Below the pieces are notes generated by a model. That model saw only the letters and a program-made list of their open reading frames with translations, searched no databases and was not told the DNA's origin. The translations under genes were made by a program, and so were the position numbers. DNA of 64,000 nucleotides, taken from the NCBI GenBank assembly GCA_944380545.1, contig CALWHV010000013.1:18350-82349 (forward strand). The letters are read 5' to 3'. The stretch comes from an uncultured Eubacterium sp. Lineage in GTDB: Bacteria; Bacillota; Clostridia; Oscillospirales; Acutalibacteraceae. Each line of letters begins with the position of its first letter. Positions within the stretch are counted from its first letter, which is position 1. This document shows, in pieces, positions 1-64,000 of this stretch.

Positions 1-2028
1 CGTGTGCAGCGCGGTGAGGCGAAGCGTGTTGTTATTATATTTATCCCAGCCGTACTTGCACTCGCTGATTACGGAGACGCCGAATTCGCCGCTTTCATCG
101 GTGAGGTCCGCCCATTTCTGCGCGGGGACCTCAAAGAGCTTTTCGTTCATATTGCCCCTTTGAATGACGCCGAGGCCGAGATCGAACGACGCTTTTTCGT
201 TTGAGCAGGTAAAGGAAAATCTGTGCTTTGCCATTGTGCAAAGCGCCTGCCACTCTATCTCCGAATATACCTCAACGCATTTTCCGCCGCTTGTGAGGGC
301 GATGATATATGTGAATTTGGAGCGGTTCTTATCCTGCTGAACGACCTTGAAGGCAGCCCTTGCAGGGCCGTTTTCCTCTATTGAAACGCTGACGGGAAGC
401 GGGATCCTGTCCGCCTCCTTGGCGGCCTCCTTATAATTCATCTCCCACGCGGGCCAGTCCTTTGAGCCGGTGTATTTGAAAAGGCCGAGAATGACGGGCT
501 CGCGCAGCAGCTCCCTTTCGCCCATAGTTTTATCAAGGATGGAATCAATATTGCCCGCCTTGTTGAGGGTGACGATATACTTTTCGTTTTCAAGCACATT
601 TTCAGTTGTAATCTTAAGGTCGCTTTCAAGCCTGCACGGGAAATCGCTTGGGCGAACATCGTAAACGCGGTGGCCGAGGCTTTTTACATCGGCGATGAAA
701 AGTATCTCCTTAACGCCGTTTTTATCGGAATTGAGCTGGCTCCTGACCTCCTTGCCCGTGTCGTCGAACACGCGCACATACTGTGCGTCGATGCCGCTGA
801 GATACACGGTGACGGCGGAGGAGACGGGCGCCTCTACGGGGTTTGAAACCATAACGGGAACGCCCTGGCAGAAATCTGTTTTCATCATTGAAGCGATGCC
901 GCGCGACGCGCCTTCAAGCTCGCCGGCGAACTGATTTGCGGAAAGGGCAAGATCGTTCCAGCTGCGGCGGTAGACGCGCTGAACGCTGGTGCCGGGCATA
1001 TCGTCGTGAAACTGATGGGCGATGGCGCGCTTCCAGGCGCGGTTTATCACATCGCGGTTATAATCCGCCGTGCCGAGAAATTCCGCCTGAACAGAGGCTC
1101 TTTCGGCAAGGTCGCCGAGCTCCTCGCAGCGGCGGTTCCAGCGCTTGCCGCAGGCGCGCGAGGTGTAGCCGCCCACGCCGTGGTTCTGCATAACAAGCTC
1201 TGTTTTCCACTCCGGCAGGCGCGCTTTTTGCTCCTGCGTAAATTTTGAATCTATATCGCGGAAGATCTCGTCCGCCGCGGCAACATAGACCTCGACATCG
1301 CTGTTTTCGTTTTCGCGCGCCTCTTTTTCGACGAACGCCACGGATTTTTCCGCCGGCGCGCCGCCGCGGTCGCCTATGCCGTGGAAGATATAGGTCCAGT
1401 CAAGGCCGTATTTTTCATTTGCCTTGAACTTGTTTTTAACAAAATCCCATTTGCGAAGCTGAGTTAAAGTGAAATAATAATCGTGCGGGTTTACGCTGGC
1501 GTAGATGAAATTGCCGTCCGGCCCGTACCATTTGCCGATATCGAACGGAACGCCGTATGCGCTGCCCCACGCAAGCTTCTGCGTGGTGAAGCCCAGAAGA
1601 TTTGCGTGGCGTGCTATTGACGGGAGCGCCCAGCCGAAGCCGAAGCAATCGGGCAGGAATATATCCTTGCTGCGCTTGCCGAAGGTTTTTTCAAAATACG
1701 AATTGCCGATAAGGATGTTTCTGAAGAGCGCCTCGGGCGAGGGAATATTAGTGTCGCCGTTTTCAAAGGCGGAGCCGCAGACATTCCAGCGCCCCTCGGC
1801 AACATATTTTTTCATCTCTTCAAAAAGCTCCGGGTAATACTCTTTCATAAGCTCGTAGCGGTAAGAGCCTTCAAAATTGAATTTATACGAGGGATATTTT
1901 TTAAGAAGCTTGAAATTATCGACAAGCGTGTTGTATATGTACTGAGATACGGTTTTTTCAAAATCCCAGCACCAAACGGTGTCAAGATGCGCGGTTGCAA
2001 CAGTGTAGATCTTCTTTTTGTTCGCCAT
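1..2028 (-). CDS. Glycoside hydrolase family 38 alpha-mannosidase (3'-truncated by window edge; absent from ORF track)
   Basis: Manual translation from ATG at 2028 (RBS GAGGTG): MANKKKIYTVATAHLDTVW..., LPDCFGFG (nucleophile motif), HQFHDDMPGTS; frame open to position 1. Confidence 0.88.
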   Translation of the reverse strand, partial: MANKKKIYTVATAHLDTVWCWDFEKTVSQYIYNTLVDNFKLLKKYPSYKFNFEGSYRYELMKEYYPELFEEMKKYVAEGRWNVCGSAFENGDTNIPSPEALFRNILIGNSYFEKTFGKRSKDIFLPDCFGFGWALPSIARHANLLGFTTQKLAWGSAYGVPFDIGKWYGPDGNFIYASVNPHDYYFTLTQLRKWDFVKNKFKANEKYGLDWTYIFHGIGDRGGAPAEKSVAFVEKEARENENSDVEVYVAAADEIFRDIDSKFTQEQKARLPEWKTELVMQNHGVGGYTSRACGKRWNRRCEELGDLAERASVQAEFLGTADYNRDVINRAWKRAIAHQFHDDMPGTSVQRVYRRSWNDLALSANQFAGELEGASRGIASMMKTDFCQGVPVMVSNPVEAPVSSAVTVYLSGIDAQYVRVFDDTGKEVRSQLNSDKNGVKEILFIADVKSLGHRVYDVRPSDFPCRLESDLKITTENVLENEKYIVTLNKAGNIDSILDKTMGERELLREPVILGLFKYTGSKDWPAWEMNYKEAAKEADRIPLPVSVSIEENGPARAAFKVVQQDKNRSKFTYIIALTSGGKCVEVYSEIEWQALCTMAKHRFSFTCSNEKASFDLGLGVIQRGNMNEKLFEVPAQKWADLTDESGEFGVSVISECKYGWDKYNNNTLRLTALHT

Positions 2029-2110
2029 GGGAACACCTCATAAAAGCTGATTTTATATGGATACGGGCAGCGCGGCAGAGAACCGCGCCGCCCCTAAAAC
2101 GCCGCTGATT

Positions 2111-4519
2111 TTAAACGGCAACTATATTGACGAGTTTATTCGGAACATAGATTTCCTTTTTGACGGTTTTGCCTGCGATGGCGGCGGCTATCTTTTCATC
2201 CGCCTTTGCAAGGGCAAGCACCTCGTCCTTAGGCATATCCACGGGAACGGTTATGCGCGAGCGCACCTTGCCCATTATCTGCAAAACTATCTCCACCGTG
2301 TTTTCAACGGTTTTGCTCTCGTCATACTCAGGCCACGCAGCCTCGTGGACGAAGCCGCCGAAGCCCATACGCTCCCAAAGCTCCTCCGTTACATGGGGAG
2401 CGAACGGATTCAGAAGCACGGTGAGCGTTTTGAGCTCGTCCCTTGTGACGCTCTTTTTATCATAGAGCTTATTGAGCAGGGTCATCATAGCGGCGATAGC
2501 CGTGTTGCACTTGAGGTTGTCTATATCCTCAGTTACCTTTTTGATGGTTTTGTGCATCAGCGGCTCAACTTCCTCGCTGTAGCCGCTTTCATCAGACGCC
2601 ATCTGCTGAAGGTTCCAAAAACGCTCTATAAAGCGCTTGCAGCCCTTTATGGAATCCGAGTTCCAGGGAGCGGCCTTTTCAAAATCGCCGATAAACATCT
2701 CGTAAAGGCGCATTGTGTCCGCCCCGTAGCGGTCAACGATCTCGTCCGGATTTACGACATTGCCCCTTGATTTGCTCATCTTTTCGCCGTTTTCGCCGAG
2801 GATCATTCCGTGCGAGGTGCGCTTCATATATGGCTCCGAGGTGGGCACGACGCCGATATCATAAAGGAATTTATGCCAGAAGCGGCTGTAAAGCAGGTGA
2901 AGCGTTGTGTGCTCCATTCCGCCGTTGTACCAATCCACAGGAGTCCAATAATCCAGCGCCTCCTTAGACGCGAGCGCGTTTTGGTTATGCGGGTCGGTAT
3001 AGCGCAGGAAATACCAGGACGAGCCCGCCCACTGAGGCATAGTGTCCGTTTCTCTTTTTGCCGGCGCGCCGCAGCACGGGCAGGTGGTGTTTACCCAATC
3101 CGTTATCTTGGCAAGCGGTGATTCGCCGGTGTCCGTGGGCTCGTAGGAATCAACATTGGGCAGCCTGAGCGGAAGCTCGCTTTCAGGCAGCGGAACATAG
3201 CCGCATTTTTCGCACTTTACTATCGGTATCGGCTCGCCCCAATAGCGCTGGCGGCTGAACACCCAGTCGCGCAGCTTGAAGTTTATCTTTTCGCGGCCCT
3301 TGCCGTTTTCCTCAAGCCATTTTATCATTGCCTTTTGCGCGTCCTCAACGCTCATACCGGTGATAAAGCCGCTGTTTACGAGCTTGCCCGTAGCGCAGTC
3401 CGTAAACGCCTCCTTTTGAACATCCTCGCCGCCGGAGACGACCTCGATGATAGGAAGGTTGAATTTCTTGGCAAATTCCCAGTCGCGCGTGTCGTGGGCG
3501 GGAACAGCCATAATGGCGCCGGTGCCGTAAGAGGTGAGAACATAATCCGAGATGAATATGGGTATCTCGGTATCGTTTACGGGATTTATGCCCATAACGC
3601 CGACGAGCCTGACGCCCGTTTTATCCTTATTTATCTCCGTGCGCTCAAAATCGCTTTTCTTTGCCGCCTCCTGCTGATAGGCGCGCACCTCGCTCATATT
3701 TTCAATAAGCGGCGCCCATTTATCAATAAGCGGATGCTCCGGCGATATTACCATATATGTTGCGCCGAAAAGCGTGTCGCACCTGGTGGTATAAACGGTT
3801 AGCTTATCGCCCGTAGTGGTGGCGAAATCCACCTCTGCGCCGTGGCTTTTTCCTATCCAGTTTTTCTGCTGCACCTTGACGCGGTCTATAAAATCAACAT
3901 CGTCAAGATCTTTGACAAGGCGGTCTGCGTAATCGGTTATCTTGAGCATCCACTGGCTCTGCTCTTTTCTGATGACCTCTGAGCCGCAGCGCTCGCAGAC
4001 GCCGTTTACGACCTCCTCGTTTGCAAGCACGCATTTGCAGGAGGTGCACCAGTTTACCGCCATTTTCTTTTTGTAGGCAAGCCCTTTTTTGAAGAGCTGA
4101 AGGAATATCCACTGAGTCCACTTATAATAATCGGGGTCGGTGGTGTTTATCTCTCTGGTCCAGTCAAACGAAAAGCCGAGGGACTGGAGCTGCTGCTTGA
4201 AATGGGCGATATTGTTTTTCGTTACCTCCGCGGGATGGACATGGTTTTTGATGGCGTAATTCTCCGTAGGCAGGCCGAAGGCGTCCCACCCCATAGGGTA
4301 GAGCACATTATAGCCCTGAAGGCGCTTTTTCCTTGCAACGATATCAAGCGCGGTGTATGAGCGCGGATGACCCACATGGAGCCCCTGTCCGCTTGGGTAG
4401 GGAAACTCCACAAGGCAGTAGAATTTTGGCAGCGAATAATCGTCCTTTGCCGCAAAGGTGTTTTGCGAATACCAGATATCCTGCCACTTTTTTTCAATCT
4501 GTTTGAAATCGTATTCCAT
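2111..4519 (-). CDS. leuS: Leucine--tRNA ligase
   Basis: FPYPSG-LHVGH (HIGH-like) and KMSKS motifs, 802 aa. Confidence 0.98.
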
Positions 4520-4533
4520 ATATCCTTTCCTCC

Positions 4534-4887
4534 TTAAGCGTTAAGCAATTCCTCGGCGTTTATCTCCTCGCCGTCCTCCCAAAGGCGCTCAAGGCGGTAA
4601 TACTGCCTTTGCTCCTTGTGAAAAACATGGATGACCACCGATGCGCAGTCTATGCAGATCCAGCCGGAGCTGCGCCCCTCGATATGGTCCGGACGCTCGC
4701 CCCCCTCGGTGAGCTTGAACTCGATCTCGTCTGCAATGGCTTTGGTCTGTGTGTTTGAATCTCCGCTGACGAAAACGAAATAATCCGCCAAAACGGAGAT
4801 ATCGCGGATCTTTATCACGCGTATCTCGCGACCTTTTTTTGAATCAGCCGCTTTCACGGCGATTTTCAGAATATCAAGAGATTCCAT
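4534..4887 (-). CDS. rsfS: Ribosome silencing factor
   Basis: [26 protein letters not shown]...V.HVF..E.R.YY.LE.LW; start moved to ATG 4887. Confidence 0.93.
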
Positions 4888-5467
4888 TACTTTCTTTAAT
4901 CCTCTCCTCCAGCAGGTAATCATAGCAGTCAAGCGTGTCCGGGTGGATAAGTTCCCGCCCGCCGGCAAGCTGCTTTAAGGTGAAGCCGAGCGAATATATA
5001 ACGGCGTCGTCCAGGCTTTTTTCGGCAAGCAGACGCACCGTTTCAACATCTGGGTACTCCCTGTCCGGCGAAATGAGATCCGCCGTGAAAAGCACCTTTT
5101 CAAGCAGAGTTATGCCGCGCCTGCCCGTTGTGTGAAAGCGTACGGCACAAAGCACCTCTTCATCCGTTACGCCGAGGACAAGACGGCAGTACGCCGCGCC
5201 TGAGCGCTGGTGAAGCACCTGCGGCCTGTTAAGCTCCAAAAAGGAAACGCTGCCGCCGAGCTTTTCTATATATTCCACCTGCTCGAGCACGGGGGTCTCC
5301 TTTGTGATGTCGTGCAGGATACCGGCAAGCCGCGCCTTTTCAGCATTCGCGCCGTACAGCCCTGCAAGGCGCGCGGCAGTTTTTGAAACATTGACGCAGT
5401 GATCGTATCTTTTTTGCGAAAGACGCTGCCGAACCGCCGCCGCATATTCATCAAGAGCGTTCAACAT
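4874..5467 (-). CDS. yqeK: HD-domain Ap4A hydrolase YqeK
   Basis: R..H..V, LHDITKE, H..G, ADLISP.R; lies between nadD and rsfS; start moved to ATG 5467. Confidence 0.9.
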   Translation of the reverse strand: MLNALDEYAAAVRQRLSQKRYDHCVNVSKTAARLAGLYGANAEKARLAGILHDITKETPVLEQVEYIEKLGGSVSFLELNRPQVLHQRSGAAYCRLVLGVTDEEVLCAVRFHTTGRRGITLLEKVLFTADLISPDREYPDVETVRLLAEKSLDDAVIYSLGFTLKQLAGGRELIHPDTLDCYDYLLEERIKESNGIS

Positions 5468-6053
5468 AAAGCCCCTTTTCAATAATATAATCCAAAACGC
5501 ATTTCGGCACAAGAGCCGAAATATCCTTATTTTTGTTTAAATTATCCCTGATAAGGCTGCTTGAAACATCTACAGGCTCAAAGCCGGCGACGATGACGCT
5601 GCCCGCGGGGAAACGGCGGGCCGCAAACTCACGCAGCATATCGGCGTTTTTTTCATCCCTTGCGGCGGCGCAGAGCGTTGCGTCCCTGAGAATATCGCCG
5701 TACCTGTACCACTCTTCAAACTTTAAAAGCTGATCGCTGCCCACAAGCAGAAAGAGCTGCGCGTCGGGATACATTGATTTTAAAGCTTGAACGGTGCCAT
5801 AGGTATAGCTTTTGCCGGGGGTTTTGAATTCCATATCGGAAACGACCGCCTTGGCAACGCGGTGAAACGCCGCGCGCGCCATAAAAAGCCTGTCCTCTTC
5901 CGATGCGAAATCCCTGCCGCTTCTGTGCGGCGGGCGCGCCGTGGGCAGTACGAAGAGAATATCAAGCCCCAGCTCGTCTATAAAGCGCGACGCGAGGGCA
6001 AGGTGCCCGTTGTGCACGGGGTTGAACGCGCCGCCGAACACGCCGAGCCTCAA
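5451..6053 (-). CDS. nadD: Nicotinate-nucleotide adenylyltransferase
   Basis: GVFGGAFNPVHNGH, SYT..T, VGSD, VSSS.IR. Confidence 0.95.
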   Translation of the reverse strand: MRLGVFGGAFNPVHNGHLALASRFIDELGLDILFVLPTARPPHRSGRDFASEEDRLFMARAAFHRVAKAVVSDMEFKTPGKSYTYGTVQALKSMYPDAQLFLLVGSDQLLKFEEWYRYGDILRDATLCAAARDEKNADMLREFAARRFPAGSVIVAGFEPVDVSSSLIRDNLNKNKDISALVPKCVLDYIIEKGLYVERS

Positions 6054-6466
6054 CGCCCGACACCTCTTGAACGCCCGCGCTCCTGCCTTGAAGCGCCGGC
6101 TTTATCGGCGTTTCTTGCGCGCAGACCCTTTATCTTGACGCGCTTTTTTGCCGGCTTTTTGCTTTTTTGAGAGGCGGCTTTTTTTGCCCTTGTCTTTTCC
6201 TCATCCGCTTTTCTGTAAAGCACGATGACGCCGCCTATCACCTGGATGACCTCTGCGCCGAGCGCAGCCTGAAGCTTATCGGCTATCTGCCTGGGCTTTT
6301 CGGGCGAGGTTTCAAGATGGACGCGGACCTTTAAAAGCTCCCTTGCGTCAAGCGCATCGTCAAGCTGCGATATAAGATTTGGGCAGACGCCCTCCTTGCC
6401 CACCTGGAATATAGGCTCCAGCGGGTTTGCGGCGGCTCTTAACGCCGCTCTTTCCTTTGAATTCAT
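6050..6466 (-). CDS. yhbY: YhbY/CRM-domain RNA-binding protein with basic C-terminal extension
   Basis: KERAALR..A..L.P..Q.GKEG, RELLKV, Q.IG..IVLYR. Confidence 0.9.
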   Translation of the reverse strand: MNSKERAALRAAANPLEPIFQVGKEGVCPNLISQLDDALDARELLKVRVHLETSPEKPRQIADKLQAALGAEVIQVIGGVIVLYRKADEEKTRAKKAASQKSKKPAKKRVKIKGLRARNADKAGASRQERGRSRGVGR

Positions 6467-6523
6467 AACTCTTTCTCCGAATAAAGATTCACGATTTTTC
6501 CTAAGCCGACGGCAATCGGTAGC

Positions 6524-7120
6524 TTAAAGCCATTTTGCGTTCGACTTGAGCTCATCGCGCAAAAGGCGAAGCGCCTTGCCGCGGTGGCTTATCTTATCCT
6601 TTTCCTGCGCCGTGTATCTGCCGAACGATTTGCCGTTTACTATAAACAGCGGGTCGTAGCCGAAGCCGGCGTTTCCGTCTCTTTCAAAGCCTATCGTGCC
6701 GTGGCACTCGCCGCGCACGGTTATTTTTTTACCGTTCGGAAAAACGCAGCAAACGGCGCAGACATAATGCGCGGTGCGCTTTTCCGCGGGAATGCCGCTG
6801 AGCTTTTCGAGCAGCAGATCGTTGTTTTTTTCGTCGTTTCCGTGCTCGCCGGAAAAGCGGGCGGAAAAGATGCCGGGCGCGCCGCCGAGATAATCGACGC
6901 AAAGGCCGCTGTCGTCCGCAATACCGGGCAGACCGGTTATACTGCAGGCGTTTTCAGCCTTTAAAAACGCGTTTTCCTCAAAGGTGGAGCCGGTTTCCTC
7001 CACCTCCGGCAGGGTGATGCCCAAATCCTTCGCCGTGAGCACATTCACGCCGAGCGGAGAGAGGATGCGGCGCATCTCCTCAAGCTTTTTCATATTGTTT
7101 GTTGCAAGAATGAAATCCAT
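6524..7120 (-). CDS. rdgB: Non-canonical purine NTP pyrophosphatase (RdgB/HAM1)
   Basis: ATNN..K..E, EETG.TF.ENA..KA, ADDSGL, FGYDPLF, SHRGKA. Confidence 0.95.
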   Translation of the reverse strand: MDFILATNNMKKLEEMRRILSPLGVNVLTAKDLGITLPEVEETGSTFEENAFLKAENACSITGLPGIADDSGLCVDYLGGAPGIFSARFSGEHGNDEKNNDLLLEKLSGIPAEKRTAHYVCAVCCVFPNGKKITVRGECHGTIGFERDGNAGFGYDPLFIVNGKSFGRYTAQEKDKISHRGKALRLLRDELKSNAKWL

Positions 7121-8040
7121 TATTTTTCCTCACTGTCAAACAGCCCGGCGGCAAACGCGTCCGCATCAAAGGGCTGAAGATCGTCTATCTGCTCGCCAAC
7201 GCCCACGAATTTCACGGGCACATCAAGCTCGTTGTTTATGGCGAGCACAACGCCGCCCCTGGCGGTGCCATCCAGCTTTGTGAGCACGATTCCGGTTATG
7301 CCCGCAGCGTCCTTGAAATCCTTTGCCTGGTTCACGGCGTTTTGACCCGTGGTGGCGTCCAGCACAAGGAGCACCTCCTTTGAGGCATCCGGCAGCTCGC
7401 GGTCTATGACCCTGCCTATCTTATTGAGCTCGTCCATAAGATTCTTTTTGTTATGCAGCCTGCCGGCGGTGTCGATTATTATGACATCCGCGCCGCGCGC
7501 CTTGCCCGCCTGAACGGTGTCAAACACGACTGAGGCGGGGTCTGAGCCCTCGGCGGACTTGATGAGGTCTACTCCTGCTCTGTCCGCCCACACCTGGAGC
7601 TGCTCTATGGCAGCGGCTCTGAAGGTGTCCGCCGCGCCGAGGATGACGCTTCTTCCCTGCTCCTTAAGGCGCAGGGCAAGCTTGCCGATGGTGGTGGTTT
7701 TTCCCACGCCGTTTACGCCGATAACAAGGATGACGGACGGCTTTGTGCGCAGCTTCAGATAGCTGCCGCCCCACACGATGCCGGAAACGATATCCTTTAT
7801 CGTTTCGCGCACCTTTTTAACATCGGAAATCCCGTCGTTTTGCACCTTTTCGCGCAGGCTTTTGATTATTTTTTCGGCGGTGGGAACGCCCACATCGCCC
7901 ATAATAAGTATCTCCTCCAGCTCGTCGTAAAGCTCCGGAGTTATTCTTTCATAGCTTTCAACGACCTCGTTTATCTGAGCGGTCATTCCCTGCTCTCTTG
8001 TTTTTCTGAGGCCCTTTCTGAATTTATCAAACAATCCCAT
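7120..8040 (-). CDS. ftsY: SRP receptor FtsY
   Basis: [32 protein letters not shown]. Confidence 0.97.
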
Positions 8041-8067
8041 ATTTCAACATCTCCCGATATTAGGATA

Positions 8068-11000
8068 TCAATCGCTGAGTCCCATCTTTGCCGCAAGCTC
8101 GGCCGATTGCAGCTCAAGCAGCTTTGAAACGCCCTTTTCCTGCATAGTTACGCCGTAAAGCACATCCGCCTCTTCCATAGTGCCGCGGCGGTGAGTTATG
8201 GCGATGAACTGAGTTTTATCCGTCATACGGCGCATATACTTTGCAAAGCGCTCCACATTTACATCGTCGAGCGCTGCCTCGACCTCGTCGTAGATGCAAA
8301 ACGGCGAGGGCTGCACGCGAAGCACGCTGAACAGCAGGGCGAGCGCGGCAAGCGATTTTTCGCCGCCGGAGAAAAGATTTATGTTTTGCACGGATTTTCC
8401 GGGCGGCTGAATCTTTATCTCTATCGGACATTCAAGGCAGTTATCGGGGTCTTCAAGGACGAGCTCGCCCTTGCCGCCGCCGAAGAAATCGGCGAAACAG
8501 CGGCTGAACTCGCCGTTTATACGGGAAAACTGCGTTAAGAAGCGTTCGCTCATTGAGCGCGTAAGATCGTCTATTATCTTATTGAGCTCCGATTTTGAGG
8601 TTTCAACATCGCGCACCTGCGCGCTCAAAAACTCGTATCTTTCCGAAACCTCTTTATATTCCTCGATGGCGCCGACATTGATGGAGCCGAGCTTTTTGAT
8701 TGCTACCTTTATCTCGTGAAGGCGCTTTCTTGCCGATTCCATATCGTCTATCCTGATATTGAGCGCCTCCGCCTCGCGGCGCGTAAGCTCATACTGCTCG
8801 AAAAGCATATCGTTGAGCTCATCGTACTCCTTGCGCATAGTTATCTTGCGCTCGTCAAGGCGAACTATCTCAGCAGAAAGCTTTTCCCTCTCCTGCTCCT
8901 TGTTTCTTTCAAGCACTCTGAGCTGAGCCGACTTTTTGTCAAGCTCGTCTCTTTGAGCTATGAGCTCCTCTATCTGCCGCGCCGACTGCGCCGAGCTTTC
9001 GCGCAGCGCCGAAGCCGCTTTTTTTATCTCAAGTATCTGCGCGCCGAGCTCCTCGTTCTTTGACTGAAGCTCCGCTATCTCGCGTTCTATCTCGCCGACC
9101 CTGCCGGACTGCGCCGTGCGGCGAAGCTCAAGCTCCTCTATGGCAAGGCTTGCAGCCTGCGAATCCTTGGCGATGGTAACGAGCTGAAGATTGAGCTGCT
9201 CGCTTTCCTCGCGCAGCTTTTCTCTTTGCTGCGCCGCGCCCCTTGCGTTGCCGGTCGCCTTTTCAAGCTCCTGCTCCGTCTTTTCTATCTCGGACTGGAC
9301 ATCGGCGGCGTTTTTCTGCGCCTTATCGCGCTCCGCCTCATAGCCGGAGATCCTGGAATCCGCGCTCTTTACCTCGCTGTCAAGCTCGCCGACGCGCTCC
9401 TCAAGCGAGCGCAGCTTATCTGCGATGAGCCTGTTTTCGCCCTCTGCGCGGATAAGGTCCTCTCTTGCGGTTGCTGCGGCCGCCTCGGCCGCCTGAAGGC
9501 GCGCCGACTCGCGGCTTGCCTCCTCCTGCGCGGTTTTGAGCTGCGCCTCAAGCTCTCTGCGCTCAGAATCGAGCGCCTTTGCCTCCTCAAGCAGCTCCTC
9601 TATCATATTGGCGCGAGAGAGTATGCCCGCGCCCTTTGCGCGGCTGCCGCCCGTCATAGAGCCGCCGGGATTCATAACCTGACCGTCCAGCGTTACTATC
9701 TTGAAGCGGTTGCCGTACTGCTTGGCGATGCCGATGGCGCTGTCGATATCATCAGCGATAACGGTGCGCCCCAAAAGATTTGATATTATCTGCGAATATT
9801 CGTGGCTGCACTCCACAAGCTCGCTTGCCACGGCGACGAAGCCGAGCTCGTCTCTGAGCCCCTTTTCGTCAAGAGCACGGCCCTTGATATTTGAAACGGG
9901 CAGGAATGTGGCTCTGCCGAGATTATTTGATTTAAGGTAGTTTATCGCCCTTTTCGCGTCCGCCTCGTTTGCGGTTACGATATTCTGCATTGCCGCTCCG
10001 AGCGCGACCTCGACGGCGGTGGAGTATTCGTTTTCAACCTGTATGAGCTGAGAGAGCACGCCGCGCACGCCGCCGAGCGCACCGGAACGGGAGGCGCGAA
10101 TGACCGCCTTTACCGCGCCGGAGTAGCCCTCCATATTTTTTTCGAGATCACTGAGCATATTGGCGCGCGAGCGTTTTTCGGAAAGGCGGGCGGTGAGCTT
10201 TGAAAGCTTTTCGGAAAGCTCCAACGCCTTTTTTTCCTTGCTCTGCGCCCTGAGCCTGAAGCCGGAGGCGGCGTTCGTGCTCTCCTCTATCTCCGCCTCA
10301 AGCGCCTTTAGCTTAGAATCGCTTTTTTCCTTGCCTGCCTTTTCTGCCGCAAGCTCCTGCGTAAGCTTTTCACGCGCTTCGCGGGCTGCCGAGCAGCGCT
10401 GCCTTATCTCCTCTATGCCGGAGGACGCCTGTGTGAGCGCGACCCTGTGGTCAGAAAGGCTCATCGTTAGCGACGCGAGGCGCGCGTTGAGCTGCGCCGT
10501 CAGGCGCGAGAGCTCCTTATCTGAGCTGCTCAGCTCCTCCATACTGCCGGCGAGCTGCTCAAGACGGCTGCGAAGCTCCTGCGATTTTTTGGCGCAGCTT
10601 GCAATGAGCGCGCGCTTTTGCGCAATGCTTTCGTCAATGGAGGCGTTGCCCTGAGAAGCCTCGTCAATATCGGAGCGAAGACGCTGCGCGGTCTGCTCGT
10701 TATGGCTGATGGTCGCCTCTATTACGGAGCACTCGCCGTCCTTTTTGAGCGCCTGTTCGTCGTGAGCCGAGGCGTCCGCACGCAGAGCGTCTATCTCGGC
10801 GTTTATCTTGACCGTCTGCTCCAGCGACGATTCGATATCCCGTTCTATATCCTTAAGCTCGCGCTCGCAGACGGAATAAGATTCGTTGGCGGCGTCTATC
10901 CTGTGCTCCTGCTCGCGCAGCTCGTTTGTGAATTTATTTATCTTGTTTACCCAAACGCCTATCTCAAGCGTTTTCTTTTCGTCCGCAAGCTCTATGAAGC

Positions 11001-11640
11001 GCGCCGCCTTTTCGCTCTGCTGCTTCAGAGGGCCCACGCGGCTTTCAAGCTCGCCGAGGATATCGAGCAGGCGGACGAGATTTTCCTGCGCCTGTTCAAG
11101 GCGGCGCTGCGCGCTCGTTCTTTTGTGGCGGAAGCGGGAGATGCCCGCAGCCTCCTCAAAAAGCTCGCGCCTGTCCTCATTTTTGGCGGAGATAATGGAA
11201 TCTATCTTGCCCTGACCTACAAGCGAATAGCCGTCCGCGCCGAGGCCGGTGTCCATAAACAACTCGTGCACATCGCGCAGCCTTACAAGCTCGCCGTCTA
11301 TTTTATATTCGCTCTCGCCGCTTCTGTAATATCTGCGGGAAACGGTGATAACATCGCCCTTGTCTTTAAGGGCTTTATCGGAATTATCAAGCGTGAGGCG
11401 CACCTGCGCGAAGCCGACGGGCTTTCTTACCGAGGTGCCGCCGAAGATGACATCCTCCATCCTTGAGCCGCGCAGGCTTTTGGTGGAGGTTTCGCCGAGC
11501 ACCCAGCGCACCGCGTCGGATATATTGCTTTTGCCGGATCCGTTGGGCCCCACAACGGCGGTTATGCCCCTGCCGAAAGAGAGCTCCGTTTTATCCGGAA
11601 AGGATTTGAAGCCCTGCATTTCAAGTGATTTTAAGAACAT
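8068..11640 (-). CDS. smc: Chromosome segregation protein SMC
   Basis: GFKSF, GPNGSGKSN Walker A, coiled coils and hinge, FSGGEK signature, DEVEAALD Walker B. Confidence 0.98.
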   Translation of the reverse strand: MFLKSLEMQGFKSFPDKTELSFGRGITAVVGPNGSGKSNISDAVRWVLGETSTKSLRGSRMEDVIFGGTSVRKPVGFAQVRLTLDNSDKALKDKGDVITVSRRYYRSGESEYKIDGELVRLRDVHELFMDTGLGADGYSLVGQGKIDSIISAKNEDRRELFEEAAGISRFRHKRTSAQRRLEQAQENLVRLLDILGELESRVGPLKQQSEKAARFIELADEKKTLEIGVWVNKINKFTNELREQEHRIDAANESYSVCERELKDIERDIESSLEQTVKINAEIDALRADASAHDEQALKKDGECSVIEATISHNEQTAQRLRSDIDEASQGNASIDESIAQKRALIASCAKKSQELRSRLEQLAGSMEELSSSDKELSRLTAQLNARLASLTMSLSDHRVALTQASSGIEEIRQRCSAAREAREKLTQELAAEKAGKEKSDSKLKALEAEIEESTNAASGFRLRAQSKEKKALELSEKLSKLTARLSEKRSRANMLSDLEKNMEGYSGAVKAVIRASRSGALGGVRGVLSQLIQVENEYSTAVEVALGAAMQNIVTANEADAKRAINYLKSNNLGRATFLPVSNIKGRALDEKGLRDELGFVAVASELVECSHEYSQIISNLLGRTVIADDIDSAIGIAKQYGNRFKIVTLDGQVMNPGGSMTGGSRAKGAGILSRANMIEELLEEAKALDSERRELEAQLKTAQEEASRESARLQAAEAAAATAREDLIRAEGENRLIADKLRSLEERVGELDSEVKSADSRISGYEAERDKAQKNAADVQSEIEKTEQELEKATGNARGAAQQREKLREESEQLNLQLVTIAKDSQAASLAIEELELRRTAQSGRVGEIEREIAELQSKNEELGAQILEIKKAASALRESSAQSARQIEELIAQRDELDKKSAQLRVLERNKEQEREKLSAEIVRLDERKITMRKEYDELNDMLFEQYELTRREAEALNIRIDDMESARKRLHEIKVAIKKLGSINVGAIEEYKEVSERYEFLSAQVRDVETSKSELNKIIDDLTRSMSERFLTQFSRINGEFSRCFADFFGGGKGELVLEDPDNCLECPIEIKIQPPGKSVQNINLFSGGEKSLAALALLFSVLRVQPSPFCIYDEVEAALDDVNVERFAKYMRRMTDKTQFIAITHRRGTMEEADVLYGVTMQEKGVSKLLELQSAELAAKMGLSD

Positions 11641-12620
11641 TTATGAAGCTCCAGTTCATTGGGCGCAAGACTGTTTTTGTACTTAATTTTCAGCCGGTAG
11701 CCGAGCCTTTCAAGCGCCTTGATATTTGATTTTTTGTTGCCGAGAAGCTTTGAAACCGATTTTTCGTTTATGTAAACATCGTATTTGCCCGGCCACGCCC
11801 TTGTTATCTTATTGAACATACGGCGCGATTCAACAAGCTCGCCCAGACATTCGTGGTAGCCGCCGGCAAGCATATTGCGCTTGATATCGGGGCTGGAATG
11901 AAGGCCCACTCTGATTACCCTTACGCCGCTTTTTTCAAACATATCAACAAGATCGGCGCAAAGCGCAACGGTTTGCTCAAGCGTGGAGGGGGTATACCTG
12001 CCCTCCTGATACACTCTTGCTATATATGTGTCCTTAAGCACGACCGTGGGATAAATCCTTACCGTATCCGGCTGAAGCTCTATCAGCTTATTTGCGGTGT
12101 CTATATCGTGGCGGCGCGTTGAGCGCAGCAGATTAGTCATCATCTGAACGCCGAGCTCAAAGCCGTTTTCCTTGATGAGCTTTGCGGCGTCTCTGACATC
12201 ATCGGAGGTGTGGCCGCGCATATTAGTTCTGAGCACATCGTCGTCCATAGACTGGCAGCCCAGCTCAATGGCGGTAACGCCGTATTTCTTTAATATGCCG
12301 AGGATCTCCTCGTTTATAAAATCGGGGCGCGTGGAAATGCGTATGCCGTCCACACTGTCTTCCTGAACATATTTATACGCCGCCTCAAGCAGCGAGATCA
12401 TATAATCCCTGTCTATCGCGGTGAACGAGCCGCCGAAAAAGGCGATCTCGTAGGTATAATCTCCGCTTTCGTTTGACTGAAGCGCCCTTTCCACCGCCTT
12501 GCAGACATCCTGCGGGGTGGGAGCCTCTGCCTGACCCGTTATCGCGTTTTGATTGCAAAACGAGCATCTGTGCGGACAGCCGATATGCGGAACAAAAATT
12601 GAAATATTACTCTTTCTCAT
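11631..12620 (-). CDS. Radical SAM protein (Elp3-like, function unknown)
   Basis: CPHRCSFC (CxxxCxxC), FFGGSFT, STRPD, ELGCQS, RIYPT. Confidence 0.85.
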   Translation of the reverse strand: MRKSNISIFVPHIGCPHRCSFCNQNAITGQAEAPTPQDVCKAVERALQSNESGDYTYEIAFFGGSFTAIDRDYMISLLEAAYKYVQEDSVDGIRISTRPDFINEEILGILKKYGVTAIELGCQSMDDDVLRTNMRGHTSDDVRDAAKLIKENGFELGVQMMTNLLRSTRRHDIDTANKLIELQPDTVRIYPTVVLKDTYIARVYQEGRYTPSTLEQTVALCADLVDMFEKSGVRVIRVGLHSSPDIKRNMLAGGYHECLGELVESRRMFNKITRAWPGKYDVYINEKSVSKLLGNKKSNIKALERLGYRLKIKYKNSLAPNELELHKCS

Positions 12621-13303
12621 AATCCTAACAAACGCAAAGCCTGCTTTGCTGCCTCCTGTTCTGCCTGTTTTTTAGATTTTCCGGTGCCTGTTGCTATAAC
12701 ATTTGAATTAAGGCGGATCTCCGCCGTGAAGGTTGGGCTGTGCGGCGGGCCGCTTTGGTCAACTATCAGATAGTTAAGAGTTTCCTCGCGGCTCTCCTGC
12801 ACTACCTGCTGAAGCCTTGTTTTATAATCGTAAAAGCCGGCGCGGTGATTTTCAACAGAGTTTTCCAAAAAGCGGTTTATGAAGCGGCGAGCCTCGTCTA
12901 TACCGCCGTCCAGATAAACGGCGCCGGCAACCGCCTCAAAGGCGTCCTCAAGAAGCGAATCGCGCGTTCTGCCGCCGGTCTGCTCCTCGCCGACTCCGAG
13001 CAGCAGGTATTCGCTGAGGTTCAGCTCCCTTGCGTAGCCGCACAGCGAAGCCGTGCAGACGAGCGAGGCGCGCAGAGTGGACATCTCGCCCTCCGACATA
13101 TCGGGGTGATTGAGGTAAAAATACTCCGCGCTTATCAGGGAGATAACGGCGTCGCCCAAAAACTCCAGTTTTTCGTTATAAGGGGCGTTTCGGTGCTTTT
13201 CGTGGGCGTAGCTGCTGTGGGTGACCGCCTGAAGAAGCAGCGACTGCTCCCTGAAGTGATAGCCCATGCTCTCCTCAAGCTCTGCAAGCTTTGCCTTCTT
13301 CAT
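12617..13303 (-). CDS. rnc: Ribonuclease III
   Basis: NEKLEFLGDAV, D.FEA..GA, dsRBD DYKT.LQ...G.SKKQAEQ.AA. Confidence 0.97.
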   Translation of the reverse strand: MKKAKLAELEESMGYHFREQSLLLQAVTHSSYAHEKHRNAPYNEKLEFLGDAVISLISAEYFYLNHPDMSEGEMSTLRASLVCTASLCGYARELNLSEYLLLGVGEEQTGGRTRDSLLEDAFEAVAGAVYLDGGIDEARRFINRFLENSVENHRAGFYDYKTRLQQVVQESREETLNYLIVDQSGPPHSPTFTAEIRLNSNVIATGTGKSKKQAEQEAAKQALRLLGL

Positions 13304-14288
13304 TTTCCAAATTCCTTTCTATCTCTGAAATCAAATCTGTTTCAAGGAAGCGCACCGCCTGACGCACGGCGTTTTTGAATGTGCGCGCGTCCGCGCTGCC
13401 GTGAGCCTTTACAACGGGCTTTTTTACGCCGAGCAGCACTGCGCCGCCGTATTCCTTATAATCAAACTGCTTTTTCATTTTATTGATGCCGCCGAGCACG
13501 CCGAGCGCACAGAGCATCGTGAATATATTTTTCTTGAACACGGATTTGATGCCGCCCATAAGCATTTTTGCCACGCCCTCGTACATTTTAAGCACAAGGT
13601 TGCCGGAAAAGCCGTCAGCCACAACCACATCGGCGTCGCCGAAAGGGATGCGCCTTGCCTCGATATTGCCGACAAAATTGTAGGGAGCGTTTTTCATAAG
13701 GGAATACGCCTCCCTGACCGTGTGGGTGCCCTTAGTTTCCTCCGTGCCGTTATTTGCAAGCGCCACGCGCGGAGAATCAACGCCCATTATATGCTTCATA
13801 TAAAGGCTGCCGAGCATACCGAACTGGCAGAGAAAATCCGGCCGGCACTCGGCGTTTGCGCCGCAGTCGAGCAGCAGAAACGGATTTGCCTCGCCCGGCA
13901 TAACCGAGGCGATGCACGGGCGCTTGACGCCCTTTATCCTTTTTGTTATAAGCGTTGCGCCGACCGTGATGGCGCCGGTGTTCCCTGCTGAAACGAACGC
14001 GTCGCCCTCGCCGCTGTTGAGCAGGCGAAAGCCCGTTGCCATACTTGAATCGGCTTTCTTTTTAAGGACGGCGTTTGCATCGTCCGTCATCAATATATCC
14101 TCGCCTGTGGAATTGCAGATCTCTGTGCGCTCAAGCCTTATGCCGTTTTCGCGCACGCAGCTCATTATGCGCTCCTCGCTGCCGACAAGAAGGATATCCG
14201 TGCCGAGCTCTTTGACTGCAAGCTGCGAGCCCCTGATTATCTCAAGCGGGGCGTTATCGCCGCCGAACGCGTCAACTATTATCCGCAT
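13275..14288 (-). CDS. plsX: Phosphate acyltransferase PlsX
   Basis: MRIIVDAFGGD, SAGNTGA, LDCGAN, DGFSGN, KAHGS; start moved to ATG 14288. Confidence 0.96.
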   Translation of the reverse strand: MRIIVDAFGGDNAPLEIIRGSQLAVKELGTDILLVGSEERIMSCVRENGIRLERTEICNSTGEDILMTDDANAVLKKKADSSMATGFRLLNSGEGDAFVSAGNTGAITVGATLITKRIKGVKRPCIASVMPGEANPFLLLDCGANAECRPDFLCQFGMLGSLYMKHIMGVDSPRVALANNGTEETKGTHTVREAYSLMKNAPYNFVGNIEARRIPFGDADVVVADGFSGNLVLKMYEGVAKMLMGGIKSVFKKNIFTMLCALGVLGGINKMKKQFDYKEYGGAVLLGVKKPVVKAHGSADARTFKNAVRQAVRFLETDLISEIERNLENEEGKACRA

Positions 14289-15579
14289 CAAGAACGCTCC
14301 TTTCAAGATCCTTAAGCGCCCTGTTTGCAAGCGCCTGATATCTTTGCTTTTTATCCTTTATCTTGGGCTCGATGGGCTCAAGCACGCCGAAATTTGCGCC
14401 CATAGGCTGAAAATCGCTTACGCTTTCATCGCTGATATATGAGCTGAGCGCGCCGATCATCGTGGTGCGCGGAAGTATCAGCGGCTTTCTGCCCTGCGCG
14501 TATCTTACGGCGTTTATGCCCGCCATAATACCGGAGGAGGCGGACTCCATATAGCCCTCAACTCCGGTTATCTGACCGGCAAAGAACACATTCGGCTCTT
14601 TTTTGAGCTGATATGCGGCGTTCAGAAGCCGCGGCGAATCTATAAATGTGTTTCTGTGCATAACACCGTAGCGCACGAAGACCGCGTTTTCAAGGCCCGG
14701 AATCATTGAGAACACGCGCTTTTGCTCGCCGAATTTAAGATTCGTCTGAAATCCGACGATATTGAACATCGTGCCGGCGCTGTTTTCGCGGCGCAGCTGC
14801 ACCGCTGCCCAGGGGCGTCTGCCCGTGCGCGGGTCAGTTAGACCGACGGGCTTCATAGGACCGAAGCGAGGCGCGTCCGCTCCGCGCTTTGCAAGCTTTT
14901 CTATGGGCATACAGCCCTCGTACACATCAAAATCGTGAAGCACCGCGCCCTGCGCGTTTACAAGCTCTTCAATAAAGCGCTCGTACTGCTCCCTGCTGAA
15001 AGGGCAGTTGATATAATCGTCCTCTCCGCCCCTGCCGTAGCGCGATGCGCCGAACGCAACGCTCATATCAACGCTCTCAGCCGTGACAATCGGCGCGGCG
15101 GCGTCATAAAACGAGAGCCTGCCTCCGCAGAGCTTTTCTATGCTTTTGCCCATATCGCCGTCAGTAAGCGGGCCTGTTGCAACAACGGTTATGCTGCCGG
15201 GGGAAGCGTCTATCCCGCCGACCTCCGCCTGCACGACGGTGATATTGGGATGCGATCTTATCTTTTCGGTTACGGCGGCGGAAAAGCGTTCTCTGTCCAC
15301 CGCGAGCGCACCGCCCGCGGCAACGGCGTTGCTGCGCGCGACGGGAACGGTGAGCGAGCCGAGGCGCGCCATCTCCTCCTTTAGGAGGCCTGCGGCGGAA
15401 TCGAGCCGCGCCGCCTTAAGGGAATTTGAGCAGACAAGCTCTGCGAAATCATCCGATGAATGGGCAGGGGACCTTTTGAGCGGCTTTTGCTCAAAGAGCT
15501 TTACGCCGTATCCCGCCTGAGCTATCTGCCACGCCGCCTCAGTGCCGGCAAGGCCGGCGCCGATTACATTAAACTCCAT
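14272..15579 (-). CDS. trmFO: Folate/FAD-dependent tRNA m5U54 methyltransferase
   Basis: GAGLAG.EAA, ELVCSNSL, GVMHRNT, GQITGVEGY.ES. Confidence 0.96.
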   Translation of the reverse strand: MEFNVIGAGLAGTEAAWQIAQAGYGVKLFEQKPLKRSPAHSSDDFAELVCSNSLKAARLDSAAGLLKEEMARLGSLTVPVARSNAVAAGGALAVDRERFSAAVTEKIRSHPNITVVQAEVGGIDASPGSITVVATGPLTDGDMGKSIEKLCGGRLSFYDAAAPIVTAESVDMSVAFGASRYGRGGEDDYINCPFSREQYERFIEELVNAQGAVLHDFDVYEGCMPIEKLAKRGADAPRFGPMKPVGLTDPRTGRRPWAAVQLRRENSAGTMFNIVGFQTNLKFGEQKRVFSMIPGLENAVFVRYGVMHRNTFIDSPRLLNAAYQLKKEPNVFFAGQITGVEGYMESASSGIMAGINAVRYAQGRKPLILPRTTMIGALSSYISDESVSDFQPMGANFGVLEPIEPKIKDKKQRYQALANRALKDLERSVLDADNS

Positions 15580-15582
15580 AAT

Positions 15583-17682
15583 TTATTCTTCGCTTTTTTT
15601 AGTTCTGGGTACGGGCTTTGTGAAGCCGCAGCCCTCGGTATCCGGGCAGTACAGCACATTTCCGCGGCGGCGGAAAAGCGATTTTCCGCAGCGGGGGCAG
15701 ACCTCGTCGCTCGGAGCGTCCCAGGTCATAAAATTGCAGTCCGGATAATTTGAGCAGCCGTAAAACGACGCGCCCTTTCTTGTTTTCTTTTCTATAACAT
15801 CACCGCCGCAGCGCGGGCATTTTGCCTTTGTTTTGAGCACGAGCGGCTTTGTGTTTTTACATTCGGGATAGCCGGGGCAGGCAAGGAATTTGCCGAACCT
15901 GCCGACCTTTATGACCATATGCCTGCCGCATTTTTCGCAGATCTCGTCCGTTTCCTCCTCCTTGAGGCGGATCTTAACGCCCTGCATATCCTTTTTTGCC
16001 TTTTCGAGCGGCTTTTCAAAATCGTCGTAATAGCGGCGAATCATATCCTTATAATCCCTTTCGCCGCTGTCTATCTTATCAAGGTCCTCCTCCATTTTGG
16101 AGGTATATTTTACATTTACTATATTGGGCATACGGTCCTTGAGCAGCTTTATGACCGCCTCGCCCAGCTCCGTGGGCACGAACTGCTTGCCCTCGCGCTT
16201 TACATATTCGCGCTGAACGATGGTGGAGGTTATGGTTACATAGGTTGACGGCCTGCCCACGCCGTTTTCCTCAAGCGCCTTTGTGAGGCTTGCCTCCGTG
16301 TATCTTGCCGGAGGCTGGGTGAAATGCTGGTTGCCGTCCAGCGCCTTTAAGCGCAGCTTATCGCCCTGCGCGAGTGAGGGCAGCGGCGCGGCGGAATCGT
16401 CCGACGAATCGTCCTTCGACTCCTCGTAAAGCGCGGTGAAGCCGTCAAACTTAACGGTGTAGCCGGAGGCGGTGAACACGCAGTCGCCCGCGGAGATCTC
16501 GGCGCGCACGGTCTCCTGCACGCAGCTCTCCATAAGCGAGGCGATAAACCTTTCCCACACGAGCTTATATATTTTATACTGGTCCGCCGTGAGCGAGGAT
16601 TTGACCTGAGCGGGCGTTACGCCGGGCATTGACGGGCGGATGGCCTCGTGCCCGTCCTGCACATTGCCCTTTGATTTGAAATATCTGGGCTTTTTGGGCA
16701 GGTACTTTTCGCCGTAGGCATCAAGGATGAACTGATTGCCGGCGGAGCGAGCCTCCTCGGAGATCCTGAGCGAATCGGTACGCATATATGTTATAAGGCC
16801 GACGGTGCCGAGGTCTTTTACATCCACGCCCTCGTAAAGCTCCTGCGCGGCTTTCATCGTTCTTCTTGCCTGGAACGAAAGGCGGCGCGACGCCTCCTGC
16901 TGAAGAGTTGAGGTTATGAACGGCGGGGCGGGGCTTTTTCTGCGGGTGCCCTTTTTGACAGCCGACACGATATAATCCCTGCCGTCGAGATAGGCGAGTA
17001 TATCGTCCGCCTCCTGCTTTGAGGAGAGCTTTATCTTTTTGCCGCCCCTTGAAGCGAGCGCGGCGGAAAAGGTCTTTTTGCCGGGAGGGTTGGTGAATTT
17101 GGCGTCTATGGACCAATATTCCTCCGGCTTGAAGGCGCGTATCTCCTCTTCCCTGTCTACAACCAGGCGAAGCGCGACCGACTGCACCCTGCCCGCCGAA
17201 AGGCCGCGCCTTATCTTTTGGCTGATGAACGGAGAAAGCTTATAGCCGATAAGCCTGTCTAATATGCGGCGCGCTTGCTGGGCGTTCACAAGATCCTCGT
17301 CTATCGAGCGGGGATGCTCCATACCCTGCTTTACGCCGTATTTCGTTATCTCGTTAAAGGTGACGCGGTTTTTCTCGTCAAGGTCAAGGTCGAGCAGTGT
17401 TGCAAGATGCCAGCTTATCGCCTCGCCCTCTCTATCGGGGTCGGTGGCGAGGTAGACACATTCGCTTTTTTCAGCCTTTTTGCGAAGCTCCTTAACAAAA
17501 TTTTCCTTGCCCTTTATGACGGCGTATTTCGGGGTGAAATCGTGCTCTATATCCACCGACAGGCGCGCCGAGGGAAGGTCGCGCACATGGCCCATAGAAG
17601 CTACGACATCATACCCCTTTCCGAGATAGCCCTTTATATTTTTCGCCTTTGCGGGCGACTCGACTATAACAAGCTTTGACAT
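15583..17682 (-). CDS. topA: DNA topoisomerase I
   Basis: VESPAKA, ATDPDREGE, SAGRVQS, ITYMRTDS, C-terminal Cys zinc ribbons. Confidence 0.98.
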   Translation of the reverse strand: MSKLVIVESPAKAKNIKGYLGKGYDVVASMGHVRDLPSARLSVDIEHDFTPKYAVIKGKENFVKELRKKAEKSECVYLATDPDREGEAISWHLATLLDLDLDEKNRVTFNEITKYGVKQGMEHPRSIDEDLVNAQQARRILDRLIGYKLSPFISQKIRRGLSAGRVQSVALRLVVDREEEIRAFKPEEYWSIDAKFTNPPGKKTFSAALASRGGKKIKLSSKQEADDILAYLDGRDYIVSAVKKGTRRKSPAPPFITSTLQQEASRRLSFQARRTMKAAQELYEGVDVKDLGTVGLITYMRTDSLRISEEARSAGNQFILDAYGEKYLPKKPRYFKSKGNVQDGHEAIRPSMPGVTPAQVKSSLTADQYKIYKLVWERFIASLMESCVQETVRAEISAGDCVFTASGYTVKFDGFTALYEESKDDSSDDSAAPLPSLAQGDKLRLKALDGNQHFTQPPARYTEASLTKALEENGVGRPSTYVTITSTIVQREYVKREGKQFVPTELGEAVIKLLKDRMPNIVNVKYTSKMEEDLDKIDSGERDYKDMIRRYYDDFEKPLEKAKKDMQGVKIRLKEEETDEICEKCGRHMVIKVGRFGKFLACPGYPECKNTKPLVLKTKAKCPRCGGDVIEKKTRKGASFYGCSNYPDCNFMTWDAPSDEVCPRCGKSLFRRRGNVLYCPDTEGCGFTKPVPRTKKSEE

Positions 17683-17697
17683 ATATGATTATTCCTT

Positions 17698-18900
17698 TCA
17701 GGATAGTTTGTATCTTTTTCCGCCCGCGCTTTTTGCGAGCTGCATTATCTCAAGCGTGGTGAGCGCCGTGAGCACCTGAGCCGGAGAAAGGCCGCATGCC
17801 GAGGTGATCTCGTCAATATGCATATAATCATCGCTCATAGCGCGGTAGACGGCAAGCGTATTTCCGCTCAGCTTTGCCGCGGCAGCCTGGCGCTCTACGC
17901 GTTTTCTGCGGCTGTCCGCCAGATTTTCAAACGATATGCTGCCGGACTCATCCGGCGCGCCGACATATTTTTTGGCGGTTTTCTTCATTATCTCGCCGAC
18001 GCTTTGAGCTGCGGACACATCTATGCCGAAGCGCTCGGCATAAGGATAAACGAGATCGAGCGGCTTTGTGGCTACAACGGCGCCGTCGTCTATCAGCCTG
18101 TTTGTGCCGGCGTATTCCGGCTCAAGTATTGAGCAGGGCACCGCGTAGACATCTCTGCCCTGCTCCGCGGCGCACCTTGCGGTTATAAGGCTGCCGCTTT
18201 TAACGCCCGCTTCAACGACGAGAACGCCGAGCGACAGTCCGCTTATTATTCTGTTTCTGACCGGAAAGGTGTATTTTGAAGCGGCGGTGAACGGAGGAAG
18301 CTCCGTTACGAGCGCGCCGTTTTGCGAAATGCTGTCTCTGAGCGGCTTATTTTCCATAAGGTAATTAGTGCCGAGGCCGCAGCCGAGAACGGCTACCGTT
18401 TTGCCCCCGCTGAGGATTGCCGCCGTGTGCGCCGCCGTGTCAACGCCGAGGGCGCCGCCGGAGACCACCACCGCGCCGAGGCGCGAAATGCCGCGGCTCA
18501 TAACATCCGCCGCCTTGACGGCGTAATCGCTTGCCTTTCTTGTGCCTACGATGCCGATGGCAAGGCTTGAATCAATATTGGGAAGCTCGCCGCAGACATA
18601 GAGAGCGGCGGGTGGGTCGGGTATTTCATAGAGGCGGCGCGGATATGAGGGATCGTCCGGAGTTAACACCTGCCAGCCGTTGAGGCGGCAGACGGTAAGG
18701 ATATCCTGCGCCTTTTCCTGCGGCGCCGCGATGAGCCGAGCCGTTTGCTTTTCGTTCAGAGCGGGGCTCATCCTCCACTCCTTTTCGCCCGCGTCAAAAA
18801 GCTCTTTTACGCCGCCGAAATATTCTATCGCTTCTTTTATGCGCGCTCCTGCGCCGAGAGCGCACTGGAGCCGCACCCAATAAACCGTGTTTAAATTCAA
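17698..18900 (-). CDS. dprA: DNA-processing protein DprA
   Basis: YP..L..I.DPP, IVGTR..S.Y, VSGGALGVD, RNRIISG, SGSL.TA; probable TTG start at 18900 overlapping the upstream stop. Confidence 0.95.
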   Translation of the reverse strand: MNLNTVYWVRLQCALGAGARIKEAIEYFGGVKELFDAGEKEWRMSPALNEKQTARLIAAPQEKAQDILTVCRLNGWQVLTPDDPSYPRRLYEIPDPPAALYVCGELPNIDSSLAIGIVGTRKASDYAVKAADVMSRGISRLGAVVVSGGALGVDTAAHTAAILSGGKTVAVLGCGLGTNYLMENKPLRDSISQNGALVTELPPFTAASKYTFPVRNRIISGLSLGVLVVEAGVKSGSLITARCAAEQGRDVYAVPCSILEPEYAGTNRLIDDGAVVATKPLDLVYPYAERFGIDVSAAQSVGEIMKKTAKKYVGAPDESGSISFENLADSRRKRVERQAAAAKLSGNTLAVYRAMSDDYMHIDEITSACGLSPAQVLTALTTLEIMQLAKSAGGKRYKLS

Positions 18901-19673
18901 CTGAGCATCTCCCACATCACGATAGCGGCGGCAACGGAGGCGTTCAAGCTCTCCGCCCTGCCGAGCATATTGATAGTGACCGGCTGTTCGCACGCGCAGA
19001 GCACCTGCGGCGAAACGCCGCTGCCCTCATTGCCGATAACGCAGATATCGGAGCCGGAAAAGCGCACGCTTTTTATATCGCGCGCAAGGGGATCTGGAAC
19101 GGCGGCATAGGTATGAAAGCCGAGGCCTGAAAGCCTTTCAAGCTCCGCTGCAAGATCCTCGCAGCGAAAGACGGGAAAGCGAAGCGCGCCGCCCATTGAG
19201 GCGCGAAGCGCCTTAGGATTATATATATCGCACCCGCCGCCGGCAAGCGCGCCGTCTATGCCGAGCGCCTCCGCCGTTCTGATGACGGCGCCGAGGTTTG
19301 CGGGGTCCTGAATATTATCGAGCGCGATGTATTTTGCGCCGGGGCGCGGCTCGAAGCTTTTTTCGACCGCCGCGCAGACGGCGAACACGCCCTGGGGATT
19401 TTTGGTGTCTGCAATATAGGACGAAAGCTCGTCCGTAATAGCGACGCTGCGCTGCGCTTTTTCGATAAGCGGGGCGCATTTATCGCCGTAGCGCTCAAGC
19501 GCGGACTGCGTTACCAGCAGCAAAAGCAGCGGGCAGCCGCTTTCAAGGCAATCAAAACAAAGCCTTGCACCTTCCAGTGCGAACCTGCCGGTGGCGGCGC
19601 GGAATCTGCGGGAGGTGAAAAGCTTTTTTACATCCTTGATTATTTCGTTTGACCTGCTTGTGATTTTCTCCAT
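18897..19673 (-). CDS. TrmH/SpoU family RNA methyltransferase
   Basis: LDNIQDPANLG...RTA, IGNEGSG, ESLNAS.AAAI. Confidence 0.93.
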   Translation of the reverse strand: MEKITSRSNEIIKDVKKLFTSRRFRAATGRFALEGARLCFDCLESGCPLLLLLVTQSALERYGDKCAPLIEKAQRSVAITDELSSYIADTKNPQGVFAVCAAVEKSFEPRPGAKYIALDNIQDPANLGAVIRTAEALGIDGALAGGGCDIYNPKALRASMGGALRFPVFRCEDLAAELERLSGLGFHTYAAVPDPLARDIKSVRFSGSDICVIGNEGSGVSPQVLCACEQPVTINMLGRAESLNASVAAAIVMWEMLS

Positions 19674-19850
19674 ACCGACTCCCGGCCTATGATAAAATTA
19701 TGTTTAACAAAACCACACGGCAGCCTTTAAGAGCGCTGCTTTAAATAAGATATAAATTATAATACATTATTATGCAAAAAAGTGCAACAGTAAAATTGAA
19801 AAACCGCGATATTTTTATTATTTGCCGCCGAAAAGGCTTTGAAGCGAAAA

Positions 19851-19884
19851 AAAGGAAGCCGTGCCCTGAGGCAAAGCTTCCTTT
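19851..19884 (-). terminator. Intrinsic terminator of infC-rpmI-rplT
   Basis: Minus strand AAAGGAAGC...GCTTCCTTTTTTT hairpin plus U-tract just after rplT. Confidence 0.75.
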
Positions 19885-19897
19885 AAAAGCCGTATTT

Positions 19898-20251
19898 TTA
19901 CAGAGCCGCCTTTGCGGTTTCAACAAGCGCGGTGAATGCAGCCGCGTCCGAAACGGCAATCTCGGCAAGCATTTTTCTGTTGAGCTCAACGCCCGCCTTT
20001 TTGAGGCCGTTCATAAAGGTTGAATAATTGGTGCCGTTTGCCTTGCAGGCGGCGGAGATCCTGGTGATCCACATTCTGCGGAAATCTCTTTTCTTCTGCT
20101 TTCTGCCGATGTAGGCATACTGACCGCTCTTCATTACGGCCTGCTTAGCCGTTTTGAAAAGGCGGTGCTTGCTGCCGTAATAGCCCTTGGCAGCCTTTAA
20201 AACTTTCTTTCTTCTTTTGCGAGTGGCCATAGCGCCCTTAATTCTTGCCAT
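19898..20251 (-). CDS. rplT: 50S ribosomal protein L20
   Basis: MARIKG..., KGYYG, R...KR.FR..WI.RI. Confidence 0.98.
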
Positions 20252-20311
20252 GATTTATTACCTCCGATAACTTATGGGTTGTTAGAATATATCTTGTGTA
20301 AAGCGAAGAGA

Positions 20312-20509
20312 TTATTTATAAGGAACAAGCCTTTTCATCTGCTTCTGGTTGGTTACATCGCCGACTGTGGTTTTGCGAAGGTTTCTCTTGCGCTTTGTGG
20401 ATTTTTTGGTAAGGATATGAGAGGTATAGGCGTGAGCGCGCTTTACCTTGCCGGTTTTTGTGGTCTTGAAACGCTTTTTGGCGCCGCTGTGTGTTTTGAT
20501 CTTAGGCAT
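20312..20509 (-). CDS. rpmI: 50S ribosomal protein L35
   Basis: [15 protein letters not shown]. Confidence 0.98.
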
Positions 20510-20539
20510 AATTTATTCCTCCGTGTTTAAAATTTTTAA

Positions 20540-21058
20540 TTATTTTGCCTGCTTGAGCGACAGGAACATAAGTATCTGCCTGCCCTCAAGCTTTGGAGCT
20601 TTATCAACGCTGACATCCTCTCCGAGGGCCTGTGCGAACCGCTGCATATTGGCAACGCCGAGATCGGAATGTGCCATCTCTCTGCCGCGAAGGCGCAGCG
20701 AGACCTTGAGCTTATCGCCCTTTTCAAGGAATTTTCTTGCCTGGTTCACCTTTGTGTTGAAATCGCCGATATCAATATTGAGGGAAAGGCGGATCTCCTT
20801 GGTGTCCACGGTTTTCTGCTTTTTGCGGTTTTCCTTTTCCCGCTTGGACTGCTCATAGCGGAACTTGCTGTAATCCATAATCTTGCAGACGGGCGGCTTT
20901 GCCTGAGGGGCGATCTTAACAAGATCCTGCCCTCTGAGCTCCGCCTCGTGAAGCGCCTCTTTGGCGCTCATAATGCCGAGCTGTTCGCCGTCTGCGGTGA
21001 TGACGCGCAGTTCCTTATCTCTGATTTCGGAGTTGAGCTGGGGGATATCTCTGCTGAT
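20540..21058 (-). CDS. infC: Translation initiation factor IF-3, probable non-canonical ATC start
   Basis: N..IR..E.RVI, DLV...P.A.PPVCKIMDY.KF.Y; RBS GAGGTG 6 nt before ATC AGC AGA GAT; no in-frame ATG at the expected start. Confidence 0.93.
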   Translation of the reverse strand: MSRDIPQLNSEIRDKELRVITADGEQLGIMSAKEALHEAELRGQDLVKIAPQAKPPVCKIMDYSKFRYEQSKREKENRKKQKTVDTKEIRLSLNIDIGDFNTKVNQARKFLEKGDKLKVSLRLRGREMAHSDLGVANMQRFAQALGEDVSVDKAPKLEGRQILMFLSLKQAK

Positions 21059-21084
21059 AAATAACACCTCTTTAGAATAATTAA

Positions 21085-21204
21085 CAGAAACATAAAAGCG
21101 CGAACAGACAGACAGTTCGCGCTTCAATACACCGAAAAAAGGAATTGTATTGCCCTTTTTGCCTGCGCTGAAGGGGAGAACGAAAGCCTGTTCTTCTTTG
21201 TTGT
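21085..21204 (-). ncRNA. Probable L20 (infC) leader RNA
   Basis: Lies between promoter and infC; AGAAG..GC..TTCTC 5' element and perfect 10-bp hairpin AAGCGCGAAC/GTTCGCGCTT (21096-21124) followed by U-rich run, as in Firmicute L20 leaders. Confidence 0.65.
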
Positions 21205-21210
21205 GAAGAT

Positions 21211-21239
21211 ATATTAACACAGCCGAGGGGCTTTGTCAA
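21211..21239 (-). promoter_or_regulatory. Sigma-A promoter of infC operon
   Basis: TTGACA-17 bp-TAATAT. Confidence 0.8.
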
Positions 21240-21247
21240 TACAAAAA

Positions 21248-21724
21248 TTATTTTTTGCTGTAAACGCAAAAGGAGTAGGAGATACCGTTCTCGCTGCCCT
21301 GCCCCGCCGTTTCCTTATCGTAAAGCGAGCGATCAAACTGCGGGAAGAACGCGTCGGCGTCGCCGCAAAAATCATCTATCTCCGTCAAATAAAGCTTTGA
21401 AGCGAGCGGCAGAAAGAGCCTGTATATGCTCTCGCCGCCGATGATGAAAACCTCCTCGCCCTGCGCGGCGTTAAGCGCCTGCTGTGCCGAGGTGAATACC
21501 TCCGCGCCCTGAGCAGAATATGCCGCGTTTGACGAAAGGACGATATTTCTTCTGTTCGGCAGCGCGTGAGGCAGTGATTCAAAGGTTTTTCTGCCCATAA
21601 TAACGGTGCCGCCAGTGGTGGTGCGCCTGAAATAGCGCATATCCTCGTGAATATGCCAGATAAGGGAATTGCCCCTGCCTATCTCAAGGCCGCGACCGAC
21701 GGCGGCAATCATTGAAATCGCCAT
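21248..21724 (-). CDS. folA: Dihydrofolate reductase
   Basis: IG..N.L.W....D..YF...T.G..VIMGRKT.ES, LP.R.NIV, IIGG..IY. Confidence 0.96.
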   Translation of the reverse strand: MAISMIAAVGRGLEIGRGNSLIWHIHEDMRYFRRTTTGGTVIMGRKTFESLPHALPNRRNIVLSSNAAYSAQGAEVFTSAQQALNAAQGEEVFIIGGESIYRLFLPLASKLYLTEIDDFCGDADAFFPQFDRSLYDKETAGQGSENGISYSFCVYSKK

Positions 21725-21735
21725 AGATTCTCCTT

Positions 21736-22638
21736 TTACTGAGCTATGGGAAAGGATATCTTTCCCATATGCCTGTAATCGATAAGCTTTACATCCTTTA
21801 AGTCGCGGCTGTTGTCAAACTCAAAGAAATCCTTTACATCGGGATTGAGCCAGAGCTTAGGCGCGGGAAGATCGCCGTTTTCCTCAAGCCGGCGAAGCTG
21901 CTCCTTTATGCCGTCCACCTGATTTACATAGATATGCGCATCCTTGATGCTCCAGTCTATCGTGCCGGGCTTAAGCCCCGAAACATGGGCGAGCATCGAG
22001 AGCAAAGCCGCATACTGCGTTACATTGAACGGCAGCCCGAGAGGCACATCGCACGAGCGCTGGTGTACCCAGCAGTTGAGCTTTCCGTCCGTTACATCCC
22101 ACTCGCTGCTCCAAACGCAGCTGGGCAGCACGGCGGTATCAAGATAATCGTTCTGCCAAAGGGTCATAACCATACGCCTGTCCTCCGGGTGGTTCTGAAT
22201 CTTATCAAGCAGAGTCTGAGTCATTTTGAATTTATTGACGATATAGCCGTAAGCCGTTCCGATCGTGTGCGCAAATTCCTTGCCGAAGAACTTATGCACC
22301 TGCTGTTTAACGAGCTTTCCGTTTTCATCCGGCAAAAGCTGCTCGGCGTTCCAATAGCCGTTTTCGTCTATCTCCCACTCGTTCCAGATATTCACATCGC
22401 GCTGCCGAAGCCAGCGCACATCGTTTGACTGCGCCTGATATATCCACAGCATCTCAAGCACCGCCTGGCGGATAAAGAGCTGCTTTGTGGTGAGTATTGG
22501 AAATTCGCTTGAAAGATCAAAGTGAAAGTGATGCGACGGAACCTTGATGGAATTGACGCCGGTCCTGTTTACGACCTCGGTGCCCTCATCAAGTATTTTT
22601 TTGCAGAGGGATAGATAATCCCTGTCCCACTTAGACAT
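21736..22638 (-). CDS. thyA: Thymidylate synthase
   Basis: FPILTTK, LPSC (catalytic Cys), QRSCD.PLG.PFN, DAHIY.N. Confidence 0.96.
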   Translation of the reverse strand: MSKWDRDYLSLCKKILDEGTEVVNRTGVNSIKVPSHHFHFDLSSEFPILTTKQLFIRQAVLEMLWIYQAQSNDVRWLRQRDVNIWNEWEIDENGYWNAEQLLPDENGKLVKQQVHKFFGKEFAHTIGTAYGYIVNKFKMTQTLLDKIQNHPEDRRMVMTLWQNDYLDTAVLPSCVWSSEWDVTDGKLNCWVHQRSCDVPLGLPFNVTQYAALLSMLAHVSGLKPGTIDWSIKDAHIYVNQVDGIKEQLRRLEENGDLPAPKLWLNPDVKDFFEFDNSRDLKDVKLIDYRHMGKISFPIAQ

Positions 22639-22659
22639 AAACGCGCCCTCCTGATAAGA

Positions 22660-23694
22660 TCATTTCCAAGGATGCTGCTGCTTGAGGCGTTCAAACTCCG
22701 CGCCGGTCTCGGCAAAATGGAAATCGCCGTTCAAATCGGAGAAGAAGAACACATAATCCGTGTCCGGATGATTGATAACGGCGTTGATTACCTCCATACC
22801 TGAATTTGTGATGGGGCCGCTCGGCAGCGCCGGACAGCGGTAGGTATAATAGCTGTCGTAGGTCTCGCGCGGGAAGCCGTGGTCAAGAAGCTGCTTTGCA
22901 TAAAAATAAGTTACATCGCACTGAAGCTTTGTGCCGCTTTCAAGCCTGTTTACAAGCACGGAGGCGATGTTTTGAGCGCTGCTGGGCGTCAGCGCCTCCT
23001 CCTGCACGACCGAGGCGAGCGTTATGAATTCATAAAGAGTCATATCGTTAGCGGCGCAGTAATCGAGCATATCCTGCGAAAGGCGCTCATCAAAGGCGGC
23101 AAGCATCATATCCACGACCTCTTCCGCGGGGGTGTTCATACCTATATCATAGGTTGCGGGGAAAAGGAAGCCCTCAAGTATGAAGCCGATATTTTCCCTG
23201 TTTTGCGGAAAATCGGCAAGCCATTCATAATCATAGCCGTCCGTTTTGGAAACGGCGGCGTAAAAATCCTCCGCCGTGCAGATATTGTTTTCCTCCAGCG
23301 TTTCTGCTATGTCGAAAACATTGTATCCCTCCGGCACGGCTATCTTTACTATCTGATGGCTGATGTCCGGATTTTGAAGCTTTTGGGCTATCTCCTCATA
23401 GCTCATATTTGAATTGAGATAATATTCGCCGTTGAGATATGTGAAATCGGGATAATGCTTATCCATCCACATAGTCCATACGGAGTCATCTATCACGATG
23501 CCGTTGTTGCTGAGCTTTTTGGCGACCTCGTATTCAAAATCCTGCGGCTCGATAACGAGCGTATATTCCTTTGCCTCGCCGCCGGAGGTACCGTTTATAT
23601 CCCCCGATATGCGGGAATAGACGAACGCGCCGGCCGCTATAACGGCGACAAGGACTATTGAAGCTATGATGAGCTTAACTGCTTTTTTATTCAT
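22660..23694 (-). CDS. mltG: Endolytic transglycosylase MltG
   Basis: N-terminal TM, V.VPEG, LEGFLFPATY, ASVVQEE, NRL...LQCD, LP.GPI.N.G. Confidence 0.9.
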   Translation of the reverse strand: MNKKAVKLIIASIVLVAVIAAGAFVYSRISGDINGTSGGEAKEYTLVIEPQDFEYEVAKKLSNNGIVIDDSVWTMWMDKHYPDFTYLNGEYYLNSNMSYEEIAQKLQNPDISHQIVKIAVPEGYNVFDIAETLEENNICTAEDFYAAVSKTDGYDYEWLADFPQNRENIGFILEGFLFPATYDIGMNTPAEEVVDMMLAAFDERLSQDMLDYCAANDMTLYEFITLASVVQEEALTPSSAQNIASVLVNRLESGTKLQCDVTYFYAKQLLDHGFPRETYDSYYTYRCPALPSGPITNSGMEVINAVINHPDTDYVFFFSDLNGDFHFAETGAEFERLKQQHPWK

Positions 23695-23704
23695 ATTATG
23701 CCTT

Positions 23705-25141
23705 TCAATCCACCTTATCCACCTTGAGCATATTGGTGGTGCCGCTCTGGCCGAGCGGTATTCCGGCGGTTATTACGACTATATCGTCCTTTTTGATATA
23801 GCCCGTTTTTTTTGCTACCTCAACGGCGTGCTCAAACAGCTCGTCCGTGTTTGACTTTTCGTGGCACATAACGGGCAGAACGCCCCAGGAGAGGTTGTTT
23901 TGGCGGCGCACCTTTTCGCTTGTTGTGGCTGAGATTATAAGGCAGTTCGGCCTGTATTTCGATATCTGCCTTGCCGTGTTGCCGCTTTTTGTAACGGTGA
24001 TGATGGCGGCTGCGCTGAGATCGTGCGCCGTGGTGACGGTGGCGTGCGAAATGGCGGAGGTGATATCGCCGGAAAGGTGCTTTTGCGCCTCTTTTTCAAA
24101 CCTTTCGATATAGTTTATATCCTGCTCCGTTGTGCGGGCGATGAGCGACATCGTTTTGACCGCTTCAACGGGGTGCGCGCCCATAGCCGTCTCGCCGGAG
24201 AGCATAAGCGCGGAGGTGCCGTCGTAAACGGCGTTTGCAACATCGGTTATCTCGGCTCTGGTGGGGCGCGGGTTCTTTATCATAGATTCAAGCATCTGGG
24301 TGGCGGTAACCACGATCTTTCCCGCTGCAAAGACTTTTTCTATTATCATTTTTTGCAGGGCGGGTATCTTTTCAAACGGTATCTCAACGCCCATATCGCC
24401 GCGGGCGACCATAATGCCGTCCGCCTCGCGGATGATATCGTCTATATTCTCTACGCCCTCGCTGTTTTCTATCTTGGCGATGATGCGAACATCGTTCCAG
24501 CCGAGCGCGTGGCAGAAATTCCTGAGATACGCTATATCGGCGCCGGTGCGGCAGAAAGAAGCCGCGATAAAATCAAAGCCGAGCTGCGCGCCGAAATTGA
24601 GATCCTGCATATCCTTATCAGAAAGATAAGGGAGCGAGAGCGAAACATTCGGCACATTGACGCCCTTATGGTCGGTAAGCACGCCGCCGTCTATAACGGT
24701 GCAGACGATATCGTCGCCCCTGACCTCCTCAACCTCAAGGGCGATAAGGCCGTCGTCGATCAGAATCGTGGTGCCCTTTTTGACCTCGCGGGGCAGACCC
24801 TTGAACGAGATGCTGCATTTCTCCGCCGTGCCGGGCACATCCTGAGCCGTAAGCGTAAAGCGCTGACCTCTTCTGAGCACGACGCCGCCCTCGTTTTCAA
24901 AGGCGCCGGTGCGAATTTCTGGGCCTTTGGTGTCAAGCAGCGTGGCAACGGGGATGCCGAGCTTTTCGCGCACCTCGGTTATGTTTGAGAACCATTTTTC
25001 AAACGCGTCGTAATCGCCGTGAGAAAAATTGAACCTTGCAACATCCATACCGGCAATCATAAGCTTTTCCAGCATATCCTTATCGCACGAGGCGGGGCCG
25101 ATCGTGCATATTATTTTTGTTTTTCTTCTGTATCCGCTCAT
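23705..25141 (-). CDS. pyk: Pyruvate kinase
   Basis: RKTKIICTIGPAS, RFNFSHG, DTKGPEIR, AKIE, MVARGDMG, TQMLESM. Confidence 0.98.
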   Translation of the reverse strand: MSGYRRKTKIICTIGPASCDKDMLEKLMIAGMDVARFNFSHGDYDAFEKWFSNITEVREKLGIPVATLLDTKGPEIRTGAFENEGGVVLRRGQRFTLTAQDVPGTAEKCSISFKGLPREVKKGTTILIDDGLIALEVEEVRGDDIVCTVIDGGVLTDHKGVNVPNVSLSLPYLSDKDMQDLNFGAQLGFDFIAASFCRTGADIAYLRNFCHALGWNDVRIIAKIENSEGVENIDDIIREADGIMVARGDMGVEIPFEKIPALQKMIIEKVFAAGKIVVTATQMLESMIKNPRPTRAEITDVANAVYDGTSALMLSGETAMGAHPVEAVKTMSLIARTTEQDINYIERFEKEAQKHLSGDITSAISHATVTTAHDLSAAAIITVTKSGNTARQISKYRPNCLIISATTSEKVRRQNNLSWGVLPVMCHEKSNTDELFEHAVEVAKKTGYIKKDDIVVITAGIPLGQSGTTNMLKVDKVD

Positions 25142-25267
25142 AAATCCTATCCTCTTTCAGCCGCAATTATTGTTAAGAGATTACATCTATTATATCAATA
25201 AATCCGATAAAATCAATAACCGAACGGCAAAAATATAAAATAAAAAGACCCGCCGCAAAAAAGCGCA

Positions 25268-25298
25268 AAAAAGCAGGGAGCATTTTGCTCCCTGCCTC
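25268..25298 (-). terminator. Intrinsic terminator closing the five-gene SCP2/transketolase operon
   Basis: GCAGGGAGC-AAAAT-GCTCCCTGC followed by TTTTTT on minus strand. Confidence 0.8.
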
Positions 25299-25307
25299 AA
25301 GCCGAAA

Positions 25308-26102
25308 TCATCTTGCAAGATCGCCGACCGTCATCATATAATCGCCTATCATAGCGCCGAATTCGGGCGCGCCCTCCATAATAAGCTGCTTATCCTTTAC
25401 CATCTGAAGCATATCGCCTGTGCCGAGCAGGATCATAAGCGCGTGCTGCGGCGTGTCAAACTTCATACAGAAGAACGGCTTTGAGCGCTTGTATTCGCCC
25501 CTGCCGGCGCGGGACTTGCCCGCCTTGATGCGCAGATACGCCGTACATTCCGGATGGTTCTCAACAGCCCACTGATAAACGCGGTCCGGACTCTTCATAG
25601 TCCACTCGTGGATCTCGGGGTGACCCATTTTGTTGAGTTGGCTGATGCCGCTTGAAAGCAGATAGAAGTACAGCTTGCACAAAAGCAGCGCAAGCGCCTC
25701 GTCCTCAGGCGGCTCTTTGATGCCGAGCAGGCTGCTCATCTTGAGCAGCACCATCATAAATTTGACGAATTTTGAAAATGATTTTATCTTCATCTTCGGC
25801 AGCTTGCTCATATCGCCCTTCATAAACGCGTTCATCTTTTCCATTGAGGAGAACTGAAGCTCCGCGTCTATCTTCTGCTGCCCGAAATATTCGCCGAGCT
25901 TGCAGGACCATTCGCCGTTTTCAACAATGAAATGCACCGCTTCCTTATCCTGCGCGTTCACCATGGCGGACACCTGATAAACGGCGTCCACCCCCTTGAA
26001 CTTCGCGGCGAGCTCGGGCACATCGGTGGCGATGGTCTTCATCAGCGGCAGTGCGGCCGCCATAAACACCTTATTGGTAAAGCGGGTTACATCGCTTGCC
26101 AT
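25308..26102 (-). CDS. Hypothetical protein with two predicted SCP2-like (sterol/lipid carrier) domains
   Basis: Twice-repeated pattern of beta strands, G-x-x-x-D/P-x-x-x-F, helix, then L.MEG (e.g. AYLRIKAG..RAGRG..KPFF.MKF; QLIMEGAPEF); start 26102 (alternative 26111); fold call is by eye. Confidence 0.5.
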   Translation of the reverse strand: MASDVTRFTNKVFMAAALPLMKTIATDVPELAAKFKGVDAVYQVSAMVNAQDKEAVHFIVENGEWSCKLGEYFGQQKIDAELQFSSMEKMNAFMKGDMSKLPKMKIKSFSKFVKFMMVLLKMSSLLGIKEPPEDEALALLLCKLYFYLLSSGISQLNKMGHPEIHEWTMKSPDRVYQWAVENHPECTAYLRIKAGKSRAGRGEYKRSKPFFCMKFDTPQHALMILLGTGDMLQMVKDKQLIMEGAPEFGAMIGDYMMTVGDLAR

Positions 26103-26153
26103 AACATACATTCCTTTCCGGTTAAGATTGTAAGCAGAGAAACGCGCTCAACA

Positions 26154-27167
26154 TTAAAATTCGTCGTCCCACGCGTCGTCCGCCTCGAAATCCTGGTGCA
26201 TTACTTCGGCGATGGCCTCTGCAATGCCGTTTGAATCTATCTTGGCAAGGGACATAAGATCTTCCTGGAGCCCGATGGTGGAGAAATCATCCTGGTGGCC
26301 GAGCATCTTGAGCGCGCACGCCTTGCCGCTTTTTGCAACGACCTCTGCAACGGCGGAGCCGAGACCGCCCATAACGGTATGATCCTCGGCGGTGATGATC
26401 CTTCTTGTATCCATAACTGCGGACATAATCGCCTCTTCATCAATGGGCTTTATGGTGTGCATATTGATAACGCGCACCTTGACGCCGGCGTCCGCATTTG
26501 CCATCTGGGCAGCCTGCATCGCCTGATATACGCATGAGCCGCAGGCGATAACGGTGATATCGGTGCCCTCGTTCATAACCTTTGCCTTGCCGACCTCAAA
26601 ATCGCAGTCCTCAAGATTTTTGTAAATGATCTGGTCGAACCCGCGGTTGATCCTGATATATACGGGGCCGGGATATTCATACGCCTTTTTGACCGCGTGA
26701 TAGGTCTCAACGCCGTCGCACGGGCAGATGACCGTCATATGCGGCAGGCTTCTCATACAGGTCATATCAATAAGAGAGTGGTGGGTGGAGCCCGCCTGAC
26801 CGAACGAGGTGCCGGCGTGTGTGGCGATGATCTTTACGGGCACATTCTGATAGCAGATATCGGTATGTATCTGATCAAGAGAACGCGCGGCTGTAAAGAT
26901 GGCGAAGGTGGAGGCGAACGGGATAAGCCCGTTCTTTGCCATACCTGCCGCAACACCGAACATATTCTGCTCCGCGATGCCTACATTAAAGAATCTGTCC
27001 GGAAACTTTTCACCGAACATACCTATCTTGGTGGATTTGGCAAGGTCCGCCGTAAGGGCAACAACATCCTTATGCTCCTCGCCGAGCTCGCACAGCGCTC
27101 TGCCGTAATATTCGGCGGTGGAGAGCTGAGTGGTTTCCGTCATAGTATAAGTCATTCCGCTTGCCAT
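26154..27167 (-). CDS. Transketolase-family protein, C-terminal (pyrimidine-binding + C) subunit
   Basis: TADLAKST, NVGIAEQN, THAG..G.AGSTH, PGPVYIR, TAEDH...GGLGSAV. Confidence 0.93.
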   Translation of the reverse strand: MASGMTYTMTETTQLSTAEYYGRALCELGEEHKDVVALTADLAKSTKIGMFGEKFPDRFFNVGIAEQNMFGVAAGMAKNGLIPFASTFAIFTAARSLDQIHTDICYQNVPVKIIATHAGTSFGQAGSTHHSLIDMTCMRSLPHMTVICPCDGVETYHAVKKAYEYPGPVYIRINRGFDQIIYKNLEDCDFEVGKAKVMNEGTDITVIACGSCVYQAMQAAQMANADAGVKVRVINMHTIKPIDEEAIMSAVMDTRRIITAEDHTVMGGLGSAVAEVVAKSGKACALKMLGHQDDFSTIGLQEDLMSLAKIDSNGIAEAIAEVMHQDFEADDAWDDEF

Positions 27168-27170
27168 AGC

Positions 27171-28064
27171 TTATGCCTCCTTCTGAGCGCGCTCTACGCG
27201 AGCTGCGTAATACCTGTCAAGACTGTCGTAGCACTTCTTGGTCTTTTCATCGTCAAGAGCGCCGTAGTGCCAATGATAATCGTCCTCCATAAAGTCGATG
27301 CCGGCGCCCTTCTTGGTGTCCATAATAATGCAATAGGGCTTGTCGCCGCCGTTTTTATGGTTGTTGATGGCGTTTTCGATGGCGTCGTTGAGCTCCTTAA
27401 GATTCTGGCCGTCAACGCGCTGGGTGATGAAGCCGAACGCGTCAAACTTTTTGTCGAGCGGCTCGACCTTCATCTCGTCGTCCACCCTGCCGTCTATCAT
27501 ACACTTGTTGTTGTCAACAAGCACAACGACATTTGAGAGCTTGAACTGAGCCGCGGTCATAGCCGCCTCCCAGTTTGAGCCTTCGTTGAGCTCGCCGTCG
27601 CCGGTGAGAACATAGTTCATATAGTCTACGCCCTTAACTCTGCCGGCGAGCGCAAAGCCGCAGGCGAGCGAAAGGCCGTGGCCGAGCGAGCCGCTGGAGC
27701 AGTCAACGCCCTTTATCTTGTTGCAGTCAAGGTGCATACCGAACAGAGAGCCCGTGAGATTGAAATTGTGAAGGCCCTCAACATCCATAAAGCCGTAGTC
27801 GCAGATGACGGGGCCGTAGCCGACCGCAGCGTGTCCCTTTGAGAGGACGAATCTGTCTCTGTCCTCCATATCGGGGTTGTTGACATCGAGCTTCATAAAG
27901 CGGTGGTAAAGGATGGTCATTGCATCCATAGCGCTCATAGCGCCGCCGATATGACCCGAACCGCCCCATACCGTGGTCTGCACGGTGAGGCGTCTGAGCT
28001 CATCCGCCTTTTTTTCAAGGCGCAGCCACTCCTCTTTGTCAAACGGCTTGTAATTTGCTGGCAT
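27171..28064 (-). CDS. Transketolase-family protein, N-terminal ThDP-binding subunit
   Basis: SGHIGG, DRFVLSKGH, GSLGHG, GDGELNEG..WEA...DNN ThDP motif. Confidence 0.93.
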   Translation of the reverse strand: MPANYKPFDKEEWLRLEKKADELRRLTVQTTVWGGSGHIGGAMSAMDAMTILYHRFMKLDVNNPDMEDRDRFVLSKGHAAVGYGPVICDYGFMDVEGLHNFNLTGSLFGMHLDCNKIKGVDCSSGSLGHGLSLACGFALAGRVKGVDYMNYVLTGDGELNEGSNWEAAMTAAQFKLSNVVVLVDNNKCMIDGRVDDEMKVEPLDKKFDAFGFITQRVDGQNLKELNDAIENAINNHKNGGDKPYCIIMDTKKGAGIDFMEDDYHWHYGALDDEKTKKCYDSLDRYYAARVERAQKEA

Positions 28065-28105
28065 AAATTTTCCTCCTTAAATAAATAATGCAAATATGAT
28101 TGCGA

Positions 28106-29380
28106 TTATTTTAATCCCTCTATTTCCGGATGCCTTTTGGCAACAACGCCGAAGGCGTCCTCCGCGATATCAACGGCAAGCTTGATATCGTCCTGCGTTA
28201 CGGCGGCGTTTATGAAGTGGTTGTGGTGCGAAGCGAGGAACAGACCTCTTGAAACACATTCCGCAATCCATTCCTGATGGAGCATCAAGCTGTCGTCGTT
28301 TGCTATTCTGAGATAGAACAGCGCCGGCTCGCCGGACACGACAAGGTTAAAGCCGTGCTCCTCCGCCGCCTTTGAAAGACCCTGGGTAAGCTCTGTGCCG
28401 AGCTTTCTGAACATATTGGGAACATCAAGCTTTTTCATCTTTTCTATGCACACAAGGCACGCGGCGAACGGCTCGGCGCTCATCCAGTAGGAGCCTGTGT
28501 AGGTTACAGAGGAGGCGGTTGCCTTCATATGCTCGCCGCCGCAGCAGGCGGACATATTGTAGCCGTTGGCAAGCGCCTTACAGAAGCAGATGAGATCCGC
28601 CTTGATGCCGTAATAATGGTCCGAACCGGCAAGGTCGAGCCTGAAGCCGGTGCGCACATCGTCAAATATCAGCACGATGCCGTGCTCGTCGCAGAATTTG
28701 CGAACAGCCTGCCAGTAATCCCTTGTGGCGCACTCGTTATCCTTGAAATTGCCGTGGTCGTAGGGCTGGGCGATAAGGCCCGCCACATCGCCGCCGCACT
28801 CGTCGTACGCCTGCTTGAGGGCGTCTATATCAAACCAGGGGATAACGATATTGTTTTCTACCTCCTCGGGCAGTATGCCGGGGTAGTCTATCTTCTGTGC
28901 CCACTGGAAATCTCCGTGATAATAGCCCTTGAGGAATATCATCTTTTTCTTTCCGGTATGCGCTCTGGCGCACATAACGGAAAAGGTGGTGGCGTCCGAG
29001 CCGTTCTTCATAAAGAACGCCCAGTCCGCGCAGGCAACGGTGTCCTTAAGAAGCTCGGCGCACTCCACCATTTTATATGACGGAGAGGTGGTGCAGTTGC
29101 CGCGCCTGAGCTGCTCGATAGCGGCGGCGTCAACATCATCATCGCAGTAGCCGAGCACATTGGGGCCGTAGGCGCACATAAAATCAAGATACTTATTGCC
29201 GTCCACATCCCAGAAATATGTGCCCTTTGCGTGGTCGCTGAGCAGGGGCCATTTTGTTATGGGAAGAAACAGACCCTCGCTGGGACCGAGGTGGCCGTAA
29301 ACGCCTGACGGGATAGCGGCAAGCGCCCTTTTGAACCACGCGGCGCTTTTTTCGTGCGTGTATTCGGGAAATTTACTCAT
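28106..29380 (-). CDS. Class III PLP aminotransferase (GSA aminomutase-like fold)
   Basis: WDVDGNKYLDF...YGP, KNGSDAT, YHG, LIFDDVRTGFR, CFCKALANG (PLP Lys). Confidence 0.92.
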   Translation of the reverse strand: MSKFPEYTHEKSAAWFKRALAAIPSGVYGHLGPSEGLFLPITKWPLLSDHAKGTYFWDVDGNKYLDFMCAYGPNVLGYCDDDVDAAAIEQLRRGNCTTSPSYKMVECAELLKDTVACADWAFFMKNGSDATTFSVMCARAHTGKKKMIFLKGYYHGDFQWAQKIDYPGILPEEVENNIVIPWFDIDALKQAYDECGGDVAGLIAQPYDHGNFKDNECATRDYWQAVRKFCDEHGIVLIFDDVRTGFRLDLAGSDHYYGIKADLICFCKALANGYNMSACCGGEHMKATASSVTYTGSYWMSAEPFAACLVCIEKMKKLDVPNMFRKLGTELTQGLSKAAEEHGFNLVVSGEPALFYLRIANDDSLMLHQEWIAECVSRGLFLASHHNHFINAAVTQDDIKLAVDIAEDAFGVVAKRHPEIEGLK

Positions 29381-29400
29381 ATCTTTATGTATCCTCCTTA

Positions 29401-30165
29401 TCAGCCGAGATAGACCGCGACACGGTCAAGTATTCTGTTGAGATTATCCACCATTGATATCATACCGCACATATAGATATTGCCCTCGCAAAGCTCGGCT
29501 ATTGTGGAGGCGGTGCCGGTGAAGAGCCCGTGGGCAAGCTCAACATCCGCAAATTCCATAATTGCCCTGGGGTTTTCCGGCTTTTTCTTGATGGTGGTGA
29601 AATGGCTGTTCTTGATCTTGACGGCGGCATAGCACTTATCCTTGATGCCCATTGAAACAACGCCGTCCACCGTGCTCTTTGCCGTGAACATAGAGATGGG
29701 GTCTGAATTGGCAAGCGCCGAGATGGCGCCGACTATCGTGTAAAAGGTAAGTATCGTTGATTCCTCAAAAAACGCCTTGTCCTTCATATCCTCATCGCTC
29801 GGGCGCAGAAGCTTTGTGAGCCTGTTTGTAAGCTTTGTGAAAGGGCCGAGCAGGAAAGAGAGCACCTGAACGACGCCCTTTGTGGGGATACCCGGCTTGG
29901 AGCTGTCTATCAGCGCGTTGAATTTTTCGGGCGATGAAAAATTCATCTTGCAGGTGCAGCCCGCCGAGCCCTCTTTGAACTCGCAGCCGTTTTTTGTGAA
30001 GTGGAAAGTGCCGCACGGACCGTCCGCAACATCAAAGCACAGCGAAACCGGCGATTTGAGCGAGGCGAGGATGCTTTTTGCCTCGTCGTCTATCTCGCAA
30101 AGATTTTCAAGCGTTGCCAAAACGCCGTACATATTCACATATGCCATTGCCTTTGCATCAGTCAA
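29401..30165 (-). CDS. Hypothetical protein with two predicted SCP2-like domains
   Basis: TTG start with AGGAGG RBS; same length class and duplicated strand/helix pattern as 25308-26102 (FSSPEKFN vs FSSMEKMN). Confidence 0.5.
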   Translation of the reverse strand: MTDAKAMAYVNMYGVLATLENLCEIDDEAKSILASLKSPVSLCFDVADGPCGTFHFTKNGCEFKEGSAGCTCKMNFSSPEKFNALIDSSKPGIPTKGVVQVLSFLLGPFTKLTNRLTKLLRPSDEDMKDKAFFEESTILTFYTIVGAISALANSDPISMFTAKSTVDGVVSMGIKDKCYAAVKIKNSHFTTIKKKPENPRAIMEFADVELAHGLFTGTASTIAELCEGNIYMCGMISMVDNLNRILDRVAVYLG

Positions 30166-30216
30166 AATAATTCCTCCTTGCTTAAATATGCCTGAAGCAT
30201 AATATTACACGAAATC

Positions 30217-30246
30217 ATTATACCACAAGGCGCACAACGCGGTCAA
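30217..30246 (-). promoter_or_regulatory. Sigma-A promoter of the five-gene operon
   Basis: TTGACC-18 bp-TATAAT with extended -10 TG. Confidence 0.65.
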
Positions 30247-30321
30247 TTACAAAGAGTTACAAATTTAACGCGCGCTTTTAGTAACAATCAATAAATATTA
30301 TTACGCCCTGTATAATATGCG

Positions 30322-31290
30322 TTACCGCGCATCCTTTTCAAACGGATAGACGAGCCCCATCTGCCGGCGGCATTCGTCCATAATGCGCATACAGCTGAGG
30401 GTTGCGGAAAAAGGAATATAATCCGACTGCTTTTTGCCGCCCGTTATCTCTTGCGCGGCGCGCGAAAATTCCGTTAGATAATCCGTTTTGCCGCAGAACA
30501 CCCTGCGCCCGTTATTATTTTTCAGCACGGCCTTTGACGCCATATGAAAGAAGCCGGGAAGGCTTATCGTGCCCTTTTCGCCGCGTATGACGCAGCTTTC
30601 CCTGAGCGAGCGCAGCGACATACACAGCTTACATTCAAAGCCGGAATAGGAAAGGACGACGGTTTCGCTGACATCTATGCCGCCGCTGAGCCTGCCGCGG
30701 CAGGATATCTTTTCGGGCATTCCGAAAAGATTATAGCAATATGTTATAGGATAGATGCCGATATCGAGCAGCGCGCCGCCCGCTGTTTGAGGAGTCAGCA
30801 CGCGAGAATTTTTTGGCAGCATAACGCCGGGAAAGGCATAGTGAATCTCAACGCTTTTTATTCTGCCTATCTCGCCGCCCTGCACCCATTTTTTAACGGT
30901 TAGGGCAACATCCGAAAACCAGGTCCACATAGCCTCGCAAAAATACACATCATACTGCCTTGACGCGTCGATAAGCCGCCTTACATCCGCCTCGCAGACG
31001 GCGACGGGCTTTTCGCACAGCACGGGCACGCCGAGCTGCATTGCCGAAAGCGCGTATTCAAGATGGGAGGTGTGCGGGGTTGCGATATACGCGCCCTGCA
31101 CGCCGGGGCAGGTGAGCGCCTCCTTTGCCGAAGCAAAGCTGCGCGCGCCGACGCGCTGCGCGAACGCCTGCGCCTTTTTTGCGTTTCTGCCGTAAACGGA
31201 TATTATTTTGTGGCTGCCGCGCAGGATATCCCTTGCGGTTGAGGCGGCGATATTGCCGTTTCCGATGTAAGCCCAGCCGAAAGCTTCCAT
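30322..31290 (-). CDS. Gfo/Idh/MocA family oxidoreductase
   Basis: IGNGNIA Rossmann, YIATPH..H, VLCEKP, EAMWT, GGALLDIG.Y; start moved to ATG 31290. Confidence 0.92.
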   Translation of the reverse strand: MEAFGWAYIGNGNIAASTARDILRGSHKIISVYGRNAKKAQAFAQRVGARSFASAKEALTCPGVQGAYIATPHTSHLEYALSAMQLGVPVLCEKPVAVCEADVRRLIDASRQYDVYFCEAMWTWFSDVALTVKKWVQGGEIGRIKSVEIHYAFPGVMLPKNSRVLTPQTAGGALLDIGIYPITYCYNLFGMPEKISCRGRLSGGIDVSETVVLSYSGFECKLCMSLRSLRESCVIRGEKGTISLPGFFHMASKAVLKNNNGRRVFCGKTDYLTEFSRAAQEITGGKKQSDYIPFSATLSCMRIMDECRRQMGLVYPFEKDAR

Positions 31291-31343
31291 AAAAAAACAC
31301 CTCTGCAATTCAAAAAGCGGGGACAGCAAATCCCCGCTTGAAA

Positions 31344-32363
31344 TCAAATCAAAAAGCCTACCTTTTTCATAGCCTTGTTAAGAGTGCGCGACGCTATGCG
31401 CGACGCCTTTTGAGCGCCCGCCTCCATACAATCGCGCAGATACTGCCTGTCCGCCGTAAGCTCTGCGTATCTTTTTCTGAACGGTTCAAGCTCCGCAACA
31501 ACAGCCTCGCCCACGGCCTTTTTGAAATCGCCGTAGCCCCTGCCGGAAAAATCGCTTTCTATCTGCTCAAGGCTGCTGCCGGTAACGGCTGAATAAATCG
31601 CCATAAGATTATTGACGCCGTCCTTGCCCTCGGCATAGCGAACGCTCATCTCGCTGTCCGTAACGGCGGATTTAAACTTCTTCATAATCGTTTCGGGCGC
31701 GTCCGTGATAAACACGGAGCCCTTGGGATTCGGGTCTGACTTGCTCATCTTGCGCGTGGGATCCTGAAGGCTCATTATCCTTTTTGCGCCGGTTTTGGGG
31801 ATATACGCCTCCGGCACGGTGAAAACATTGCCGTAAACGCCGTTGAAGCGCTCCGCTATATCGCGCGTTATCTCAAGGTGCTGGCGCTGATCCTCGCCCA
31901 CCGGCACGATATCCGCCTGATAGAGCAGTATATCCGCCGCCATAAGGCAGGGATAGGTGAAAAGGCCGGCGTTTACATTATCCTTATGCTGAGCCGCCTT
32001 ATCCTTGAACTGAGTCATCCTTGAAAGCTCGCCGAACTGCGTGTAGCAGTTGAGTATCCATGCAAGCTGCGAATGAGCCGGCACCTGCGACTGAATGAAA
32101 ACTATGCCGTTTTCCGGGTCGAGCCCGATGGCAAGCAGCATTGCAAAAAGCTCCTCCGTTTGCTTTCTGAGCTTTTGCGGCTCCTGGCGAACGGTGATTG
32201 AATGGAGGTCCGCAACGCCGTAGATTGTGTCAAACTGCTGCTGAAATGACGGCCAGCCGCGCATAGCGCCCAGATAATTTCCGAGCGTGGGCACGGAGGT
32301 TGGCTGAATCAGCGAGAGGCTTCTTTTCCTTTTCTGCGTTTCCTGAGATATCTGATTATCCAT
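31344..32363 (-). CDS. trpS: Tryptophan--tRNA ligase
   Basis: QPT...TLGNY.GA, DLHSIT, YP.LMAADIL, VPVGEDQ.QH, KMSKS. Confidence 0.97.
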   Translation of the reverse strand: MDNQISQETQKRKRSLSLIQPTSVPTLGNYLGAMRGWPSFQQQFDTIYGVADLHSITVRQEPQKLRKQTEELFAMLLAIGLDPENGIVFIQSQVPAHSQLAWILNCYTQFGELSRMTQFKDKAAQHKDNVNAGLFTYPCLMAADILLYQADIVPVGEDQRQHLEITRDIAERFNGVYGNVFTVPEAYIPKTGAKRIMSLQDPTRKMSKSDPNPKGSVFITDAPETIMKKFKSAVTDSEMSVRYAEGKDGVNNLMAIYSAVTGSSLEQIESDFSGRGYGDFKKAVGEAVVAELEPFRKRYAELTADRQYLRDCMEAGAQKASRIASRTLNKAMKKVGFLI

Positions 32364-32387
32364 AAAAACATCAATTCCTTAAATAAA

Positions 32388-33578
32388 TTACTTTTTGAAC
32401 CGCTTTGCCACGCTGCCCATAATTTTGACGCCCTTGACGATATCCTCGTCGCACGGGGTGGAGAAATTAAGGCGAATATGGCTGCACGGCGCGGTATCGT
32501 CCGTCATAAACGCCGAGCCAGGAACTACCGCCACCCTTTCCTTGAGAAGGGCGTTTACATATTCGAGCATATCGACCTCATCCGGCAGCTTTGCCCAGAT
32601 GAACAGCCCGCCCTGAGGGCGCACATATGTTATGAAGCCGCGGCAGTATTCGTCAAGGCAGCGGCACATCAGATCAAGCTTGCGCCTGTATATCTTTCTT
32701 ATCTGCTCTATATGCGCGTCCACATCATATTCGTCAAACCAGCGCGAAACTATCATCTGGTTGAGCACGCCGGTGTGGACATCGCTGACCTGCTTGCCTA
32801 TCGTGAACGCGCCTGCCGCGCTTTTGGGAACGACGGCGTACGCCACGCGGATGCCGGGCGCAAGTATCTTTGAAAACGAGCCGGCGTAAAACACGATGCC
32901 GTGAGTGTCAAGGCTTTTGATTGACGGCACATCTCGCCCGTCAACGCGCAGAAAGCCGTAGGGGTCGTCCTCCAGGATTGCCAAACCGTTTTCAAGCGCA
33001 ACGCGGTAGAGCGCCTTTCTTTTTTCAAGGCTCATCGTGGTGCCGCCGGGATTTTGGAAATTCGGGATGGTATAGATGAATTTGGCGCCGGGATTTGCCT
33101 TTACGGTGCGCTCGAGCGCGGCGATGTCCATACCGTCCGCCTCAATGGGCACGCCGGCAAGGCGGCAGCCGTGGGAGCGAAAGCAGTTTAGCGAGCCGAT
33201 AAAGGACGGCTCCTCGCAGATAACGGTGTCGCCCGGCGAAGTGAGGATGCGCGTCGCTATATCCATAACCTGAGTGCCGCCCGCCGTGATTATGACGGTA
33301 TCATCATCAGTGCCTATATCGCTGCGCTTTTTAAGCCATTTTGAAACCGTTTGCCTGAGCGGCTCATAGCCCTCGGAAACGCCGTACACAAGCGCGGAAA
33401 CCGGGTCCCTTTCAAGTATTTCAGCCGCCACGGCGCGCACCTCGGCGCACGGGAAGGCGTGCGAATCGGGCGAGCCGCCGGCAAAGGCTATCATACCCGG
33501 ATCGTTTGTGACCTTAAGTATCTCCCTTACGGCGGAGGGCTTCATATCTGTGAAATTCTTTGATAAACTTACGCTCAT
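32388..33578 (-). CDS. Class I/II PLP aminotransferase (LysN/ARO8-like)
   Basis: FAGGSP, YG..EGY, YTIPNFQNP.G, EDDPY, GSFSKILAPGIR; start moved to ATG 33578. Confidence 0.9.
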   Translation of the reverse strand: MSVSLSKNFTDMKPSAVREILKVTNDPGMIAFAGGSPDSHAFPCAEVRAVAAEILERDPVSALVYGVSEGYEPLRQTVSKWLKKRSDIGTDDDTVIITAGGTQVMDIATRILTSPGDTVICEEPSFIGSLNCFRSHGCRLAGVPIEADGMDIAALERTVKANPGAKFIYTIPNFQNPGGTTMSLEKRKALYRVALENGLAILEDDPYGFLRVDGRDVPSIKSLDTHGIVFYAGSFSKILAPGIRVAYAVVPKSAAGAFTIGKQVSDVHTGVLNQMIVSRWFDEYDVDAHIEQIRKIYRRKLDLMCRCLDEYCRGFITYVRPQGGLFIWAKLPDEVDMLEYVNALLKERVAVVPGSAFMTDDTAPCSHIRLNFSTPCDEDIVKGVKIMGSVAKRFKK

Positions 33579-33580
33579 CT

Positions 33581-34702
33581 TTATTTTTTCAATACCTCTT
33601 TTACAAATCTTTCGCACGATCTGCCGTCGCACAGCGAAACGAACCTTGCCTTGAACGCCTCAAGCCTTTCATCTGAGCGGCGCGCGTTCAAGACCGCCTG
33701 CGCAAGGCTTGAAAAATCGCGCACAACATCGCCGCACGCATAATCGGAATAATCGTAATAAAAGCCGCGGGCGCCGCCGTATTCGTCAAGATCGGGCGCA
33801 TACAGCACGGCGGGATTGCCTATCACGGCGTTTTCAAAGATAACGGAGGAATAATCCGTTACGAGCACATCGGTTATAAACAGGATGTCGTTTATCTCCC
33901 GCTCCTTTGAAAGGTCGAAGACGCGGTGCGAATATTGCGCGGGCACGGCGAACGAGTCCTTTACGAACGGGTGCATTTTTATGATAAGCGCCCAATCGTC
34001 CGGCATATCATCCATAAACCTGCCGACATCGAAAAAGCGGGCGGGATAATGCGCGTCGTTCACATTTTCACCCCTGAAGGTGGGGGCGAAAAGGCATATC
34101 CTTTTGCCCCTGAGCCCCGGATACTCGCCGTACAGCCGCTCGCGCGCCGTGCTTACGGCGGACGGGTCGAAGAACCTGTCCGTTCGCGGAGAGCCGACAG
34201 CCTTTACCCTGCTGCGGTCTATGCCGAACGCCTCGGCGTAGATCTTTACGATATCGGCAGACGAAACGATGGCGTCCGTATAATTCTTATGGGTGATGGA
34301 GCTTTTGACGGCGCTTGCTCTGCCGTAGCCGAAGCGTTTGAACGCGCCGAGCGCGTGCCAGACCTGAACGAGGCGCTGGCCGCTGCGAAGGCGCAGAACA
34401 TAGACGAGCGGCTCATAATCGTCAACAAGTATAAAGCCGCTTTGCGCCATTTCGCGCGCAAGCTGCTTTTTTGAAACGCCGTCCGGCGCGGTTATCGCCT
34501 TAACGGTGAAGCCCTCGCCGTTTTTTTCAAGATATTCCTTGACGGCAAGCAGATTGCCGCCGAGCCTGCCCTTTGACGAGGAATACATCAGTATCCGCTT
34601 TTTATCCATAGGCAGCGAGCAGGCGCGCCTGTATTCAAGCTGAAACCCGGCATGCCGCAGCCTTTGCAGCGCCGGGTATAAAAACTCTTTTATCTTGCTC
34701 AT
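33581..34702 (-). CDS. CDP-glycerol glycerophosphotransferase family protein (TagB/TagF-like)
   Basis: Q.WHA.GAFKRFG, GSPRTD, LFAPTFRG, KMHP, DVLVTDYSSV.FE. Confidence 0.9.
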   Translation of the reverse strand: MSKIKEFLYPALQRLRHAGFQLEYRRACSLPMDKKRILMYSSSKGRLGGNLLAVKEYLEKNGEGFTVKAITAPDGVSKKQLAREMAQSGFILVDDYEPLVYVLRLRSGQRLVQVWHALGAFKRFGYGRASAVKSSITHKNYTDAIVSSADIVKIYAEAFGIDRSRVKAVGSPRTDRFFDPSAVSTARERLYGEYPGLRGKRICLFAPTFRGENVNDAHYPARFFDVGRFMDDMPDDWALIIKMHPFVKDSFAVPAQYSHRVFDLSKEREINDILFITDVLVTDYSSVIFENAVIGNPAVLYAPDLDEYGGARGFYYDYSDYACGDVVRDFSSLAQAVLNARRSDERLEAFKARFVSLCDGRSCERFVKEVLKK

Positions 34703-36000
34703 TGGCTGTTCTCTTCTTTTTCGGCGGAGGATTCCTGCGGTTTTTCATCGCCGGGCGTTTCCCGCTCTTCCGGCTCATCCGCTTCTTCCGGCTGCTGCAG
34801 ATCGCCGTCTGTCAAAACGCCGTAATTATAGCGGCCGTCGTAAACGCCGCGGGCAAGCTCGTCTATAAGCTTTCCGTATTCGGCGGTTATGCTTTTAAAG
34901 CGCTTGTTTACATACGCCTTTTTGAACGCCTGCTCCTTTTCGGCGGGGGCGCGCATACCGCGGGCGATGAAATCGCATATGCCGCGGGCGTTCTTTGAAT
35001 AAAGCGCGGGGATATCCGCCCAGAAATCTATGTAAAAGCCGCGCTCGTCTATATATTTATCGCTGTCAAAGCAATAGATATATATGGGCAGCTCCTTTAA
35101 GAGCGCCTCGTAGATAACGGAGCTGTAGTCCGTTACAACATAATCGGCAACGCACATAAAATCCATTGCGTTGAAGCTTTCGCCCTCCGCCGCGTTCATA
35201 CGGGAATCGGCATAGATCTGCTCCTTATTGGAATCCACAACATGGTGCTTTACGATAAGGTTATACTCTGAATAATTGACCTTGTTTATAAGCTCCTTCG
35301 TTGCGGCTTTAAGGGCGTTTCTGTCCTCCTGAGTATCGCGGAAGGTTGGGGCGTAAAGGATGTTTTTGCGCCCGTTTCCGAGCTGCGGATACCTGCGCAG
35401 GATATTGCCGCGCACGCGCTCGCTCTCCTGCGGGTCGGTTATATAATCCATACGCGGGATGCCGATGGGGATAAATTTTGATTCCGGCTGGCCGAACGCC
35501 TCCGAAAACGCGGGAACGCATTTATCGCCGCTGGCGGCAATCAGCGAATAATTTTTGTGCATCCTGAACGCCTCGGCGGTTTTTGACGACTTGCCGCCCT
35601 CCTTATCGAGCACTGAGCGTCCGAACTTTTTGAACGCGCCGAGCGCGTGCCAAAGCTGAATTATCTTAAGCTCCGGTTTATGCCTGAGCATAGAGGCGAG
35701 GATGCAATATCCGTCAAGCACGACGACGCGCGAGGTGGCAAGCGCCTTCATCTGGCGCAGCATCTCGAAAGCATAGCCGAGCCTGCCTGAAAAGGAATCC
35801 GGTATCATCCTGCACAGCACAACGACGGAATACTGCGGATAATTTGTTTTTATCTCGTTTATAAGATAGCGAAAATCGGTTGAGGGCGTTTCGCTCTGGC
35901 GCGAGATAAACGCTATCTTGTTTTCCGTTTTGCGGCGCTTGTAGAACGAATAGATAAAATTCATCACCGCGCCGAAAAGCTTTGCAAAAATTCCTGTCAA
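34699..36000 (-). CDS. CDP-glycerol glycerophosphotransferase family protein with acidic tail
   Basis: QLWHA.GAFKKFG, GIPRMD, LYAPTFR, D..VTDYSSV.YE; TTG start. Confidence 0.88.
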   Translation of the reverse strand: MTGIFAKLFGAVMNFIYSFYKRRKTENKIAFISRQSETPSTDFRYLINEIKTNYPQYSVVVLCRMIPDSFSGRLGYAFEMLRQMKALATSRVVVLDGYCILASMLRHKPELKIIQLWHALGAFKKFGRSVLDKEGGKSSKTAEAFRMHKNYSLIAASGDKCVPAFSEAFGQPESKFIPIGIPRMDYITDPQESERVRGNILRRYPQLGNGRKNILYAPTFRDTQEDRNALKAATKELINKVNYSEYNLIVKHHVVDSNKEQIYADSRMNAAEGESFNAMDFMCVADYVVTDYSSVIYEALLKELPIYIYCFDSDKYIDERGFYIDFWADIPALYSKNARGICDFIARGMRAPAEKEQAFKKAYVNKRFKSITAEYGKLIDELARGVYDGRYNYGVLTDGDLQQPEEADEPEERETPGDEKPQESSAEKEENSQ

Positions 36001-36032
36001 AGCGTCACTTCCAATATGAAAAGAGCTGTTTA

Positions 36033-37286
36033 TTATTCGTAAAGCGGATATTTTGCGCAGATGTCGGCAACACCGGCTCTGATATAATCCTTTTTATTGT
36101 CAAAATCGGTGATTGCAAGATAGATATACTCTGCGATCTTTTCAAAATCCTCTTTCTGAAGCCCCCTTGTTGTTGCGGCGGGAGTGCCGATGCGAACGCC
36201 GGAGGTTACGAACGGAGAGAGAGGCTCGTTGGGAACGGTGTTTTTATTGAGGGTGATATGGACCTCGTCGAGCCTTGCCTCAAGCTCCTTGCCTGTTACG
36301 CCGGTGCCGATGAGCGAAAGCAGGATAAGGTGATTATCCGTGCCGCCGGAAACGAGATTGAGACCCCTTGAGGTAAGCGCATCCGCAAGGGCTTTGGCGT
36401 TATCCACGATGCGCTGCTGATATTCCCTGAATTCGGGCTTGAGCGCCTCGCCGAAGCAGACCGCCTTGCCGGCGATTACATGCATAAGCGGACCGCCCTG
36501 CGTGCCGGGGAACACGGCGGAATTGAGCTTCTTTGCAAGATAGGGGTTGTTGCAGAGGATAAGGCCGCCCCTGGGACCCCTTAAGGTTTTATGGGTTGTT
36601 GTGGTTACAACATCGGCGTACGGCACGGGATTCTGATGGAGACCCGCGGCAACAAGGCCTGCGATATGAGCCATATCCACCATAAACATAGCGCCGTTTG
36701 CGTGGGCGATATCAGCCATCGTTTTAAAATCAATGGCGCGCGGATAAGCGGAAGCGCCGGCAACGATGAGCTTAGGCTTTACCTTGTTTACCTGCTTTGC
36801 AAACGCCGCAAGGTCGATAAAGCCGTTATCGTCCACACCGTAGGGCACGAAATTGAAATACTTGCCGCTTATATTGGCGGGCGAGCCGTGGGTGAGATGG
36901 CCGCCGTTATCGAGGCTCATACCCATAACCGTATCGCCCGGCTTGAGCAGCGCAAGATAAACGGCTGTGTTTGCCTGCGCGCCCGAATGAGCCTGAACAT
37001 TGGCGTAGCCCGCGCCGAAAAGCTCGCACGCTCTTTTGATAGCTATATTCTCTACGATATCAACATACTGGCAGCCGCCGTAATAGCGCTTGCCGGGAAG
37101 GCCCTCGGCGTACTTGTTTGTGAGCACGCTGCCCATAGCGGCCATAACCTGCGGCGAAACAAGATTTTCCGAGGCGATAAGCTCTATGTTTTCTCTCTGG
37201 CGCTTAAGCTCCAGCGCCATAGCGTCCGCCACTTCCTTATCCGTCTCCGCAACCTTTGCGATTGAATCGTAATAATCCGCGTACAT
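36033..37286 (-). CDS. glyA: Serine hydroxymethyltransferase
   Basis: [35 protein letters not shown]. Confidence 0.98.
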
Positions 37287-37391
37287 AATTAAAATTCTCC
37301 TTTTAAAAAATTACGATAGTATAATAACACATCGCCGCCCAATATACAACAAGGATTTTATTAAAACGGTAAACGGCTGAAGCCTTGATAT

Positions 37392-37420
37392 AAAAACGCC
37401 TCCTATTATAAGGAGGCGTT
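37392..37420 (-). terminator. Intrinsic terminator after uppP
   Basis: AACGCCTCCT-TATAAT-AGGAGGCGTT followed by TTT on minus strand. Confidence 0.7.
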
Positions 37421-37425
37421 GAGCA

Positions 37426-38256
37426 TTATGACGCAAGGGCGAAATAGAGGATCACGGCGGCGCCGAGGATGATCCTGTACCAGCCGAACACGGTGAAGTC
37501 GTGCTTTTTGATATAGCTCATAAGGAATTTTATGGCGAAAACGGACACGATGAACGCGCTTACAAGGCCGATGAAAAGTATCAGCAGCTCCTGCGAGGTG
37601 AAATCAAAGCCGAATTTGACGAGCTTGAGCGCGCTTGCGCCGAACATTACGGGAACGGCGAGAAAGAAGGTGTATTCCGCGGCAACGGAGCGGGAGATGC
37701 CGATGAGCAGCGCGCCGACTATTGTGGCGCCGCTTCTTGAGGTGCCGGGAAAAACGGCTGCTATGAGCTGAAAGAGCCCTATTATGAACGCCGCCTGATA
37801 GGTGATGCCGCCGATGGAATCGACCTTGGGCTCGCGATTCCTGTTGCGCCTTTCTATTATGATGAAAAGTATGCCGAAAACGATGAGCGCGGCGGAAACG
37901 GTTTGCCAATTATAGAATATCTCCTCCAGCTTATCGTCAAAGAACACGCCGACAACGGCGGCGGGAACGCAGGACACGATTATCTTTAGCCACATCACAA
38001 GCGTGTCCTTTTTCCAGCTCAATCTTTTTTCGCTGTATTCGAGCGGGATGAGCTTTTTGAAATAGAGCACCACGACGGCAAGAATGGCGCCGAGCTGGAT
38101 GACGACGAGGAACATACTTTTAAATTCCTCGGAAACATTGAGCTTTAAAAACTCGTCCACAAGGATCATATGGCCCGTGGAGCTTATGGGCAGCCATTCC
38201 GTGATGCCCTCCACTATTCCGAGCACAAGCGCCTTGAGCATTTCGATAATATCCAT
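37426..38256 (-). CDS. uppP: Undecaprenyl-diphosphate phosphatase
   Basis: GIVEGITEWLPISSTGH, IQLGAILAV, PGTSRSGAT, A.EYTF.LA.P; start moved to ATG 38256. Confidence 0.96.
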   Translation of the reverse strand: MDIIEMLKALVLGIVEGITEWLPISSTGHMILVDEFLKLNVSEEFKSMFLVVIQLGAILAVVVLYFKKLIPLEYSEKRLSWKKDTLVMWLKIIVSCVPAAVVGVFFDDKLEEIFYNWQTVSAALIVFGILFIIIERRNRNREPKVDSIGGITYQAAFIIGLFQLIAAVFPGTSRSGATIVGALLIGISRSVAAEYTFFLAVPVMFGASALKLVKFGFDFTSQELLILFIGLVSAFIVSVFAIKFLMSYIKKHDFTVFGWYRIILGAAVILYFALAS

Positions 38257-38270
38257 AAAACCTCCCGAAA

Positions 38271-39125
38271 TCAAGGCCTTATGCCGTTTTGAAGCTTGGC
38301 GGCGGTAAGCGTGTTTTGCATCAGCATGGAAATCGTCATCGGCCCTACGCCGCCGGGGACGGGCGTGATATAAGAACATACGGGAGCTACATTTTCAAAA
38401 TCCACATCGCCGCACAGCTTGCCGTTTTCATCCCGGTTCATACCGACATCTATGACCACGGCGCCGGGCTTTACCATATCGGCGGTTATGAACTTGGGCT
38501 TTCCGACGGCTGCAACGAGTATATCGGCGGTTTTTGCCGTTTCGGCAAGGTTGGGCGTTTTGGAATGGGCGATCTCCACCGTGCAGTCCGAATGAAGCAG
38601 CAGCATAGCCATCGGCTTGCCGACGATATTGCTTCTGCCGACGACAACGGCCTTTTTGCCGCGCGTTTCTATGCCGGCGCTTTTTATAAGCTCCATTATT
38701 CCGGCGGGGGTGCAGGGCAGAAAATCATAATCGCCTATCATTATCCTGCCGACATTGACGGGGTGAAACGCGTCCACATCCTTGGCGGGGTCTATAAGCT
38801 CTATAACCTCTTTATCATTGAGGTGGGCGGGAAGCGGAAGCTGGCAGAGTATGCCGTTTATATCCCTTCTTTCGTTGAGCTCGCGCACAAGGCTGTTGAG
38901 CTGCTGCTGAGTGGTGCTTGACGGCAGCGCGTATTTTTCGCTGTAAAAGCCGACCTCGGCGCACGCCTTTTCCTTATTTCTTACATAGACCTGGGAGGCG
39001 GGATCGTCGCCCACTATAATAACGGCAAGACCGGGCTTAACGCCCTTTTCGGCAAGCGCCGCAGTTTCTCTGCGCACGCGCTCGCGCACGGCGGCGGAGA
39101 CCTCTTTTCCGTTTAAAAGCTGCAT
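38271..39125 (-). CDS. folD: Methylenetetrahydrofolate dehydrogenase/cyclohydrolase
   Basis: S..YV.NK, GILCQLPLP, KDVDAFHP, GRSNIVGKP, ITPVPGGVGPMT. Confidence 0.97.
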   Translation of the reverse strand: MQLLNGKEVSAAVRERVRRETAALAEKGVKPGLAVIIVGDDPASQVYVRNKEKACAEVGFYSEKYALPSSTTQQQLNSLVRELNERRDINGILCQLPLPAHLNDKEVIELIDPAKDVDAFHPVNVGRIMIGDYDFLPCTPAGIMELIKSAGIETRGKKAVVVGRSNIVGKPMAMLLLHSDCTVEIAHSKTPNLAETAKTADILVAAVGKPKFITADMVKPGAVVIDVGMNRDENGKLCGDVDFENVAPVCSYITPVPGGVGPMTISMLMQNTLTAAKLQNGIRP

Positions 39126-39143
39126 AATAAAATCATCCTTTCG

Positions 39144-40139
39144 TCACTTTTGAGCCGCGCTGAAAAAGAAATCGTTTTGCGGCGAGGAGGCGCATACGGT
39201 GTATGCGTAATTCTGCGTGGGGGCGCACGTCTGCATGGGCAGCGGAGGCGGATTGAGCAGATACCGCCTTGAAAGCGTGCCTTTTTTGAGCTTTCTGAGC
39301 ATAACTATCAAAACGCAGGTGAAGAACACAACGATTACCGCCGAAAGCAGCTGGCTTACGCGGATCGTGGTGGAGCCTATGTAAAGGCTGTCTGTTCTGA
39401 GACCCTCCACCACCATTCTTTCAAGCCCGTAGCCTATGCCGTAGAGCAAAAACAGCTCGCCCTTGAATTTGCGGCGCTTTTTGAAAACGAAATGCAAAAT
39501 CAAAAACAAAGCGAGGCACCACACGCTTTCGTAAAGAAATGTGGGGTGGACCGGCACATCGGGGTCTACCTGCATACCCTTTTCAAGCAGCAGCGCCTGA
39601 TTTGCTGCAATATCGTCTCTTATCTTGACCGACCACATACGAAAGAGGCCGTTTTCGGAATTTGCGCCGAACGCCTCCTGATTGAAGAAATTGCCCCAGC
39701 GGCCTATGCCCTGCCCTATCAGCAGGCCGAGCGAGCCGACATCGAGCAGATTTGCAAAATCTATCTTGCCTATCCTGGCGCCGATCCAGCCGCCGATGAG
39801 GGCGCCGATGATGCCGCCGTAAATGGCGATGCCGCCGTGCCAGATGGCGATTATCTCGCCGGGGTTCTGCGAAAAATAGTCCCACTCAAAGGCAACATAA
39901 TAGAGCCTTGCGCACACTATGCCGAAGATGGTGCCCCAAATAAGGACATCCGTCATACCGTCAAGGCTCATCTTCCACTTATAGGCGGTGACGCCGCCGT
40001 AGATAACGGCAAGCGCAAAGCCGAAGGCGATTATGATGCCGTACCAGTGAACATCATAGCCGCCTATTGAAAACGCAACGGACGGGATATCGACGGAAAA
40101 GCCCAGCCCGTCGAAAAAAACGGTTGTAAAATCAGACAT
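39144..40139 (-). CDS. lgt: Prolipoprotein diacylglyceryl transferase
   Basis: HWYG, ARLYYV, GG.AIYGG, QGIGRWGNF.NQE, HPTFLYES. Confidence 0.95.
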   Translation of the reverse strand: MSDFTTVFFDGLGFSVDIPSVAFSIGGYDVHWYGIIIAFGFALAVIYGGVTAYKWKMSLDGMTDVLIWGTIFGIVCARLYYVAFEWDYFSQNPGEIIAIWHGGIAIYGGIIGALIGGWIGARIGKIDFANLLDVGSLGLLIGQGIGRWGNFFNQEAFGANSENGLFRMWSVKIRDDIAANQALLLEKGMQVDPDVPVHPTFLYESVWCLALFLILHFVFKKRRKFKGELFLLYGIGYGLERMVVEGLRTDSLYIGSTTIRVSQLLSAVIVVFFTCVLIVMLRKLKKGTLSRRYLLNPPPLPMQTCAPTQNYAYTVCASSPQNDFFFSAAQK

Positions 40140-40157
40140 AATATACCTCCTTGCCGC

Positions 40158-41426
40158 TCACTGATTTGCGCAGACTACCGACAGCGCGCAATAGCGCTCG
40201 TCAAGCTTTTCACGCAGCAGGGCTTCAACATCTGCCTTTTTGATGTTTTTATAAACGCCCAGCGCGTCAAAAACGCAAAAGCCCGCGAAATGGCAGCCGA
40301 GGATGGAATTTGCGATATCCTCCGTCACATTATAGGACATTATCTCGCGCCCGTAGAGGCTGCGGCGGGCGGTCTCAAACTCCTCGTCTGTTATACCGCT
40401 CTGCCTGAGCTGAGCGACACGCGCCTTGATCGCGTCTGCGACCGCGGCGGCGTCTCTGCTCTCGCCCTCAAAGATGACCGCCTCGTATCCCCTGCCGGTG
40501 AAATATTCCTTGGAGAATGAGGAATTTATAAGCCCCTTTTCCGTAAGCGAAATATAAAGAGGCGAGGTCTCGCCGGCAAGGAGCTCAAGCAGGATATCCA
40601 TACCCACAAGCTCCTCGACGCTGCGCAGAGGCGTTTTGCACGCCTCCTTGTAGCCGAACGAAAACACCGGCATACCTACGGCAAGGTGATACTCCTCGTA
40701 CGGCTTTACTATATCGCGCGGTTCATCGACCTCGGCGCGTTCGATCTTTATATCCGGCGCCTTTTCAAGCAGCTCGTCGCACACGGAAACGACCTGCTGC
40801 GGCGTTACGCTGCCGACGACGGCAAGCGCCATATTATTGAGATTATAAAAGGTGTTGTAGCACTCGTAAAGCAGCTTGTCCGTTATTTTTGAGATGGAAT
40901 CCACCGTGCCGGCTATATCTATTCTTACGGGGTGGTTCTTATAAAGGCAGCGCAGCAGATTGAAGGTGCCCATCCAGCCGGGAACATCGTAATACATAGT
41001 TATCTCCTGCCCGATAATGCCCTGCTCCTTTTCAACGGTTTCCTTTGTGAAATAAGGGTGGGTCACGAAATCGAGCAGTATTCTGAGGCTGTCCTCAAAC
41101 CTGCCTGAGCACTGGAAAAGATAGCAGGTTTTGTCAAACGAGGTGTAGGCGTTTGCGCTGGCGCCGGTTTCGGCGTATCTTGTGAACGCGTCCAGCTCCT
41201 CGCTTTCAAACAGCTTATGCTCAAGAAAGTGGGCGATGCCCTCCGGCACGCTTGTAAAGCTGCTTTCGTTTGAACGCTTGAAGCAGGTGTCTATCGAGCC
41301 GTACTTTGTGCCGATAACGGCGTACGCCGATTTATAGCCCTCCTTGGGCATAACAAATATCTTGAGCCCGGACGGATGGTCTATTTCATACAGCTTTTCG
41401 CCGAGCTCCCTTGATTCGCGTATCAT
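40158..41426 (-). CDS. M16 family peptidase, YmfH-like
   Basis: GIAHFLEHKLF (HxxEH), NAYTS, EKEQGII.QE. Confidence 0.9.
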   Translation of the reverse strand: MIRESRELGEKLYEIDHPSGLKIFVMPKEGYKSAYAVIGTKYGSIDTCFKRSNESSFTSVPEGIAHFLEHKLFESEELDAFTRYAETGASANAYTSFDKTCYLFQCSGRFEDSLRILLDFVTHPYFTKETVEKEQGIIGQEITMYYDVPGWMGTFNLLRCLYKNHPVRIDIAGTVDSISKITDKLLYECYNTFYNLNNMALAVVGSVTPQQVVSVCDELLEKAPDIKIERAEVDEPRDIVKPYEEYHLAVGMPVFSFGYKEACKTPLRSVEELVGMDILLELLAGETSPLYISLTEKGLINSSFSKEYFTGRGYEAVIFEGESRDAAAVADAIKARVAQLRQSGITDEEFETARRSLYGREIMSYNVTEDIANSILGCHFAGFCVFDALGVYKNIKKADVEALLREKLDERYCALSVVCANQ

Positions 41427-42706
41427 TCCTGCGCCTCCTTATTTCCTGCCAGAGTGTAGACGGCGCCGAGGCGCACGGTTTTTGCAAGCTCGGCGATCTG
41501 CTCCTTAGTGACTGCGGCGTGGAGCCTTGCGCTCTCCTGCGGGGAGATATATTCGCCGTCCGCGCACTGCGCAGAATACCAGGCTTCTATGGATTCTGGC
41601 GAATCGCCTACCGAGCCGAGCATATCGGCTATCGCCGCGGCGGACGAGGTGAATTCATAATCAAAATCGCCGTTTTCTATGCAAGAGAGCTGATTGAGGA
41701 TCTCCTCCTGCGCCCTTTGCATATTCTGCTCCTCGCAGCCGCTTTGAACGAACAGGCAGCTCTTGCGCCTGAACGGTCGGGCGGAGCAATAATAGCAAAG
41801 GCTCATCTTTTCGCGCACATTGGAAAACAGCTTTGAATAGGGGCCGCCGCCGAATATATCGCAAAACGCTCTTAAGACCGCGCCCTGCTCGGCGCTGTCA
41901 GCATCCACGCCGGCATAAAAGCCCATAACGAGCTTGCCCTGGCGCACCTCCTGCCTTTCCGTTACGCGCCTTACCTGCGCCGGAGCTTTAGAGGGTGAGG
42001 GCGTCGGCGGGGCATAGCTTCTGCCGAGCGCCTCAAGGCGTGCCTTGAGCTGTGAGGGAACCGCGCTGCAATCGGCGCTGCCGACGCATATAAAGGTTAT
42101 TTTTGCCGTTTTCAGCAGCGTGCGCCACGCGTTTGCGGCTTCAAGCGGCGTTACCGCCTCCACCTGCGCAGCCGTGCCCATTTTGCCGACGGCAAACGGC
42201 TCGCCCTCAAACATAATCTGCTGCGCCCTTTCAAGCGCGTAGATCCTTTTTTCGTTTTCATCGCTTTCTATCTTCTCTATGATGATGCGCTTTTCCCTTT
42301 GCGTATCCTGCGGCAAAAACGCGCCGTTTTCATCAAGCGACGGCTCAAAGAGCAGGGACAGCAGAAGCTTGACGCACTCGCCTGAGATCCTTTCGCCGTC
42401 CAGCGAAAAGCGGTCGTCAAGGCAGGTCATATTAAAGCGCAGCTGCTGAAAATCGCCGGATTTGGTTACCTGAACGCCGAGCTGCGCGCCGTATAAACCG
42501 GCGAGCCTTCTGCTGAGCGCGCCGATGGTGGGATATTGCGCGCAGGTTGACGAAACGATATGCGCCGCCACGGCGTTTTGCGCCGCCGTCTGCTCAAGCA
42601 AGGGCGTTGTGAGCGTAACGGAAAGCTCGTTCGTTTTAAACCTGTTTGCCTCAACGCAGATGACCTCCGCCCCCGGCAGTATCTGAGTCAGCTGAAATTC
42701 CTTCAT
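41423..42706 (-). CDS. M16 family inactive partner, YmfF-like
   Basis: KFKT-like RFKT, SKLF.NVREK.SLCYY, lacks HxxEH; paired with the YmfH-like gene; start moved to ATG 42706. Confidence 0.85.
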   Translation of the reverse strand: MKEFQLTQILPGAEVICVEANRFKTNELSVTLTTPLLEQTAAQNAVAAHIVSSTCAQYPTIGALSRRLAGLYGAQLGVQVTKSGDFQQLRFNMTCLDDRFSLDGERISGECVKLLLSLLFEPSLDENGAFLPQDTQREKRIIIEKIESDENEKRIYALERAQQIMFEGEPFAVGKMGTAAQVEAVTPLEAANAWRTLLKTAKITFICVGSADCSAVPSQLKARLEALGRSYAPPTPSPSKAPAQVRRVTERQEVRQGKLVMGFYAGVDADSAEQGAVLRAFCDIFGGGPYSKLFSNVREKMSLCYYCSARPFRRKSCLFVQSGCEEQNMQRAQEEILNQLSCIENGDFDYEFTSSAAAIADMLGSVGDSPESIEAWYSAQCADGEYISPQESARLHAAVTKEQIAELAKTVRLGAVYTLAGNKEAQE

Positions 42707-42820
42707 TTTAAATATCAAGACCTTTCGACCCCGCGCCGCGGAAATTACGCCGCGGTGCAAAGATGATGCAGATATTTTACCATATTATTATAATTATTTC
42801 CATATTTTATTTGAATTATC

Positions 42821-43090
42821 TTAAAACAGCAGATACAGCAGCGCAAGCAGCAATTTATCATCCGCCGCGCCCTGCGTTAAAAGTATCATTATTATAAGCA
42901 GCACGGTAGTTTCGCCGTCTTCCCCGCCGCCCTGTGCCTCAGCCGCCTGCGGCTTGATATTTTCGGGCTGCGCGGGCGCTTTGCGCTCCTCTGCCGCTTG
43001 TGCACCGTCAACATACGCGCCCGCCCTTTCGCGCATCTCCCTTACCCGCTTTTTTGCCTCCTCTATCTCCGCGCTTGAAAAGCTCGGCGT
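42821..43090 (-). CDS. Small hypothetical protein with hydrophobic C-terminus (start uncertain: ACG at 43090 or ATG at 43036)
   Basis: Open frame TPSFSSAEIEEAKKRVREMR...LLIIMILL...DDKLLLALLYLLF. Confidence 0.6.
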   Translation of the reverse strand, partial: TPSFSSAEIEEAKKRVREMRERAGAYVDGAQAAEERKAPAQPENIKPQAAEAQGGGEDGETTVLLIIMILLTQGAADDKLLLALLYLLF

Positions 43091-43468
43091 TTAAAACATC
43101 TCCCTAAGCATCGGCAGTATCTCAAAAAGCCGCAGTATCTTGACCGCGGTATCAGCCTTTTCCCTGTTTTTCGGCGAGAGGTGCGGCTTGAGCGCGAGGA
43201 TAAGGTCCGTATTTTTATTTGAGGCGCTGTTCATCTTGTCAAAAACGGCTTTGGCGCGCATCAGAAGCTGAAAATCCTGCGAGCCGAGCCCGCCGGGCAG
43301 GGAAACGCCGGCTTTTGGCTGTGACGGCGCGGGTGGCGCGGGTTCAGTCCGTTCGCTTTCGGGCGCGGCGCTCTGCCCCTGCGAGCCGAGGATGGACTGC
43401 GCGACGCCCTTGAGCATATCTATATCCTGCGGGGTGAGGCTTGATATGATATCGTTTAAATCGTCCAT
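43091..43468 (-). CDS. Small hypothetical protein
   Basis: 125 aa, RBS-preceded (AAGGA), LILALKPHLS..R.KAD.A.K pattern. Confidence 0.7.
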   Translation of the reverse strand: MDDLNDIISSLTPQDIDMLKGVAQSILGSQGQSAAPESERTEPAPPAPSQPKAGVSLPGGLGSQDFQLLMRAKAVFDKMNSASNKNTDLILALKPHLSPKNREKADTAVKILRLFEILPMLREMF

Positions 43469-43471
43469 AGC

Positions 43472-43735
43472 TTAATCCTTTCCGAAGCGGCGCAGCAGCT
43501 CCTTTGACTGCGGCGAATCGAGCAGGCTTTGAAGCGCCTTTTTATCAGACAGCACCGATTTAAGCTTTTTTGAAAGCTCGGGCGACAGGCTTTTTTCAAG
43601 ATAGCTTTCAAGCCGGCCGCTGTGCGCGGCTTTTTTCAGCTCCTGCGGGTCTATCCCCGCCTTTTGCGCCGCTTTGCCTACGGGGTCGCCCTGCTGATTT
43701 TTATTAAAATTCGAGCTGTTCATTGTAATCACCAT
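43472..43735 (-). CDS. Small hypothetical protein
   Basis: 87 aa helical, co-directional with the next two small genes. Confidence 0.6.
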   Translation of the reverse strand: MVITMNSSNFNKNQQGDPVGKAAQKAGIDPQELKKAAHSGRLESYLEKSLSPELSKKLKSVLSDKKALQSLLDSPQSKELLRRFGKD

Positions 43736-43782
43736 CCAATTAAAGTATAATAATACTTATGAAAGCTTGGAGGCGGATATGT

Positions 43783-44256
43783 ATGAGGATGATAGCTACT
43801 TCAGACAGCCATTCAAGGCGCGGGCTGCTGTTTGACATCATTGAAAGGCACATAGAAAACGCGGACCTTTTTGTGAATCTGGGCGACTGCGGCAGCGGCG
43901 CGGACCTTGAGGAGGCGCAGCTTTATTTCGGAGAGCGGCTCAAGCTGCTGAGAGTAGGCGGAAACTGCGATTTTTATTACGACTGCCCGGCGGTGAGGCT
44001 TATCGACTTTGCCGGAAAAAGGGTTTTGCTTTGCCACGGCCACACCTTTAAAGTGAAATTCGGGCTTTACGAGCTTGAGAGCGAGGCGCAAAAAGAGGGC
44101 GCGGACATAGCGCTTTACGGCCACACCCACGCCCAAAAATGCGAATATAAGGACGGTATCTACTATTTTAACCCCGGAGCGGTGCGCGACGGGAATTACG
44201 GCATTATAGACATAACAGACGCCGGAACGGTCTGCATACCGGCAAGGCTGACCTAA
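43783..44256 (+). CDS. Metallophosphoesterase, YfcE/MJ0936 family
   Basis: SDSH, LGD, GNCD, CHGH, LYGHTH, FNPG. Confidence 0.92.
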   Translation: MRMIATSDSHSRRGLLFDIIERHIENADLFVNLGDCGSGADLEEAQLYFGERLKLLRVGGNCDFYYDCPAVRLIDFAGKRVLLCHGHTFKVKFGLYELESEAQKEGADIALYGHTHAQKCEYKDGIYYFNPGAVRDGNYGIIDITDAGTVCIPARLT

Positions 44257-44951
44257 GCCTCAACGCCCGTGAGCGCGCAGAAGATCTCGGAGGCGATGAT
44301 GAGCCCTGCCGCGGCCGGCACAAACGGAGTGCTGCCGACGGTGCGCCGACCGCTTTCAGCCTCAAGGCGGCGCGGCTGCTCCTTTGAATAGACAACGCGA
44401 AGCGAATCCACTCCCGCCTTTTTGAGCTCGCGGCGCATAACGCGGGCAAGCGGGCAGACTGAGGTGGAATAGATATCGGCGACCTCTAAAAGCTGCGGGT
44501 GCAGCTTATTGCCCGTGCCCATTGAGCTTATGACCGGCACGCCGAGCGCCTTTGCGCGTTTTATAAGCTCCAGCTTTGAGGAGACGGTGTCTATCGCGTC
44601 CGCAATATAATCATACTGCGAGAGGTCTATCATATCCGCGGTTTCGGCGGAATAAAATAGCGGCAGGGGCGTTATCTTTACATCGGGGTTTATGGACAGG
44701 GCGCGGAGCCTTGCCGCCTGAACCTTGGGCATACCGAGCGTTTGGGCGGTTGCAATGATCTGGCGGTTGAGATTTGACGGGCTGACCGTATCGGCGTCTA
44801 TAATATCAAGCGCGCCGACGCCGCACCTGACGAGCGCCTCCGCCGCATAGCCGCCGACGCCTCCGACGCCGAACACGGCAACGCGCGAGCGCTTCATTTT
44901 TTCAAGCGCCTCGCCGCCGGCAACAAGGCGCGTTCTTTCAAAAATATCCAT
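44253..44951 (-). CDS. tcdA: ThiF-family tRNA threonylcarbamoyladenosine dehydratase (TcdA-like)
   Basis: GVGGVG.YA.EAL.R.G, D.D.V..SNLNRQ, DAIDT, SMGTGNK, CPLAR. Confidence 0.85.
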   Translation of the reverse strand: MDIFERTRLVAGGEALEKMKRSRVAVFGVGGVGGYAAEALVRCGVGALDIIDADTVSPSNLNRQIIATAQTLGMPKVQAARLRALSINPDVKITPLPLFYSAETADMIDLSQYDYIADAIDTVSSKLELIKRAKALGVPVISSMGTGNKLHPQLLEVADIYSTSVCPLARVMRRELKKAGVDSLRVVYSKEQPRRLEAESGRRTVGSTPFVPAAAGLIIASEIFCALTGVEA

Positions 44952-45053
44952 AGCTCATTCCGTTTTTCAGATTGCGGCCGGGGCGGTTCTGCGCCGCGAG
45001 CCGCGGTTTCGGGAATATTTTAACACATTAAGGCGCGAATGCCAACCGAATCA

Positions 45054-45082
45054 TTGAAAAAACGGCGTTTTGATGGTATAAT
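45054..45082 (+). promoter_or_regulatory. Sigma-A promoter of cysteine synthase-like gene
   Basis: TTGAAA-17 bp-TATAAT with TG extension. Confidence 0.7.
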
Positions 45083-45139
45083 GCTTTGATGATGAATGAT
45101 AAATAATTCGGATAAAACAGATTGCGAGGTATTTGCACA

Positions 45140-46066
45140 ATGGTTTACAACACCATACTTGACGCGATAGGACACACGCCGATGATCAGGCTAAACAGGC
45201 TCTGCGAGCCGGATTCGGCAGAGATACTTGTGAAATACGAGGGCGTTAACATCGGCGGCTCGATAAAAACGCGCACCGCCTACAATATGCTTAAGCGCGC
45301 CGAGGAAAAGGGACTTATAAATGAAAACACGATTATCGTTGAGCCAACGAGCGGAAACCAGGGCATAGGGCTTGCGCTTGTGGGAGCGGTAAAGGGCTAC
45401 AATGTGAAAATAATCATGCCGGATTCCGTTTCCGAGGAGCGCAGAAAGCTTGTTTCAAACTACGGCGCCGAGGTGATACTTATTCACGACGACGGCAATA
45501 TCGGCAAATGCATAGAGGAATGTATGGCGACTGCCGAGCGTATGGCTGCCGAGGACCCGAATGTTTACATACCCGGACAGTTTGAGAACCCCGACAATCC
45601 GAAAGCGCATATATATCACACTGCGGTTGAGATACTTGAGCAGGTGGGCGCCGATATAGACGGCTTTTGCAGCGGCGTTGGCACTGGCGGCACGATAAGC
45701 GGCATAGGCGAGGTGCTAAAGCGCCAGAACCCCTCGATAAAAATATGGGCGGTTGAGCCCGAAAACGCGGCGATACTCAGCGGCGGCTCGGTGGGCACGC
45801 ATCTTCAGATGGGCATAGGCGACGGGCTTATCCCCGACAACCTCAACACCACCATATACGAGCATATCTGCGTTATATCCGACGAGGAGGCAATCAAAAC
45901 CGCCAGAAGGCTCGCTTCCGAGGAGGGCATTATGTGCGGCATATCGAGCGGCTCCAATGTGGCGGCGGCGATAAAGCTGGCGCGCAGGCTGGGCAAGGGC
46001 AAAACGGTTGTTACCGTGCTGCCGGACACGGGCGAAAGATATTTCAGCACGGCGCTTTTTGAATAG
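45140..46066 (+). CDS. cysK: PLP-dependent cysteine synthase family protein
   Basis: IG.TP, K.EG.N.GGSIK, EPTSGN, GVGTGGT, LPDTGERY.ST; start at ATG 45140. Confidence 0.85.
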   Translation: MVYNTILDAIGHTPMIRLNRLCEPDSAEILVKYEGVNIGGSIKTRTAYNMLKRAEEKGLINENTIIVEPTSGNQGIGLALVGAVKGYNVKIIMPDSVSEERRKLVSNYGAEVILIHDDGNIGKCIEECMATAERMAAEDPNVYIPGQFENPDNPKAHIYHTAVEILEQVGADIDGFCSGVGTGGTISGIGEVLKRQNPSIKIWAVEPENAAILSGGSVGTHLQMGIGDGLIPDNLNTTIYEHICVISDEEAIKTARRLASEEGIMCGISSGSNVAAAIKLARRLGKGKTVVTVLPDTGERYFSTALFE

Positions 46067-46197
46067 CGAAAGCGCTGAAAGCGGCGAAAGGCGGGCGCGC
46101 ATCATTCGGCATAATTTGAGCATTTCTGTTGTAAAACCGCATTTTGTTTGCTATACTGCCTATATAGGGTTTAATTTTAAGATTGCGAGGAATTGAT

Positions 46198-47331
46198 ATG
46201 CCGGTTGCAGAAGTAAAATCAAGCAAAAAGAAAAAGGCGGGAAAGGCTTTTATGATAATCGTTGCGGTTATTGCGGCAATCGCCGTTATCGCCTGCGTAT
46301 TTATAGCCGCAGTTACAAGAAAACAGGCGGACACGGACGAAAACATAGTTTATGTAGGCGGTATGCTTGAATCCGACACGATAGAATACCAAAGCGAAAG
46401 CGCGAAGGGGCTTGAAAAGAACCCCGTTATCAAGCTGATGCAGATGATATGGTATTTCTGCGCCGAAAGCGACGCCAAAAAGCACGAGGACCAAACGCCG
46501 CCCGATGTGGAAATGATCAAGGACATCCCCTACATAGACGACGGCAACCTTTACCATATGCTTGATGTTTATTACCCGAAGGGGACTGCCGGCGACGCGA
46601 GCCTGCCAGTCATAATAGACATTCACGGCGGCGGCTGGATGTACGCAACGAAGGAGCTTAACGAATATTACTGCCGCGCCCTTGCTGACAGGGGCTTCGT
46701 GGTGTTCAACATAAGCTACAGGCTTGTGCCGGATGTTACGGTTGAGGAGCAGCTTCAGGACGCCGCAGCCGCGCTTAAATGGATAAACGAAAATATGAGC
46801 GCCTATCCGTGCGATGCCGAAAGCGTTATGCTGACCGGCGACTCCGCCGGCGGTATGCTTGCCGTCTATTCCGAGGCTATTATGCAGAGCGAGGAGCTGC
46901 AGACCGTCTTCGGCATTGAGGACGCGGGGCTTGATGTTGACGCGCTTTTACTGACCTCGCCCGTTGCCTATATGAAAAACGGCGCGATCAGCTTTTACAC
47001 AAAGCTTGTGTGGGGCGAAAACTACAAGGATAAGCCCACATACGATTATATGAATCTTGACGAGATAATAGATTACGCCGAGCTGCCGCCTACATATCTT
47101 ATAACCAGCAGCGGCGACAGCCTTGCCCACAGCCAGACGCTTGACGCTTACGAGCTGCTTGAGAGCAAGGGCGTTCAGGCCGTGCTCAAGGATTACGGAA
47201 AATTCGAGGGCAAAAGCCTGCCGCATGTTTTCAGCATACTTGAGCCGTTTGACGAGATAGGAACGCAGACGATAGACGAAGCGGTAGAATTTTACAGAGA
47301 TATAATCGAAAAGAGCAAAGCCGCCGGATAA
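46198..47331 (+). CDS. Membrane-anchored alpha/beta hydrolase (HSL-like esterase)
   Basis: N-terminal TM, IHGGGW oxyanion motif, GDSAGG nucleophile, C-terminal HVF. Confidence 0.9.
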   Translation: MPVAEVKSSKKKKAGKAFMIIVAVIAAIAVIACVFIAAVTRKQADTDENIVYVGGMLESDTIEYQSESAKGLEKNPVIKLMQMIWYFCAESDAKKHEDQTPPDVEMIKDIPYIDDGNLYHMLDVYYPKGTAGDASLPVIIDIHGGGWMYATKELNEYYCRALADRGFVVFNISYRLVPDVTVEEQLQDAAAALKWINENMSAYPCDAESVMLTGDSAGGMLAVYSEAIMQSEELQTVFGIEDAGLDVDALLLTSPVAYMKNGAISFYTKLVWGENYKDKPTYDYMNLDEIIDYAELPPTYLITSSGDSLAHSQTLDAYELLESKGVQAVLKDYGKFEGKSLPHVFSILEPFDEIGTQTIDEAVEFYRDIIEKSKAAG

Positions 47332-47560
47332 GCCGGCGCAAAATAAAGGTCGTCGGATGTTGATAAAGCAGATCAGAACACGCAAGCTTCCGGTGACTCC
47401 GAGTACGCGGGCTGCTGATAGCAGCCCCTACGCGATGTTTAGTAAAATAACGCATTTTTTCGGCGATTGCGAGCGGAATTGTATAAATTTCGACGGCGCG
47501 GCGTCCATTTTCAACAAACTGAGAGGTCATCGGATGATGACCTCTTTTCATTTTCAAAAC

Positions 47561-47598
47561 AAAAAGCCGCTGCAAGCAGTATGCTTCTTGCAGCGGTT
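47561..47598 (-). terminator. Terminator hairpin downstream of tRNA-Val
   Basis: CCGCTGCAAG...CTTGCAGCGG followed by CTTTTTGTTTT on minus strand. Confidence 0.7.
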
Positions 47599-47675
47599 TG
47601 GTGAAGACGAGTGGACTTGAACCACCGACCCCCTGCATGTCAAGCAGGTACTCTAACCAACTGAGCTACGCCTTC
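47599..47675 (-). tRNA. tRNA-Val (GAC)
   Basis: GAAGGCG..AGCTCAGTTGGTTAGAG, anticodon arm CCTGC-TTGACAT-GCAGG, GGTTCAAGTCC, encoded CCA; 77 nt. Confidence 0.96.
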
Positions 47676-48202
47676 AAATATTCAATTAAAGCGCCGCAGC
47701 CGTTCGTCCTTGCCGGGCGTCAGCCCGCCTGCGGTCTCAAAAGCAAAAAACCATCCGCGCCGCCATCATTTTCGGTGCGTGCAGTTTTAAGCGAACTGAT
47801 TTTTGCACGGGCAAGGCACAAAACGCAGTTAATCCTTTCGGATTAACGAGGATTTTAACGCAGCACGCGCGGAAAGCAGTCGCTTAAAACCATATTGTTT
47901 TCGGTTCTCGCTTGCCCCACCAACTGAGCTACGCCTTCAAATATTCAATTAAAGCGCCGCAGCCGCTCGCCCTTGCCGGGCCTCAGCCCGCCTGCGGTCT
48001 CAAAAGCAAAAATCCATCCGCGCCGCCATCATTTTCGGTGCGTGCAGTTTTAAGCGAACTGATTTTTGCGCGTGCAAGGCACAAAACGCAGTTAATCCTT
48101 TCGGATTAACGAGGCTTTTAACGCAGCACGCGCGGAAAGCAGCCGCTTAAAACCATATTGTTTTCGGCTCTCACTTGCCCCACCAACTGAGCTACGCCTT
48201 CA
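47656..48202. repeat. Two tandem 263-bp units bounded by three 21-bp direct repeats of the tRNA-Val 5' end
   Basis: ACCAACTGAGCTACGCCTTCA at 47656, 47919 and 48182 (period 263); the units differ at 10 positions by manual alignment. Confidence 0.95.
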
Positions 48203-48257
48203 TAATATTTTGGTTTGATTGTGAAAAGCATCGCCGCAGGCTTTCACCTGCGGCGAA

Positions 48258-48333
48258 TGGAGCTACTGGTCGGACTCGAACCGACGACCTGCGCATTACG
48301 AATGCGCTGCTCTACCAACTGAGCCACAGTAGC
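48258..48333 (-). tRNA. tRNA-Thr (CGT)
   Basis: GCTACTG..GGCTCAGTTGGTAGAGC, GCGCA-TTCGTAA-TGCGC, GGTTCGAGTCC, encoded CCA; 76 nt. Confidence 0.96.
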
Positions 48334-48368
48334 GCGCCATAACTGCCGCATTGCCGCGGCACTTTGAA

Positions 48369-48397
48369 ATTATACAATAAAAACCGCCGAAGGTCAA
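48369..48397 (-). promoter_or_regulatory. Sigma-A promoter of tRNA-Thr/tRNA-Val locus
   Basis: TTGACC-17 bp-TATAAT with TG extension. Confidence 0.8.
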
Positions 48398-48415
48398 GCA
48401 TTTTCTGCGCTAAAT

Positions 48416-48895
48416 TTACAGAAGCTCGTTTAGCTTTTCAAAAACGAAATCAACGCTTTTCTGCCTGACGGCGTTTCTGCCGATATCGCCGAAGCAGCAG
48501 GTGTAGGTTTTTGTGCAGCCGTTGATGTAAAAGCCGAAGCAAACCATACCCACGGGCTTTTTTGCCGTGCCGCCCGTAGGACCGGCAACGCCGGTTATGC
48601 CGACGCCGACCTCGCTGCCCGCCGCCTGCGCTGCGCCCTGAGCCATACTGCCCGCAACCTGCTGAGAAACAACGCCGTACTCGTTTATAACGGCCTCGCT
48701 TACGCCGAGAAAACGCATTTTAGCTTCATTGGCGTAGGTTACGAAGGAGGCATCAAAAACGCGGGAGGCGTCTGCAACGCTGACGAGAGCCGCGCTGCAA
48801 AGTCCGCCCGTGCAGCTTTCGGCAAACGAGATATGAAGCCCTGCGCGGATGAGCTTTTGCACCGTGCGCTCATAAAGAGATATATCCTTAAACAT
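48416..48895 (-). CDS. CinA C-terminal/PncC family nicotinamide-nucleotide amidohydrolase
   Basis: AESCTGG, VTY.NEAK...LGV, G.VS..VA..MA.G, ITG.AGP.GG..KPVG.V. Confidence 0.92.
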   Translation of the reverse strand: MFKDISLYERTVQKLIRAGLHISFAESCTGGLCSAALVSVADASRVFDASFVTYANEAKMRFLGVSEAVINEYGVVSQQVAGSMAQGAAQAAGSEVGVGITGVAGPTGGTAKKPVGMVCFGFYINGCTKTYTCCFGDIGRNAVRQKSVDFVFEKLNELL

Positions 48896-49550
48896 ATGAA
48901 AGCACCTCGCTGAGGCTTGTTATAACGGGAACATCGCCGCGAAGCTCCTGCCCCTCGAACCAACCCCAATTCATACGAACGGGCTTCATTCCGGCAGAAA
49001 GCGCGCCGCTTATGTCGTTTACGGGGTGATCGCCCACATAGATGCACTCCCCCGTTTTTACGCCGAGCTTATCAGCCGTGTATTGAAATATCTCCGGCTG
49101 CGGCTTTCTGTATTCTATATCGCCTGAGACCACGAGAATATCGAGATAAGGCAGAAGCCCGCTCTCATTCATCTTCGTGTGCTGAAGCACCGAGGGGCCG
49201 TTTGTGATAACGCCCGTGATTATGCCGCGCTCGCGCAGCTTTTTAAGCGTTGGAACGGCATCCGGAAAAACAACATTATAGTAGCCGAAATTCCTGTCAT
49301 AATGCTCCGCAAGCGTTTTTGCATCGGGCGGCGCGGCGCAGCCCCACATATCAAGAAGCTGCGAATACCACTTGACGCGGTCCACATAGCCGCCGTTTCC
49401 GGTGCGCACCATATCGCCGATCCTTTTTTCCTTTTCCTGAGCGGTGATAAGAGGATAATATTCATCCAGCACCGCCGACGCGTAGCGGAGGAAAGCCGCG
49501 GTTCTGTCCTGCAAAGTTTCGTCAAAATCAAACAATACTGCTTTTATCAT
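48888..49550 (-). CDS. HAD-superfamily hydrolase
   Basis: FDFDETL, ITNG, KP...IF, VGD...DI.GA. Confidence 0.92.
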   Translation of the reverse strand: MIKAVLFDFDETLQDRTAAFLRYASAVLDEYYPLITAQEKEKRIGDMVRTGNGGYVDRVKWYSQLLDMWGCAAPPDAKTLAEHYDRNFGYYNVVFPDAVPTLKKLRERGIITGVITNGPSVLQHTKMNESGLLPYLDILVVSGDIEYRKPQPEIFQYTADKLGVKTGECIYVGDHPVNDISGALSAGMKPVRMNWGWFEGQELRGDVPVITSLSEVLSYV

Positions 49551-50352
49551 GATTGAGCTGAGCCTTCAATTCCTCAAGATTTTTAAACAGCTTTTCGGGG
49601 CGCAGATAATTCACGAGCTCAACCGTTACCTTTTTGCCGTAAAGATCGCCGCTGTAATCAAAGATATGCGTTTCGCAAATCGGCTCCTCAACGCGCCAGG
49701 TGGGGCGGTTGCCGATATTGGTGAAAGCCTTATACGACCTGCCGCCGAGCAGCACGCGGCTTTCATACACGCCGAAGCGCGGAACGATAAGCTTTTTAGG
49801 CAGGTGCTGATTGAGCGTTGGAAATCCGATGGTTCTGCCGCGCCGATCGCCGTGGATGACGGGCGCCTCAAAGGTGAAATTATATCCGAGCATCTCGTTT
49901 GCGGCGTTTATTCTGCCCTCGCTGACGGCGCGCCTTATGCGCGTTGAGCTTATGGGCTTGCCTTCAAAATCCTGCGCCTCAAGAATCCTTACCCAAATAC
50001 CGCGCGGCTCAAGATACTCGCGCATATCAAGGGCGGACCAGGAGGCGTTTTTACCGAAGCGGAAATTAAAGCCGCACAGGATGATGCCCGCGCCGAATTC
50101 CTTTAAAAGGATATTTTCTATAAATTCTTCGCCGGAAAGGTTCTTGATTCTGTCAAAATCAGCGAAGACGCAATTCGGCCAGCGCCGCTTGAAAAGGCTT
50201 TTCTGAAGCAGCGAAAACCTGTTGTGAACGCAGTATATAAGCACATTTGACGCGCCGGTAACAACCGTTTTATGCGCAAGGTGCATACCGTCAAAATCAC
50301 CTATGGCAACGGCGCGGTCGGTTTTTAATTTATCATAATCAGTCATAATCAT
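49528..50352 (-). CDS. ribF: Riboflavin kinase/FAD synthetase family (shortened N-domain)
   Basis: GDFDGMH, GFNFRFG, ISST.IR, G.V.HG..RGR.IGFPT.N, GVY, ETHIFD. Confidence 0.85.
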   Translation of the reverse strand: MIMTDYDKLKTDRAVAIGDFDGMHLAHKTVVTGASNVLIYCVHNRFSLLQKSLFKRRWPNCVFADFDRIKNLSGEEFIENILLKEFGAGIILCGFNFRFGKNASWSALDMREYLEPRGIWVRILEAQDFEGKPISSTRIRRAVSEGRINAANEMLGYNFTFEAPVIHGDRRGRTIGFPTLNQHLPKKLIVPRFGVYESRVLLGGRSYKAFTNIGNRPTWRVEEPICETHIFDYSGDLYGKKVTVELVNYLRPEKLFKNLEELKAQLNHDKSSIV

Positions 50353-51236
50353 TCCACAAAAACACGCTTCACGGCAAGCTCGTCACCGCGAACCTCGCCG
50401 AGGCCGAGGAAATCCCCGTTCGGAGAAAAAACGCGCAGTATGCCGCTTTTCGGCAGGGAGCGCACACGCTCTGTGCTGAGCGCGCCGCCGTTTTTGAACC
50501 GAACACTCTGTGCGGCGGTAACGGTTACGCTTTTATATGCCGAAAGCGCCCTGCTGAGCGGGATAACGAGCTTTTCGACGCCGCCGCTTTCGGCAGCCGC
50601 GCCGAGCTCCTCGAGCGTGAAGCAGTCATCAAGCGAAAAGCCGCAGGCATAGGTGCGCCTCAGCGAGGTCATCACCGCGCCGCAGCCGAGCGCTTTTCCC
50701 AAATCGTCCGTAAGCGTGCGGATATAGGTGCCCTTTGAGCAGAGCACATCTATTTGATATTCGTTATTTTTTTCATCCGCGTCGGTAAGAAGCAGCTTTT
50801 TTATTTCGACGCATCGCACGGGGCGCTCAGCCTCCTCGCCGCGGCGCGCAAGCTCATAGAGCCTTTTGCCGCCGACCGAAACAGCCGAATACATAGGCGC
50901 CTGCTGTGTGACGGAGCCACGAAACGCGCCGAGCGCGTCCTCTACCTCCTTTGCGGAGACATCGACCCTGCTCTGCGATGTTACGGCGCCGGTTATATCG
51001 AGCGTATCGGTAGTCAGGCCGAGGCGAAAGCGCGCGGTATAGCCCTTGTCCGTTTCGGGGAAATATTCCAAAAAGCGCGTTGCGCCGCCGAGCATAACGG
51101 GAAGAACGCCGGTGGCAAGCGGATCGAGCGTGCCCATATGACCGCAGCGCTTAACGCCGGCGAGTCTTTTGACCGCCGCGCAGGCGGAAAACGAGGTTAT
51201 GCCCTGAGGCTTGTCAAGACAGATGATACCGTTCAT
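50349..51236 (-). CDS. truB: tRNA pseudouridine(55) synthase
   Basis: DKP.G.TS, GH.GTLDP.ATGVL, PMYSA, CSKGTYIR.L. Confidence 0.97.
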   Translation of the reverse strand: MNGIICLDKPQGITSFSACAAVKRLAGVKRCGHMGTLDPLATGVLPVMLGGATRFLEYFPETDKGYTARFRLGLTTDTLDITGAVTSQSRVDVSAKEVEDALGAFRGSVTQQAPMYSAVSVGGKRLYELARRGEEAERPVRCVEIKKLLLTDADEKNNEYQIDVLCSKGTYIRTLTDDLGKALGCGAVMTSLRRTYACGFSLDDCFTLEELGAAAESGGVEKLVIPLSRALSAYKSVTVTAAQSVRFKNGGALSTERVRSLPKSGILRVFSPNGDFLGLGEVRGDELAVKRVFVE

Positions 51237-52177
51237 TCAAGAAACTCCGCGCATTTTGCGACTATAAGCTTTTTTGCCTCCTCAACGGAGCAGTCGAACC
51301 GGCAGGCAGCCGCCTGGGCGTGACCGCCGCCGCCGAAGCATTTGGCAAGCGCGGCCGCGTTTACGCTTTCATATGTTCTGAGCGACGCCTTGCAGGTCTT
51401 ATCCTTCTTTTCACGGATGGTTATGCCTATCTCCACGCCCTCTATCTGGCGGGTGAGCGGCGCGAGCGCCTCCGTTTCCTGCTCGTTGGAGCCGGTTTTA
51501 TCATACATCTCCTGCGTTACGGTGAGCACCGCCACCCTGTCGCCGCAGAAGAGCTGAAGCCCGTTTAGCGCCATTCTTTCAAGATAGACATACGATTTTG
51601 ACTTGGTTTCAAACATAAGGCGGTTTATGACGCCGTTGTCTGCGCCGAGGTCTATAAGCTGAGCCGCAAGGCGGTAAGAATGAGCGGTGGTGGAGGAATA
51701 CCTGAAGCAGCCCGTATCGGTTGAGATGCCGGTGTAAAGACAGCCGGCTATCTTTTTATCTATGCTTACGCCGAGCGCTTTTATAACATCAAACACTATC
51801 TCGCACGCGGCGGGAGCGTCGCGCAGCAGCAGCTTATCGGCATATTCGGCGTTGGTCATATGGTGATCTATGCACAGGTCTATCCTGCCGGAATACTTTT
51901 GATTGAGCGAGCCGAGCAGATTTTCCGTTGCAACATCCACGGCAACAACATATTTTTCCTCAAATTCCCGCGGCTCTATATCATCGTAAAGATACGAATA
52001 CTTTGCGGGGATGGGATCGTCGTTTACCACGCGCGCTCTTTTGCCGAGAGCGAGCAGCGCGCGCAGCAGCGCAAAGCCGGCGCCGAGAGTATCGCCGTCG
52101 GGATGGGCGTGCGTGAGTATCAGGATATCATCGTGCGCCGAAAGAAGCGCAGCGCACTGTTCAACATCAATTCTCAT
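51233..52177 (-). CDS. nrnA: DHH family oligoribonuclease/pAp phosphatase
   Basis: H..PDGD..G, IDHH, TDTGCF, GGGH..AA. Confidence 0.9.
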   Translation of the reverse strand: MRIDVEQCAALLSAHDDILILTHAHPDGDTLGAGFALLRALLALGKRARVVNDDPIPAKYSYLYDDIEPREFEEKYVVAVDVATENLLGSLNQKYSGRIDLCIDHHMTNAEYADKLLLRDAPAACEIVFDVIKALGVSIDKKIAGCLYTGISTDTGCFRYSSTTAHSYRLAAQLIDLGADNGVINRLMFETKSKSYVYLERMALNGLQLFCGDRVAVLTVTQEMYDKTGSNEQETEALAPLTRQIEGVEIGITIREKKDKTCKASLRTYESVNAAALAKCFGGGGHAQAAACRFDCSVEEAKKLIVAKCAEFLE

Positions 52178-52517
52178 CTGTTCTTTCCTTTAATTTTTCA
52201 AACATCTCCATACTTTTCTGCACGGAATCATCCGCTGCGAACGAAAGCTCCGGCGCTTTTCTGAGATGAAGATTGTTTGAGAGTTCGCGGCGCAGGAAGC
52301 CGGCGGCGCTGCGCAGGCCCGCGCAAGCCTCCTCGGCATCCTCTATTCCGCTCATAGAGCTGACATACGCCTTGGCGTAGCTCAGGTCAGACGACACCTT
52401 TACATTAACGACGGTGAGCATCTTTCCCGCAACGCGCGGATCCTTGAGCCCGCCTATCAGCGAGATGAGCTCGCGGCGTATATCCTCCGACAATCTGTCT
52501 GTTCGATAACCTGCCAT
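52167..52517 (-). CDS. rbfA: Ribosome-binding factor A
   Basis: R..R.SE.I.RE, KDPR, DL.YAK.Y, LR..PEL.F..D. Confidence 0.95.
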   Translation of the reverse strand: MAGYRTDRLSEDIRRELISLIGGLKDPRVAGKMLTVVNVKVSSDLSYAKAYVSSMSGIEDAEEACAGLRSAAGFLRRELSNNLHLRKAPELSFAADDSVQKSMEMFEKLKERTDEN

Positions 52518-52518
52518 A

Positions 52519-54924
52519 TCAATCCCTGTATTCTTCAACTATATAGCACTCAAGAACATCGCCCGGCTTAAGGTCGTTCCAGTTTTCGAGCGAGATGCCG
52601 CATTCATAGCCGGAGGAGACCTCCTTGACATCATCCTTGAAGCGCTTAAGATTTTTAATCGGCGTATCGGCAAGCTGTTCGCCGTTTCTGATAACGCGCA
52701 CCTTGCCGTTTCTCTTGATATTGCCGCTTGTAACTATTGAACCGGCGATCGTGCCGACTGTGGACACGGTGTAGATCTCCCTTACCTCTGCCGCGCCGGT
52801 GTCAACATCGCGGTACTTAACGCTGCGCATACCGCGCATAGCCGCCTCTACATCCGCGATAAGGTCGTAAATGATATTATACTGCTTTACCTCAACGCCG
52901 TCTCTTGCGGCGTTATCGGCTGCAACCTGCTCAACGCCCGTGGCAAACGCAACTATAATGGCGTTTGACGCGTGGGCAAGCATAACATCGGAATCGTTTA
53001 CCGCGCCGACTGCACCGTGGATTATCCTTACGCGCACCTCGTCGTTTTCAATCTTGAGGAGCGACTGCTTTACAGCCTCTACCGAGCCCTGAACATCCGC
53101 CTTGATGATGATGTTGAGCTCCTTGAGCATACCCTCCTCCAGCGTGGAGAACAGGGTGTCAAGCGTAACCTTCTGGAAGCGGTTGAACTCCTCTTCCTTT
53201 GCTTTTTCCTTTCTCTGCTCAACAAGCTGCCTTGCAAGCTTTTCGTCGGAAACGGCGTTAAACTCGTCTCCGCTCATCGGGGCTTCGTCAAGTCCCATTA
53301 TCTCTACGGGCACGGACGGGCCTGCCTCCGTGAGCTTTTTGCCGTTATAATCAACCATTGCGCGCACTCTGCCCACTGCGGTGCCGGCAACTACATAATC
53401 GCCCGAATGAAGCGTGCCGTTTTGAACAAGGAAGGTGGCAATGGGGCCTCTGCCCTTATCGAGCTTGGCCTCGATAACGACGCCCTTTGCGGCCCTTGCG
53501 GGATTCGCCTTGAGCTCGCCCATCTCTGCAACAAGAAGTATCGTTTCAAGCAGCTTATCAATGCCCATACCGGTTTTTGCGGAAACGGGCACGCATATAA
53601 CATCGCCGCCCCACTCCTCGGGCACGAGCTCCTGCTCAGTGAGCTGCTCCATAACTCTTTCGGGGTTGGCGCCCTCTTTATCCATTTTATTTATAGCAAC
53701 TATTATCTGTATGCCGGCTGCCTTGGCGTGGTTGATAGCCTCTATGGTCTGCGGCATAATGCCGTCGTCCGCGGCAACAACAAGCACCGCTATATCGGTT
53801 GCCATAGCGCCGCGCGCGCGCATTGCGGTGAACGCCTCGTGGCCGGGGGTGTCAAGGAAGGTTATCTTCCTGCCGGACGCCTCAACCTGGTAAGCGCCTA
53901 TCGCCTGCGTGATGCCGCCCGCCTCCGTTGAGGTTACATCGGTGTGTCGGATAGCGTCAAGAATGGAGGTCTTGCCGTGGTCTACATGGCCCATTACGCA
54001 AACTACGGGCGGACGCTCAACGGCGTTCTCATCGTCCTCAACATCCTCTTCTATTATCTGCTCTTCGATGGAGATCTCTATCTTTTTCTCAACCTTTGCG
54101 CCGAGCTCCGTGGCGACGATGGCTGCGGTATCGTAATCTATGACCTCGTTGAGAGACGCCATAACGCCGAGCGCCATAAGCTTTTTGATGACCTCGTTCG
54201 CCGTCATCCTGAGCATTGCGGCAAGCTCCGAAACAGTAATCTCCTCGGGTATCTGAACCTTGATCTGCTGCTTTTTGCGCTGCTCCCTGATGCGGGCAAG
54301 GCGCTGCTGCTCCGTTTCCCTCTTTGAATGGGCGTGCATACCCTGGGGCTTTTTCTTTCTGTACTGCTTTGATTTTTGGTTGAGCTTCTGCTTTTTCTGA
54401 TAATCGCCCATAGAGGACGCCGGTGCGATCTCCTCGTATTTCTGATTATATTTTTCAAGATCGACCGTATTTACGCGGGTATCGACCCTGCGCGTCTCGC
54501 CCTTTGTTCTTGCCTGTGGCGGCTGCTGCGCCTTTTTCTTTGCCTTTTCCTCCGCGCGCTTTGCCGCCTGCTGCGCCATCTGAAGTATAGCCGCCTGGCT
54601 CTGGCGCTTTTTATCCTTGGCGGTCACCGCCTTTTGGGGCTGCGCCGCCGGCTGCTTTGCCTTTTCCTGCTTGGGCTGCTCGGCAGGCTTCTTTTCAGCC
54701 TTTGCCTTGCGCTTTTCCTCGCCCGCCTTGAAATACTCGTCAAGGCTTTTAACGCTGTGCTTTTGCGTTAAATGGTCAAACAGGATATTGAGTTCGTTTT
54801 CTTCGAGGACTGTTGACGGTTTCTTGGCGGGTCCTCCGCAGAGCCTTGTGAGGGTATCGGCGATAACCTTGTTGGAAATCCCGAAATCGGCTGCAACATC
54901 GGACACCTTTACTTTTATTACCAT
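52519..54924 (-). CDS. infB: Translation initiation factor IF-2
   Basis: [43 protein letters not shown]. Confidence 0.98.
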
Positions 54925-54986
54925 ATATCGTTTTCCTCCTTGAGTGGGTTAATTTTCTTCTGGCTGCCGCCCGAGCCGCCGCGGGC

Positions 54987-55298
54987 TCAGGACTGTATCA
55001 GCGAAAGCAGACCCGTTGCCATATCCTGATTCTGCACGGCAAGTATGCCGGCGCGTATCCCGCACGAGGCTTCAAGCTGCGCCATAGTGACGGGTATCTC
55101 CTCCACCGGCGGCTTCGGCTCGTGCCTGCCTGCAACGATGCGCATATCGCGCTTTGCCCTTTCAGACAGATCGCAGCAGAGCACTATGAGCCGCGCCCTG
55201 CCGGAGCAAACGGCGTTTACCGCCGCGTCGTGCCCCGCCGCAAGAGCGCCCGCGCGCCTTGCCATACCGAGCAGGGACAGAATCTTATTCGTTTGCAT
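54987..55298 (-). CDS. L7Ae/L30e family RNA-binding protein (YlxQ-like)
   Basis: LSLLG.ARRAG.L..G; position between rnpM and infB. Confidence 0.85.
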   Translation of the reverse strand: MQTNKILSLLGMARRAGALAAGHDAAVNAVCSGRARLIVLCCDLSERAKRDMRIVAGRHEPKPPVEEIPVTMAQLEASCGIRAGILAVQNQDMATGLLSLIQS

Positions 55299-55557
55299 CC
55301 GCTATTTCCTTTTCCATACGGTCGTAGACCTCCGAATCAATCCTGACGGAGAGCGCCCTTTCGAGCGACCGCTTTTTTCTTGCTTTATTAAGACATTCGG
55401 GGCTTTTGCAGATATATGCGCCGCGACCGTTCTTTTTGCCCGTGAGATCAACCGAGACCTCGCCCTCGGGGCTTTTTACGACCCTTATCAGCTCTCTTTT
55501 ATCAAACATCTGCATACAGCCGACGCATCTTCTTTTAACTTCCTTTTTAGCCTTCAT
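55285..55557 (-). CDS. rnpM: RNase P modulator RnpM (YlxR)
   Basis: R.CVGC...K.ELIRVV, GRGAYIC..C; start ATG 55557. Confidence 0.92.
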   Translation of the reverse strand: MKAKKEVKRRCVGCMQMFDKRELIRVVKSPEGEVSVDLTGKKNGRGAYICKSPECLNKARKKRSLERALSVRIDSEVYDRMEKEIADANE

Positions 55558-56617
55558 CGCTGTCACCGGAGCCTTCGTAGAAGCCGGATTCCGGCCTTAT
55601 ATCTATCTTCCAGCCGGTGAGCTTTGCGGCAAGGCGCACATTCTGCCCCTTATTGCCGATCGCAAGGCTGAGCTGATCGTCCGGAACGGTGGCGCGGCAG
55701 GACTTGACCTGCTCGTCAAGTATCTCGACGGAGCAGACATCCGACGGCGCAAGCGAGGCGGAGATGAACTCTGTTGGATCCTCGCTGTATTTTACTATAT
55801 CGATCTTTTCGCCGCCGAGCGCGTCTACGATAGTGGACACGCGCTGACCCTTGGGGCCTATGCAGGCGCCGACGGGATCAACATCCTCTTCGCGGCTGTA
55901 CACGGCGATCTTTGTTCTGGAGCCCGCCTCTCTTGAAACGGATTTGATCTCTATGGTGCCGTCGTAGATCTCCGGAACCTCGGTTTCAAACAGCCTTCTT
56001 ACAAGGCCGGGGTGAGTGCGGGAAATCATAATCTTCGGGCCGCGGCCGGAATCGCGCACATCCACAACATAGATCTTTATGCTCTGCCCCTCGCGCAGCA
56101 CCTCGCCGGGTATCTGCTCGTTTTTGGGAAGCAGGGCGATGCTGTCGCCCACCTCAAGCGTGGCTGCGCCGGTTTCGGGGTCTATGCGGTTTACCTTGGC
56201 GTTCAAAAGCTCCTGATTCTTGCTCTGGAACTCGGCAAGCATCTGGCTTCTTTCCGCCTCCTTGATGCCCTGGCGGATTATGTGCTTGGCGTTTTGCGCG
56301 ATTATTCTGCCGAACTGCTTTGTTTTGAGCGGGATATCGATGGTTTTGCCCACCTTTGCCGATTTGCGCAGCTGCTGCGCGTCCTCAAGCAGGATATCTG
56401 TATCGGGATCTTCAATTTCATCAACAACATTTTTTGTTACGAAGACCTTTATCTTTTCCTTTTCGGGATCGATCTGGCAATGAACGATCTCCTTGCCGCC
56501 GTAATCGTGGCGCGCCGCCACCTCTATGCCGGAGGCTATCTTTTCATAAAGCACATCCTCGGGTATCTTCTTTTCGCTGACTATGAGGCGTACCGCCTCA
56601 AAAAATTCCTTGCTCAT
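55547..56617 (-). CDS. nusA: Transcription factor NusA
   Basis: FGRI.AQ.AK, SRT.P.LV..LF..EVPEI, REAG.RTK, VGACIG..G.RV, AIG..GQNVRLA. Confidence 0.98.
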   Translation of the reverse strand: MSKEFFEAVRLIVSEKKIPEDVLYEKIASGIEVAARHDYGGKEIVHCQIDPEKEKIKVFVTKNVVDEIEDPDTDILLEDAQQLRKSAKVGKTIDIPLKTKQFGRIIAQNAKHIIRQGIKEAERSQMLAEFQSKNQELLNAKVNRIDPETGAATLEVGDSIALLPKNEQIPGEVLREGQSIKIYVVDVRDSGRGPKIMISRTHPGLVRRLFETEVPEIYDGTIEIKSVSREAGSRTKIAVYSREEDVDPVGACIGPKGQRVSTIVDALGGEKIDIVKYSEDPTEFISASLAPSDVCSVEILDEQVKSCRATVPDDQLSLAIGNKGQNVRLAAKLTGWKIDIRPESGFYEGSGDSDEG

Positions 56618-56642
56618 CTTTTCCTATCAACCTTTCTTTAAA

Positions 56643-57131
56643 TCAATCGTTGTTTGCTTCTAATTCGGATATATCGAAATCGTCAAGCTTTACGAATGAC
56701 GCTTCTTTTTTCTGAACCTGCATAAGCTCGCCGGAATCGGTCTTAAGACTGATAACGCCCGAATCGTACGCGGCAAGCTCGCCCGCAAAATCGCGAACGC
56801 CGTTTACAGGCCTTATCGTGCGCAGCATAACGCGGCTGCCGACATACTTTTCAAAATGGCTGTCAGCTTTCAGCTCGCGCTCTATTCCGGGCGAGGAGAC
56901 CTCAAGCATATACGACTGCGCGATCGGGTCCGCCTCGTCGAGCGGCTTGGTGATAAGGCGGGTCATATCTACGCAGTCGTCCACGCTGACGCCGCCGTCC
57001 TTATCTATAAATATGCGCAGATACCACTGCGAGCCTTCCTTTTTATAGATGACATCCCAAAGCTCAAGACCGAGCTGCCGTGCGAAGGGCTCAACGATAT
57101 CGCGCACCCTTTGCGCTATATTCTGTGCCAA
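56643..57131 (-). CDS. rimP: Ribosome maturation factor RimP
   Basis: LRIFIDK.GG...DDC, D..DPI..Y.LEVSSPG..R. Confidence 0.96.
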   Translation of the reverse strand: MAQNIAQRVRDIVEPFARQLGLELWDVIYKKEGSQWYLRIFIDKDGGVSVDDCVDMTRLITKPLDEADPIAQSYMLEVSSPGIERELKADSHFEKYVGSRVMLRTIRPVNGVRDFAGELAAYDSGVISLKTDSGELMQVQKKEASFVKLDDFDISELEANND

Positions 57132-57247
57132 GCTATCCCTCTTTTCCGAGCGCTTTTAAGCGTTATTGCACGCACGCGGCGCCGAGCCGCGGCTGAGCTG
57201 CATACCGCTTTGGGCGGCTTTACGCTTAAATGCGCCTACAATAATAT

Positions 57248-57271
57248 GAGAGCGGCATTTCTGCCACTCTC
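57248..57271 (-). promoter_or_regulatory. rimP leader hairpin
   Basis: GAGAGTGGC-AGAAAT-GCCGCTCTC between promoter and rimP, resembling the conserved rimP/ylxS leader stem-loop. Confidence 0.6.
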
Positions 57272-57298
57272 ACCTTTCGTTTATATTCTTACGCTAAT

Positions 57299-57327
57299 AC
57301 TATAATATAGTAAATTAAAAAAGTCAA
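57299..57327 (-). promoter_or_regulatory. Sigma-A promoter of rimP-nusA-infB operon
   Basis: TTGACT-17 bp-TATAGT. Confidence 0.75.
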
Positions 57328-57335
57328 GCATTATT

Positions 57336-58691
57336 TTAATATATGCCCTGCGCGAGCATAGCCTCGGCAACCTTTTCAAAGCCGGCTATATTGGCGCCCG
57401 CCACAAGATTGTAGCCGAGGCCGTATTTTTCCGCCGCGGCAACCGAATGGGCGTGGATATCTATCATCGCCTGGCGCAGCTTTCTGTCTACCTCCTCGGC
57501 GGACCAGGAAAGGCGCTGGCTGTTTTGGCTCATCTCAAGCCCGGAAACGCACACGCCGCCGGCGTTTACCGCCTTTGACGGGGCGACCGTTATATCCGGC
57601 TGCTCCATAAGAAAATCGAGCGCGTCCGCCGTTGTGGGCATATTTGAGACCTCTATGTAATAGCGCACCTTGTTTGCCGCCATTGCCTTTGCATCCTCAA
57701 GCTCCACCTCGTTTTGAGTGGCGCAGGGCATAACGATGTCTATATCGCTGCGCCTCCACGGACGCTCGTTCGGGATGAACTCTGCACACGGGAACCTGTC
57801 GCTGTAATCCTGAACGCGGTCTCTGCCGCTTGCGCGCATCTCAAGCAGGTAATCTATTTTTTCAGGAGTGCAGATGCCCTCTTTATCATAAACATAGCCG
57901 CCGGGGCCGCTGATGGTAACCGGCACGGCGCCGAGCTCAACAAGCTTTTTTATTGCGCCCCAAGCCACATTTCCGAAGCCGGAGACCGCCACGCGCTTGC
58001 CCTCAAGATGATCCTGGCAGTGGCGCAGCACCTCACACAGATAATAGACCGCACCGAAGCCCGTTGCCTCCGGACGCACGAGCGAGCCGCCGTAGGAGAT
58101 GCCCTTGCCTGTGATAACGCCGTTTTCAAACGCATCCGTTATGCGCTTATACTGGCCGAAGAGGAAGCCTATCTCCCTCTGCCCAACGCCGATGTCGCCG
58201 GCGGGCACATCAATATTCGGGCCGATATGGCGGTAAAGCTCCGTCATAAACGCCTGGCAGAAACGCATAACCTCGTTTTTGCTTTTGCCGCGCGGGTCAA
58301 AATCCGAGCCGCCCTTTGCGCCGCCCATAGGCAGACCTGTGAGGGAATTTTTAAAGGTTTGCTCAAATCCGAGGAAATACATTATGCTGGAATTGACGCT
58401 GGGGTGAAAGCGCAGCCCGCCCTTGTACGGGCCGATGGAGGAATTGAACTGAACGCGGTAGCCCCTGTTTACGCGGGTCTTTCCGGCGTCGTCCACCCAG
58501 GCAATCCTGAAGGTGATAAGCCTGTCCGGCTCAACCATACGGGTCAAAAGATCATCCTTAACATATTCGGGATGCGCCTCTATGACCCTTTCAAGCGAGC
58601 GGTAGACCTCCTTTACGCACTGGATGTACTCCGGCTTTGCATTGTCGCGCCGCTCAACGGTTTTTATTACGCTTTCTATATAAGCATTCAT
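57336..58691 (-). CDS. gdhA: NADP-specific glutamate dehydrogenase
   Basis: GPYKGGLRFHP, LPMGGAKGGSDF, DVPAGDIGVG, RPEATG.G, GFGNVA, KAVNAGGV. Confidence 0.96.
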   Translation of the reverse strand: MNAYIESVIKTVERRDNAKPEYIQCVKEVYRSLERVIEAHPEYVKDDLLTRMVEPDRLITFRIAWVDDAGKTRVNRGYRVQFNSSIGPYKGGLRFHPSVNSSIMYFLGFEQTFKNSLTGLPMGGAKGGSDFDPRGKSKNEVMRFCQAFMTELYRHIGPNIDVPAGDIGVGQREIGFLFGQYKRITDAFENGVITGKGISYGGSLVRPEATGFGAVYYLCEVLRHCQDHLEGKRVAVSGFGNVAWGAIKKLVELGAVPVTISGPGGYVYDKEGICTPEKIDYLLEMRASGRDRVQDYSDRFPCAEFIPNERPWRRSDIDIVMPCATQNEVELEDAKAMAANKVRYYIEVSNMPTTADALDFLMEQPDITVAPSKAVNAGGVCVSGLEMSQNSQRLSWSAEEVDRKLRQAMIDIHAHSVAAAEKYGLGYNLVAGANIAGFEKVAEAMLAQGIY

Positions 58692-58877
58692 AAAATGAAA
58701 TGCCCCCTTTCACAAATAATATTATAGATGAAAGGGAGCTTTTATTCTATGAGCATATTTTATAATTTTGAAGCCGTGTTTTTGTGCAAATGCACAAGCA
58801 AAAAGCGGTTATAATTCCGCTTAGAGTATAATATGACGAAAATCGAGCCGATTTTCCGTGAGCAGCGGTTCGCGGGG

Positions 58878-59510
58878 CTATTTAAGCTCCGAAAAGGCGC
58901 TCCAATCGATTTTCCTGCCCCTGAAATAGGTGCGCATATCCTCCTCGCCTATCTCTCTGTAAACGCGGCAGGGATTTCCGAGGGCAACTACATTTGCAGG
59001 AATATCCTTTGTTACGACGCTGCCCGCGCCGATAACGGAATTATCCCCTATTGAAACGCCCGGCATAATAAGCGCGCCGGCGCCTATCCAGCAGTTTTTG
59101 CCGATATGCACGGCGGCGTTGTACTGCACTCCGTGCTTTCTGAGCGGCGGAGCAATGGGGTGACCGGCGGTGGCTATGGTGACATTTGGCGCAAGCATAG
59201 TGCAGCTGCCGACATAAATATGCGTATCGTCAACAAGGGTAAGATTGAAATTCGCATACACATGATCCCCGAAATGAACATGGCGGCCGCCCCAGTTGGC
59301 GTGAAGCGGCGGCTCTATATAGCAGCCCTCGCCGAGCTCGGCAAACATATCGGAAAGCAGCTCCTCGCGCTTTTCAAGCTGCGACGGGCGCGTTGCGTTA
59401 AAATCATAAAGCTTTTCAAGGCACTGCGTTTGCAGGCGCATTATATCCTCGTCATCCGGCAGGTAGAGCGCGCCGGAGTGGAGCTTTTCTTCCATATCCA
59501 TAAGCGTCAA
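58878..59510 (-). CDS. Sugar O-acetyltransferase (Maa/LacA family)
   Basis: IEPP....WG, N.N.T..D, hexapeptide repeats WIGAG...PGV.IG..SVIGAGSVV.KDIP. Confidence 0.92.
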   Translation of the reverse strand: MTLMDMEEKLHSGALYLPDDEDIMRLQTQCLEKLYDFNATRPSQLEKREELLSDMFAELGEGCYIEPPLHANWGGRHVHFGDHVYANFNLTLVDDTHIYVGSCTMLAPNVTIATAGHPIAPPLRKHGVQYNAAVHIGKNCWIGAGALIMPGVSIGDNSVIGAGSVVTKDIPANVVALGNPCRVYREIGEEDMRTYFRGRKIDWSAFSELK

Positions 59511-60280
59511 TTTCCCTTTTCTATGCTGATTCTGTCAAACACCTCGAGCAGATCCTCTACGCGGGCGTTTTTCTTTTCCTCGCCAGAAATATCCATAACG
59601 GCGTTTCCCTCGTGCATCATAACAAGGCGCGAGCCGTACTGCACGGCAAAGCGCAGATTATGCGTTACCATCAGGGTGGTTATGCGGTGCTTTTTAACAA
59701 GGCGGTCCGTAAGCTCCATAACGGTTTCCGAGGATTTGGGGTCCAGCGCGGCGATATGCTCGTCAAGTATGAGCATATCAAGGTCCGTCATATTGGCGAT
59801 AACGAGCGCAAGCGCCTGGCGCTGGCCGCCGGAGAGCTTGCCCACCTGAACGCCGAGCCTGTTTTCAAGCCCCATATTGCACTGCTCGAGCAGGGCGCGG
59901 TAGTGATCAATGCGCTTTTTGCTGACGCACCTGCCGAGGCCGAAGGGCTTGTTTTTATTATCCGCAAGCGCCATATTTTCAAGTATGGTTAGGTCAGGGC
60001 AAGTGCCCGCCTTTGGGTCCTGAAACACCCTGCCAATCATTTTGGCGCGCTTGAATTCCGAAACGCCGGTTATATCACGCCCGTTGAAAACTATGCTGCC
60101 CGAATCGGGAGAGAGCGAGCCGCAGATGAGGTTTAAAAGCGTTGTTTTGCCGCTGCCGTTCGAGCCGATGACGGAAACGAATTCGCCGTCCTCAACCGTG
60201 AAATTAAAATCGCTGAACACCGTTGCCTCATCCGCCGTGCCGGTGTTGAAGCGCTTTGTTATGTTTTTAAGCTCAAGCAT
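59507..60280 (-). CDS. ABC transporter ATP-binding protein
   Basis: GSNGSGKTT, LSGGQRQ, ILDEHIAALDP, VTH; start ATG 60280. Confidence 0.95.
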   Translation of the reverse strand: MLELKNITKRFNTGTADEATVFSDFNFTVEDGEFVSVIGSNGSGKTTLLNLICGSLSPDSGSIVFNGRDITGVSEFKRAKMIGRVFQDPKAGTCPDLTILENMALADNKNKPFGLGRCVSKKRIDHYRALLEQCNMGLENRLGVQVGKLSGGQRQALALVIANMTDLDMLILDEHIAALDPKSSETVMELTDRLVKKHRITTLMVTHNLRFAVQYGSRLVMMHEGNAVMDISGEEKKNARVEDLLEVFDRISIEKGN

Positions 60281-61190
60281 GCTTCTCCCTCCTTTTAGAC
60301 CTTTTGCCCATTCTGCTGAAGAGGATGGCGGCAACGAACAGCACCGCCATAAGCATCCTGTTAAGATCGCTCGGAAGCCCTATCTCGACCGCTATCTGAA
60401 GGCAGGCGCGGTAGCAGACCGTGCCGAGGATCACCATTGTGGTTGCCTTCATAAAGCTGAGCTTTTTAAACAGCGAAAGCCCGATTATAACGCTTGACAG
60501 CCCGCAGACCACCATACCGACGCCCATCTGTGTGTTTGCCGTTTCGTTGCTTTGGGCTATCATTGCGCCGCTGACGGCGGCAAGCCCGTTTGCAAGCGCA
60601 AGACCGAGTATCTTTGACATTCCGGGATCGCGCGCAAGCATAACGACATACTGCTGATTAGAGCCCGTGGCGCGCAGGAGCATACCTGATTTTGTTTTGA
60701 GATAAAGGTCTATAAGCACCTTTAAGATAACAACGAAAATGAACAGCACGATAAGCTTTCTTACCGTTACGCCGCCGACCGCCTGCGGCAGAAGCTGCGC
60801 CGCGCCGCTGTTGAACACCGTTTTTTTGCCGAACACGGAAACTATCGACTGCCCGCTTGTGCCGAGCTTAATCAGCACCAGATTGACGGACAGCAGCAAG
60901 GTATACACCAATATTCCGCTCAAAAGCGGCTGGAGCTTAAGCTTTACATGCAGTATTCCCGTTAGGCAGCCGGCGAGCGCGCCGCAAAGAAACGCCGACA
61001 GCAGGCTGAGCCACGGATCTATGCCCGCCGCTATCATAATGCACGAGGTTATTCCGCCGAGAGGCATAGTGCCGTCCACCGAAAGATCGGGAAAATCAAG
61101 AATACTGTAGCTGAGATAGACTCCGAGCGCAAGAATGGCGTACTTGAAGCCCTCCTCCAGCACCACTTTTATTATGTTTACAGCCTCCAT
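60273..61190 (-). CDS. ABC transporter permease (putative aromatic amino acid, TrpY-like)
   Basis: FPDLSVDG..PLGG, LRATGSN, G.GM.V.GL.SVIIG; multiple TM segments. Confidence 0.9.
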   Translation of the reverse strand: MEAVNIIKVVLEEGFKYAILALGVYLSYSILDFPDLSVDGTMPLGGITSCIMIAAGIDPWLSLLSAFLCGALAGCLTGILHVKLKLQPLLSGILVYTLLLSVNLVLIKLGTSGQSIVSVFGKKTVFNSGAAQLLPQAVGGVTVRKLIVLFIFVVILKVLIDLYLKTKSGMLLRATGSNQQYVVMLARDPGMSKILGLALANGLAAVSGAMIAQSNETANTQMGVGMVVCGLSSVIIGLSLFKKLSFMKATTMVILGTVCYRACLQIAVEIGLPSDLNRMLMAVLFVAAILFSRMGKRSKRREKHA

Positions 61191-61222
61191 AAGACCACTC
61201 CGATTAAAATTTTTACTGAAAG

Positions 61223-61251
61223 ATTATAGCAAATAGAGCAAAGATAATCAA
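61223..61251 (-). promoter_or_regulatory. Sigma-A promoter of ABC permease/ATPase
   Basis: TTGATT-17 bp-TATAAT with TG extension. Confidence 0.65.
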
Positions 61252-61269
61252 TAGCGCCGTCATAAAAGA

Positions 61270-61298
61270 TTGACTTTGCCGGTTTTCTATTATATAGT
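61270..61298 (+). promoter_or_regulatory. Sigma-A promoter of GT8 gene (divergent)
   Basis: TTGACT-17 bp-TATAGT. Confidence 0.7.
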
Positions 61299-61361
61299 TA
61301 TATAGTATAAAAAAGAAACGCGGATGAAAACCGCTTTAGGTCTGTATAACGGAGGATAACG

Positions 61362-63239
61362 ATGAGCGAAAAGAACAATGCTGTTAACATATGTATGATA
61401 ACGGACGACAACTATATAATGCCGACATCCGTTGCCATATGCTCTATGACGGCAAACAAGGGGCCGGAGGATTATGTGTTTTACATCATAACCTCCAACC
61501 TTTCCGAGGAATCGGAGAAAAAATTCAAATCGTTTGAGAGGGACGGCGTTACGGTGAACATCGTGCGCGAGGACGCGGAGAAGCGCTTTAACGGGCTTCA
61601 CAGCTTCAGGAAGGATTCCATTTGCGTAGCCTCGCTTTCCGCGCTGCTTAAATTCATAATAGCCGACCTTTTTCCGCAGCTTGACAGGATACTGTATCTT
61701 GACGGCGACCTTATTGTTGAGGACGACTTACTGGAGCTTTACAACACGCCGCTGGGCGACAATTACGCCGCCGCCGTGCTTGACATCAGCAAGCTTTACT
61801 GGAAGAGCGATTTTAATTCCTGCGTTGAGAACTACTTTAACAGCGGCGTTATGCTGCTCAATCTTAAGAAAATGCGCGAGGACAGGCTCAGTGAGGTGCT
61901 GATAGAAACGAAGCGCAATCTTGCAGATTCATCGCTGATGGACCAAAATGTGTTTAACATAGTGTTTGACAAAAAGGCTGTTATGCTGCCGCTGATATAT
62001 AATTTTCAGTCGCTCGGCCTTGACCGCGCGGGCAGCAAATGGGGCATAGACGATGTGAACGCATTTTTCGGCACAAAATACAAAAGCAAGGCGCAGCTTT
62101 TTGACGACGCAAGAATAATCCACTACGCCTCCAAAAACAAGCCGTGGAAGGAGCCGGACGCCGCGCACGCATACAGATGGAACCACTACCGCACGGCGCT
62201 TTTCGGCAGCGAAGAAAAGCAAACGGAAAAATACGCGGTATCCGTTTTGATAGAGGGCTGCGACGGCGCGGATGAAACGATAAGGAGCATACGCGAGGGC
62301 GCAAAGGAAAAAGCCGAAATAATACTGATTTCCGACGAGAACGCCGCAAAAGACGCTCCCGACGCGGACAAAGTTATAAGCGGCGGCAAAAATGCGCTGA
62401 CAGAGGCGATAAGCAAAGCCGCGGGCAGGTATGTGTGCGTTTTGAACGCGGGCGACAGGATGCTGCCGGGCGCGATAGACAGGCTCTGTTCCGTCTGCCT
62501 TGAAAACTCGCTTGACGCTGCGATATTCGAAGCCGACCGCGACATTGAAAAGCAAAGGACGGAGCCCTACACGCAGATCTACGCGGGCGAACAGCTTTTT
62601 GCGCTTATGCAGATAAAAAACGAGCTGCCGCGCAGGAGATGCGAATTTTTTGCAAAACGCGCGTTTTTGATTAGGATGGGCGTTGCCGAGCCCGTCGGGC
62701 AGGCTGATAACGAGCGGCTGTTCATATATAAGCTGCTTACGCGCGCCGAAAGAGTGACCGTGCTTACTGGCGCGATGTGCGACGCCGCCGAAAGGAATGA
62801 GAGCGCGTCTCACGCACAGGCGGAGATACGGCAGGCGCTGGGCGTGCTTATGAATGAATATGTGCTTTACGGCGAGCGCAGCGATTTTGCAAGCGCCGTT
62901 TTCAACCACGCCGCGCTGCTTTGCAGGGAGTACTGCGACGCCGCGAAAACCGACGCGGATGCAGCCGACAAGGACACGCTGCTGCTCTGCTCCTTCACCG
63001 CCGCTGCAGCCGAGCGCGACGCGCTTTGCCGCTACACCACAAAGCAGTACCGCGAGCTTGATTTCAGGCTCAACAAGGCTTACAGGGAAAAATCCGAGAT
63101 AAACGAAAAGCTTCAGCGCACATACGCCGAAAAATCCGAAAAAACGGCTGAAATAAACCGGCTGAAAAAGGAAAATCAAAGGCTCAGGCGCTATTCCGCC
63201 TATCCGATTTTAAGGCGCATAAAAAGGCTGTTTAAATAA
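61362..63239 (+). CDS. Glycosyltransferase family 8 protein with degenerate GT2-like domain and coiled-coil tail
   Basis: YLDGDL (DxD), YFNSGVMLLNL, DQ, HYAS..KPW. Confidence 0.9.
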   Translation: MSEKNNAVNICMITDDNYIMPTSVAICSMTANKGPEDYVFYIITSNLSEESEKKFKSFERDGVTVNIVREDAEKRFNGLHSFRKDSICVASLSALLKFIIADLFPQLDRILYLDGDLIVEDDLLELYNTPLGDNYAAAVLDISKLYWKSDFNSCVENYFNSGVMLLNLKKMREDRLSEVLIETKRNLADSSLMDQNVFNIVFDKKAVMLPLIYNFQSLGLDRAGSKWGIDDVNAFFGTKYKSKAQLFDDARIIHYASKNKPWKEPDAAHAYRWNHYRTALFGSEEKQTEKYAVSVLIEGCDGADETIRSIREGAKEKAEIILISDENAAKDAPDADKVISGGKNALTEAISKAAGRYVCVLNAGDRMLPGAIDRLCSVCLENSLDAAIFEADRDIEKQRTEPYTQIYAGEQLFALMQIKNELPRRRCEFFAKRAFLIRMGVAEPVGQADNERLFIYKLLTRAERVTVLTGAMCDAAERNESASHAQAEIRQALGVLMNEYVLYGERSDFASAVFNHAALLCREYCDAAKTDADAADKDTLLLCSFTAAAAERDALCRYTTKQYRELDFRLNKAYREKSEINEKLQRTYAEKSEKTAEINRLKKENQRLRRYSAYPILRRIKRLFK

Positions 63240-63249
63240 TAAAGGGCGC

Positions 63250-63294
63250 AAAAAAACCGCCGTGCATCTCAAAATGCGCAGCGGTTTTATTTTT
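63250..63294. terminator. Probable bidirectional terminator between convergent genes
   Basis: AAAAAACCGC...GCGGTTTTATTTT. Confidence 0.6.
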
Positions 63295-63299
63295 ATGCC

Positions 63300-64000
63300 T
63301 TATTCAGCCGAGGTAGTGACCTTTTGAACATCGGAGAGCGAATCGGGCACGGCGATGCCGAGAGAAGAGGCGGCGTCCGTATTGAGCACCTTAAAGCTCT
63401 GCTGCACCGTTACAACGGGGTATGAAGCCGCGGGGCTGCCGCCGAGGATATCAAGAGCTATCTTTCCGGTCTGCTCGCCGAGCGCAACATAATCTATTGA
63501 AGCGGCGGCAAGGCAGCCCTTTTTGACCTGCTCTATCTCCGAGCCGTATACGGGTATGCCGGCGCTGTTTGCCTGTTCAAGCACTATGCCCATATTTTCT
63601 ACAACATTATTATCGGTAAGGTTTGTAAGCGCGTCGACCTGCGTAACTATCGAGGCGGCGGCTGAGGTCAGCTCTGAAGCGTCCGTGATTCCGCGCTCAA
63701 CAACATTTATGCCGAGCGGAGCGCACTGCTCCTTGAGCCTTTCGAGCTGGCTGAGCGAATTTGACTCGCTTGTGGTATATATAACGCCGAGATTCTTGAT
63801 TTCCGGCTGAAGCTGCGTGATAAGCTGCACCTGACCGGCGATATCAAACGAATCGGCAGTGCCCGTGCAGTTGTTGCCCGGCGCATCCATAGACTGAACA
63901 AGGCCGGCGGCAACGGGATCCGAAACGGCGCAGAAAACCACGGGGATGCCCGTTCCCGCGCTCTGCACCGCAGAATACGCGGCGATTGCGGCGGGCGTGG
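63300..64000 (-). CDS. ABC transporter substrate-binding protein (ABC_sub_bind, TrpX-like), 5' end outside window
   Basis: PVVFCAVSDPV.AGLV, N.TG..D, G.IY..SE.NS, TDN.V, IDY..LG.QTG. Confidence 0.9.
   Translation of the reverse strand, partial: TPAAIAAYSAVQSAGTGIPVVFCAVSDPVAAGLVQSMDAPGNNCTGTADSFDIAGQVQLITQLQPEIKNLGVIYTTSESNSLSQLERLKEQCAPLGINVVERGITDASELTSAAASIVTQVDALTNLTDNNVVENMGIVLEQANSAGIPVYGSEIEQVKKGCLAAASIDYVALGEQTGKIALDILGGSPAASYPVVTVQQSFKVLNTDAASSLGIAVPDSLSDVQKVTTSAE

What the first reader, a model, noticed from the sequence alone, without database searches (positions are those of the whole stretch)
47677..48181. The 263-bp unit looks like a structured RNA read in the tRNA sense, starting with a rebuilt D-arm
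Seen (minus strand): after the tRNA fragment the unit continues GCTC-AGTTGGTG-GGGC, which re-forms a 4-bp D-stem with a G-U pair. A ~107-nt irregular hairpin follows (plus coordinates 47784-47890 in copy 1): outer stem GTTTTAAGCGACTG/CAGTTCGCTTAAAAC, middle stem GCGCGTGC/GCACGCGC, and apical perfect 8-bp stem GTTAATCC-GAAA-GGATTAAC with a GNRA loop. A further stem is CCGCAG..GGGC-TGAC-GCCC..CTGCGG. Three inter-copy differences convert Watson-Crick pairs to G-U on the minus strand (outer stem A/G, middle stem C/T, AACC/AGCC-GGTT); on the plus strand they would be mismatches. One other difference creates a mismatch. Inference: the units lie inside the tRNA precursor transcript and may be released by RNase P or other processing as a novel ncRNA.
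Basis: partly seen in the sequence, partly recalled or inferred. Interest (0 to 1): 0.62.

Follow-up and report, generated by a model that had tools for sequence, protein, structure and literature searches.

The report
Truncated mobile hairpin repeats beside tRNA-Val
The two 263-bp units upstream of tRNA-Val are truncated copies of a roughly 277-bp gene-less mobile repeat (a MITE-like element with a conserved three-armed fold) that is common in gut Clostridia, so they are a lineage-specific insertion and not a dedicated tRNA-linked RNA gene.

Summary
There are two 263-bp tandem units, each starting with the first 20 nt of tRNA-Val, and the described hairpins and the G-U-type differences between copies are present.

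The units are not a locus-specific RNA. Unit positions 30-237 match a dispersed repeat with at least 13 more copies in this 1.87-Mb genome. A covariance model of the full element (about 277 nt) hit 46 of 151 sampled genomes of the order and 31 of 150 of the class.

The element has TA-flanked 27-bp inverted ends and two arms of about 108 nt. In 40 diverse copies, 75 of 83 base pairs show compensatory changes.

The window copies keep arm 1 and part of arm 2 but lack the terminal stem. Relatives have tRNA-Thr and tRNA-Val adjacent with no insert. The "rebuilt D-arm" sits at the insertion junction, and nothing supports RNase P release.

No Rfam family matches, and no cognate transposase was found. 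Earlier notes of this scan flagged the same family on other genomes as a Correia-like MITE.

The parts
48369..48397 (-). Sigma-70-like promoter (TTGACC-17-TATAAT) upstream of tRNA-Thr; likely start of the tRNA-Thr/tRNA-Val transcript
   Evidence: Consensus scan, 11 of 12 matches. Function is inferred.
48258..48333 (-). tRNA-Thr (CGU)
   Evidence: ARAGORN; Rfam tRNA, 72.1 bits.
48231..48256 (-). 11-bp G+C-rich hairpin followed by UGCUUUUCA. It is conserved between tRNA-Thr and tRNA-Val in relatives and is a weak terminator or a processing hairpin.
   Evidence: Terminator-like scan. The same hairpin is present in G068, G093, G058 and G077.
47939..48201 (-). Unit 1 (263 bp). It consists of the tRNA-Val 5' fragment (48201-48182), GG, the element-derived body (48179-47966, with arm 1 at 48153-48047), and a non-family tail (47965-47939).
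   Evidence: TRF. Covariance model R1 scores 137.9 bits, against 210-238 for full copies. BLAST gives 88-92% identity to dispersed copies over unit positions 30-237.
47676..47938 (-). Unit 2 (263 bp). It consists of the tRNA-Val 5' fragment (47938-47919), GG, the element-derived body (47916-47703, with arm 1 at 47890-47784 and partial arm 2 at about 47774-47703), and a non-family tail (47702-47676) that ends in an A/T-rich, spacer-like sequence.
   Evidence: TRF. R1 scores 149.2 bits. The alignment to the model shows that P1 and the 3' strand of arm 2 are missing or mismatched.
47599..47675 (-). Intact tRNA-Val (GAC), the only GAC-anticodon valine tRNA found in the assembly
   Evidence: ARAGORN on the window and on the whole genome; Rfam 66.3 bits; 98-100% identical to relatives.
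47552..47596 (-). Intrinsic terminator after tRNA-Val (CCGCUGCAAG...CUUGCAGCGG followed by a U-tract)
   Evidence: Read from the sequence. The inner part was called by the terminator scan.

Best explanation
The two units are degenerate copies of a non-autonomous mobile repeat (a MITE-like element). The full element is about 277 bp. It is flanked by TA and has roughly 27-bp terminal inverted repeats that pair as a stem (P1). Between them lie two hairpin arms of about 108 nt, giving a three-way-junction fold.

In the lineage of this genome one copy landed at, or within 2 nt of, the only TA of the D-loop region of tRNA-Val. The event left a duplicated block of about 30-35 bp (the upstream spacer plus tRNA nt 1-20) on both sides and removed the element's 3' end. 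The resulting 263-bp block was then duplicated in tandem, and an intact tRNA-Val remains downstream.

The 'rebuilt D-arm' is a by-product of this junction. The units are probably transcribed as part of the tRNA-Thr/tRNA-Val precursor and discarded as leader when RNase P cuts at the real tRNA-Val 5' end.

Shown: membership of the family, the family's fold, the strand asymmetry, and the empty site in relatives. Inferred: the order of events, co-transcription, and the absence of a function specific to this locus.
For: (1) Unit positions 30-237 match at least 13 other places in the genome at 88-92% identity. Several lie at contig ends, as expected for a repeat that breaks assemblies.

(2) Full copies are 273-281 bp and end TA(A/G)G...C(Y)TA with about 27-bp inverted repeats. 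There are 53 unique insertion sites in other genomes.

(3) Structure. In 43 copies 94.7% of cells are paired, against 37-51% when the partners are slid, and 51 of 83 pairs have changes on both sides. In 40 diverse model-aligned copies the figures are 90.6% against 39-46%, with 75 of 83 pairs changed on both sides.

(4) G-U exceeds A-C on the tRNA-sense strand by 310 to 51. The excess is strongest in arm 2: 116 vs 12 in one set and 73 vs 20 in the other.

(6) Empty site. G068, G093, G058 and G077 have tRNA-Thr, the hairpin, 25-30 nt and then tRNA-Val, with no unit.

(7) The window units score 138-149 bits against 210-238 for full copies, and they lack P1 and the 3' strand of arm 2.

(8) There is no conserved ORF and no Rfam family.

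(9) Short deletion derivatives exist, and some copies abut one another across a single shared TA.
Against: No cognate transposase was found. DDE_3 (IS630 type) is absent from six element-bearing genomes, one of them a complete chromosome. DDE_Tnp_1 and mariner are absent from five copy-rich genomes, although the mariner search also had no positive control. Y1_Tnp is absent from the two most copy-rich genomes tested for it.

The strand-specific G-U pattern and the conservation of internal arms across a whole bacterial class are unusual for a plain cut-and-paste MITE.

The window junction reads GG where TA is expected. A 30-35-bp target duplication together with loss of one end is not a canonical transposition product, so the history is uncertain.

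A precise empty site showing the TA duplication was not obtained here, because the orthologous intergenic regions were too diverged. No expression data were available.
Confidence: 0.72

Rival explanations
1. The units are a functional structured ncRNA recruited into the tRNA operon. They would be made from the tRNA precursor and released by RNase P or other processing.
For: The family fold covaries strongly, and G-U pairs favour the tRNA-sense strand. Three of the ten differences between units keep pairing through G-U on that strand. The units lie between a promoter and tRNA-Val.
Against: The units are truncated relative to the family: P1 and the 3' strand of arm 2 are lost. They are absent from the same site in the closest relatives. 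No tRNA-like fold is detected. A single unit does not fold better than shuffles (z = -1.13). The fragment has no T-arm or acceptor partner for RNase P to recognise.
Confidence: 0.08
2. The direct repeats (spacer plus tRNA nt 1-20) are att sites. In this reading a larger island integrated by site-specific recombination into the 5' part of tRNA-Val, carrying a MITE copy near one end. Most of the island was later deleted, and the remnant was duplicated.
For: Three identical copies of the 20-nt tRNA fragment are present. The internal copies have an upstream spacer (TTGAATATTT) that differs from the native left one (AAAATATTAT), as expected for an element-borne att copy. One end of the MITE is cut off, which a deletion would explain.
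Against: No integrase gene or other island remnant is present between the repeats. Known tRNA-targeting integrases normally use the 3' part of the gene (general knowledge). The 5' junction coincides to within 2 nt with the genuine 5' terminus of the element and with the D-loop TA. That favours a transposition-type junction.
Confidence: 0.12
3. The family moves or acts through a single-stranded intermediate, either ssDNA as in IS200/IS605-REPIN systems or RNA. The fold itself, and not only the ends, would be the substrate, and the window copies would be dead products of such an event.
For: There is a strand-specific G-U excess, with near-invariant G-U pairs (G30-U144, U65-G107, U71-G100 in A2). 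The internal arms covary across class-level divergence. No DDE transposase was found.
Against: P1 shows no strand asymmetry (21 G-U vs 15 A-C). TA flanks and long inverted ends are typical of DDE-type elements. Y1_Tnp is absent from copy-rich G194 and G227. The folded strand is mostly antisense to neighbouring genes, which is the opposite of what lagging-strand ssDNA transposition would give in genomes whose genes are co-oriented with replication.
Confidence: 0.15
4. The tandem duplication is an assembly artefact. In that case a single unit is present in reality, or two strain variants were joined.
For: The genome is a 17-contig assembly, and this repeat family breaks contigs elsewhere.
Against: The two units differ at 10 positions and are joined in perfect register with no indel. 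Reads could not be examined.
Confidence: 0.06

Closest known systems
Correia / NEMIS elements of Neisseria, and TA-flanked ERIC-type MITEs
   Same: They are small, gene-less and multicopy. They have about 26-bp terminal inverted repeats flanked by TA, are often found just 5' of genes, and fold as hairpins when transcribed. No cognate transposase is known for Correia. (Review PMC3184786, and general knowledge.)
   Different: This family is about twice as long (about 277 vs 104-157 bp) and has two long, independently covarying internal arms. It spans a whole bacterial class with subfamilies diverged well below the level seen within Correia. It also shows strand-asymmetric G-U pairing.
bcr1 repeats of the Bacillus cereus group
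   Same: bcr1 is a mobile intergenic repeat in Firmicutes. It has a cruciform-like fold of two independent stem-loops maintained by compensatory changes at the RNA level, and it is transcribed (PMC3184786).
   Different: bcr1 is about 155 bp, has 5-bp direct repeats and is confined to one species group. The present family has TA flanks, 27-bp inverted ends that close the fold, and a class-wide range. No sequence similarity between the two was tested.
REPIN/RAYT and IS200/IS605-derived palindromic elements
   Same: They are multicopy and folded, and their hairpins matter on one strand only.
   Different: Those elements lack long terminal inverted repeats and TA flanks, and they depend on a Y1 HUH transposase. 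Y1_Tnp is missing from the most copy-rich genomes tested.
tRNA genes and the tRNA-like domain of tmRNA
   Same: The 3' inverted repeat of many subfamilies reads like a T-arm followed by an acceptor strand, for example CGGGTTCGACTCCCGGCAGC in this genome. The window units start with a real tRNA-Val 5' fragment.
   Different: There is no cloverleaf, no aminoacyl acceptor end and no tag reading frame. ARAGORN finds the real tmRNA elsewhere (C7:54561-54910), and it is not similar to the element.

Membership tests
Bacterial MITE (non-autonomous DNA transposon) | Many dispersed copies within one genome | tested here: met
   There are at least 13 further copies in the 1.87-Mb genome.
Bacterial MITE (non-autonomous DNA transposon) | Terminal inverted repeats | tested here: met
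   The inverted ends are about 27 bp and are paired in 94-97% of cells (helix 1). The window units themselves lack the 3' repeat.
Bacterial MITE (non-autonomous DNA transposon) | Target-site duplication (here TA) | tested here: inconclusive
   TA was found at both ends of all 53 sites, although the site-detection step itself required TA(A/G)G and C(Y)TA ends. The flank preference is T|TA...TA|A, and adjacent copies share one TA. TA is self-complementary and could be part of the repeat, and no exact empty site was recovered.
Bacterial MITE (non-autonomous DNA transposon) | No coding capacity | tested here: met
   The longest ORFs are 27-79 aa, with no conserved strand or position.
Bacterial MITE (non-autonomous DNA transposon) | Presence/absence polymorphism at orthologous sites | tested here: met
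   The tRNA-Thr/tRNA-Val spacer is empty in relatives. The C17 locus is shorter by about one element in five relatives. The rimP-nusA spacer is filled in G194 and empty in G100.
Bacterial MITE (non-autonomous DNA transposon) | A related autonomous element or transposase acting in trans | tested here: not met
   No DDE_3, DDE_Tnp_1 or mariner domains were found in element-bearing genomes. Y1_Tnp is not correlated with the element. No pair of inverted ends encloses a transposase ORF. Draft genomes may have lost IS copies, and the mariner search had no positive control.
Described structured RNA family (Rfam 15) | Match to a curated covariance model | tested here: not met
   Only the two tRNAs were reported in the window region at E <= 10. 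Nothing matched three full copies at E <= 1 apart from neighbouring riboswitches.
   ARAGORN and the Rfam tRNA model hit only 47599-47675 and 48258-48333. The units hold nt 1-20 of the tRNA and a possible 4-bp D-stem only.
IS200/IS605-type or REPIN single-strand element | Y1 HUH transposase in the same genomes; subterminal hairpins without long inverted ends | tested here: not met
   Y1_Tnp is absent from G194 and G227, which carry the most copies. The element has long inverted ends.
Structured RNA in general | Covariation on one strand and a stable transcript | tested here: inconclusive
   Covariation and the G-U asymmetry are met.

The most novel reading that the evidence does not exclude
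The roughly 277-nt family is not a plain cut-and-paste MITE. In this reading it is a selfish, structured single-stranded element (RNA or ssDNA) whose three-way-junction fold and tRNA-T-arm-like termini are the actual substrate of an as yet unknown mobilising or processing enzyme. It would also act on neighbouring genes in an orientation-dependent way, which would explain why its 5' end, and almost never its 3' end, abuts Shine-Dalgarno sites.
Probability: 0.15. Interest if true: 0.8.

Novelty: new variant of a known kind. Interest (0 to 1): 0.45.

Why it matters
For this locus the result is deflationary. What looked like a novel tRNA-linked RNA is a broken copy of a mobile repeat.

The family itself deserves attention. 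It is one of the commonest intergenic repeats in gut Clostridia, present in roughly a fifth to a third of sampled genomes and often at a dozen or more copies. It keeps an exact length and a three-armed fold across class-level divergence, shows strand-specific pairing, and has no recognisable transposase.

It also sits preferentially with one end flush against ribosome-binding sites, including inside an essential operon (rimP-nusA). It breaks assemblies of metagenome-derived genomes and can be mistaken for riboswitches, leaders or sRNAs. A curated covariance model of the family would remove those false leads. It would also give a handle on how such elements move and how they affect expression in organisms that are hard to culture.

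Tried and rejected
- **Rfam:** scans of the window region at E <= 10 and of three full copies at E <= 1 gave nothing for the element.
- **tmRNA origin:** the ends resemble a tRNA-like domain, but the genome's real tmRNA is elsewhere and is not similar.
- **Autonomous partner:** I looked for pairs of inverted ends further apart than about 280 bp in 117 loci. The only case was two separate copies. Unpaired ends in the copy-rich genome G194 were contig ends or short derivatives flanking a MATE transporter gene.
- **Transposase domains:** DDE_3, DDE_Tnp_1 and mariner gave no hits (the mariner search had no positive control). Y1_Tnp was not correlated with the element.
- **Phages, plasmids and viral contigs:** no match.
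- **The tRNA-fragment/element junction in JGI metagenomes:** no match.
- **Literature search by literal sequence:** no relevant paper.
- **Coding potential:** none conserved.
- **Exact empty sites for the TA duplication:** the intergenic DNA of sister species was too diverged.
- **Origin of the unit tail:** it resembles the region downstream of tRNA-Val only weakly (local score 23 vs 14 +/- 2.8 for shuffles, p about 0.01 uncorrected). I left this as a lead.
- **Promoters inside the element:** a TGnTAAAAT extended -10 occurs in many copies on the folded strand. It overlaps conserved pairing, has no consistent -35, and could not be tested.

Full report
**What is in the window.** On the minus strand there is a good sigma-70-type promoter (48397-48369) followed by tRNA-Thr(CGU) at 48333-48258. 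Next comes an 11-bp G+C-rich hairpin with a short U-run (48256-48231), then two 263-bp tandem units (48201-47939 and 47938-47676). These are followed by an intact tRNA-Val(GAC) at 47675-47599 and a terminator. Each unit starts with GAAGGCGTAGCTCAGTTGGT, the first 20 nt of tRNA-Val. About 9 nt upstream of the fragment are also repeated (AATATT(A)TG).

The ten differences between the units include three that switch Watson-Crick pairs to G-U on the minus strand, and one that creates a mismatch. A single unit does not fold better than shuffled sequence (z = -1.13), so any case for structure has to come from relatives.

**The units belong to a dispersed repeat.** BLAST of one unit against the whole assembly (1.87 Mb, 17 contigs) found that unit positions 30-237 recur at 88-92% identity in at least 13 other places. 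Several of these lie at contig ends, which is how a repeat that breaks assemblies looks.

The dispersed copies are longer than the shared core and have their own ends. They measure 273-281 bp, start TA(A/G)G and end C(Y)TA, and carry inverted repeats of about 27 bp.

Related copies occur in sister genomes. Almost all hits were gut MAGs labelled Acutalibacteraceae, Eubacterium sp., Ruminococcaceae, Oscillospiraceae or Clostridia.

A covariance model built from 43 copies (R1) found the family in 46 of 151 sampled genomes of the order (32 of 97 genera). It also found it in 31 of 150 genomes of the class. Only 12 candidates per genome were scored, and many genomes filled that cap.

Nothing matched in phage, plasmid or viral-contig collections. 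No Rfam 15 family matches, and a literal-sequence search of the literature found nothing relevant.

Earlier notes of this scan had flagged the same family on at least eight other genomes as a MITE-like or Correia-like element of about 275 bp. I treated those notes as leads and tested the points I rely on.

**The fold.** RNAalifold on 11 and then 43 copies gives a three-way junction. Its parts are:
- a terminal stem P1 formed by the inverted ends;

On the 43-copy alignment 94.7% of cells form standard pairs, against 37-51% when partners are slid by 1-3 columns. Of 83 pairs, 51 show changes on both sides, and no shuffle out of 500 reaches any observed measure.

That set was collected with a pattern requiring the arm-1 apex sequence, so I also took 40 diverse model hits from many genera. 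In these, 90.6% of cells are paired against 39-46% when slid, and 75 of 83 pairs show double changes. This includes the apical stem, which now covaries: GUUAAUCC/GGAUUAAC, GCCAAUGC/GCAUUGGC and GAACCC/GGGUUC. That alignment was fitted to the model's structure, so it leans towards that structure.

The element is also significantly similar to its own reverse complement over its whole length (z of about 8). The two halves are therefore related by inversion. There is no conserved ORF.

**Which strand.** In the orientation that matches the tRNA sense in the window, G-U cells outnumber A-C cells 310 to 51. Base composition is balanced, and 183 to 51 remains after near-invariant G-U pairs are removed.

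The asymmetry is uneven across the helices:

| Helix | G-U | A-C | Note |
|---|---|---|---|
| P1 | 21 | 15 | no asymmetry |
| base of arm 1 | 64 | 21 | 43 of the 64 come from one invariant G-U pair |
| apex of arm 1 | 109 | 3 | invariant columns, so weak evidence |
| arm 2 | 116 | 12 | strong |

The caveat is that strand choice in the diverse set was made by a model that already contains those G-U pairs.

**Where copies sit.** Among 36 non-redundant copies, both neighbouring genes are antisense to the folded strand in 16 cases and sense in 6.

Among 53 unique sites, a Shine-Dalgarno sequence plus start codon lies directly outward of the 5' end in 15 cases (10 by a strict rule). At the 3' end the count is 1 case (0 strict), even though the two terminal 27 nt are nearly the same sequence.

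The immediate flanks favour T|TA...TA|A, and C is over-represented at position -2 on the 5' side only. In six copies the element's own TAA or TAG serves as the stop codon of the upstream gene.

In genome G194 two reverse-oriented copies lie flush against the ribosome-binding sites of rimP and nusA. The rimP-nusA spacer of a congener (G100) is empty. The reverse orientation is therefore evidently tolerated inside operons. Whether the bias reflects selection (for example termination or processing in the forward orientation) or an asymmetric insertion mechanism is open.

**Mobility and the missing enzyme.** Three orthologous sites show presence/absence. Short deletion derivatives exist, and some copies abut each other across one shared TA. 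All of this fits a MITE.

No cognate transposase turned up:
- DDE_3 is absent from six element-bearing genomes, including a complete chromosome.
- DDE_Tnp_1 and mariner domains are absent from five copy-rich genomes, although the mariner search also had no positive control.
- Y1_Tnp is present in some genomes but absent from the two with the most copies.
- No pair of ends encloses a transposase ORF.

Draft MAGs can lose IS copies, so this is absence of evidence only.

**What happened at tRNA-Val.** The closest relatives at this locus (G068, G093, and also G058 and G077) have tRNA-Thr, the same hairpin, 25-30 A/T-rich nt and then tRNA-Val, with no unit. The 526 extra bp are therefore specific to this lineage.

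Aligned to the model, each unit keeps the 5' inverted repeat from GGCAAGCGAG onward. That is the normal start of a common subfamily that begins TA|GGCAAGCGAG. Each unit also keeps all of arm 1, plus the 5' strand and apex of arm 2. It lacks the 3' strand of arm 2 and the 3' inverted repeat, and carries a 27-nt tail instead. The units score 138-149 bits against 210-238 for the full copies in the same genome.

The 5' junction falls where the tRNA has its only D-loop TA (GGT|TA|GAG), but it reads GG instead of TA. The tail ends in a spacer-like A/T-rich run that resembles the native upstream spacer of relatives. The tail also weakly resembles the region downstream of tRNA-Val.

The simplest account has three steps:
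- one insertion at the D-loop TA;
- an event that deleted the element's 3' end and left the spacer plus tRNA nt 1-20 duplicated;
- a tandem duplication of the 263-bp block.

A site-specific integration remnant is a possible alternative. The sequence alone does not settle the order of events.

The 4-bp GCTC/GGGC stem is real as sequence, but it sits on the junction. It has no T-arm or acceptor partner, and no program recognises it as tRNA-like. RNase P is expected to cut at the real tRNA-Val 5' end only.

If tRNA-Val is still expressed from the upstream promoter, the units are part of a leader of about 580 nt that is removed. No promoter is evident in the short spacer of relatives.

**Verdict.** The object is a pair of truncated copies of a widespread MITE-like element with a conserved fold, best compared with Correia/ERIC elements and with bcr1 of the Bacillus cereus group (PMC3184786).

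The family differs from those elements in size, in the depth of its structural conservation, in its strand asymmetry, in its class-wide range and in having no identifiable transposase. I therefore file it as a new variant of a known kind. The locus itself is ordinary.

Noticed in passing
G000 C1:53111-53389 (locus L007 1492-1770); Cobalamin riboswitch hit at L007 1730-1905 on the minus strand: A full copy of the element lies directly after a cobalamin riboswitch aptamer (45.8 bits, above the gathering score), between it and the downstream minus-strand ORF. The tail of the riboswitch alignment runs into the element at low confidence, so the insertion may have displaced the expression platform.
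   Followed up: partly
3' inverted repeats of many family members, e.g. G000 C1:53360-53389; loci L194, L195, L204 (ends listed): The 3' end of many subfamilies reads like a tRNA T-arm plus acceptor strand (for example CGGGTTCGACTCCCGGCAGC and GGGTTCGCCTCCCGTCAGC). A GTTCRA/GTTCGG motif occurs at a similar distance from the 3' end in many of the 40 diverse copies inspected by eye. Whether this reflects origin from a tRNA gene or mimicry is unknown.
   Followed up: partly
Loci L032, L057 and L129, immediately 3' of element copies (flanks printed); L129 2647-2910: A 27-nt perfect hairpin, GTGTGACAGG-ACTCGAA-CCTGTCACAC, flanked by TA, abuts the element's 3' end in three different genomes. In L129 the same sequences bound a second, diverged element of about 260 bp. 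There seems to be a set of related TA-flanked elements, including minimal hairpin-only forms.
   Followed up: no
G000 C1:174966-175080 and onward to about 176000: One copy is cut off after about 120 nt by a low-G+C segment. The segment encodes a 201-aa protein with an N-terminal XRE-type HTH-like sequence, hydrophobic segments and CxxC pairs. It is possibly a later insertion or a deletion boundary.
   Followed up: no
G194 C4:126-1148 (locus L181): The rimP-nusA operon carries two reverse-oriented copies flush against both ribosome-binding sites. The last five codons and the stop of rimP are supplied by the element. The congener G100 has an empty rimP-nusA spacer.
   Followed up: partly
G068 C1, about 3530-3610 (locus L174), orthologous to the 5' UTR that holds the G000 C17:193677-193955 copy: At the same 5' UTR the sister species has a hairpin of about 75 nt made only of family-type inverted ends (TAAGCAAGAGAGATAAATCCGAAATCG...CGATTTTCGCTCTTGC). 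This is either an independent insertion or an old copy reduced to its terminal stem.
   Followed up: no
window 48231-48256 and the same place in G068, G093, G058 and G077: The hairpin between tRNA-Thr and tRNA-Val is conserved in position, with changes in the loop and stem, and is followed by only 4 U. It looks like a leaky terminator or a processing signal inside a two-tRNA transcript.
   Followed up: no
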